Below are positions 1 to 64,000 of a DNA stretch of 64,000 nucleotides, in pieces. The stretch comes from Marsupella aquatica (lineage: Eukaryota; Plantae; Marchantiophyta): contig OZ316891.1 in assembly GCA_973895155.1 (NCBI GenBank), positions 5,737,708 to 5,801,707 of the forward strand. Direction: 5' to 3'. The notes below the pieces were generated by a model. The model saw nothing but the letters and a program-made list of their open reading frames with translations, ran no database searches and was not told the origin of the DNA. Each line of letters starts with the position of its first letter. Position 1 is the stretch's first letter. The translations under genes and the position numbers were made by a program.

Positions 1-771
1 CCTGCTAGCAAGTTGTTCTGAAGGATTTAGTTTGCAACACTAGGCAGATTGTTTCCTATCATTTTCCACATATATACAACTGTTTTCACAGTGTCACCTG
101 TCCACATTGAATATATCATTGGTGCTGCGCATACTTTCTTTTCTTACTCAAATGTCATGTGATATGTAGACGTGTGAGATGGCCTGAGTTTGCTTGGGAA
201 AGGCCATGATGTATGTGACAGGCTTGTGGTTGCCCAACCCTTTTTTAAGTCCACAAATTGAGTCTGTTGTGTGAGAGTCCCACTGCAAATAAATCCTAAG
301 GAAACAGATGCAAATATCCTTTTAATCCTGTCCACCCTTCTTGATGGATTGATGTCTCGGCTTCTCAAGAGCATTTCAAATTGACCATGAAATATAATGT
401 TGCAGCTCCTTTGTAGGGAAGCATCACACGAATGGAACATATATAAACACAAACTCAAGAAAAACTGTACAATAAGGAGACATAGATGTGTTGTTGTGCC
501 GTGAAATTCACAGAATTCAGTATTGCACTGTGATATTAATCAGCATTGTAAAAATTACACAGAAAACAAAACAAAAGTATCTCAGGTTTGATTGAAAAAG
601 ACCAGTGAGAATACAGTGCAATAGTAAAAGTTGTCCTGAAGCCACATGGAGAAGCCACATGGATAGCAAAACTCTGGATGAAAATGAGATCCCCTACGGC
701 TACTCGTAGGTCCAAACTACTGTAACAGCAAAACTGAAGTCCTAAAATTCAGTTCCCTATAAGGCTACCAA

Positions 772-1581
772 CTAATTGCCGTAAACCTTAAAGCTCCCTG
801 GCTGCTCATCAAAATAATGCATAGCCAGTAGATTGGAAATGGTTAATTTCCAATCATCAAGAAACTGAGGCACCCACTTATGAGTGCCAAACACAACAAA
901 ACCTTTCTTGCCATTAATGGTCTCAAGATAGAACAATTCAGTGATAGAGAGACCATCAGGGTCCTCTCGGAAACAGTAGCAAAGGTCCCCATCTCGGAAT
1001 GCCTTCCCTTCTTGTAAAATCTCAGCTGCATTTCCAATGTGGATCTTTTGCTGCTGACCAATCGTGCAATCGTCAAATCGGAGAATGTATGTACGCCCAA
1101 TGTTGCCACTTTCCTCCACTGCCCAAAACTCAAATGGAGTAAGTTGTACCCAGGCCTTGTTCATGTCAAGTCGGGTGGACAGTGCTAGCTTCCAATTCCA
1201 CTTTGGATTGGCAAGAAATGTGTGATACTCTGCTATGTAATCTTTCATGGCTTCTGCACTGAAACAACAAGACTCTATGCAATTGGACACTGGAACCCTG
1301 AAAAAAAGCACACACAACAAATGGATAAGAACATTCCCACACTTAACCTTGCAAAATTTGTTGAACAATTGTAGCAAAGAATGCACATTACACACAGTGC
1401 ATCCGCATCTTGAATCAATCAATGTGAGTTGAAATTTAAATTTTTCACATACATACCTATCCCATGCAGGCCTGAATGCAGGATCAATCCGTTTACGCAA
1501 TGATTGCACTATCTCTGTGACTGGATTGAAAACTTTGACCTTGGCAATCTTGCCAAACCTCTTCGAAGATGCAGCAGCCAT
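772..1581 (-). CDS. Two-exon gene, ~203-aa protein of unknown function (exons 1581-1457 and 1258-772)
   Basis: The 302-aa track ORF contains a low-quality middle segment bounded by AG|GTATGT (1456) and TTGTTTCAG (1259). This is a 198-nt phase-2 intron, and removing it gives MAAASSKRFGK...AWDS/AEAMKDYIAEY...FKVYGN*. The ATG at 1581 is preceded by an acceptor-like CAG, so upstream exons are possible. Confidence 0.6.
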   Translation of the reverse strand: MAAASSKRFGKIAKVKVFNPVTEIVQSLRKRIDPAFRPAWDRYVCEKFKFQLTLIDSRCGCTVCNVHSLLQLFNKFCKVKCGNVLIHLLCVLFFRVPVSNCIESCCFSAEAMKDYIAEYHTFLANPKWNWKLALSTRLDMNKAWVQLTPFEFWAVEESGNIGRTYILRFDDCTIGQQQKIHIGNAAEILQEGKAFRDGDLCYCFREDPDGLSITELFYLETINGKKGFVVFGTHKWVPQFLDDWKLTISNLLAMHYFDEQPGSFKVYGN

Positions 1582-3284
1582 TTGGGTCTGGTACATTAAA
1601 AAATCATAGTTGTGGAATGTGAATAATACCACATTGAAAGAAGGTTTCATCCTCTGTACCTGAAGTCCTGAGAATGACAATTCAGGACACTACGTCTTGC
1701 AAAAATCAAGGAATTACATTCGCTTTTGACCAGTACACATGTACAGCGACCATGAGAAGATGAAATACAATGTAAACACACAGAAAATTACCATAGTTGT
1801 GAGAACGTTGCGTTGAGGGCTAGATGGAGTTGTTCGACTATGACCTTGCGAGGGGATAATTATCGTGTCTCCCAATATGTTAAACATGTACACCCTATAA
1901 GCAAGGACAAAAGCCGAGTGAGACACAACATCGAGTCACAGGATGGGTTCATAATGTTGACATCGATTAGTTCTTGACTGTACAGAATGATTCAGTTCAA
2001 TCGAGCTTAAGTGCAGCTCAAATGCATCATCGTACGTAGCTGGCCGTGCTGCATGGAGTCGGAAACTATTCAAAATCAGGTCTTAGGATCCCATTGAAAG
2101 CGGAAGATGATAGGCGACTCTCTACTCCTCTGTAGAGTCTTATTCCCGATCCTCATATGAACTTGGAAATATGTACATAATGTGGCTCTCCTTTTTCACA
2201 TACTCGGGACAAAAACAGCTGTCCATTCAAGCTTCCATGACCTGCTTGTGACTCGCAACTCTATAGTGCTCACTAACAATATTGTTCAGTCCCCGGGTTC
2301 AGTCAGAATATGCAGCAACTACGACTGATTAGTGGCGACAGAAAATCTGCTACAAAGTAACCTCGCTGTGAAACGTAAACGTAAGCCTTTGATAGACTAC
2401 ATTGAAAAGGTTTGCGATCGATGGTCAAGGCAAGGTCGAGGCACATGGCAAGTAAAAACATTTCAAAGTGACCAAATGAAAATTAAGTGAACAGACTCCA
2501 CATTGCGATGGAGTCAATGAATACACAAAGAAAGCAAAGTACCACTGTCCTCTGGCTCGACTTTCATGGTCAGCCCTCGCCCCTCAGTATCGCTTCAACG
2601 CCGCTGCCCACCTGACCTTCGAGTGCACAAGCGCAGAATGACAAACTGTAACTTACCTTCCTGCACACAAAAGATTGCCCAGGGTGGAAGGTTGACGTCA
2701 AGTGTAGTTTGAAACTGGCATGGTTGAGGGGCACGGTATTCAGGAACGGAAAATTCGAACGGAATGCACCAGGACTTAACAGGTGTCCACAATAGAACGG
2801 AACCTGACCCATGGTTAACCATGCTTTGAGTGTAGTTACGTGAATACAAAAACAGTGGCAGTATTATAAATATTGTGAAAACAGTGGCAGGATTGTAATA
2901 AGCCACATCTTTAGTGGCAATGTAGTTAAAACTGTTTCCTTACATAGGGGTTAATGGACCCCGGCTGATTCTTGTCAAGCCACCCTGATTCTACTAAACT
3001 GATGCTCCCATAACCCATCAAGGTAGACGTGCAATGTATCATAGCAACTTGCATGGGCCACTCTGGAACATTACTTTTGGTTTACCAAATGCCTTTCTTT
3101 TGCATAAATGCTCACTGTTGGGTGTCATATGAACTTTGGTCCTGGCTGAAGTCCTGAAGCTAACTGTTGTGGTCCATCTGAGTATTTTTGAAGTTTTTTT
3201 ACATCACCATGATCCACCAACATTCTTTTCGACTTTGGGAAATAACCTAGGAAGCTCATTATTTATTAGTAAGAGTCATTTTGC

Positions 3285-3466
3285 ATGTAATTCCTGTATT
3301 CCCACATTTGGTATTAAAAAACCCCTATAGTTCTTATAATTCTTAAAATGGGATTAAATCACCCCTCTATTTTTTCAGCATATTTTTTAAAGTGGTATGT
3401 GCAATTGATTAAAAACCTCTAACTTCTGTGCGCACAATGGGTTGGAAGAAAAGAAGTGAGGACCCA
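3285..3466 (+). repeat. Dispersed AT-rich MITE-like repeat, copy 1
   Basis: Shares 'aaaccc..ttcttataattct..aaa..ggattaaa..acccct...atgggttggaagaaaagaagtgaggaccc' with the copies at ~4235-4443, ~5270-5487 and ~12056-12354. Left boundary is approximate. Confidence 0.6.
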
Positions 3467-4234
3467 AGGACAGTGTAGTCGGAACATTTCCAATTTTAAT
3501 TTGGATTCTTGCATGACTCCGTTTGACTCTTATATGCCTTCACTCCTACCTTCCTGCCAGGAAGTGTTTACAATCATGAAAGATCATACAGAGCTCCCAT
3601 TTTTGCTTCTAATTACAGGAAGATTGCATTCCAATCTTTTTGACTTAGAATCTCGTAGACTAAATTGTTTTTTATAACACCTGAAGGGCATATCTAATGT
3701 TGTTTTGGCGACAATTGATCATAATAGCTTATCAGACTTTCTTAATGACTTAGAAGTAATTTATTAAAACTTGTAATAAGAGCTTTTTGAAAGGGCAAAA
3801 AACACTACTAATTAAAGGGTTTTGGAGCCGGGGGCCATTCACAGGTCAGTTTCATTAATATACATGGAGTGAGGGGCCCAGGGTGGAGATCCTTGTACTA
3901 TAATTGCATTATTATCTGGGTTTCCATTTTTTTCATGCCAAAATGTGTTCACTTATTACTCTTTCCAAGTATGTAAGTGACATATTAGATAGAAAGTATG
4001 GAGTGAAATGGGATTGAAAGAGCAAAAATGTGTCCAAGTTTTTGTTTGAATCATAAAAGGCAACTGTGGGAGGGTTAAATTTCTCTTCTTGCAACTTTTG
4101 GTACTGCATGAAGAATAATGAGTTTCTAAAGAAGAAATGGAACAAGAGAATCACCTCAAAGGTCTCATTCCAAGGGAGGTTCCATATCACGCCCAAATTT
4201 TTCAAGTAATCAACAACCTAAAACTTAAGAAATA

Positions 4235-4443
4235 AACTATATTTTACTATTTTTAACCCCTAGTTCTATGAAATATTCTCAAATTTTGAATAAAACCCCC
4301 TACACTTCATATAATTCTCAAGATTGGACTCAAACACCCCTATTTTCTTCAACACTTTTTTTAAAGTCTTCCACCTAATACAATTAAAAATAACCCTAAC
4401 TTCTTCCTGTCCAATGGGTTGGATGAAAACAAGTGAGGACCCC
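4235..4443 (+). repeat. Dispersed AT-rich MITE-like repeat, copy 2
   Basis: Ends 'atgggttggatgaaaacaagtgaggacccc'; homologous to the copies at 3285, 5270 and 12056. Confidence 0.6.
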
Positions 4444-5269
4444 TGGAAATAATACCCATTTAGCACAAGAGGATAACTTAGAGAATGAGGCATGATTTCA
4501 TAGATTGAGAACATCACCAAAAGTACACTATGGCAAAGAAAAACACGGAAGAGGTGAAGAGAAACTTATTAACCAACAAGTTATATTGACCAGTCCCTAT
4601 GGCTAAAACCAACCAAACTCCACATAATCCACGCTCTAGATGGTTTCATTTGATTACTCTTAAATTTCAGGCAAAGATGTACAATCAAGTGTACAATGTA
4701 TCATCTAGTGAGGTTCATAGGGGTTTTCCCATATCCATGGTTCAATTGGTTTGGAGTACATATTTGAGGTCCATCTTTGAGGGGGTCACTTCCATGCAAG
4801 TAGCACATCATATGCAACAAAGTATAGGCCCATTTAAATGGGTGTAGGCAAAGACTTCCAAAGTGTTGGCAGTGGAAGAACAAATACGACATGTTTTATT
4901 GTTGGTCGACTTTAAAGAACACATCAGTCTATTTAATTTAAAAAATACTTTCTTTAAAGTTTTTAGGCGTTTTCAAGGAGGATTGCACTCATTTGAGTTC
5001 CACTTTTCCATGGATCATGAGATAGGGTACATATTCAAGGGGAACTCAAATGTGTGCTCACATCTAAGAGTTCAGTCTTCTTTGTGTAGAGAGGGTGAGA
5101 GAGATCAGGTCATAGTGGAACTTTTGGAGCTAGGCTCTGGTGGATGTACTCATTACGTTCATATTGATATATTCTTCTCTCATGGCTGTTGATGTAGCCT
5201 AGACGGGGTGAACCACATACTCTCTTTGTCAGTGTTGATTCACTGTCACACGCAAAGTTTTCTGGTGGG

Positions 5270-5487
5270 GGGGGGGGGGACACACTAATTTTTTTAGTCA
5301 ATAAGGTTTTTTTGAGGAATTATTCTACTCCTAACTTAATGAAATATTCCCAAATTTGGCTAAGAAAACCCTAGGATTGTTATAATTCTCAAAACTGGAT
5401 TAAAACAACCCTGATTCTTCAACAAATATTTAAATTTTTTTCACTAAACCCAATAGAATGGGTTGGAAGAAAAGAAGTGAGGACCCC
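5270..5487 (+). repeat. Dispersed AT-rich MITE-like repeat, copy 3
   Basis: Starts at a G-run followed by 'acacact' and ends 'atgggttggaagaaaagaagtgaggacccc'. Confidence 0.6.
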
Positions 5488-6795
5488 GGGCTAGCAAATA
5501 GATCCTTAGTCTAACTAAGCCAATTCCTTCAGCACAAGTTTCACCAGCCAAGCATTCATTGGAACAAAAACATGAGATATTCATTCAAATAAAAACATAA
5601 ATATGATTGTTGGTTCCTTCCCGTTCCTCCAACACTAAGATTCAGCTTGTACTTCATGTGTCATATTGTGGGGCTTCTTGAGATGCTCCAATGAGCACCA
5701 ATACATACTTTTGAGTCATGTAGTAATAAAGTTAGCATTTCTCATTCAATTCATAATACTTTGAAAAATTCTGCTCAATAATGAGGCAACCCTAAATGGT
5801 TTGAAATCTTTACTAACGACAAATCATTCTCTTGTACCTCGATGAAAGGAAAGCTTACTTTAATATCCAGCTAATCAATGCACTGTAAAATTTAAATTAA
5901 AAGAGTTCGAAAAGTTACCTGTTTTCAATATTTGTTTGAGTAAAGTTTTTCATTAGAGAAGAACACATAATTATAATTATCTAAATATAAATGAACCAAT
6001 ACTTTCCCAAACTAGGGGCCAACATCAACAGACTAAGATCTCAGTGCCTGGTCTAGCTTATATTACAATGTTAACATTTATAGATTAAATCATTTCCATT
6101 TAAGGTAAGCTACTGAGGGATAAAGGTTCAATCAGCAACACTTTGTCATCTACACATCTTATCAACCTTATATTAAATTAATTGTCTACAGCTAGGGTAT
6201 GTTAAAATCCATAGGCAGCTCTCTACCTTCAACAAGATTTCTCATTTTAAACCAGTTTTTTAGTGCATTCTCATAGCAAAGCAAGAACTGAGCATTCAAT
6301 TTGTGAAGTATTCAATGTGTATCTGGTCAGATCTTTTTTCAAGATATCCCAATGTTATAGGACACTAGAAACAGATAATGCAAGATATTTCTTACTAATT
6401 ATGAAAGCACCATTGTGAGCATATGCTTTTAGAAGACCTAATATATAATGTATGACTCTTTCTCTTATATGACAGAAGTGCTCCAAATTTTTAAACACCA
6501 AGGAGAGTCTAGCCACTAGACTAATTAAAGCACAATCCCTACATAGAGGCAGCAATAGTCATTTAGCATAAAGAGATCGAGAAAGAGATGCATGCCCAGA
6601 TGAATGATAAGTGCAATGTGGTGCGATTGTGTGGTAAAGTCAAAATATGTGCAAATCCAAAATTTAAAGAAGGATTTAATTCAATAAAATAATTTATTTA
6701 TTTTCTATGGTATCAAAACTAAATTATATGACTTTAAAAAATAGTTAGAGGGGTTCAAAAGCATGCAAACTAGCTGACAACATTTAGGTTTTTTA

Positions 6796-7060
6796 CGGAC
6801 CCCACTAGAGGTCCCTTCCAAAATTCCTGGCACCACAGCGTGCCACGTCAACAACAACCGCAACAAACAGGAACGAATTGGTTTCCACAATGAAATTATG
6901 CCCACATTCGTGTTTGCGAAAGGATTTTGGTAAAACTGGGGACGCCATGCCGTAAAAATTCATGTAAACTTGTTTTACAATTAACCGTATTATTTACCTT
7001 TAGATAACAAATTATTGAAGTTGAGATAGACAATAACCGTTTTTTCAACCCCTAAATAAC
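6796..7060 (+). repeat. Long TIR-like dispersed repeat (CGGACCCCACTAGAGGTCCC family), copy 1
   Basis: Begins CGGACCCCACTAGAGGTCCCTTCCAAAATT...CCACAGCGTGCCAC. An inverted homologue lies at ~31350-31611 and a direct homologue at 55467-55625. All three copies share the same sharp outer end. Confidence 0.7.
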
Positions 7061-10000
7061 GGAATGCACAACATTAAGTAATAACAATAACCATTAAGTA
7101 ATAATTAAAAAGAGAAAAAAATTAAATGTGTAATCGAAAGTAAGCACTTGTCACTAGAAACAGTTAAGTAATTAACGTCCACTACAATCCATCCCGCCCG
7201 CAATCCAAACTGTAACGAGCGCTCCTCCGCGCCACAACCTCTGCACGAATTCTCGTTGTTGATTTTGATGGTGATGGTGCAGTGAATGTGTGCACACGCA
7301 ATGTTGAGAGAAACGAGAAGGTGAGAAAGAAGCTGCCCGATCGAAGACTCAATAACAAAGAAACCAGAAGAGAGTTCATTTCATAAGGACCAAAAGCAGG
7401 AAAAGCAACGATCGCAAACAGAATTAATAAGAAGAAACTGAAGAACAAAATGATCGAATCAGGAAGAGAAGGACTGCGATTTGAACCTGAAATCAAAACA
7501 AAGATCAAAAGAGGCCATGGCGAAGTGAAAGTGTAAAGAGAGACTAACACAACGCCCTGAGGATCCAGAGAACAACAGAAAATTTAAAGAGGAAATTAAG
7601 GATCGAACAAGAAGATATAAAACGCTGCAGAAACACGATCGGGGCAGAGAAGAGCGGAAAGGCAGCGACCTGATCAGAAGAAAAAGGCAAAAGCAGTTCG
7701 ATCAAACAAGGTCAACTTTCATTGTTGAATCCTTCTGATTTTGATGTCTCTCTTCTGTTTCTCGTTACTTCTTTTTTTTGGTCTTTTGAATCCGTGTCTC
7801 TTCTTTTTGCCTTGTATTATTCTTTCTCGATCAAGTGCGAGCGTTGTTCTTATGGATTCTTTCGCTTATTCTAAGTTTCTGCCTAATGAATGATCGAATG
7901 TCAGACACCAATGCCCTTCACGGGCGCTCATTTTGCTTCTTCCTTGCTTCTTCCTTTTTCTGGTTGTCTTTATGTTTTCCTTTTGGCTCCCAGAGATTGC
8001 TTCCCCTCTGTTTCATTTCTTCAATTTTCGATCCCTCAGACAGTTGCTTCCAGATATGATCGTAGCCGAGATCGTAGCGCTGTCAGCGTTAAGGATTCAG
8101 AGTTCTGGAGCCAGTAGCAAATACTAACTCTATGTCCGAATATGGATGAGAGATTTTGAAAGATTCTGGGAGGGTTCCTCCACAGTGCGCAAGATGTTTC
8201 AGGCTTTAGGTTTCTGCCGTGAGCTTCTCGGACCTCTAATTGAGAATTTATGAGGTATCATCAGATTTTCCAGATTTGGCTTCATAGCTATACTATCTAT
8301 TTTTTAACACATTTTTTAACACATTTTTTATTTGTATCAATAGCTATCCAATTTTCAATCTCAATCAAATAAAAACAGGTGGGGGTCCACGAACTAATTT
8401 TTGTAAAAAATTTAAAAATCTTTAAATGAATTAAACTCATAGCAAGTTTAGGAACTGTTGAGTCTCAATATCTGTAAAGTAAGCCAGGAAACCCAACCTG
8501 TATAGTGTCTCGACTTGTTCTAAAAGTGGGAAACCCTCAATTTTCTTTTTTGAAATTTTGAACTTTTGAAATTTTATTACAGCCAACCTAATCATAACCA
8601 TTTTTGGTCAGACCCATAAAAATGTAGATCACTCTAAATTACGATTAGAGTTACATCCCGTGGAGCGAGACTGAGAAACAGTTCAATATGTAGAAGATTA
8701 GATTGGAGACACATTATGTAGAAGGGAAACTTTACACATATACAAATATCTAACTATAAACCGTCGGTAGCAAACATACATAAGATAATGTCAGTACGTA
8801 GGAGAAAGTCAAGGAGATACTGACTAAAAACAACGATCTGAAACGTACTCTAGAGTAGAATACAAAGAAAGCTTCCTAAAATATGGAGTGAGAAAGGAAT
8901 TCAAAGCTCGGAAGGCGGCTCACACTGCGTCTTCAATAGAGGATTGTCATGTGATGAACCAGGTACGTACTCAAAGGGAACAGCATTTGGACCTCCAAGT
9001 TCCAAGTTAAGCAGCAAAGATCAATGGACAGCTAGTGCTTGACTTAAATGGACCACACCAACTACAGACTGAAATGAATTGTTTGTGTTGGCGAATTCAA
9101 TTGCTTCTCACGCTCCGATTTGAACCCGTACTCCGAGAACACCGTCACTTTCATATTCACAAGGCAAAATTGACTCTCGAAGTAAACTACCCCTGGTATA
9201 CAAGTGTCTTCTCTACGTTGTTTGTGGGTCTTGGTAGGACTCCGCTAAACCCTACTTGAAGATCCATGCCAAGAGTAACTTGAGTGTAAGAATAACAGAC
9301 ATCTATCACATCGAAACGATTTGTGACAAAGTACCAGGCATGCTGAAGATCGAATACAGTGGTGCAAAGTACTTCTTATGTCGGAAATGCAGCAAACTAG
9401 ACCAAAAAAAAAAAACCAATTTAACCAACTTAAATGCTCGAATTGAATGAACAGCCTTTTTTTAAAAGTTTATTTCCAGATTTCTTGGACATACATACAT
9501 GTCACTATATATACAATTCAATTGGCTATTTCCAATACAATTCAATTGGCTATTTCCAATGTCATACATTTAGTTAGCCACTCTAATTGCCCTACAGCTA
9601 TAGCTTGGATCTTTACTCAACGTTTTGGACCTTGATAGTCCAACTAATCCAGGCTAGGATGTCTTGGGACGCGCGCACCCTCCGATCTTCTTTGAGACTT
9701 CCTCATATGCATGCTTAATCTCCTAACACGGGCATATATCAAAGACTTCCTATTCGTGCTCGATCTGGGAGATGTATCTACCACAGCCATCCACTTGTGA
9801 ATTGAGGCCAGGTGTTAAATTACTCTTCAGATCAGGGGAGTCTTTTGCATCGTTTGGAGCCTTTTCTGAAGGGTAACCGGCGTGATCCGGTTCCTCTTCC
9901 AGGGAATCCTTCAACAGTGTGCATCACATGAAAGAATACATATATAGCAAGTTATGTTTGTCTAAAATGTTAATAAGCACGCAGTTTAAGACTCTGTCCG

Positions 10001-11622
10001 TAGTCAGAATTCTGTGACTATTTTAAAAACTGGTGGTCTAAGTTTAATTTGAATCAAAGGACAGCTACAGGTCTTTCTAGTAAAGTCACCTCAACCTAAG
10101 ATTGGGGAAAGGAAATATCACAAACATCTATACAGCTATCGATCGATCGGATCAACAAAATCAGTAAAACAAATAAACACACAAAGCATCGATAGAGGTC
10201 TTGAACTAAGTTAAGGCAGGCATGGGCAACAACTCAAGTAGACAACTCAGCTAAATTAAGGTTGTCGAAACTATCAGCAACCAGCACAGGAAGTAGATCC
10301 AGGTTTCAATTAGAACGTAAAGCCTCACCGAGACGGTTTGGACAGATTGTTGTGCTGCACACTCTCTGGAAGAACCAGATAGCTGCTCTGCTAGAAACTT
10401 CAAAGTCTTCATTGTATCATAGTTCTTCAATTCATCCCGAGGGACCAACTGCAGAACTTGGGCAAACTCATCGTCCTCGAGTGCATCTTCAACCAAATCC
10501 TCGAGCTCCTCAACCTCTTCTCTCTTGCAACTTTTAGGCTCAATGCATAAGTTTATTTTATCGTCTCCGGCATCGACTGCTTGCCTACCACCCATAACTT
10601 TCCCTAAACTTTCTCTGGATGCCTCGGTCAAAGTATGTAAGGAGTCAGCACAAAGCTCGGAAAACCCTCTCTTGAGTATCAGAAACTCTGAAAGAAGCTA
10701 AGCCGCTACTACGCTAATTAAGATCGATCATCTCGATCTTGCCTTAAAGTTCCTACCCGACTCTCCTAAGCAGATGGTTTTTTGTCTTGGATGACATGAG
10801 CGATAGGAAGATGTGAGACACTCTTCTCGGAAGAACTTTCACAGAGCTAGAGAGAACATGAACCCTTTACTGCCAACATAGCCATTTATAGTCAAGAAGG
10901 TAAGGAACCTTATACTTGGATGTATGAGGGGGGAGGAGCCGGGAGAAGAATTAAGACTAGAGTAGGGACGCCTAGTGATCGGCCAATGCGGTGGGACCAG
11001 CAGTGTGTTTGAATCGGACATGCGGGCCGACTGACCAGTGATTTGTTATATTTCCAAGCTATGACGGCCTGTACACTAATATTTGCGCCAGTCCCCAAAG
11101 AAAAAGAAAAAAAAAATCTCACCCAGGCCAACTTTTCATTCTGCTTTTCGTCCATTTTTCCAGAATTCTGGCATAAATAATAAGTTTTAGAGAAACTATC
11201 CACAAAATGAACAGCCAACCTATCATCTACAAAGTTTTGGTGTAGTTGCTCAAAGGAAAAACATAGCCTTGTTGCTTGTCTATTGCCTGTAAAAGGAACC
11301 ACATAGCCTGGCTGCTTGTCAATTGGCTGTACGTATGTAAGGGTATGTTGGGTTTGAGGTTTGGGTCATTAACCTCCTTATAAAAGCATCATTACACTCA
11401 GCCCAAACCATCATTCGAGCCCTAAGAGTCCCTTCTTGCATTGTAGTTTGGAAAGCTCCTAGATTTGATCAATTCCTACTGTCTTGGTGATCGAGAATCT
11501 GATTCTCGAGTGACTTACACACAGAGGCAAGTTCAGTTTGTGAATTTGCGAAGGTCGACCACTCTCTAGTTCTCTGTAGCTTGATCAACCTCTATGTCTT
11601 TTGAAGCCATGGCGGCACCTAC

Positions 11623-25000: not shown

Positions 25001-28000
25001 CCTCTGAAGCACTGTCAGATATTTGTTGGAAGACCGCGTATGACAAATCACCAATCCCTGTTGCAAATCTGTCAGGTATTCTGGAAGTGTTGATACAATC
25101 ACTTGCCGTTCCCAAGTCCGATGTATTTGCAGAAAATGCAGCCCATGCTTTAATGGGCTTAGCATTCTCTTGGGACGAGGCCATTCTACACCTAATTACA
25201 AATAAACAGGGCATACTAGCTAGTCTTGTGAATTGCTTGTATGAGCACTCCAAACCTCGTTTGCAATACAGGGCAGCGGGGGCTTTAGGAAATCTATCTA
25301 AATCAATAAATCAGTCTCTTAAGTTGAGAATTGTCAGTGAGGAGGGAGCACTGGTTGGCTTGGTGAATTGCTTGTCAAAGCATGACAAGGACAAGTTACA
25401 AGAAGCCGCAGCGCGCGCTTTGGCAAATCTGGCTGCTGCAAAAGATGAGTCTCTCAAGCTGAGAATCGCCACTGAGGAAGAGGCTCTGGTTGGCCTGGTG
25501 AATTGCTTGTCAAAGCATGACAAGCATGAGGTACAAGAACAAGCAGCACACGCTTTGGGAAATCTGGCTCGTACAGAAAATGAGTCTCTCAAGTTGAGAA
25601 TCGCCAATGAGGAGGGGGCTCTGGTTGGCTTGGTGAATTGCTTGTCAAAGCATGACAAGCATGAGGTACAAGAACAAGCAACACGCGCTTTGGGAAATCT
25701 GGCTCGTACAAAAGATGAGTCTCTCAAGTTGAGAATCGCCAGTGCCGAGGGGGCTTTGGTTACCTTGGTGAATTGCTTGTCAAAGCATGACAAGGACGAG
25801 TTACAAGAAGCCGCAGCAGGCGCTTTGGCAAATCTGGCTGCTGCAAAAGATGAGTCTCTCCAGTTGAGAATTGCCACTGAGGAGGGGGCTCTGGTTGGCC
25901 TAGTGAATTGCTTGTCAAAGCATGACAAGGACAAGTTACAAGAAGCCGCAGCATGCGCTCTGGCAAATCTGGCTGCTGCAAAAGATGAGTCTCTCAAGTT
26001 GAGAATCGTCAGTGAGGAGGGGGCTTTGGTTGGCCTGGTGAATTGCTTGTCAAAGCATGAAAATGACCAGTTACAAGAAGCCGCAGCATGCGCTTTGGCA
26101 AATCTGGCTGCTGCAAAAGATGAGTCTCTCAAGTTGAGAATCGCCAGTGAGGAGGGGGCTCTGGTTGGCCTGGTGAATTGCTTGTCAAAGCATGACAAGC
26201 ATGAGGTACAAGAACAAGCAGCACGCGCTTTGGCAAATCTGGCTCGTACAAAAGATGAGTCTCTCAAGTTGAGAATCGCTAGTGAAGAGGGAGCTCTGGT
26301 TGGCCTAGTGAATTGCTTCTCAAAGCATGACAAGCATGAGATACAAGAACAAGCAGCACGCGCTTTGGGAAATCTGGCTCGTACAAAAGATGAGTCTCTC
26401 AAGTTGAGAATCGCCAATGCGGAGGGGGCTTTGGTTGCCCTGGTGAATTGCTTGTCAAAGCATGACAAAGACAAGTTACAAGAAGCCGCAGCAGGCGCTT
26501 TGGCAAATCTGGCTGCTGCAAAAGATGAGTCTCTCAAGTTGAGAATCGCCAGTGAGGAGGGGGCTCTGATTGGCTTGGTGAATTGCTTGTCAAAGCATGA
26601 CAAGGAACAGTTACAAGCAGCCGCAACAGGCGCTTTGGCAAATCTGGCTGCTGCAAAAGATGAGTCTCTCCAATTGAGAATCGCCAATGAGGAGGGGGCT
26701 CTGGTTGGCCTGGTGAATTGCTTGTCAAAGCATGACAAGGACCAGTTACAAGCAGCCGCAGCATGCACTTTGGCAAATCTGGCTGCTGCAAAGGATGAGT
26801 CTCTCCAATTGAGAATCACCAGTGAGGAGGGGGCTCTGGTTGGCCTGGTGAATTGCTTGTCAAAGCATGACAAAGACCAGTTACAAGAAGCCGCAGCATG
26901 CGCTTTGGCAAATCTGACTGCTGCAAAAGATGAGTCTCTCAAGTTGAGAATCGCCAGTGAGGAGGGGGCTCTGGTTGGCCTGGTGAATTGCTTCTCAAAG
27001 CATGACAAGGACAACTTACAAGAAGCCGCCGGAGGCGCTTTGGCAAATCTGGCTGCTGCAAAAGATGAGTCTCTCAAGTTGAGAATTGCCAGTGAGGAGG
27101 GGGCTTTGGTTGGCCTAGTGAATTGTTTGTCACAATTTGAGAACCATGTTGTACAGACAGAGGCAGCAAGAATGGCGGCAATACTAACTTCTACTCCAGA
27201 TGTGAGGGGGGTCCTGAGAGGAGCAAAAGGCCTTGTGCAGGGACTTACAAGCTTGTTGGGAGATGACATGCATCCGGATACTCGACGTTTTGCAGTAAGA
27301 GCGTTGCTTAATATGGACCCGACAATAGCTAAGGAACTGGGCTTGCTGTCTGCACAGCTCGATGTGTCAACTTTAAGGTACGGGAACTTACCACTGATGT
27401 CAACACAAATTTCGATTCCATCAAGAATTTACAAAGAAAGAAGGAAAGAAGGAAGTTGATCATCGAGCAAAGTGGCCATTGTTAACAAAGAATCCTGTAG
27501 TAAGTAATGAAGGTAACCAAGATCAGTAGATACACATATGCCAAGATTCAACTTGATGACCATGAGAATAGGTAATCATATCGTAAACACTGTACTGTAG
27601 TACCATTCTGGTTAAAGAGGTGGTTTGAAAAGCTCTGTTGAATAGAGAATGTGTAGTGTGATGTTTTGAGGGTTAAAGTCGTCGTAGAGTTCAGAATTTC
27701 CAGAATCTTGAAGACATTATTTTCCTCATTTGCGTATAATTTGGCCTCGCTCAGGTAGCAGGCTTGAAGTAGGTCCTAGACATACATTCCAGGGAAAACG
27801 GAAGTTGCAAGTTGTCAGCCATTTGTGGCGAGCCATTGGACCTTAGGCTGGGACAGATTATTATAATTTCAAAATCCAACAGGTCTCCGGTATATTTGGA
27901 GAGCCTAGCTGCATTCTAACATAGATATTCATGAAATAAGATAGCAGCTAAATTAAATTGGAAAAGTCAGTGAACTGGTTTAAATCCCAGTGCACCTTAT

Positions 28001-28422
28001 CTGTTGAAGCGTAGCTAAGTGTGTAGTGCACCTTATTTGTTGTTTGTGATGGCAGTCTAAGAATTTGTGTAAAAGCAAAACTTGAAGACTTTCAAGGGGC
28101 ACTGGACGATGCCAATGAGGCAGTAAAAAGGAGCGACACGGTGACAGATGGCATGAAGGCGTTTATCTTGCAGGAGAGGGGTGTCTTGAAGCGAATGATG
28201 GGAGATCTGGAGGGCGCCCTCATAGATTTGGATGAAGGATTAAACCTAAAAGCCAATGACTACGAGAGGCTGAAGCACCGTGGTTATGTCAAATTCTTGC
28301 TAAATGACGTGGAAGGAGCTCGCGCAGATGCAGAATGGGCTCTATCAATCGAGTCCTCAAGGGATGACTCGGATACCTACTTGGGAGGAACATCCGCAGA
28401 ATACTTGGGGTACAAGCTGTAA
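22036..28422 (+). CDS. NLR-like STAND protein, ~1659 aa: helical N-terminus + NB-ARC-like NTPase + armadillo-repeat array + C-terminal TPRs (exons 22036-23091, 23216-24166, 24772-27377, 28056-28422)
   Basis: Four ORFs join in frame through GT-AG introns of phase 0, 0 and 2. Motifs: Walker A GGVGKGKST, Walker B ILMVLDDV, RNBS-B-like KILITSQ, GLPL-like GNPLAL, MHD-position WSLQSLV. ARM consensus (GALVGLVNCL...LQEAAA.ALANLA) occurs 15 times. TPR consensus in the last exon: (LRICVKAKLEDFQGALDDANEAV; ERGVLKRMMGDLEGALIDLDEGL; HRGYVKFLLNDVEGARADAEWAL). Confidence 0.88.
25228..27130 (+). repeat. Coding tandem array, 135-bp unit (45-aa ARM repeat), ~14 periods
   Basis: GTGAATTG recurs every 135 bp from 25228 to 27118 (15 occurrences). 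The internal 13 units differ by only a few substitutions and have no indels. Confidence 0.97.
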
Positions 28423-29981
28423 TAGTGGAGGCTGTGACTGTACCTTCCACACTTGCCGGGACAGTGTTAATAAACTGTTGAATTTTGCCACTCGTGCATT
28501 GTCTGTTTGAACCCGAGCTAAATCAAGTCACGATCATGCCATGCGATTTCCTCACTGCGCCAAAAAAGCTTGGACTACTATCACCATGTAAACGGATCTG
28601 GCCCTTCACTGAAGATCTAAGAAAATACTGTTTTACCCTTTGTAATATTCAACTTTGCATTAGATGTATTTGATCTTGGAAAGAGCTTGTTCAGGAAAGG
28701 GTTTGCGAATTACGCACCAAGAGCCCGTTGCCGAACATCACCATCGCAGAAACTCATACATCACCATGTGTGAAAAGATTTATGCTACTTTGGTATTTCT
28801 GCAGTGTTAGCTCGTTGAGAGAGATCTGAGAATCCCTCCTGGTGGATGAGTTTTTCCCTGCTCGATCTGAGTTTTTCCCTGCTCGATCGTTCAGGGAGCA
28901 TAGCTTTCGAAGATTTCGAATTTCAGAGAAACAGAGAGACACACGAAGGAGAAGTCGCACAAATGTGGTGAAGACACGACCTAACACAAGGACAATAACA
29001 TAATCAGGACGTTGGCTTGGCTCCGAAGTACTCTATGCCGACATTTGTTTTGGCTAGATGTGATGAGATGTGTACAGAGTTCGGGAGCTATATTGCGTTT
29101 GTGCAGGAGAGCCGATGAGACTCAAAATTCGAGACAAGTTCACAATTTGTTGATTTCATTGCCGTCCGAATCGGAGAAGAGCATCTAGTGGTTGACGTGT
29201 ATGCAATGGGGAACCGGTAGTTTTAATTTTTATTTCTAAACAATCGTGCAGCGTTTTTCCCGTGCGCTTTAAACGTTTCATTGTCTTGCTGGAATCAACG
29301 CTAGCTTGGATATAAAATGTACAGCAACTGCTTCCTTTGACGACCATTGGAGGTGCACAAAAATATTGGAGATATTTTTGTTTGTGGTCTCGGGAAAGAA
29401 ACAGAGCTATGGCGGACTGAAGCCTCCAGTGCAGTTTCGATTACGTCATGTTATGTGATGAATGTCAACTTCGGAGAGTAGAAATAAATGGCATTAGTTG
29501 AAGGCGACCAAAAGATATGAATCTTGCTTGACAAAGTTGTACAATAGTTAGGCACTACTTACCGTGGGTACCTTTGAGGAGAAGTGTTCAAGTGATCTGG
29601 CAGTGCAAAGAAATATCCATCGTCTCTAAAGACTAATAATTTTAATTAGTAGTCAATCGTGGGAGTCAAACCCACTCTAAGTGCAAGCAATCAATCGCCC
29701 CAGAATCGGGAGAACAAACTAATTTGGATCACCTCTTGCTAATTGCATTTGTTTGCCAGAAAAGACTAATTAATTACTGCAAAGTTTTGGTAACTGCAAT
29801 TTTCCATTATTGATCAAAATAATTTAGGCTATAATTGCACTTATTGATTAGTGCCAACACAAACGTATAGTCGAGATACGTTTGCAATTAATGAGGTCAC
29901 CTTAGGTTTACAATCAAGGTGCAAACAAATAGGATTCAGAAAACGAATTGCATCTCTTGATTCTCAAATCAATTGTTAATT

Positions 29982-30240
29982 GCAACACCTAGAACCTGGG
30001 GCAAGAGAAAAACACTTGTAGAGTTGGAGAAAAGCAACACCTAGAACCTGGGGCAAGAGAAAAACACTTGCAGAGTTGGAGAAAAGCAACACCTAGAACC
30101 TGGGGCAAGAGAAAAAAACTTGTAGAGTTGGAGAAAAGCAACACCTAGAACCTGGGGCAAGAGAAAAAAACTTGTAGAGTTGGAGAAAAGCAACACCTAG
30201 AACCTGGGGCAAGAGAAAAACACTTGAAGAGTTGGAGAAA
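29982..30240. repeat. 52-bp tandem repeat x5
   Basis: GCAACACCTAGAACCTGGGGCAAGAGAAAAACACTTGTAGAGTTGGAGAAAA starts at 29982, 30034, 30086, 30138 and 30190, with no spacers. Confidence 0.95.
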
Positions 30241-30517
30241 TTAACCAGATTACCCCTTCCTTGAATGGAAATAGAGATAAGGAGAAAATTAGTTCGTGGA
30301 CCCATCATGTGCACTAGAGATTCTGCCGAAAGCCGCGCTGCACAAGGCAATGCATTGCAAGGCGCTGCAGTACACACAATTAATCTCCTCTCGTCAGTGT
30401 TTGTGTGCTCGTTCCCACTCCGCTCCTGCCCTGTTTCAAGCACGTAATGACCGAGTTTGAGCTTCTTCTGGTGGGGCAGAGCGACCGGCTGTCCCTTCCC
30501 CTAGCAAATTCTCGTCA

Positions 30518-30900
30518 GTGAATGGCAGTGTTACAGCGTTGAACAAAGCTGAAATTTTTGAAGCAAACATGAATTTTGCAACCGTTGAGGCACTCAAGGA
30601 AAGAGCATACATCAAGAGCACTTCAGAGTTTTCCCCAGTGGCTGAATCGACAAACACAGATGGTCAAACTTCCATTGCCTTAAGGAGTGTCGTGGATATT
30701 CCACGATTGATACAAGCAATGAAGACCACTCTCCAGAAACGCCGTTGAATGTTCTTAGCAAGGTATGCAACCTGATGAAACGAGAACTACTGAGAGATTG
30801 TGAAGCTAAGTTGTCAATTGCATCTGTAGCTTTGGAGAACAAATCAGATCGTGACGATTCAGTAGGAATTGTTTTCAGGGAGCAATTCTGGTTCACATTT
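30518..30900 (+). pseudogene. Possible decayed TPR-like coding fragment
   Basis: Two overlapping ORFs (30518-30748 and 30745 onward) contain 'ALNKAEIFEAN..VEALKERAYIK' and 'LLRDCEAKLSI', loosely TPR-like and reminiscent of the upstream gene's 'ERLKHRGYVK'. Confidence 0.25.
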
Positions 30901-31349
30901 CCAAGACCGTCATCTTTGTGCAAAGAGGCGCAAACTGAGAGCACCAGGAGTTCCTCTCTATCCATTCCTAAATCAAAAGTCAGGCATAGGATTCAATCTT
31001 ACCAACGAGCTGAATTAATTCGTTCTTCCCAAATGTCTAGTAAGTTCTGCAAAAACAATGTTTTCCAACACAAACTCCACATTCAAGTTCAGAATGAAAC
31101 TTACGACACAGCAATAACTTGCTTGACGACAGCTCAGGGTGGTGGCGATGGGGAGCTGTTCTACAGTATCCCAAGACAGACTCGTAGAACCTTTGTTGTC
31201 AATAAAAATTGGAGGTTTGAAATTTTTTGAGTCAATACAATAACATTATGTTTATTGCCAGCGCCCTAGAATGTAATGGGCCGCAAGATTTAATTAATTA
31301 CTTATTATTATTGGTTGGGAATTGAACCAGAAAGAGGGTGGGCAGTTGG

Positions 31350-31611
31350 TTATTCGGGGTACAAAAACAGTTACAAGTCTACTACTAATTCAACATTCTG
31401 TTACCTAGGGTAAATAAAATGGTTATTTTTCAAACAGTTTTACATCAAGGTTTACGGCATGGCGTCCTCAATTTTACTAAAATCATGCCATAGACACGAA
31501 TGTTGAAGCAATTTTATCTTGTAAACCAATCCGTACCTGTTTGCAGCGCATCTTGATGATGTGGCACGCTGTGGAGTCTCAAATTTTGGAAGGGACCTCT
31601 AGTGGGGTCCG
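31350..31611 (-). repeat. Long TIR-like dispersed repeat, copy 2 (inverted relative to 6796-7060)
   Basis: The reverse complement reads CGGACCCCACTAGAGGTCCCTTCCAAAATTT...CCACAGCGTGCCAC...GGACGCCATGCCGTAAA...TTATTTACC, colinear with copy 1 for ~265 bp. Confidence 0.75.
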
Positions 31612-32680
31612 TAAATAACGTTGCAAAAAAAGGGATTCCTGCACCCTTGCTTTCAGTTATGCTCTTTAGACATAAACCTAGCTAAGGAGTAGCTTTTGGT
31701 TTATTAGATAGATTGCAATCCCTGACCTGCATGTGTTCCTGGTATCCGTTTGCTAATGAGTACCTCCTGGAATCTTTCTAGGCTTTTGAGTTTGGTTTAG
31801 GGAATTTTCTGCGATTGGCTAAATTGGTGGAGCAGCAGCAACCGTGATTGTCAAGCTGAGCCTTCCTACAAAATTGCCGTTGCTGACCTGCATTTGTCCC
31901 TGCCATCGCTTAGCACCCCTCAACCTTGCAGCAAGCTAAAATTTGGGATGGCAGTGACCCAAGCTCCCGGCCACCACTTTTGGCAAGAAAGCCAATTAGT
32001 ACATCTCCAGCGGTTAGGGGTCAGTGACTTCTAAACTCAAGATGTAGCCCATCATTTGGAGGCCTAGAAAGTACAAAAGCCCTCATATTGAATTAATCAC
32101 CAGCCATTTCCCCCTTTCTTTGACTATCCCTCCAAAATGATTCAAATCATAAGGTCAAAGTCTGTCACCCTTGTGAGAATTTGTATTTACAAATCTCCCA
32201 TGGGTGTCTCGACAAAACCCTGACTAAAACTGTACTACTCTGCAACTTCACTTTAGACTTCGTGCACAATCTCCACTAGGCATAGTACAAGGCCACATGG
32301 TGGAGCTGTTTGTGTTGGGCTAGGTAGTGGATTGCCCAGCTTCCAAATGACCTACCTAAAATTTTCCCTTCTGATAAATGCACAAATACAATTCACTGCA
32401 GTGTGTCACTTAGCATTTGCTCATAGGTTGGATGGATTTTCCGAAACACAATAAACCCCGTTATCTATATCACTTGTGTTGTTGCATTGCATTTCTAATA
32501 CTCTTAATGCCTAGCAAGTTTACTTTGTATTTCTAGTGCATTTTTAGGACTCTATATGCCTAGCAAGTTTGGCTAGCCAGGAGTCCCCAAATTCTCAACC
32601 TCAAGTCTGTGATTTTTTTCCTGTTTACTCATACCGTACAATTACTCGCGGACAGGCCGCTGCCTCTTGATGCAGAGTTA

Positions 32681-33237
32681 GTAGGGCACCTCAATCCTCT
32701 TCTTTCTGCCTCCAGTCGTGGTCAGCGACGAATTCCCAGAAAACAAAAGTGGCGGACAAGAAAATGTGTGTCAGCACACTCATGACCCGTGACAGAACTT
32801 CCCGCAACTTCAAGGTTTTAGATGCCCTAGAGGTGCTGGTTGTACTTATCTGGCTGCTGCTTTTTGATGTGCTATAAATTTTTATAGGAGTCCTTAGTAG
32901 CTATACCCATGGAGATCACACTCCAGAACTCCCTCCAGGCCTGGTACTGACACGTCCTCTGCTTCATGCTCATGGCTCTCCGTTGACAAGTTCTCCATTG
33001 GCAAGTTCTCCAATAATTGATGAGTGCTTTGTCTTGCAGGAACTTCAGTGTGCTACAAGATAGCCTGATGCCCGTTTTCGTGGTTAATAAGTGTGCAGCA
33101 AGTCAGTGGCCAAGCAACACCGAGAGGTGCTCCGAGACGAGTGAGAATGTTGAGTACCGCTGGAGGCTGTGTCCCAATGTTGACCGATACAAACCCACAT
33201 GCTATGGACAATGTGGGTCCTCACTGCCAGGTAAGCA
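32681..33237 (+). repeat. ~560-bp dispersed repeat, copy B (direct repeat of 17897-18517)
   Basis: Colinear with copy A apart from indels; similarity ends at 'cactgccaggtaagc'. Confidence 0.85.
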
Positions 33238-34389
33238 TTTTTCTCACCTAGTCATCGTTTCTCTCCTCGGCATATTTTTCTCACCTCGGCATATTTTCTC
33301 ACCTCGATTTCTTTTACTCACCTTGACATTTTTTTTCACCTCGACGTCTTTTGTGCAACACATGGGCATTGGGTAGCTATATTATAAAACACCCAGTGCA
33401 CACATTCAAAGTTCCAGACCAGCCCAGGAAAATATGCTGGCAGTTTTGAAGAAATTGGACCCCCCAAAATTAATTATATGGGGCACAATGCTCTGGAAAA
33501 ACTTATTATTTTATTGAAATAGGTTGCAAACACATGTTTTGGCTTAGTTGGCATGAAAATACCGGAAAAACGTACCCTTGTTGTGTGGTTGCTGGGAAAT
33601 AAACTTAGTTGTGTTTTTTGGAGTTGAAGAATGCCAACCAGGTTACAACTACGGTAGTGACCCATTACTACCGCAGTAGTATGTGCAATGGGTCATTTTA
33701 AAATTATCTAGCTGATTTCTATTATTGTCAAATTCTTGATCATGAAATGATTCTGGCCCCCCAAAGGAGGATGGGTTATTGTGAGTAAACTTGATGAGTG
33801 AATACTGGTTAAACTAGTTTGGAAGGAGTTGTTCCCCTGACCAGCACCAGTAAACAAAGGTTTAAATCAGGGAATCCACAATCATGCTTGCAAACATTGC
33901 CAAAACCTCTCTACCAGTTTTCAACATTGTCTAGTGTCATGCCTGCTTTGACATGGCTTTTATTTAGGTCCCCAATCGCGGCACTCGACTACCGTAACAC
34001 TTAGTCTAGCGTCGCTGACTCCGACACCGAGCTCCCTTATGGTCCAGGCCTGGATAGGCCATTCGGGGAGGACTTAGCATGGGAGACTTGTGGGCAATGG
34101 GGCGTGGCACTGGCGAAGGCAAGGCGCTAAGCTGGTGACACACATTAAGGACTTAGATTAGCTGAGGGCTGGTCGGGTCAAGGGGAAAGTGTCGGGCTCA
34201 AGGTTGACCATCTGGAACCCCGGACAAACTTTGAGTTCTGAGGGCTTGAGTGAGAGCTCCTCTTGGGCCCAAGGCCAGCGAAGTTGACTCCATGAGCATC
34301 GGACGCTTGGGGCACGAGTTATAGCCCGATCTGGGTTTGACCGATCGGGGGTCCCAAGCAACGACGGGATCTTAGGGCCTAGGCATGAG

Positions 34390-35130
34390 CACTGGGTCGG
34401 CCTGATCACAACAGGCTAAGGCACTGCACTCGCGAACGCGTAACTAGAAAGTTATGTGCATTGTCAGTTGGTGGCGCGCCCAAACATCCATTTGGATCCA
34501 GTTGGGGGGCCAAAATTTGGGGACCAAAATTGGTATGGGGGTGGGAGGTCTCTAGAAGCATATATGAGGGGAGTGGTGTCTCCCTGGGGGCTAAGGGCAA
34601 GCCAACGTCGTGAGTCACAGTGGTCGCGACACTTATGGAAAACGTCAAATGAAAACGATGACAACTCCCCAACAGGAAGTCCGTTGAAAGACTTCTTGGG
34701 TGCGTTGGAAAACTCTTGAGCAGGGCTACATCCTCCTGAGCTCAGCTAGGTCTAGGGGCGCGGGGATATCTCACCAGCTTGCCAAATCCACAGCAGCCAA
34801 ACCGCGTTCAGTCTGTCAAGGGAGCTTGCAAGGCCAAGTAGGCGTGGAGGTTGAGTTCCAAGGGCACTTGCCCCCTAGACCATCAGTTGGGTGAGAACCA
34901 AGAGTTGGTTGCTAGAGTCGGGGCCATTCTGGTCCCAAATTGTTGGGACAAGCTACACTATTTGGGCCATGAGCATGTCCTGGGGGTAGGGCGGTCAATT
35001 GGTGATGGATAGGTACGAGGGGAACCCCGGTTGCGCCCAAGGAATGAGTTGTTCTGGACGAACAATGGGTGTCGGCTCCGATTCTGGCTTATGGCATTGG
35101 GAGAACCTATCGCTGACCTACTTACCAATA
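34390..35130 (+). repeat. GC-rich dispersed repeat (probable TE-derived), inverted homologue of ~43480-44260
   Basis: 'ggggaccaaa..tggt..gggggtgg.aggtc...agaagcatatatgaggggagtggt' (34520-34577) and 'cgctgacctacttac' (35111) both have reverse complements in 43480-44165. Boundaries are approximate. Confidence 0.65.
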
Positions 35131-36506
35131 TCTGTTGAACTTGAGTTGGGATGCTAGACTTGCGAGATCTAGGTCCTGAGGGGTTACTTACCGAGACGCT
35201 TGGTTGCTTGTGCAGACAGTGCGGACCGTTGAGTAGCAATCGTGTTGGAGAGCAAGTGCGGCTTCGTATGGGAGGGGTCGCAAGCGGTGCAAGGGGCACT
35301 AGGTTGCTTGCTCAAGGTATTCCGTGGAAGCGTTTGGGCACTAGGGGCACTTAGGCGTGGGTGCTGGGATTGGTAAGGGCGCTTGGTGGCGAAGTCCGTC
35401 ACTTCCCCCCTTGAGGTGTGTCTTCCCTCTGGGAATGTTTTATCGGTGCCACCCCCTTAGTTTGGATCTTTCCCTTTGGGATGACTTCTTGGATTTTTAC
35501 ATTCATCCTTTCTTTGGTCCTCTTGAATCCCTGGCCCTTTTCAGTCTGCCTCAATTTATGCATTGTGTAGCTTCTCAGTGACAGGTTTCATTGCTGTTGG
35601 AGTTTTCACGCTTTTGGCTTTTTATTTTGTTTATTTTGGGGAATGGATGAAAAATAATTTCCAAACAAGTACAATGCAGTGCATGCAGTGCAGTGAGAAC
35701 AAGGGAGTCCATCAACCACATCGATGAAAAACTCCACATTCATGCACAAATCCACTAAAGGGCCAAGACTGTTGGTTCCAGGGCCACTACCTAAACTCCT
35801 CTTTGTAACCCTCCTATTTGGTTTACTCCGAGCTTTACAAGGTTTATCAATTAGTATGGCTTTAGTTCCTTTGCCATTGTAGGGAACTTCGGGGCACTTG
35901 GCTCTTCCTGGGGTTTTCCTTTTAATACTTTTTCCCTCTGCTGGGTCTGCGGCCTCTACTTCATTTCTTCTGGGTTTGCCTTTTGTTCTTTGGTCCTCTT
36001 GATTTTTAGTATTCATCCTTTCTTTGGTCCTCTGGTGTATATAAATAACAGTGCCATATCCTGTTTTCTGGATTGTGGTTTTTGCCCCCTTTCCCCTGAA
36101 TTAATTAAAATTCAAAAATGATTGATTAGTACTGTACCATGGAAGCTTTGCTAACAGCAACTCAGTAACATACTGGCGCTCTTGCAACCTTGCAGTGATG
36201 GCCTAGAACTCCACTACGGTTTCTTATTAGGGTTTAAGCAGCCCTAACGATATCGAGGGTTTTGGGTCGCGAGAGTCCGAAAGAGGAACTGCAAACCTCG
36301 ATCAATCTCTTTACTCATTGTGGACCTTTCTCGAATTTCTATTGCATAGATTTCGAAATTGCAAAGGTCGAGCAGACCGATTCGGCGGAGGGATTTTGGC
36401 AATGCGAGAAGGAGAGGCATGGGGAATTCACGGGATTAATTTCTCGAGGAGAAAATGAGAACAGAGGTTTGACGAGAGAGCTTCGAGAAATTGAGTCGTC
36501 GTCGGG

Positions 36507-39500
36507 ATGGCGAAATCCGTAGCCACCCCTGTGGCTAAGCGGAAACTACGGTCAGCAAGTCCTCCTTCTCCCGCCCCAGCTCCCGTGCCCCCGCCCGATT
36601 CCGATTCCGAAGTGTCTGATGACCTTCTCCTGGACGATGAAGTATCGGACGAGGAATTGTCTGAGAACGAAATTTCATCTGGATCGGATTTGGCGGAGGG
36701 AGATGAACCCGATGGAGAAGATGCAGACAGCTCGAGTGCCGAGGAGGATGGGGAATCTGGTGAAGAGGAGGAAGGTGATTCTGATGACGAGGAATATGAT
36801 CCGGAAGAGGATATTGCGAAGGCTGTGAGAGAATTTGTAGGTCTAGAGTCCGATTCAGATGGCGAAGATGAGGAGGAGGAAGGAGAAGACGAGAAGGAGC
36901 CTGCGCTGAATTCCGAAGGAGGAGATGTGGCAGACTCTGATGGAGGTGACGAAGCCAACGGGGGAGGTGGAGAACATGCTGATGTTGCAAGGGAAATGGA
37001 GGAAATCCAAGCCGTAGAGGAAAGTGATAGTGAGGATGATGGTGAATTGGCACCTCGGAACACAATTGGAGAGGTTCCCCTAGTGTGGTACAAGGATGAG
37101 AAACACATTGGGTATGATATTGAAGGAAAGAAAATTACAAAGAAAGAGAAGAAAGATCAACTGGAGGCATTTTTGGCTCGGTCAGACAATTCCAAGGACT
37201 GGTGGGTTTTACTGAATTGCCCGATTCCTAGTTGTGCTTGGTCTTCGTTACCTTTCGGTCTACATATTCTGATTATACACATGCGTAACTTGCTGCATTA
37301 TTGGTAGAATGGACACAACAAATTTGAAGGTTGATGCGTAATGTGAATTTTCTCTCCCGTCTTAACACAGATAGAAGTGTTTAATCTTGGTTCGCTCTGG
37401 CAGGCGGAAGGTGTTTGATGAGTACAATGATGAGGAAATTGAGTTGACGAAAGACGAAATTGATATGATTCGAAGACTTCGTCAAGGAAGGACTCCACAC
37501 AAAGAAGTTAATCCATACGAGGTGTGTGTCGCTTGGAAACGCAGTTATTTCTCCTGGGAATGCTGAGCAACTGTCGTGGCGGTGGCCGTGGTAAATTTAA
37601 GGGAATTCGGAGCTTGAGGCCTTTACTACCCTCGAGGTCTCCTTAGCCTTCCCGTTCATCAGTTTGGGGTTATCCACCTACTTAAGAATTTACTCATGTA
37701 ATTTTCAGGTCTTCTTGGTTTAATTTTTGGTTGTTGCACGTTTCAGCCTTACGTTGATTGGTTCGAGTATGAAGATAAAGGCCACCCTCTATCCAGTGCA
37801 CCTGAGCCGAAAAGGAGGTTTATTCCCTCAAAATGGGAAGCAAAGAAGGTGTTTCTCACCTCCCCTAGTCTTTGCACATACTATTTTATGTACTGTTACC
37901 TCCTCTCAGCGTGATTTTGGAAAAGTAAGTTGAATCGGGATGACTATATACATTCAGAGATATACGCCAGTGCACAAGTCAGCTGTGCTTAGGCGACTAA
38001 CGAAAATTATGAACGACACCTTTACATATGAAGAGTCAGAGTTGGTATGGAATAACAGAGTGCGAATAAACTTTTTGGTATTACTTTCTGCTGGTCAGGT
38101 TGTAAAATTGGTGCGAGCCATCCGTAAAGGTTGGATATCTCTAGACAAACCGAAGGAGAAACCAAAATATTATTTATTGTGGGGAGATGATCTTCAAGCC
38201 ACAGAGAGGACTGCCAATGGTCTTGCTTATATCCCTGCTCCGAAACCCACGTTACCTGGTAACCCCCTCGATAAAAACGTTTTGTTGCAGTTCTGCGTTT
38301 GAACACTAGGTGGCAATGTGTTTGATGGAGAAGGAGCGGGCCCGTTCTCTTAGAAAACATTGTCGTTTCGGTTGAGCATTGCTATTTGACGAATGTCAAT
38401 GGCTAGATGGAATTTAGATTGTGTGCAACTCATAAATGTGGCTATGGATGGTTTCACAAGTTAAAATATGCCTCTTGGCTATAAGGACAGGGATGCGTCG
38501 AACTCACATTTTGATGACAGGTCATGAGGAGTCGTACAACCCACCAGAGGAGTACATTCCCACTCAGGAGGAAGTCAATGCTTATCAGCTTATGTACGAA
38601 GAAGATAGGCCTAAGTTTATTCCCAGGAAGTGAGTATTCTTCAAAATGGGAATCTCGTCCACTCTTCTGTGGATACAAGGGTTTACAGGAATTTCTTTAT
38701 GGTACTTGGCATTAATCATTAGGACGTTCTGTCGGTAAAGTATATCGGTATACTACGATGATCTGGGTAGCTATTGCCTACAACGTACATTCTTTAATTG
38801 GGGCCAGATTTATGCCTCAAATAATTGTCTCAAATATATGTTTGGTTCTAGTTTATGTATGCTGGTTGTATTGCATCAGGTACGATGCACTTCGGAAAGT
38901 TCCTTCTTACCCAGAGTATATCAAAGAGCAGTTCGAACGATGTTTGGACCTGTACTTGTGTCCACGATCACGGAAGAAGAGGGTGAGAATAGTAACCACC
39001 TCTACGTTTGTTGGTAATTCTAATGTTTCATGGTTTTGACAACGTTCGTCTATGTTTCTTCCGTTTTGTGGACTCTGATGCTATGCATTTGGAGCAGATA
39101 AACATTGATCCAGAGTCCCTCATTCCCAAACTTCCGAACCCAAGAGATCTACAGCCGTTTCCAACAACTTTCTTCTTGGAGTATCGGGGCCACACTGGAG
39201 CAGTGAATAGCATTGCTACTTCTCCGTGTGGAGAGTGGTTGGCTTCAGGTACCTATGGGTTGTGTGTCATAGTTGCTGATGTCTACTTTCATTTCTCTAA
39301 GTTGTGAGGACCTAGATGTATGCAATATGCACCAGATTTCTAAGGAAATAGCCCAGGGCTGTCCTTGAATTATGAGTTCTCTTTACTCAAGGAAAATTTC
39401 TCCTGTGATTCCATTACAGTCCAGCTGATCCCTGGTTTTTTGTTGAAGGTTCACACGATGGAAATGTACGTCTCTGGGAAGTACAAACTGGGAGGTGCCG

Positions 39501-41788
39501 AAAAATTTGGAAATTTGGTGGAGTCATCCAGCAAATTGCGTGGAACCCTAACCCTCAGCTTAGCATAATTGCAGTAGCAGTGTAAGATTTCTAAAATTTG
39601 GAATACCTTTAACTTTGTCGTTCCCGTTTGCAGCAATGCTTTCTTGGATTTCTCTAGCTCTCCAACACGTCGTTCAATAAATGTGGACCATCTTCACCAT
39701 TGCAGGGAAAACAATGTTGTTCTTGTAAATACAGAAGTGGGCTTAGAAGAGGCAGAAGCTACGCTGTCATCTCTTCTTACTTCGACTCAAAAGGCGTCAG
39801 CGAAAGAGAATGGTAAGAATTGCCCTCAAAAAGATAGTATTTTCTGTATCAAATGATGCCGATTCAATTCAATATCAGCTTTACTTCAAGGAATTCTATC
39901 AGCTTCATTTACATCGATTGGATCAAGAAGTCTCTGATTGGGTAGTAATTAATTTTTTGCAGGCACAGAAGACACTCCCCTGGCTACATGGACCCAGCAT
40001 GAAGAACTCAAAGGCTTGAAACTTGGCCACAAGCATGTAAGTATCTGTCATCCTCTCTAAAGTAATAGTTTTATATACAAGAAAGTTTCTCTCTTGGTCA
40101 CTATTTGCAGGCCAAAGCGCAGGCCAAAGCGACTTTTCAAAGTACCCCGTAAAGTATGGAATGCCGAGAGTGGTTGCAGCATTCTCCTCAACAATACAAG
40201 CACGCAGCAATAATCCCTTTGCAAGTGGTGTTCCGCCTCTTTCCTAGTTCGAATGTTGTTGGTCACTTACCTTTCAATAACCATTTTTGGCGATATGTAG
40301 GTGGTGCATTCTGTGGCATGGCATTACAAGGGCGACTATCTTGTCACAGTGAATCCAGATGATATCCTTCTCAATCACTTTCATGTTCACGTACAAGTGG
40401 ACCTGTTTGTTGCTTGAAGCTTTAAGAAAGTTTGTTTTAGTTGACTTTTTGAAATGGCTAAGGTCATGGAAAGCATAGTGCGTGTCGAACTTATTTTTTA
40501 TAGGCCAGCACTTGTACAAAGAGATCTTGCATCATTTAATTTCCTTGACTGTGAGTGGTGCACGTAATACAAAGGCAGTTCTGGTGCATCAGCTTTCGAA
40601 GCAGCAGACACAAAACCCATTTCGTAAGCATCATGGCCGTGTTGTGCAAGTTCTGTTTCACCCTTCCAGGCCCTTCATGTTTGTCGCTACCAAGATGCAT
40701 GTACGGGTCTACAATCTGGTGAAACAACAACTGTCAAAGAAGTTGATGACAGGGCTGGATGCAATCTCATCTATAGCCATACATTCTGGAGGTACGATGT
40801 TATTGACCTTTACTTTCATAACGTGCTGTGCAGGTGCTATTTATCGCTGTGAAATACTTTCGATGACTTGGCATGTAATACTATCACTGTCGTAGCTTTG
40901 CCGTAAATCAGATTGTTTAAGTCTTACTGTCTTCTATCCTTACTCCTTCCTTCATCCGTCTCTACCAATTGTCTGGAGCTGACAAGTGGACATGCTGTGT
41001 AAGAGAAATATTAACCTCTACTTGAGCTCTCGTCCAGGTGACAATTTGATCGTTGGCAGCAGGGATGCTAAGCTTTGCTGGTTTGATATGGATTTATCAA
41101 CAAAGCCTTATAAATCTATCAAGTGAGTTTTTCTCCTTGTCCTGCATACATTATTATGCTGCTGTTTAGGTGCTCTTTTATTATCTGGCTGGTTACGTTA
41201 CCGTCATTTCTAGAAGTTTCTGTTCTATTGGAATTTTCATGATTGGCGTCTACTTTGCAGTCATGGTTCCAACCAGGAGCGGCCAATTTGGGTTTCGTTT
41301 ACTGACCTTGTGTGGTAACCGTTTGTTGCAGAAATCATAGCCAAGACATAAGGGCTGTGGCTTACCACAAAACATATCCGTTGTTTGCAACCTGCTCTGA
41401 GGATAAAAGTGCGCATGTTTTTCACGGAATGGTATATTCAGATCTCCTGCAAAACCCCCTAATTGTACCAGTCAAAGTGCTGCAAGGGCATCAAGGAGGT
41501 ACGTATCTTCACTGTACAATCAACTATAAGGGCTGGCGGATTATTATGCCTTAGGTATATCAGGTGTATCCTTGAAGTGTGGTTTTGCCTGTTCCATTCA
41601 GGCAAATGCTCCACCTGTGTTGTTTTGTGATGCTAAGTATTATGGTTGCGAAGGACCTTCTGCAAACTTGCTCATTTGTTTTATCTGTTGGCAATATTGC
41701 AGCTGTTTTCGATTGCATTTTCCATCCAAAGCAACCATGGTTATTCACAGCAGGGGCCGACGCTGTTGTCAAGTTGTATTGTAACTAG
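36507..41788 (+). CDS. BOP1: Ribosome biogenesis protein BOP1/ERB1 (acidic N-terminus, BOP1NT domain, WD40 repeats); 15 exons: 36507-37201, 37404-37521, 37747-37848, 38099-38258, 38521-38629, 38880-38982, 39098-39248, 39449-39581, 39706-39812, 39963-40036, 40301-40361, 40564-40791, 41038-41122, 41332-41498, 41703-41788
   Basis: Diagnostic motifs: [124 protein letters not shown]. Splice sites keep the frame throughout. Confidence 0.97.
40362..40563 (+). other. U12-type (minor spliceosome) AT-AC intron in BOP1
   Basis: 5' site ATATCCTT at 40362, branch site TTCCTTGAC at 40541-40549, terminal CAC at 40563. Splicing yields the in-frame [18 protein letters not shown]. Confidence 0.9.
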
Positions 41789-42660
41789 GGGGAGATTGTA
41801 TTGTCAACGTTTTTGCCGAAGTAATGTCTGTAATCCTATTTATCACAAGTGAATAGGGAATTATTCGATAGATGATATTGTGAACAGTATAGTTTGATTA
41901 GATCACGGCTGTTGTTTTTTACCCAACTCTGAGAGTTGGTGAGAATCAAATGAGAGGCATCACGAGTTCCAAAAAGTGTGGAGAGAAATTACTTTGGAAG
42001 CAACGTTGCATCGCCTGTTGCATCAGAGGACCAGCTGAGACTTGGAAGGTTGTTGGGATCTGGGGACATGTCAAAGCTTGTTGTCTTGTTAGGTTGTGTA
42101 CTGGGAACCGTAAACCTTTTCTTTTGCCTTGAAACCGAAAGATATCCCACCCATCAGTAGACAATTGTTGTTGGAGCATGCAACACTGTAGCGTTACCCA
42201 GGGATCCAATTTGGGACCCTACCAGGGGGGCAGATCGAGTCAAAACAGGGTCCTAAATTGGCTGAGAATATAGTCAGGTGGGCCCTGATTACACAATCTC
42301 CCACACATATATATCCACACCCCTTATGTGTAGATGGAGGATTGAACCCAATACCTCTCCATCGGAGGCTTATCCCCTGGGCAACTTACCAGTCATTACC
42401 TTTTTAGTGGGGTGACCGAAAGATCATCATTAAGATAAATGTGACACGCTCATGTGTCAGTGTCTTATTGGGAAAGCAAAATGGCAAATTCCATTTCTAG
42501 TATGTATCAGAAGTACAGACCTCGTTTGCTATTTGTGTCAACTCTATTAAACTTGAATATACCATGCTTATATGTACCTGTTCTTGGCGATGTTAATGGG
42601 ATTATGAAGCCCTGCCGGGAAAATGGTTCTTTGTCAGGAGAATTGAGCAGACACTAGAGC

Positions 42661-42814
42661 AGTGAGCACCCTGAAATAGGCAATCCTCTGTTTAACTTGA
42701 CACTACAGTAAGGAGTTTTTTGTCATGACTCAATTTGAGTGAGCACCCTGAAATAGGCAAATTTCTGTTTAACTTGACACTACAGTAAGGAGTTTTCAGT
42801 CATGACTCAATTTG
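42661..42814. repeat. 77-bp tandem duplication
   Basis: AGTGAGCACCCTGAAATAGGCAA...GTCATGACTCAATTTG starts at 42661 and 42738. Confidence 0.9.
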
Positions 42815-43479
42815 AAACCTTCCACTGGGCGGAGAGTTGCATGCACTTCCCAGCCTAGAAAAGAGCACCTCAGCTTAAACCCGAAACCACTGTTTAAGTT
42901 GACAATAAAGATATCTGTAATGGGCGTGATTAAGGGTGACTAATTGTGACTATATCAAAAATTCTTGGGCGAGTTGAACTTAATTGCAATGTGAAGTCGT
43001 GGGGGCAAAATACAGGGTAAACCCGTTTTGGGTCTCCCTAACAGCATCGGCCCCTTCTCACTGCAAGTTAGGTTGAGAGGTGCTTGTGCCTGCGCATTAT
43101 TGCCCAGGCGAGAGTGTTTCCCCTCCATCGCCGCGCTGCTGTTGAGCTCCATTGCTGCAAGCTGTTCAGATCCATCACAAGCTGCTGAGCTACTTCCAGC
43201 TGCTGAGCTTCGTAGCCAGCTCCTTCCCAAGATGAAGCTCTTCACTCACCTGCTTATTTGCTCAACTAACCTGCTGCAAGGGAACTTTGGCAGAGTTGAA
43301 GGAAGCACACCAAAAAGCACGGGGAATCTGGCCCAGGTTTTGGCCCCTTGGCATGTGGATAACTTTAATAAAGGGAGAAATATTTAGTCCTTGCTATCTG
43401 CACAAGCAACCAACCAACCGGTAAGAACTTGTCTTGATCTCGGAACTCCCAAGACCATTGTCTTGCCTCAAGCTCAACA

Positions 43480-44260
43480 GTCGTTAGTAAGTAGGTCAGC
43501 GGATAGAGCCTCCCAGGCCCGCATGGCCTTGCCATAAGCTGAAACTAAGGTCGACATCACTGTTCGTCGAGAACAGTCTATCTACCAGATGTCGCCCAAG
43601 CTTCCCCACTTTCTACCCGTCAATGGCTGACCGCCCTGCCTCCAGGACGTGCCCATGGCCCAAATTCAGTTTGTCACAAACTAGTAGTAACACGCCGAGA
43701 TCATTCAGTTTCTAGATCTTAGCCACCTCTCTGCGAAACCGGGTTCCGCTCAACCTCTCACCATGCATCGGGACCAGATTTCAATGGCAGCCCCCAGAGT
43801 CTACTTGGTTCTACCTCTCCAACATCAGGTCCCCGTGGGAACCAAATGCGGTTTGGTCACTGTTCGACTTCGGATTGGCAAGAGAGGCTCCCCCCATTGC
43901 AAGCCTCAAAACCAAAATTATCCAATGCACAATCAGAGAGCACCATGAGGTAGCTTTCTTCATTAGCTTTCCAACGAGCCCAAGAACTCCCCCAACGGAG
44001 ATCCGGTCGTCGAGTTATGTTTGTTTCCGCTTCAAAACTCGAAACGACGTATCTTCGTCGATCGCGATCAGCTCGAGCTCAAACTTGAGAGGACCACTCC
44101 CCTCATATATGCTTCTGGGGACCTGCCACCCCCGGACCAGCTTTGGTCCCCTATCTTTGGCCCCCTACCCGAGGGTCCGTGGGCCCCGCCACTTAGCTCG
44201 AAACGAAGATAATCGAAAACCTTCCGTAACTTGGCCTCGAGCGCAAATTGTGGCATAAGG
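43480..44260 (-). repeat. GC-rich dispersed repeat, inverted homologue of ~34390-35130
   Basis: Shared blocks such as 'accactcccctcatatatgcttct' at ~44093; the track ORFs share PLPSYMLL.T.HP.T.FGP. Confidence 0.65.
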
Positions 44261-44370
44261 GGCTAAAAGTTACGGCCCTAACCCCGCTCTGGTCCAGGCA
44301 ACCCCCCTGGTCCAGGCAACCCCCTCTTGGTTCATCGATGCGCGGCAACTCTAATCGAGTCTAAATTGAC

Positions 44371-44826
44371 CATAACTTTTGGCCCCTAAGTCCGTTGGCC
44401 AAAAAATATGTGGTCCCATGATCGGGCTCATGTGGGGCTTCTCAGGCCCCTATGGTGATCCGTTGGAAAAATAATTCATTTTTCCATGATCGGCAACGGG
44501 CCCAAACTACAAGCATGCGGCTTGAGTCGGCCATAACTTTTGGCCCCTGGGTCCGTTGATCAAGAAATATGCGACCCCATGATCGGGCTCATGTGGGGCT
44601 TCTTGGGCCCCTATGGTGATCCATTGAAAAAATAGTTCATTTTTCCATGATCGGGAACGGGCCCAAACTACAAGCATGCGGCTTGAGTCGGCCATAACTT
44701 TTGGCCCCTGGGTCCGTTGACCGAGAAATATACGGTCCCATGATCGGGCTCATATAGGGCTTCTTGGGCCCCTATGGTGATCCGTCAGAAAAATAGTTCA
44801 TATTTCTGTGATCAGCAATGGGCCCA
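44371..44826. repeat. 161-bp tandem repeat x~2.8
   Basis: CATAACTTTTGGCCCCT starts at 44371, 44532 and 44693. Confidence 0.92.
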
Positions 44827-46226
44827 ATAAAGTTAATTGGAATGCGCTTTTTTCAAGTCTTGTCTTTGCTCTTACTAGCCTCCTCTTTGTTAGTCGCATC
44901 TTTAATGGTCATGATAGTAGCAAATCTAAGAGGGACTCAACGCTGGAAATAGGCAACGCCGGAACAATTACAAGTAGATGAAAATTGTATTCGCAACTTG
45001 AAAACCCTCAGGTAAGCAACCATGGGGCATCCATTTTGAACAATTTCTTCCAAGCGAGGCTTTCTCCTCACATTCTGTCACCATCTCGAGTATACTGGTG
45101 ACTTCGATTCACTCAGAAGTAACTATAGTAGGGCTTTTCCACAACTTTTCTGGGAGTTTCCATAATACTTGAGTTAAACGTTTTGGGGGGTTCCCATAAT
45201 AATTGGGTTATGGGAGGTCTTTATCTTGGCGGTATCTTGTCAACTCCAAACTTTGAAACCCCTAGTGTAGACATTCAAGGTTTGCTGTCCCTGGGTCTAT
45301 TGTGCTGTTGTGGCCCATTTTGATTCCCGAAATCCCATTGATTTCACCAAACTCCCTTGATTTAATCAAACACCCAGCCCTAAGGTGAGATTGGAGGATT
45401 GATGGAGTGACAAGAACAACGGATTTCAGGTGACGATCATTCAAAATGCCACTCAGTAGAACTAGTTCATGACAAAGACATGGGTTGGACTCATAGACGG
45501 CTTGGCCCTGAGTCATACTGCGTCATGCCACTAAAGTCAAGTCGGTGAAAAGTGCAACATACAGCCACGAAAGTCGAAGGAGAGCAGAACTCTAATGTAC
45601 TCTAATTCAAAAGAATAGGAAGGAAGCAAAAACGACGACATTCAAACCAGAACGATCATCGGCCACTTGAAAAATCAGGTCGAGATGTCAATCCTAAGTT
45701 GACGAAGAACAACGGCCTTGTCCCAGAGCCACCATCAGAATGAGAACTCAGTGATAACGAACTGGAAGAGATAATGTATCTCCTTAATGTCATCCTAGAG
45801 AGCTGCTTTTCTTTCTGCAGCAATCAAGAAAATTGCCTCTTAATGTGGCATGATCACCAGAACCCCACATTCGGAGACTGGATCACTAATCTACAACTCT
45901 ACGACTGCAAGTGGACATGTTGTTCCGCTTCTAGACCCCAAGGCCTAACAGATGCGGTTCACTGACTCATCTATTTTTACAATCGTGAGACTTTCAAGAA
46001 GTGAATTTGGGTAGAGCAGGAGAGGTGGACTGCGCGCATTCACTCCTGCCCGAAGGATTACCCACAACCACAGATTTAGGTACCACTACACCAAGACCTG
46101 GGCACTCGTGCCCACTTGGCTCAAAGATAATTTTGCTTTCTCGTTTTTTGGGTTAAGCACCGCTTTTGAACTTGGTATCTGTTAATTGAAATGATTCCTA
46201 TGATACAACTTGACCCCTCCCAAGGG

Positions 46227-49200
46227 TCAATATCGGATACCTCCACATATGAGTATCCTTCCACCCATGATACGATGCCGCAGCATTGCTCTTTGCAGCA
46301 CAAACGTCTCCACATCGATTCGAAAGCGTGAGTCTACATTCGTCAAGTGCCCAAAAACCATACTTGTGCAGCTACTTAAATCGCCATTACCCAGGCAACC
46401 CAAACCAGATATCCCTACAGGGTAGTCCAGCAATTGGGTGTCCTGCTCTTCTTCTGAGTGGTGGCTTGCAGACCGACTCCTACTCAACGCCTTGCTCCGG
46501 CTGCTGCTAGCAGTGAGATTACCCTACAGATTTCATCAAATCAGAAATCAGTGCTCCAGTTAAACCGGCAATGTGATCTTTCATTCAATTGACTCCGGGA
46601 GCATAAGACAAATAGAAAATAATCCTTTCTAGTTATTCCCGGGAGTGACTGCGGCTTGGAAGACCAGTCTCAAGCTATATTTTTGACCAGTGGTTCAGAT
46701 TAAACATCCTGGAAGACTTCTTTGACATAAGAGGTGTAGTTGAATATTCACATTAGTATGCATCAAAACTGGAATGCTAGAACCTGAGACCGACGAGAGA
46801 TTACTTGCGAGAAAAAGAGCAATTGGAAACTACTGCCTTTGCCACCAAAGAGTACCAGTTCTCTTACATACTCGAGGAGTAATTTATCAGTTCAGTAACA
46901 TACCTTTACGCCGGTCTGATCTTGAAATGAGTAGTCCACTTTAGTTTCCCATTGCAACCATGGCAAGACTAGCCCATCCTCATTCATTGGCGCCTTTGTA
47001 GCAAAATTAGAAGACTGGCCAATGCATTTGCCATTTTCCTCAATCTGAGCACAAAATGTTTTAAGAGGCTGAAGGAAAATCACATTTCTCTCATCTGATC
47101 GGACAAAATTCTTTTTCCTTGGGCTCAAAGGCATATCCTTAACAGACCAGCCGGTTTCGCTCTCTTGGTATCCGGCACTCCCGTGATATCCGGCACCCAC
47201 CGATGAAGCATCATTAAGACTGACAATGTCTAGACCTGCTATTGAAACGCACTCATCGAAATAGCGTTGGGCATCCGCATCCAAGCACTGAGAGACCAAT
47301 TGCTGTTCGACGTCAGGGCCCTGTAGAAAATTGAAGGCCAGAGTTCCACCGGTCAGAAACTTTGCCCACATGTCCCAAATTACCGATGGACCAACATAGT
47401 CCACATTACAATCTCACTTTCAAAGAGCCTCCGCAAATGAAGGACAAAGACAACATTATCCATTTCTCGTTTAATGACAACTGGTTGACCCCTGAGGTGC
47501 ACCTCTCAACTTGCCAAGGCAATTGTCCGATGCTAAGGACTTAAATAATTTCCTATTGTCCGAGGGATATCACACCTTTAGGAGTCTGCCCAACCAAATG
47601 TGCTGGCTGTAGACGTGGACAGAGATTACCAGGGTACTAAGTCAAGAGCCTCTAATCACAGGACTATATCAAGCCCATTATCCACTGAAAACAAACATTC
47701 CAAGAACGACTTGACAGAAGATATGAAGGCCTGCTTACCATCATGGGCCTCAATGGAGGTGGAGGAGGCACTCGTGGCTGAAGGGCAGCACCTGCTTGGG
47801 CAGGAAGAAGTTCCTTCACAAATTTGACAAGGTCAAGGCATCGACGCTCCTCGGTAGCTAGTTGAGTCCATAAATCTTGAGCTCTCTTTTCAGACTGATT
47901 GATCATCAGAAGGCAACAGAATAAATCAGTCTTTACACACCACAGAAAAGGATCAGCAGAGAGATTATTTTCACTTCCCCCAGAAAAGGTCACCACTTAA
48001 TGTGGCTCAGTTTCACCCAAAAGCCATATCCCATAAGACATTCGCAAAGAAGTAAAAATGCTGTGCACCTACCTGCTCAAGCTTGACAGCATATTCTTGG
48101 CGAACCTCAGAAACAGAGGCCTCCTCGTCATCTTCTTTAGGTCCGGTAATACGAAGTGCCTCTTCCAGAGATGGTGTCGACTGAAGCAAGTCTTTGCTCA
48201 CAGACTTCTGAGATCAAGGTTAGAATGAAAGTGGTCAATCAATACGCACTAAACTTTAACATTAAGCATACTGGCACATCCAGACACTAACTAGAATCCT
48301 ACTGGTCCAAACTTTATGCTGTTGGTCTCTCCTAATTGCTACTGGTGACTTCCAACAGCCTGACAAATGGTCAGACGAACTAGCTCAAGCCATAGCAAAC
48401 TCCAGAACATCCTCCACGGTGACACTGCAGTAGATGCTCAAACTTTCTATGCGAGAACGATTGCTGTTGGTCTTGCGATAAGAATAACTGTACTCTGCAG
48501 AAAACTGAAACCTGTAGCAATAAATACTCAAACGTCCTCTACATTAACACACGCTACCTAATCAGCTCATTCAGAAGCATCATAAGACGGAAGGAGGGGT
48601 TGACGAGAAGAAACTAAGTTTCGATAAGTCAATTAGGAAACACAAGATCTGGCAAGGTATTCGATTCAAAGCTAGATATGACCGAAAAGAAAAGAATCCA
48701 CACGACGTGCTGACAGTGCCAGCTATAACCCAGACCTGCTCGAGCTCACTTCTGATCTCCGAAACAGCCTTCCGCATTTCGGCACGCATCGCATCATAAA
48801 GGGAGATAGCGTCCAGCTCTTGTGCCCCAGGCTCCTTTCAAAGGAGACAACGTCAAGTATCGATGTCAGTCGGACACCTCAAAAGGCCCGAGAGAATCAA
48901 AAGAAACCTCAAATATGAAACAATAAAATTGTTTCGCTCCAGACTTAGTAAGACCAGAAAACAGTTGCCATCAGCTAGTCTTCTTGTTCGTCTTTAATGA
49001 GCTCTTTCCCATGGTAGATTCAGGCAGCTATATCTAACTAGAGCTTATTCTGCATACTTTGCTAACGGGGGCCATGTAGGTACGACATTTCTTTCGCCAG
49101 CACAATTATTTGTCTTCTTCATATATTCTCGTCTGGTACAGGAGAAGAAGACGACACCATACCTTATTTTGTGTATGAACTGCTCGGATGGTTTTCTCTT

Positions 49201-50983
49201 CCTCCGGATGGACGCAGGGAGTATCATCGCGAGGTCCAAAGTCGTTTTCCATTTCCTGCTCACACGAAAATCCCTCAGCTGAGTTCACGTGAATGAAGTA
49301 CGATTGAACGAAACTCCCGAGACATCCATCCCTACTGGATAGTAAAACGCATGCACATGCCTCTGAGAACTAGAAGCAACTTGATTGATAAAAAGGATAC
49401 CAAATAAGAGCAATTCATCCAGAGACAAGGCTGATATGACGGGTAGCAGCAAGTCTACGTTCTTTCTATGACGTATCTAACCTATCGAATCTGCAGGGAA
49501 AATGGACACAAGAGGGAGAACCCGAACGAAGCGACTTTACGATCGTTCAGTGCTCTTACAAAGAAAGCTTCCTCTGGAGAACCTTCATCATCCTGAGCCC
49601 GTGAGGGTAGCATAAACCCGTCAAGGGAAGCGTTGTCGGAAAATTCAATCTGACTGGCAGACCGCCTCAGCGACCCCTGCCGTGTCCCCTTTTTCCGTGC
49701 AGAAACCGTGCTTGATTGTCCGAAATTGGCAGTGTGCCTACCACTCCTAGTGGTTTGGGTGGAGTATAACGATTCCGACTCGCTCTGGTAATTGTCGCGA
49801 CCTCGGGAGAAACCAGACAGGTCAACCTGACTCGTTGAACGTCTCAATGCACCTGCACGAGTACCCTTGGCCTTCCCAATTTGAGTGCTCGCTCCAGTGC
49901 GAGATGGTCCTAGTCCTGCAGACTGACGAGGCCGAGTGACGCGGGAGAACACAGATTCCGTGTCGCTCTGCGCATCAACTCTTCGACGAGGCTGGGCGAG
50001 GCGGCTAAAAACAGACTCCGTGTCGCTCTGCGCGTCAACAATTCGTCGAGCTCGGTCGAAGTGGGAGAACAGTGATTCCGTCTCGTTAAGAACATCCCCG
50101 TTTCCACGGGGCCGGGCGCGACGAGAGTACACAGATTCCGAGTCGCTCTGGGCATCGACATCTCGGCTAGTTCCAGAGGGAAGGTGTCGAGGGCGGCGGG
50201 GGGTGGCCTCTGCGTCTGCATCATTGGGGTCGTCAATGCAGCTTAAGAAATCCGCAATCTCTTTATAACTCCTTTCCACGCTCGGAGACCGCCGGGTGTC
50301 CTTTTTTTCCCTTGGGGTCTGCAGAGCCGCTTTGCGAGACGCCCCAATTCCCACATTTTGCATACTCCGATAAGTATGCCGGGAGTATATTGAATCTGCA
50401 TCACTCTTACCGTCGACAACAACAACATAGCACAGCGTGGAACGGTTCGTCAGTATGGTACAAGATAACTAGACACGGCACAATAATGGTTCCTTGCTTT
50501 TGTGCCAGGAATAAATATTTCATGGTCAGACTAGCAGTATGGTACAAGATAACTAGACACGGCACAATAATCGTTCCTTCCTTTTGTTCCAAAAATATAT
50601 TTCATGGTCAGACTAGCAAAAGGAAAGGGACTATTTTACAAAGGGGAAATGCAGGCAATTGCAAGAGTGCATTCTGATGGTACAATGCGTCGAAACAATC
50701 ACTTGGAAATTGGATGGAGGGAGGGCAAGGAACATACTTCGGAGTCGCAATCAGATTGATAGCGGGAAAAAGCTCGCTTCCCCTGTTGGAAGAGCGAATC
50801 CAAGTGGATACTGTTGGTGGCGTCATTAAAATCTGAGAAGCTCTGACTTCGCCTGTGACCGCGCTTGTTATTGGACGGCGTGCTTGGCTCAAACGGCACT
50901 GCATCTGGGTATGCTTTGCCGGATTCCTTTCTACCACCAATGGCGGACCTTTTCGAGGTTGATTTGAACGCCGAGACTGCCAT
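46227..50983 (-). CDS. Conserved plant coiled-coil protein of unknown function (resembles the Arabidopsis At5g50350-type family, from memory); multi-exon
   Basis: Ordered minus-strand exon fragments: MAVSAFKSTSKR (ATG 50983; exon to 50738); Ser/Arg-rich exon from 50405; EEKTIRAVHTQNK; YDAMRAEMRKAVSEIRSELEQ; VSEVRQEYAVKLEQ; SEKRAQDLWTQLATEERRCLDLVKFVKELLP; DAQRYFDECVS; DGLVLPWLQWET; RHRIMGGRILICG. Several internal exon boundaries were not resolved exactly. Confidence 0.8.
50451..50617. repeat. 84-bp tandem duplication in an intron
   Basis: CAGTATGGTACAAGATAACTAGACACGGCACAATAAT...TCATGGTCAGACTAGCA starts at 50451 and 50535. Confidence 0.9.
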
Positions 50984-53900
50984 TCCAAAAGGAAGATTTC
51001 GAACTTTCGCAAAGCAGCTGTAGCCAATCTTTTGGCACACCTAGAATAGAACAATTCTCGCGGTCCTCGTGGTAGAAAAGATGGCCACCCTGGAAAGAGT
51101 TGGATCACCTATACTTCGCGCGGGAGCTAATCCGAATCCAATCTTGTATGATATTTAACTTGCGTCTAATGACAACTGCCCTAACCTGCAATTAGGATTG
51201 CGATGTATTCATTTTAATCATCGAATCCGTATAGCTGAGTTTGCAAATAGTCGACAAATTCCTGCACTCTGCCTCAATCCAGCGCAAGTGACAACCAATT
51301 CAGTAGGTACTAGACGTTGGCTGGTAAATATGAGGTGTGTGGATCACCAGCATTGTCCAGGGAAGTAAGTCCTTGCTGCAATGTAATCCTTTCCTATCTC
51401 ATCTCCTCCAACTAAAGACCTCTGGTGCGAGGTTTTAAATCTCATCTCATCGAACTAAGACCTGAAGCGGGAGTACGTCCGAGAGTCCGAGTATGTCTGC
51501 ACCTCCTTACAAAGTAACAAATGGTCTGTCTCCGACCAAAGCGGGACGAAAACGGATCCTGTTGCGAAATTTAGCAACGGATGAAAGTTTGCATCTCAGA
51601 GGTATGATTCACAGGTGAGCCAACGAATGGCAAGGCTGAATGAATGTACGCAGAGCCTGCCCTCTCTAGCCCGTCGGCGGTAATCACCAATGTCTCTGTC
51701 TTTCAGTCGCACAAGAATATTCAAATTCGTGGATGGACACTGAACTTTAATTCCACATCCTCTTCATTTGGAAAAATCCATTGGCCGCTGTTACGAGGAA
51801 TGTCCGAGAGATCAACCAGCTTTCTGCATTGCACACCAGACCCGAGATCCTTGTCCCGATGTAATCCCGCAGTATTGGCGCAACGGCAAAGATCTGCATA
51901 TACGCACGATAGAAAGCGACTTTGTTAAATTTGCAAGGACACCATAGAAATCGACTTGCTCTGAAGTCGAGACAGGATCTCTTAATGTTGCTGTCCCAGA
52001 GGCAGAAGAAAAGTAGGGCTATGCCACTCTCCCGCCGTCATCCCAGCTCGGGAGCTAAACTTATTGTTGGACTACTTAAGAGGTTAGTCTTTCATTCCAC
52101 CTCTGTCAGTGCCCTTCGCTATTCACGAATCCCCCATACGATCACCATCCTCTATCGCTTCGATAGTCGATCACAAGTGTAGTGGTGCCCTTGCTCTTTG
52201 CTGTAGCAGCTCACTCAATGCAGGCTCCTTCGCAAAGAATTGCCTCAACGGAAATCATCAAGGCAGTGGATGACATCAGGCAGCGAATATCGTTAAGCAT
52301 CTCCCGTGTCAAGCGGCATACATCTATCCACAACCCTGCCTGCCAGCTCACATACGCGGTGATGGATGCCCCTCTCTGCTGGTCTAGCCGCCAGCCAGAC
52401 CACCGACACACACAACTCAACCCTGCACCAAACCGAAATTCCGATTTCCGTGTGCAGCTCGGAAGGAACACGATTCCAAAACGCCAAGAAAAATCCAGCG
52501 AAATATTGTCACAACCACCACAATCACTCGATCCACCTCCGTCTGTCACTCCCAGTGACTCTGTAGTCCTTCGGCCCGCCTCAACTCCTCCTACAGAAAG
52601 ACGCAGCACCGAGCACCAACATCGCAAGCAACCATCGGCAGCATAATCTCCCGTTTCATGATTCCTTCAGCGTCGTCCACAAAGTCATTCACCTCGGCTG
52701 GTCTCGTTTCGTCTCGTCTCCTCTGTCTCCTGCAGTGCAACCGCAGCAACAGCAACATAAGACACTCCGAGGACAATCTCTAGATTTCCGCCTAAGCATG
52801 CCATCTCTCTCTATCCCTCTCCACCCCCACCACCAAACCAAACCAAAACCACCCACGCACACAGACACAGTACCTACCGCTTTTCCTTCACGATCGCTGC
52901 CCCGCACCTTGCTTCCAACGGCAACAGCCCGGGTCATACATCCACAAACATTCTCGATTCGCTCTTTCCGAGGTTCTTCGGATGCAGAGTCATAACACTC
53001 CACACTGTTCGTTCGCCTTGTCTGCCACCAGCAGAAGATGCCGATTGTTCGACCCCGTCTCCCCGCCTCTCGCGGCTCGCTCGACAGAGTAGTACAATCT
53101 TCATTGAAGAAGAGAAGGATCGTCGTCATTCGCTCGCCATAGTAGAAGGGTGGGAAGAAAAAAGATGGTATTGCAGTAGTGTTCCAGAACGAAGGAGCTT
53201 CCCCCTCGTCGGATCTCGAAGCAAGCGCCGGCCCCTCCTCCCCTCCCCCACGGCCCCGCCTGGCCACCTGGCGGCCACCACCCGCACGCCCGGTCCCCCC
53301 GAGTCTGGCCTTCCTTCCTTCCTTCCTCGGCCAAGCGCTCGTTGTCCGCTCCCCTCCGCGCTGTGCGGGTTTCAAACTCGAGCTCAGGAGTACTCTGGAA
53401 ACTCTTGTACAGAACAAAGGTTACTCCAAGTATGTTTTACTCGTCCGATAAGTTTTTTGAGCCTATAACTCTATAAACTTATAGTTCGGAGATTTATTTG
53501 ATTAACCTCCAAAACAATTTGATGGATCCCTGAAATGAGAAGTGATAGTTGATGGAACCATGAATGATCCAAAGCATTGATAGACCTTAATCAAATCAAT
53601 TGAGGTAGATATGCCCAAAACCTGGTGGGGTTGGTTGGGAATCAAACTTTAGTCTGGGGTCCATCAAACAAATATCTCATTTGTAATTGGATAATTGTTT
53701 TTGGATGTGACAGAAATTACACGTGGAAATGGATGACTGTGGGGTTCAAATGTGGTGGGACATTGAGCTGTGAAATTGGGCAAATTGAGTTTTTCATTAG
53801 GGTTTCTAAAGAACGCAACTTCCAATAGATAATTTCAATTAATAGTGCAATTCCATTAAAGATCTTTATTGCTGTGTATTGTAGTACCATTTCTACACCT

Positions 53901-55160
53901 CAAGTCAAGTGTAATCTTTTTACTCAAGTTACATAACCCTGCCTAATTGCACTGTAGTGAAACTGTAACAAAGGAGCTTCTTCCCTTTTTCCCTGATGCA
54001 AATTACATGAGTGCACAAAGATGCTCCCTAAACGACAAATTAATAAGTACAATAAATCTGTAAGTGTCAATGCGCTCTAATCTGTACAAGCAAAACCACA
54101 ATGGAAAACTGTGTACAGTTTCTAATCACTATAAAGGGTTTAGGCATAGAGTAAAAATTGCACTTACATATATATGACAGAGTTTAGGGGTGACGTTCCC
54201 AATGTGATCACGTGTTTGATGTGAAGCCCATTCTTGTACCTAGGGCCCTGTAATGCTATCCGAGAAGGACCTGCTTTTCACTTTGTGTTCCCACTAGCTC
54301 TGACCTGTGGCAATGGCACAGAACCTGGATAAATTGATTTAAATTTCCAAGACACAATAACTTGTTTAGTTTAGCAAGTTTTAATTTCAAGTATGTATGT
54401 CGATTTTACTACAATTATGTCAGTTTTTAGTTTTTATTAGTGATCCATCCTGCAATCCATAGCTCCATGGATCAGAAAACATTTTGCCTGGCCATCCCTA
54501 GCGAATATACAAAACACTTCAAAGAACAAAGGCGGCATACTTGGGGACAGGATAGCAAAGACAAGAAACCCAATAAAGGGGAGAAACAAGGTAAGAAATT
54601 TGGGAAGGCTGAGGAAATAAATATTAAAAACCTAAGAGTCCCATACAATGGCCAATGAGTGAGAACATAGCCCTGCTAAGCACCATGTTGAAAAGCCACT
54701 TCCCGTGGTTTCCTACCGTAGGGAAACCACTTCCCAACCCGTATTTGAGAAATTTTGTTTGACTCGACACTGCGTGCACCCATTCCCTAGCTTATTGCCA
54801 AAGGTTTATATTTGGGAGAACAACAATGTAAAGGGAAAGTGCCTCTGAACAAGTTGGCCAATTAACTTGCAAAGCAGGAAAACCCCTGAGTTCTACACTA
54901 GTTTTCTTATATAGTTCCTACGACTGCCACGTGTGCTTACTTACGGTGCACAACACATTCGACCCACTTGAAGAAGATGGCATAGACCTCATATTTGATA
55001 AAGCAACAGAGCAGGGTAGGATTGAAATTGAGACCTCCTGGTCACAAGTCATCACTACCCACCTGAGCTGACCTCTAGGCACCACTCAATCAGTTTAATG
55101 GGAATTTTTTGCTTGCCCATTCTGCAACCAATATCCACAGAAGCTTTGACATTGCTTTTG

Positions 55161-55245
55161 GCATCAGGATCGGGTTTTAGACTATCTGCATCAGGATCGG
55201 GTTTTAGACTATCTGCATCAGGATCGGGTTTTAGACTATCTGCAG
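55161..55245. repeat. 27-bp tandem repeat x3
   Basis: GCATCAGGATCGGGTTTTAGACTATCT repeated three times. Confidence 0.92.
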
Positions 55246-55466
55246 CCACTTCTACTCATTGCATCAAATTAGTCGAGCATGGTTTGGCTACTGAATTTTT
55301 CAAACTGGGTCCAAGACTCTAGTTCGGGACAATCAAGTATGTGCATACCAAGTGTGAAAAGTTAATAGTTGTATCTTAAAATTACAATGCATTGCTACAA
55401 ATAATTTCTTTAATATTTCTTCTTTTAAATAAATCTGAGTTCATGGATAAAGCATAAATTTCTTTT

Positions 55467-55625
55467 CGGACCCCACTAGAGGTCCCTTCCAAAATTCCTG
55501 GCACCACAGCGTGCCACATCAACAACAATCGCAACAAACAAAACTTGTCAGTTTTGTGAATCAAATTTATAGTTTTCATTCGTGTTTGTATCAATTTGGG
55601 TGTAAATTTTGGGACGCCGTGTTGT
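55467..55625 (+). repeat. Long TIR-like dispersed repeat, copy 3
   Basis: CGGACCCCACTAGAGGTCCCTTCCAAAATTCCTGGCACCACAGCGTGCCAC is identical to the start of copy 1 (6796), then progressively diverges. Confidence 0.75.
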
Positions 55626-58600
55626 AAAAAGAAAAGTAAAAACATTAGAAATGCAAAGAGCAAGACGGTTAAAACTGTCACTATGTAACCATTTTAGTTA
55701 CATTTCTAATTTTAAAACTTAAATTTAAAGATTTATAAAAAGTATTTTTCATATAATAAATAATGACTAATAACTAACTTAATCATTTCCTTGTTAAACC
55801 GTAACTCCCGGTATGTAAGGACCTCTCGTATTGTACGGCCATTAATGTTGGGAAGAGCACATAAAAACCTAGGATCGGGGAGGAGGAATGGCTTGGAAAA
55901 CAAAATCGACGGCTATGAAGGCTTGGATTTGTTTAATTTTTCATTTGAAAAATATTAATTCGTTTGCAAAACGGACAGAATCCATTCATAGATCTATTTG
56001 AGATCTTTCTTTTGAGCCATAGATTGACCAATATGATGGACGAACAAGATTTCCGAAAATAAGAAATGGAGATGACTCAGATCGGTTCCCCCTGATTTTA
56101 TTAGCCAAGAGATCCACAAACTAATTTGGTAGGGGTCCATCAAACATATATTTTTATAAATAATTGACAATATATCTCATAAATATATTGTAAAGAGAAT
56201 TTTGTTCTAAGAATAAAATTTTCATTAAATATTTATATCTTGAGCGAATCTAATCGTCCAGATTACCTGGTCGTGATATTCAAAAACCTGCATCACCGCG
56301 CTGAACTGCACACCGCGCCTGCCGACGTCTCTATATTTGTGTGGCCCCCGGGCCGGCCCCTCCCGCTCCTTGGCTGTCTGGCCCTATCTCGTGACCTGAG
56401 GCCTGGGCCCGTGGGCCGTGCCGTCGGCGGTACCAAAAATAAATCCAGGCGGCCCTACAGTCATGCGACCTGTACTGGTGTCTGGGTCAGGTTCCCCATA
56501 ATTATTCGCCGTGCAAGACTCTTCCGGTGCCAGCAGGTCAATATACGGTATCACCGGTGCCAGCAAGTCAAGATACTATCAGTCATGCTGTCGTAATAAG
56601 TGATTCTCTGTTTCGAAGTATTTCTCATTCTGATTTTAGACCGCCGATTCTTTGTGTGTTGCTCCGTCAGATCTCATCCGGCAGAAAACTCTCCTCGTGG
56701 CAGACCGGAGTGCTGCTTTCACTGGTCACTGACATCGTTTTCAAAAAAGACTCTTACAGTCTTACTGGAACTCTGGAAGAGTGTATAGCGAGACGCGGAG
56801 TACACATGAAGTGTAAACGAGTTTAAATGCCTGCCCTTATTAAAGTACATCTGGGTTCATGATGTAAAACAGAGTCCCACCCCAAGGTGGCAAGGTCCCA
56901 CTGGGAAGTGTACTTTGCTGCGAAAGTCAGGTACAATAGCTCTTGTTCAATTTTTAGTAACTAGACTAATCTGAATGCCCAAAGTTTGATCATAGATAAA
57001 TGGCGAGTACCACCATGCTGGTTTCAAGTTCCACCTCAACGTTGCTTAAGCCCTTGTCATGGTCTGGTGGTTTCACTCTCGATCATAGATATGTACTCTA
57101 CAGTAGCTCCCATCCAGATTTTATTGTATAGATTGGAAACAAATTATTTTTGCAGGATAAGAGAGTTCTCCATCTAAAAGAGACCCAAAAAATGGCTCCA
57201 CCGGTAACATTTTTTCTGCTCTATTTACAGTAAACGTCCCTCAAAAATAAAACCGATGCTCTTCTCTTTTTCATTTGTAGGAATTTGGGGTTGCATTTGC
57301 CCTCCACCGGTAACATTTTTTCTGTTCTATGTACTGTAAAAGTAGTGGAGCAGAGAACCAATAATGCATTCGGAAAGCCTATAATTTATCTATAGCAACA
57401 AGCACCCCTTTGGACCACACCACAATACAAAATGGCCGACCTCTATATTTATGTTTCAACTGTGCCCATCCTTATTGCAAGCACTATCGAATTGAGTTTC
57501 CATACTTTGGGGAGAGTTTTATCACTGATATCAGCTCATCAGCAATATTTCAATATCTATCGTCCAGCTATCACCCATCTATTTTGTTTTGGTCTGATTC
57601 ATCAAATGCTTCCAGAGTTTTTTAGTTGTGAAGTTTAAGGGATATCCATCCAAAATGGAATCCTGTCATCTGTTCTGAAATGTAATGCCGATATGAACAT
57701 GTTGTGATAGGAAGGGGGGGGGGGGATATAAAATCCACCCCTTTCTCCCCCAAAATTCATCCAAGTTTTATAGATCCATTCCAAACAGACCTACCTGGGC
57801 CACTTACACTCTTCTTACTTCCGAGTACACAATTGCAATATTGAATACACATTCTCCCCAAAGAAATTTGTCAATTCTGCAGGAGAGCTTCAAGTGCATG
57901 GCGGGTGGTAGTACCTCAAAGCGTCACTGTACTTCGAAGAAAAACCTGGTGGATCCAAATAAATAAAATGAGTTCAAAACAATTTTAAAAATGTTATATT
58001 TTATCGTCCCCTAACCTGGTGGACACTGGTGGTTTTAGCCTTCAATATAGACTTCGTGTTTTTTTTAATCTCGAACCGTAACTTTCCTCAGTAGGTAGGC
58101 TTTGAGTTTGGCCATCTAGATCATTTATTCCTTTTGCTGAGGACTTCGCTTTTTGCCATGCCCTGACTACTTTTCGGCTTTGCTGCCCTTTTCCCGGCTA
58201 GTCTAGTCCACGGAAGTAATTCCGCGCCCAACTACAAAAACGTGCCAGGCGTTTGAAATTTGAATTGTAGTGGGTAGCTAGCATAGGTACAATAATTATT
58301 GTTGGGCTGGACAATAGATTGCACTTGTCTCGTGCTCTGAGAAATGCTTGTGGGACCCAAAATTCCTTTAGTAGTTTAGTATCTGAATTTCTCAAGCAGG
58401 AAAAGTTATTCTATTAAAAATAAAGATAAAATTGAAAGGGGAAATGTGGAGAGGGACCCTCTCACTTGGGAAAACCTCTTTTAGGGGGGCTTTGCAAGAA
58501 CTAGAGGGAGGACGCTCCTTCCTTTTCTAGACTAATATTTCACCCCAGCCCCAACAGGTGTTAGCGTGACAGGATGTTTGTCACTGGAGAAGAGTTCTAC

Positions 58601-60291
58601 CTGTAGCTGCTGTTTTATCTCAACTTTTCTTGAGCCTACATGATAGTTGGTGGGTCCCAATAAGTATCCACATGTAGTCATGTACGCTACATTGGTGGCC
58701 AAGTTTAGACCACCTGGCACCTGGCTGCTCACTCTCGATTGCATTCCTGACACTGGCCCATTCGTCCTTCATCCACTTGGAAGCCTAGATGGCTGAAAGT
58801 GGCTCTCTTGTTCTGGCTTTTTAGTCCAGTTATGTCTACTCTTGAAAGCACATCACATCACATGAGCTATCTAAATGGTATTCCACATCCTCACATTTGC
58901 CTACTGCTAGTCCAGTGCATGAGGGTTGGGGAGTGAAAAGTTGCTCCGATGAGTAAATAACATGAACAAATGCAATGAACCTCTAAAATTGCAAACTACT
59001 GTCATGAATTCCATTTATAGATAATTGGGCTCAGCTCAATTTTGGATTCAAATTGCACTATGAAGGAGTTGATAATTGCATAAGTTCAATTCTGAGTGTC
59101 ATTGACAGCAGCGAGTCAAACTCATAGTAATGCACTACAAATGCAATGACCTCTACAATTGCAATTCATACAGTGAACTCCAGTGTTTGACAATCACTAG
59201 AATCTCAAATTTTTACTCAAATTGAGAGGAATATCTGCATATTACATATTACATCTCACGCATGCTATGCCTGTTTTGGGAAAAAGAAATCAAAAATAAA
59301 AGAAGGAATACCTGCATAACGTTGGGGTGGGCCAAGTGCCACAAAAATCCAGTGAGGATGGAAAATTTCAGTGCCGTGAAATAGGATAAGTGCATGAGTT
59401 GATTTTATGGTCTCTAGACAAATTCTCTTCATAATCCTTAGCTTGCTCCAAAGCTTTACCAGCCTGTTTCTCTTTATTTCTTAGTGGTACTTTAGGAAGG
59501 GAAAAAAAAAACCTCCATGACTTGGTTTTAGGACAAGTTACTCTTTCTGACTCTCCCATGTAGTACTTTTACCAGGCTTTCCAGTTTATTGCTCAGTAAG
59601 ACTTAAAGTCCTTTGCCATAGTGGTGGACTCTTAGTGGGGTTTTCCCCTTATTTTCTCCCCTCTATTAGGGGGTCTCAAATATAGACCTGATTTGGTCTT
59701 TTGCTGGTGAGGTCAACCAGTGCAGAGACTTTTTGAGTTCATTTTTTTGGGTCCTGAAACAGCCAGGTCATGGTCAAGGGAGCTGATCATCCAAACTGAT
59801 GTATATGTTTATGGTCCTGATATGCTCCTTAATGGAGCATACGGGGCGACCAAATGCCAACCCATAGGAGCGGGGAGGCGTATGGGAGCCCCAATGCTCC
59901 ATTTAGGAGCAATGAAAGACCCTAAATATACGTTAAGTGGTTGTACCTTGGATCAACGGTTGGGATTCATCGATCTGGTGCAATTGCGTATACAAGCGCT
60001 ACTTCTGACCCCGCCGCGGCTGGAGAGGCACCCATATCTCGAGGAGTCACGGCCTTTCATTCAAACTTCAACGTCCCAGATGATGTCAGAACCGTTTCAT
60101 GTTCATCCAACGGTGCAGATTGGTAGGGTTACTGGTTGGACGTGACACTGTTTACTTAGTCTGAGCAAGTGCTGCACCAAAGCCATTTCACACTCCCCTT
60201 TTCTGTGACGCCGTGAGGCTGCTGAGTTTGAGATTGGGTGCTAGGAGTTTTTCTGTGAACCAGCTTGACAGCTGTGCAGATTTGTCGGGCC

Positions 60292-60510
60292 CTGTGTTTT
60301 CTCCCTCAGGACGTTTGTTACTCGATGTGTTTTCTCCCTCTGGACATTTGTTACTTGACGTTTGCATTTTGTCTTTTTCTGGTGAAATTTCTACATGATG
60401 CGTTTGTCTTTTGTGCTCTTTTCTCTCAAAGCTTCTGCACGCACTCGTCTTCTGCGTGTTTTCTGCATGCACTCATCTTCTGCGTGTTTTCTGCATGCAC
60501 TCATCTTCTG
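60292..60510. repeat. Short tandem duplications (~33-bp x2 and 27-bp x~2.5)
   Basis: 'tgtgttttctccctc.ggac.tttgttact.ga' occurs twice, followed by 'cactc.tcttctgcgtgttttctgcatg' repeated. Confidence 0.75.
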
Positions 60511-61439
60511 CAATTTATTGTGTGCAATTACCATGACTGTTGATTTTCTAACGTGGCCTACCTTCAGTGTTGTCTTTTGTTGTCCAGAGTCAACGACAAA
60601 GATTGACGACCTCTCGTGAGAATGCTTTAGAATTCTTGTACTAAGAATGTAATGTTGGATGAAGCGGCTCTCCTTGCTACATTATCTAGTATTTTTATGC
60701 CTACTTACTTCTGCAAACCACTACCTCGCGTTGTATTTTTACTCTGCTGTATAACGTTTGTGTAAGAATGCGCTTGGGCTACAGTGTAGTGTACTAACTT
60801 CACTGCTACGGATTGTGTTTTTATGGGGCTGTGCTCAAACTGACTTATGCATCACTTATGTACATTTTGCCATGTGCTTATTGGTCAGTCCTCATTTTTC
60901 AGTTAACTCAAAACGAAAAGGGATGCTTCGTCAACCCTCCTAAAACATCCCAACTGAAGGTTTTTTTGACTGGTTTCTTGCATTTGTTTTGACTGTAAAC
61001 TTTCTTGATGAAGGTGGAAGGCATTTGTGGTCCTTCAACTCTACATTGCTCGGGGTCATAGTTTGACTTCATTCAATCCTTCCCTTGAGTGAATGGATTT
61101 TATTCACTATAGAACCGGATCGAGGCATCATTGTAGCCAACTGATCTCCTGCTTATGACCTGAATGATGAAGCAGATGTTGCTCGACAGATTGCCCCATC
61201 TTTCAGCTTTTAAATGTCTTCAATGACTTCGACATACACAACATCGTCTGGAATAGTGTTTTCATCCGACGCTGAATCATATACTTGTTTAGAGTCAGAT
61301 ATACACAACCTGAATGGAGACCCCGATATGAATGGAGACCCCAATATTATTGCCCTTGAATCAATGTCCTTGCAACTGCTAACAGTCAATCTTCCAAAAG
61401 ATTCTTCATGTGAGTTTCTTCCTGAAGATCAGCAGTTTC

Positions 61440-62420
61440 AACACACCCTTGCTGAGGGTGGCAGTAATCCAAGTGCTGCGGTTGATCAATGGGCAGTGAA
61501 TCACCTTAACAAATTTTGTGAGTTCAAGGGGTTTGACATTGCCATTTTGTTCGAGGAAATACCTGGTTGAGACTGTGTAATGCTGCTCACCAAGTTTTTT
61601 GAGCAAGTTTGCAAGAAAGACGGTGACCTCTATCCCTCTCAAACCCTGATGGGACTGTATCGCGCCTTCCATTGCATTCTCAGGAAGAAACATGAGAGAT
61701 GCGTCATCGAAACAGGTAAGGAAGAGCCAGTGTTTGACATGAGATCTTCCCCTCTCTTCAAACTAGTGGCTATTGCATGTGTTTTGGCTATTTAGCAGTC
61801 AAAGAAGGCAAGTGCAAACCTGCCAAGAAAGAAGGCCTTGATAGTCACCTTTGTTGACAAAGCTACTATTCTGGCTCATTCGAGCACTTCAGTCACGCAT
61901 TCCAGAGGCCTACAGTGAAGGGTAGTCTTCTTTTCACTAAATTGATTTGGTATTCGTAGCGGGAAAGAAATCTACAATCTCAAGAAGTGTGATTTCATGT
62001 TTGGAGATGATGTGCATGGTAGTTTTGTTAAAAACTATGAGAGACTTAGCAAGAAATATCGAATAGGCATGGATCGTTACATACCAAGCATAGCACTTCA
62101 GGCCCGCTGTGATTAACTATGACTTCGATGTATTTGAAATGCTCAAGATGTTGATTCATCGCCTTCCAATAGGTGCCATATTTCTTTTTTACCAATGCAT
62201 CAATCATGCAAGAATGCATGCTTGGTATTCAACTTTGAGACTTAGTGAGAAAACATTGGGTTCATATCTTGAGGTTTTGCACCAAGAGGCAGGACTAGGC
62301 ACAACCGGTGTATCCAACAAGACAGGGTGCACAACTTGCATCTTGCGGATGGGTGCTGAGTGTGTCCTTCCGATACTCGGGATGAAGATTTCTGGTCACA
62401 ATATGATCGTAGATGTGCCA
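61440..62420 (+). pseudogene. Decayed DUF3504 / Crypton-type tyrosine-recombinase-like ORF
   Basis: Fragments in order: LLTKFFEQVCKKDGDLYPSQTLMGLY (SAM-like N-part, cf. 'RKKDGEEYEP.SL'); RGLQ*RVVFFSLN*FGIRSGKEIYNL (catalytic-Arg region); WYSTLRLSEKTLGSYL...AGLGTTGVSNKTGCTTCILRM...GMKISGH (cf. TNHSLR...TGH). Multiple stops and frameshifts. Confidence 0.7.
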
Positions 62421-63256
62421 CTGATGGCACTCCTTACTCTTCGAGAGTGATTATGGAGACAGCAAAGGGGAAGTGGGTGCTCATTGATGGAGGTACAGGT
62501 GAGGAAGAGACTGTCCCTATTGTTTTTGTTGAGGTGATACAGGCCAGGTCAAGACTGTCCCTGCTGTTCCTATGGATGAACCACAACTGAAGAAAGCAAA
62601 GGATAGAGCATCAGTATAAGGAACTGAACTTTCATTCTTTGTGGAAGTTCTTGGGTTAGATTGTGGATCCATCTATGAGGATGATAAATTTATTTTTGTG
62701 TTTTGTGCAGTGTCCTAATGTGTAGAATCAAGTTTGCAGACTGGGCTGAACTCAGAAGTCCTAGTTGAGGCTGCTCAGTGTGAAGCAGCTGTTACAGCTG
62801 TGAGCTCGAGCCGGAGGCTGTGGTGCCTTTTCCCTGATTGCACCAAGCTGTGATGAGCCAATCCACTTCAGTCGACAACCACAATTTAATGCTTTTTGAC
62901 TGTTTTCTTGAGTCCATGGGCTGGGACAGGTTGAGTGTTGAGCCAAGGTGGCGAGGGATTGCTCCCCGTAAGGTGACTGTTGTTAACCCTGTGGTGAATA
63001 CTTTTTTTGATAAAATTAAAGCACTAACCAATTGCACCATGAAAGGTTGCACGTTCAACCTTAATTTTGACCCACATGGAGGAGGAGCAACATTATTCTA
63101 CGCTTAGCTATCTAGTAGATTATAGCAGACTGCTCAGATTATAGCAACTAGTGGAAACTAGTATGGGTGTCCAGAATTGCCTGGAGGTGTTCCATCTTCT
63201 TTAGCTTTCTGAGCCATTGAACTCTAATTTTTGTTTACACATCACTAAAGTTCTAT

Positions 63257-63388
63257 CCCCCACCATGGGATTTCATTATCAAAGTTCTTGAATTTTTGAA
63301 CCCCCACCATGGGATTTCATTATCAAAGTTCTTGCATTTTTGAACCCCCACCATGGGATTTCATTATCAAAGTTCTTGAGTTTTTGAA
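63257..63388. repeat. 44-bp tandem repeat x3
   Basis: CCCCCACCATGGGATTTCATTATCAAAGTTCTTG.ATTTTTGAA starts at 63257, 63301 and 63345. Confidence 0.92.
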
Positions 63389-63629
63389 TTTGCCAGCTGT
63401 ATCCACAAATTAACTGGTGTCCAAATACCCTTAGCTAGTCATGAAAGTAGTCCCTGGGATTGCACTTAGACAGGGACGACTCTGTGTTTCTTCCGCAGAG
63501 AACAGCAGAGTGTGTGCGGACAATTTTGGCCATCCTTGGCTCAGGGAGAGCCACTTCGCGTTCAATGGCGACGAATGTGTCCGCAACGTGACACAGCAAT
63601 TGGCAACTGCATTGTGGGTCGATTGATTT

Positions 63630-64000
63630 GTGCACGACCTTGGTTGAGCTCTAAGATCCGCTTGCCTCTTCAGGTCTGGGTGTAACAAAGTTCTTGAGCA
63701 ATAGAGATTGGCTTCGTTCTCTTCGGGTTGATCGTAGTGCTGCTCTTGAACGTTTTGAGTCGCGTCACAGTGCTCTTGCATTCTCTTCGCTTTTTGGTAT
63801 CCGTGACTTTCTGGTAAACTTACCTCATCTTTTGACTACTTCTGTGGCACAGGCAGATGGCAAACATTGACGACATTCATGATTCGTGCACGACCTTGAT
63901 TGAGCTCTAAGATCCGTTCTGGGTACGACAAATTTCTTGAGCTGTAGACATTTGCTTCATTCTCTTGTGAATGATTGTAGTGCCGCAACGTTTTGAGTCA
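63630..64000. repeat. Diverged ~255-bp-period duplication running off the window end
   Basis: 'gtgcacgaccttg.ttgagctctaagatccg...ttcttgagc..taga...aacgttttgagtc' occurs at ~63631 and ~63886. Confidence 0.7.

Follow-up and report, generated by a model that had tools for sequence, protein, structure and literature searches.

Fungal NLRs include receptors whose repeats are highly conserved internally, namely the WD40 (HET-E/HET-D/NWD), ANK, and TPR arrays, and the available text of the survey describing them (PMC4986451, Dyrka et al. 2014) gives as criterion an internal repeat identity above 85% over at least 100 amino acids. In these receptors, a STAND NTPase is followed by tandem near-identical repeats that form a superstructure, variable positions lie on the ligand-binding face, and N-terminal domains have been reshuffled between paralogues; both polymorphism in repeat number and significant positive selection have been shown. 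According to the available part of PMC10030324, rice RLS1 is a CC-NB-ARC-ARM protein of 1040 amino acids, and its activated form causes hypersensitive response (HR)-like cell death, which sets a precedent for immune signaling by an NB-ARC-ARM architecture. The accessible portion of PMC12512272 describes CC-NB-ARMs as conserved across plant genomes. As for peptide binding by ARM repeats, residues 29, 30, and 33 from the helices of two adjacent repeats build a pocket (available text of PMC11228518), and a conserved Asn ladder contacts every second peptide bond (available text of PMC6838082).

Here, we describe an ARM array in the liverwort Marsupella aquatica, found in a window of 64,000 nucleotides (the whole stretch of DNA that was analyzed). 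Like the fungal receptors, the window gene places a STAND NTPase before tandem near-identical repeats, and in its family the variable positions lie on the predicted ligand-binding face and the N-terminal domains are re-assorted among paralogues. The fungal arrays are made of WD, ANK, or TPR repeats, whereas the liverwort array is made of ARM repeats, a type that the available text of the survey does not report. The evidence for variation also differs, as the window array is known from one assembled array and its omega above 1 is not significant; moreover, the window gene has a conserved TPR domain 3' of the array. Because the array lies inside an NB-ARC gene, the comparison with HET-E and HET-D drawn in the earlier note was apt, and by analogy the gene fits a plant counterpart of these fungal NLRs, built on ARM repeats. 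RLS1 resembles it, by description only, as a plant NB-ARC protein whose LRRs are replaced by ARM repeats. However, RLS1 has three ARM motifs and no homogenized array, while the window gene has a TPR tail and about 19 ARM repeats, of which 13 share 81% mean identity. No description of homogenized ARM arrays in plant NLRs was found in the searched literature; the supplementary data of Chia et al. may list such genes.

The array is part of a predicted NB-ARC-ARM-TPR gene

In our exon model, the array lies in exon 3 of an intact gene with 4 exons and 1659 codons (Table 1). GT-AG ends were found at all three introns, with the exon 1 donor GT at 23092, and the only stop codon is the terminal one. 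The splice phase of exon 4 is consistent, with AG/T encoding Ser between GT-AG ends. The closest sequences found were two unnamed proteins of the leafy liverwort Calypogeia fissa, P0126 (1551 amino acids) and P0007 (1514 amino acids), and these aligned across every exon. Exon 1 was 53% identical to P0126 across 99% of the exon (53 to 55% for the two proteins), exon 2, flanked by GT-AG introns, was 54% identical to residues 551 to 838 of P0007, and exon 4 was 69% identical to the last 121 residues of P0007, reaching its C terminus. The order of domains in the predicted product is a helical N-terminal domain, NB-ARC, about 19 ARM repeats, and a C-terminal TPR domain. The tripartite order of N-terminal domain, NOD, and C-terminal repeats is therefore present, in agreement with the full-length relatives.

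Table 1. Predicted features of the gene and its array (positions in the window)
Feature	Position	Strand	Description
Exon 1	22036..23091	+	Helical N-terminal domain (about amino acids 1-150) and first NB-ARC part
Presumed P-loop GGVGKGKST	22570-22596	+	In frame, exon 1
Walker-B-like ILMVLDDV	22855-22878	+	In frame, exon 1
KILITSQ	22936-22956	+	Exon 1 motif
Exon 2	23216..24166	+	Remaining NB-ARC/ARC region, linker, acidic low-complexity tail
GLPL-like GNPLAL	23249-23266	+	In frame, exon 2
Exon 3	24772..27377	+	ARM domain, about 19 three-helix repeats
Upstream flanking unit -1	25177..25311	+	Diverged ARM unit; Asn39 and Asn19 retained
Homogenized array	25312..27066	+	13 in-frame units, 135 bp (45 amino acids) each
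Partial 14th unit	27067..27132	+	22 codons still identical to the consensus; homogenization stops, remainder diverged
Exon 4	28056..28422	+	TPR-like C-terminal domain, final residues EYLGYKL, then stop

The NB-ARC domain (PF00931) was found by Pfam at residues 174 to 333 of the exon 1 ORF, with an E value of 5.6e-14 and 52.4 bits against a cut-off of 23.5. GGVGKGKST, ILMVLDDV, and GNPLAL are motifs that we take to be, by name and consensus, the P-loop, Walker B, and a motif of the GLPL type, respectively. No LRR family was present among the Pfam hits; unlike a canonical plant NB-LRR, the protein has ARM and TPR repeats instead, the Pfam matches to TPR in exon 4 being weak and all under the cut-off. 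The N-terminal domain was modeled by AF2 as all-helical with low confidence (pLDDT 64). A Pfam scan of this domain gave no match, nor did Foldseek at an E value of 0.001 or below; the NRC3 resistosome (E = 0.22) and Rx-CC (E = 1.6) were discarded as candidate folds because the matches were too weak. Its neighbors in the protein atlas were clusters of Rx_N/RPW8/HeLo with NB-ARC at 0.91 to 0.94, which we treat as a lead only. No second NLR was found among the 17 other ORFs scanned in the window. The sole match given by these ORFs was BOP1NT. An antisense ORF over the array was rejected as a gene, as it is an expected by-product of stop-free periodic sequence.

The array consists of two subtypes of 135-bp units

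Tandem Repeats Finder reported one array at 25313-27132, with a period of 135, 13.5 copies, 90% matches, no indels, and a score of 2793. All 13 full units are distinct. DNA identity among them is 89 to 90% (pairwise mean, 89%), and amino acid identity has a mean of 81% and a range of 67 to 93%. The units had been described as near-identical even at synonymous sites. At 89% identity, the DNA is indeed similar, but this description was overstated, since the pairwise synonymous difference (pS, 0.14) is larger than the nonsynonymous one (pN, 0.10) and 50 of the 135 nucleotide columns vary. Set beside the fungal criterion, the values are 81% for all units, 85.7% for subtype A (9 units, 405 amino acids), and 89.3% for subtype B, these being pairwise means that may differ from the measure used in that paper.

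Subtype A comprises nine units (0, 3, 4, 5, and 8 to 12), and subtype B comprises four (1, 2, 6, and 7) with the signature H27, E28, V/I29, Q32, R42, and T43. The two differ by 10 nucleotide changes, every one of them in codons 27 to 43, with none fixed in codons 1 to 26. The A/Q variation at codon 32, the AA/RT variation at codons 42 and 43, and the variants of the H2-H3 loop listed in the earlier note are all present. Their linkage also exists, but it comes down to these two subtypes and not to 13 independent draws. The string reported for codon 35, four residues before Asn39 (R,H,R,G,C,C,R,R,G,G,C,C,G), was reproduced exactly. Units five apart were slightly more identical (0.915) than neighboring units (0.902), a hint of block duplication.

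The units share the fold and register of designed ARM peptide binders

Exon 3 matched Pfam Arm in 13 stretches (E = 5.4e-88). An AF2 model of the ARM domain had a mean pLDDT of 91.2, a pTM of 0.78, and 57 helices, with three helices in each unit: H1 at codons 1 to 9, H2 at codons 13 to 21, and H3 at codons 27 to 41. The top Foldseek match of this model was the engineered ARM protein 4rv1 (TMt, 0.92; root mean square deviation, 2.2 Å), and Vac8 and beta-catenin were matched as well. A phmmer search against the PDB gave 4rv1 (1.7e-40), Arm00008 (6.3e-29), and importin-alpha, together with other entries of the designed-ARM/importin-alpha type (4plr, 4db8, and 1ejl). As judged from the model and these matches, the units are canonical ARM repeats of the three-helix superhelix class.

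The array thus shares with designed ARM proteins and importin-alpha the fold and the register (E values down to 1.7e-40; TM, 0.92), as well as an invariant helix-3 Asn. In the printed phmmer alignments with designed armadillo binders, codon 35 corresponds to Trp, codon 32 to Glu, codon 31 to Gln, and codon 39 to the ladder Asn, so the claimed equivalence of the Asn, Asn-4 (Trp), and Asn-7 (Glu) positions holds residue for residue. All 13 units and flanking unit -1 keep Asn39. The columns with an excess of nonsynonymous change (see below) align to Gln29, Glu30, and Trp33 of the designed binders, and also to positions 26, 36, 40, and 41. Codons 28, 31, 32, 35, 38, 42, and 43, and also codon 4, are the predicted specificity positions; their placement in the groove comes from alignment and helical phase, not from measured exposure or docked-peptide distance. 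Designed ARM proteins likewise have identical internal repeats, and the natural variable columns are the residues (29, 30, and 33) that were engineered for pocket specificity. Several differences were found. The units have 45 residues, compared with 42 in the designed repeats; the added residues follow helix 1 or fall within the H2-H3 loop. The Trp found at Asn-4 in importin-alpha and designed ARM proteins occurs in none of the 13 units, where this column holds R (four units), G (four), C (four), or H (one). Finally, the array belongs to a STAND receptor, whereas importin-alpha is a transport adaptor, and peptide binding by the array is a prediction.

Nonsynonymous changes are enriched at predicted groove positions

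Substitutions were counted on a tree of the units, which takes no account of exchange between units, giving 46.5 nonsynonymous (N) and 27.5 synonymous (S) changes and an overall counted dN/dS of 0.52. The part of the unit that precedes helix 3 (helices 1 and 2 with their loops) had a ratio of 0.09 to 0.49 and is under constraint, whereas helix 3, at 1.64, is not. For a mapped groove set (codons 4, 28, 31, 32, 35, 38, 42, and 43), which was fixed after the data had been seen and in part from the positions varied in libraries of designed ARM proteins, N/S was 17.5/1.5, compared with 29/26 for the rest (Fisher P = 0.003), corresponding to an omega of 3.6 versus 0.34 for the remaining columns. A column set defined solely from Calypogeia arrays (32, 38, 28, 35, 4, 25, 31, and 39) gave 15.5/1.5 versus 31/26 (P = 0.011). 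Extra amino acid states were also concentrated, with 12 of 35 in the 8 mapped columns (binomial P = 0.014). The helical moment of variability in H3 pointed to the Asn39 face, at 0.49 in Calypogeia (permutation P = 0.006) and at 0.41 in the window (P = 0.065).

The concentration at groove positions proposed in the earlier note was thus borne out as an enrichment, but variation is not confined to them: outside the mapped set, codon 9 has 5 changes, codons 8 and 34 have 3 each, and codon 16 also varies. Clustering on the groove face of helix 3, as judged by helical phase and alignment, was likewise found, more clearly in Calypogeia than in the window. The per-codon dN/dS suggested as a check gave nonsynonymous enrichment at groove columns, but an omega above 1 was not established there (binomial P = 0.04 to 0.14 for the mapped set and 0.16 to 0.39 for the independent set). 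When the groove columns were compared with 13 polar, probably exposed nongroove columns (N, 11; S, 6), P was 0.11. Four-gamete tests failed for 60 of 210 informative site pairs, suggesting mosaicism or recurrent mutation. A PHI-like test for exchange was nonsignificant and in the wrong direction (observed, 0.356; permuted mean, 0.286; P = 0.99).

It is quite possible, if on the unlikely side, that this pattern is a neutral by-product: a block was recently amplified, the core and packing residues are constrained, and the exposed helix-3 sites drift freely under CpG deamination, with no selection for specificity and with one fixed partner or auto-inhibition of the NB-ARC as the function of the array. 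Fully relaxed constraint on the surface would fit the nonsignificant omega above 1 equally well, and the overall dN/dS and the higher identity at the 5-unit shift are in line with it. So is codon 35, whose 13-letter string needs just 3 changes on the unit tree, and two of whose states (TGC and CAC) are single CpG transitions from CGC. Consensus CpG nucleotides, including those in codons 28 and 35, were variable in 8 of 10 cases, compared with 42 of 125 for other nucleotides. CpG hypermutability helps to set which sites vary, and CpG mutation together with block duplication explains part of the codon 35 pattern. Between the runs of two organisms, only one single nucleotide polymorphism (25337 G>C) was seen in the covered parts of the array, as drift would also allow. 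Nevertheless, the enrichment persisted without CpG transitions (P = 0.012, from 13/1 versus 29/23, and P = 0.006). Free drift at exposed sites also agrees poorly with the loops at codons 10 to 12 and 22 to 26, which are polar and probably exposed but conserved (omega, 0.09 and 0.18), and with the confinement of the A/B changes to codons 27 to 43. Further evidence against it comes from Calypogeia. In seven homogenized unit classes of four Calypogeia proteins, the most variable columns were the same few (32, 38, 28, 35, and 4), which share a helix face with the invariant Asn, and variation among five units of P0007 is limited to 5 of the 45 columns, with columns 31, 32, and 35 carrying 6 of the 9 extra states.

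The gene belongs to a family with differing N-terminal domains

P0126 and P0007 come from another species and are about 40 to 60% identical to the window gene, with which they share the NB-ARC-ARM-TPR body, homogenized 45-residue units, and the same hypervariable columns. P0126 has the same type of N-terminal domain as the window gene, whereas that of P0007 is different and longer. Some units of P0126 and P0007 have Trp at column 35, in contrast to the window array. Both proteins are unannotated, and no paper on them was found. At least seven NB-ARC-ARM proteins, with an NB-ARC identity of 39 to 55%, are present in one liverwort species; several have homogenized arrays with units of 45, 89/90, or 135 residues, and differing N-terminal domains are joined to similar NB-ARC-ARM bodies. 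As far as the sequences tell, these paralogues are a lineage-specific expansion typical of immune receptors.

We consider it improbable that the gene encodes a conserved housekeeping or regulatory NB-ARC-ARM(-TPR) scaffold, such as an RLS1-like regulator or an UNC-45-like TPR and ARM co-chaperone, with the array as a lineage quirk that has no recognition function. Relatives in Marchantia, Riccia, and Calypogeia (P0013, P0015, P0115, and P0011) do have divergent ARM repeats with the same C-terminal TPR, P0011 and P0115 are automatically named "unc-45 homolog," and the reported conservation of CC-NB-ARMs across plants points the same way. However, the presence of at least seven diverged paralogues in one species, with differing N-terminal domains, is unlike the pattern of a single-copy housekeeping gene, and RLS1 too is linked to cell death and resistance in the available text of PMC10030324.

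A modular sensor as a candidate mechanism

Because the amino acid differences are concentrated on the predicted peptide-facing side of the helix in a protein with an NB-ARC domain, this intact NB-ARC (STAND) gene with an ARM array is, on balance, likely to encode an intracellular immune-type receptor, with a recognition surface that is predicted to diversify one repeat at a time. Peptide binding and a per-repeat code are what we infer from this pattern. An extended segment of a ligand protein would lie in the groove, held by the Asn ladder, with side-chain pockets formed by the variable columns of adjacent repeats. New combinations of pockets could then arise from point mutations, some of them at CpG, and from duplication of and exchange between the near-identical units. 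As with other NLRs, binding of the ligand may release the NB-ARC switch and lead to oligomerization and to signaling via the helical N-terminal domain.

In its fullest form, which we put forward tentatively and regard as rather doubtful, this proposal is that a leafy-liverwort NLR family has a natural modular sensor. A recombining stack of near-identical ARM repeats would carry one pocket for each adjacent repeat pair, with 4 to 6 hypervariable helix-3 residues, and duplication, exchange, and mutation would rewrite which linear peptide, from a pathogen or a guarded host protein, is read. Such a receptor would be a plant analogue of HET-E-type receptors and a natural counterpart of the engineered armadillo code.

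The usual explanation for the diversity of plant NLRs is a large number of paralogues whose LRRs diverge. In fungal NLRs with WD40, ANK, and TPR repeats, another mode of diversification is established, in which near-identical repeats evolve in concert and differ at a few hypervariable contact residues. The same signature is now seen in a land-plant NB-ARC family, where the solenoid is of the ARM type, and designed proteins have made the peptide-binding geometry of this type unusually clear. Should the proposal be confirmed, it would mean that early-diverging land plants arrived convergently at receptor diversity by repeat shuffling. It would also provide a testable model of ligand binding for NB-ARC-ARM proteins, among them the little-understood RLS1 class, and natural pocket variants could be compared with engineered armadillo modules.

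Sequencing reads support the array

Unit-specific contigs matched the array at 99% or more in four runs from two studies. In runs X1 and X2, unit-specific pieces were found with no differences, for example, at 25631-25738, 26390-26468, and 26713-26848, and the depth of such pieces in X1 was 19 to 38, compared with about 20 at single-copy flanks, which is near single copy. Contigs assembled from short words did not span the array in any of the runs X1 to X5, and the 74-bp bins left uncovered at 99% or more numbered 2 of 30 in X1, 5 in X2, 5 in X3, and 9 in X4. Although these gaps are what a mis-assembled repeat could leave, and highly conserved internal arrays are known to be hard to assemble (available text of PMC12222747), it is very improbable that the number, order, or sequence of the units is an assembly artifact, given the exact unit-specific pieces near single-copy depth in X1 and X2, their recurrence in two more runs of the second study, and an array that is in frame, free of indels, and made of 13 distinct units. 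Joints within contigs (skips of 1309, 499, and 229 bases; back-steps of 740 and 176) were rejected as alleles: they are not multiples of 135, and we attribute them to word-graph paths that run through paralogous or repeated words.

An NB-ARC gene carries a homogenized ARM array

Tandem Repeats Finder reported a single array with a period of 135, 13.5 copies, 90% matches, 0 indels, and a score of 2793. The array is contained in a 906-codon ORF on the + strand and, in the frame starting at 25312, is read as 13 successive 45-residue units (units 0 to 12). It is directly preceded by a diverged unit and followed by one that agrees with the consensus over residues 1 to 22 and is diverged in the remainder. 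An antisense ORF through the entire array was rejected as a gene; it is a by-product of stop-free periodic sequence.

Four exons joined through canonical GT-AG introns gave 1659 codons with one stop, the terminal one. This model is supported by the exon-by-exon homology to P0007, a relative from Calypogeia fissa, and the last-exon match extends to the extreme C terminus of P0007. Pfam found NB-ARC in the ORFs upstream of the array (E=5.6e-14, over threshold) and Arm in the array itself (E=5.4e-88, 13 stretches). The P-loop, Walker-B-like, and GLPL-like motifs are all intact. Pfam matches to the TPR-like last exon are weak in this gene and clearer in its relatives. The first ~150 residues were predicted, with low confidence, to be helical, and they gave no significant fold match. 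The protein-atlas clusters neighboring exon 1 combine NB-ARC with Rx_N/RPW8 in plants and with HeLo in fungi; we treat this as a lead only. No second NLR was found within the window.

Features of the window and their positions
Feature	Position	Strand	Remarks
Exon 1	22036-23091	+	GT-AG joined; NB-ARC; 55% identity to P0007
Exon 2	23216-24166	+	GT-AG joined; 54% identity to P0007
Acidic low-complexity stretch EEQLGEELGEEFDEELGEGAGEESDEEVREE	24070-24150		End of exon 2; lacking in P0007 (25-residue alignment gap)
Exon 3	24772-27377	+	GT-AG joined; ARM
Antisense ORF	25311-27428	-	705 codons
Tandem array	25313-27132		ARM units
Skipped stretch in intron 3	27507-27688		180 bases
Exon 4	28056-28422	+	GT-AG joined; TPR-like; 69% identity to P0007
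Tandem repeat	29982-30240		52 bp x 5.0; 97% matches
BOP1NT ORF	36495-37307	+	Ribosome-biogenesis BOP1 N-terminal; Pfam E=1e-10
Tandem repeat	44370-44827		161 bp x 2.8; 89% matches

Variation among the units and its support by reads

The array described in the earlier note exists, although the note overstated some of its features. At codon 35 the 13 units have, in order, R,H,R,G,C,C,R,R,G,G,C,C,G, letter for letter as the note had given it, and the A/Q, AA/RT, and loop variants that it named were all found among the units. Its claim of near-identity even at synonymous sites went too far: 50 of the 135 nucleotide columns are variable, DNA identity between units averages 89%, and the pairwise difference is 0.14 at synonymous versus 0.10 at non-synonymous sites. 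The linked variation is present, but as two unit subtypes, B (units 1, 2, 6, and 7) and A (the remaining nine). Their separation is the deepest split in the unit tree and involves ten nucleotide changes, every one inside codons 27 to 43. On the same tree, three changes suffice for the codon 35 pattern. Identity between units was slightly higher at a five-unit shift (0.915) than at a one-unit shift (0.902), which suggests that block duplication spread some of this pattern. Of the informative site pairs, 60/210 were incompatible with any single tree, and a PHI-like test across units was not significant.

Contigs from four runs in two studies, with at least 99% likeness, covered 21 to 28 of the 30 array bins, and unit-specific pieces gave zero-difference matches at a depth near that of the single-copy flanks. 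Since no array-spanning contig was present among the runs compared, the unit number and order are those of the assembly alone. Over the covered parts of the array, the sole difference between the two coded organisms was 25337 G>C, found in both runs of organism B and in neither run of organism A, which changes codon 9 of unit 0 from AGT (Ser) to ACT (Thr); between units, Ser, Thr, and Asn alternate at this column. A fifth run contained a copy with flanks diverging by about 5-7%. Loose contig ends at 25520, 25917, 26052, and 26195 lead from the array into similar, non-identical repeats, indicating more such ARM arrays, paralogues or alleles, in the same read sets. In intron 3, one contig in each of two runs (X1 and X2) joins the ends of the skipped stretch, possibly an indel allele.

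Relatives in liverworts

Searches with the ARM exon and exon 1 recovered a limited number of liverwort proteins, seven of them from Calypogeia fissa (P0006-P0010, P0015, and P0126; NB-ARC plus Arm, 1416-1551 aa). More were found in Riccia fluitans, Marchantia polymorpha, and M. paleacea, several of which carry TPR at the C terminus. Additional matches were ordinary ARM proteins, e.g., ARABIDILLO. These matches place the plant from which the window derives in the liverwort lineage. Homogenized arrays occur in P0126 (ten 45-residue units), P0007 (five 45-residue units), P0008 (an 89-residue double unit), and P0009 (a 135-residue triple unit).

P0126 shares its N-terminal domain type with the window gene (53% identity across 99% of exon 1), whereas P0007 and P0010 have a similar body but a longer and different N terminus, which indicates that N-terminal domains were re-assorted within the family. 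The helical N-terminal domain was seen in the window gene, P0126, P0006, P0008, and P0009. Compared with window positions 22036-22480, P0007 (residues 1-330) and P0010 (1-300) are extended by a long stretch containing a GHCFGG/GHSVGG motif, which looks like a hydrolase nucleophile elbow; the P0007 extension matched no Pfam family at E<=0.001. P0007, P0010, P0013, P0015, P0115, P0126, Marchantia relatives, and the window gene all share the TPR tail, whose last residues are ...YLGYKL and which is conserved far more strongly within the family than the ARM array; chaperone docking is one possible role.

Amino acid changes concentrate on the predicted groove face

An AlphaFold2 model of exon 3, made from an alignment of 12 relatives, had a mean pLDDT of 91.2 and a pTM of 0.78. 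It contained 57 helices, or about 19 three-helix repeats, with H1, H2, and H3 at codons 1-9, 13-21, and 27-41 of each unit. The top Foldseek match was the engineered ARM protein 4rv1 (TM 0.92 on target, rmsd 2.2 A), followed by Vac8, beta-catenin, and karyopherins. A phmmer search against PDB sequences gave 4rv1 (1.7e-40), designed armadillo proteins (e.g., 4plr, 6.3e-29), and importin-alpha. In these phmmer alignments, unit column 39 corresponds to the ladder Asn of the designed repeat, columns 35, 32, and 31 to its Trp, Glu, and Gln, column 28 to the Gln at the H3 start, column 38 to the residue preceding the Asn, and columns 42-43 to the Ser-Gly following it. Further designed-ARM library positions are presumably those numbered 4, 26, 36, 40, and 41. 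In designed armadillo binders, every second peptide bond is reported to be held by the conserved Asn ladder (PMC6838082), H3 residues from two adjacent repeats to form a side-chain pocket, and a specificity switch to involve altered residues 29, 30, and 33 (PMC11228518).

Changes were counted by parsimony reconstruction on a maximum-likelihood unit tree. The whole array had 46.5 non-synonymous and 27.5 synonymous changes (counted dN/dS 0.52), with values of 0.49 in H1, 0.09 in loop 10-12, 0.22 in H2, 0.18 in loop 22-26, 1.64 in H3, and 1.43 in loop 42-45. Columns 4, 28, 31, 32, 35, 38, 42, and 43, mapped from the designed binders and picked with the data already known, had 17.5 non-synonymous and 1.5 synonymous changes versus 29 and 26 at the remaining columns (omega 3.6 versus 0.34; Fisher p=0.003). 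Because of this choice, a second set was based solely on the Calypogeia arrays. The eight columns that vary most there (32, 38, 28, 35, 4, 25, 31, and 39), counted in the window array, gave 15.5/1.5 versus 31/26 (p=0.011). A coordinate-free helical-phase test of H3 variability gave the Calypogeia arrays a moment of 0.49 (permutation p=0.006) and the window array one of 0.41 (p=0.065); each points toward the Asn39 face (columns 28, 32, 35, 39, 31, and 38). Frequent changes were also found at codons 9, 8, and 34. The concentration on the peptide groove proposed in the earlier note is therefore supported as an enrichment of amino acid change at groove-face columns, but omega above 1 at these columns was tested and not established (p 0.04-0.39).

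The main rival explanation is that the array is young and its exposed residues drift neutrally, aided by CpG mutation; on the data of this single allele, we consider it possible but less likely than a receptor with a diversifying surface. Eight of 10 CpG nucleotides are variable, and the contrast between groove columns and 13 polar non-groove columns reached only p=0.11. However, the contrast between groove columns and the rest of the unit persisted when CpG transitions were excluded (13/1 versus 29/23, p=0.012), the polar loops are conserved, and the same variable columns recur in independent arrays, all of which weakens this explanation.

Comparison with known receptors

The evidence best supports an NLR-type receptor with the ARM solenoid as its predicted sensor. 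The earlier interpretation is partly supported, namely for the concentration of change on the groove face; positive selection, reshuffling of units, and a per-repeat code are possible features of such a sensor. In this reading, the core and the H1/H2 scaffold are held uniform by recent duplication, probably also by inter-unit exchange, and the Asn-bearing H3 face gathers amino acid changes. Fungal NLRs whose WD40, ANK, or TPR repeats are highly conserved are reported to show the same signature, with variable and selected sites on the binding face (PMC4986451). That survey gives such repeats as rare in plants overall, with a share of 0.4% among the ANK/TPR/WD repeats of Viridiplantae. No description of a plant NLR with a homogenized ARM array and hypervariable groove residues was found in the literature searched, including the text of Chia et al. 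2024. The NB-ARC-ARM architecture as such is already known in plants: an activated form of rice RLS1 is reported to cause HR-like cell death (PMC10030324), and a fern NLR survey lists CC-NB-ARMs (PMC12512272). Elsewhere in the window, the BOP1NT ORF is an ordinary neighboring gene.
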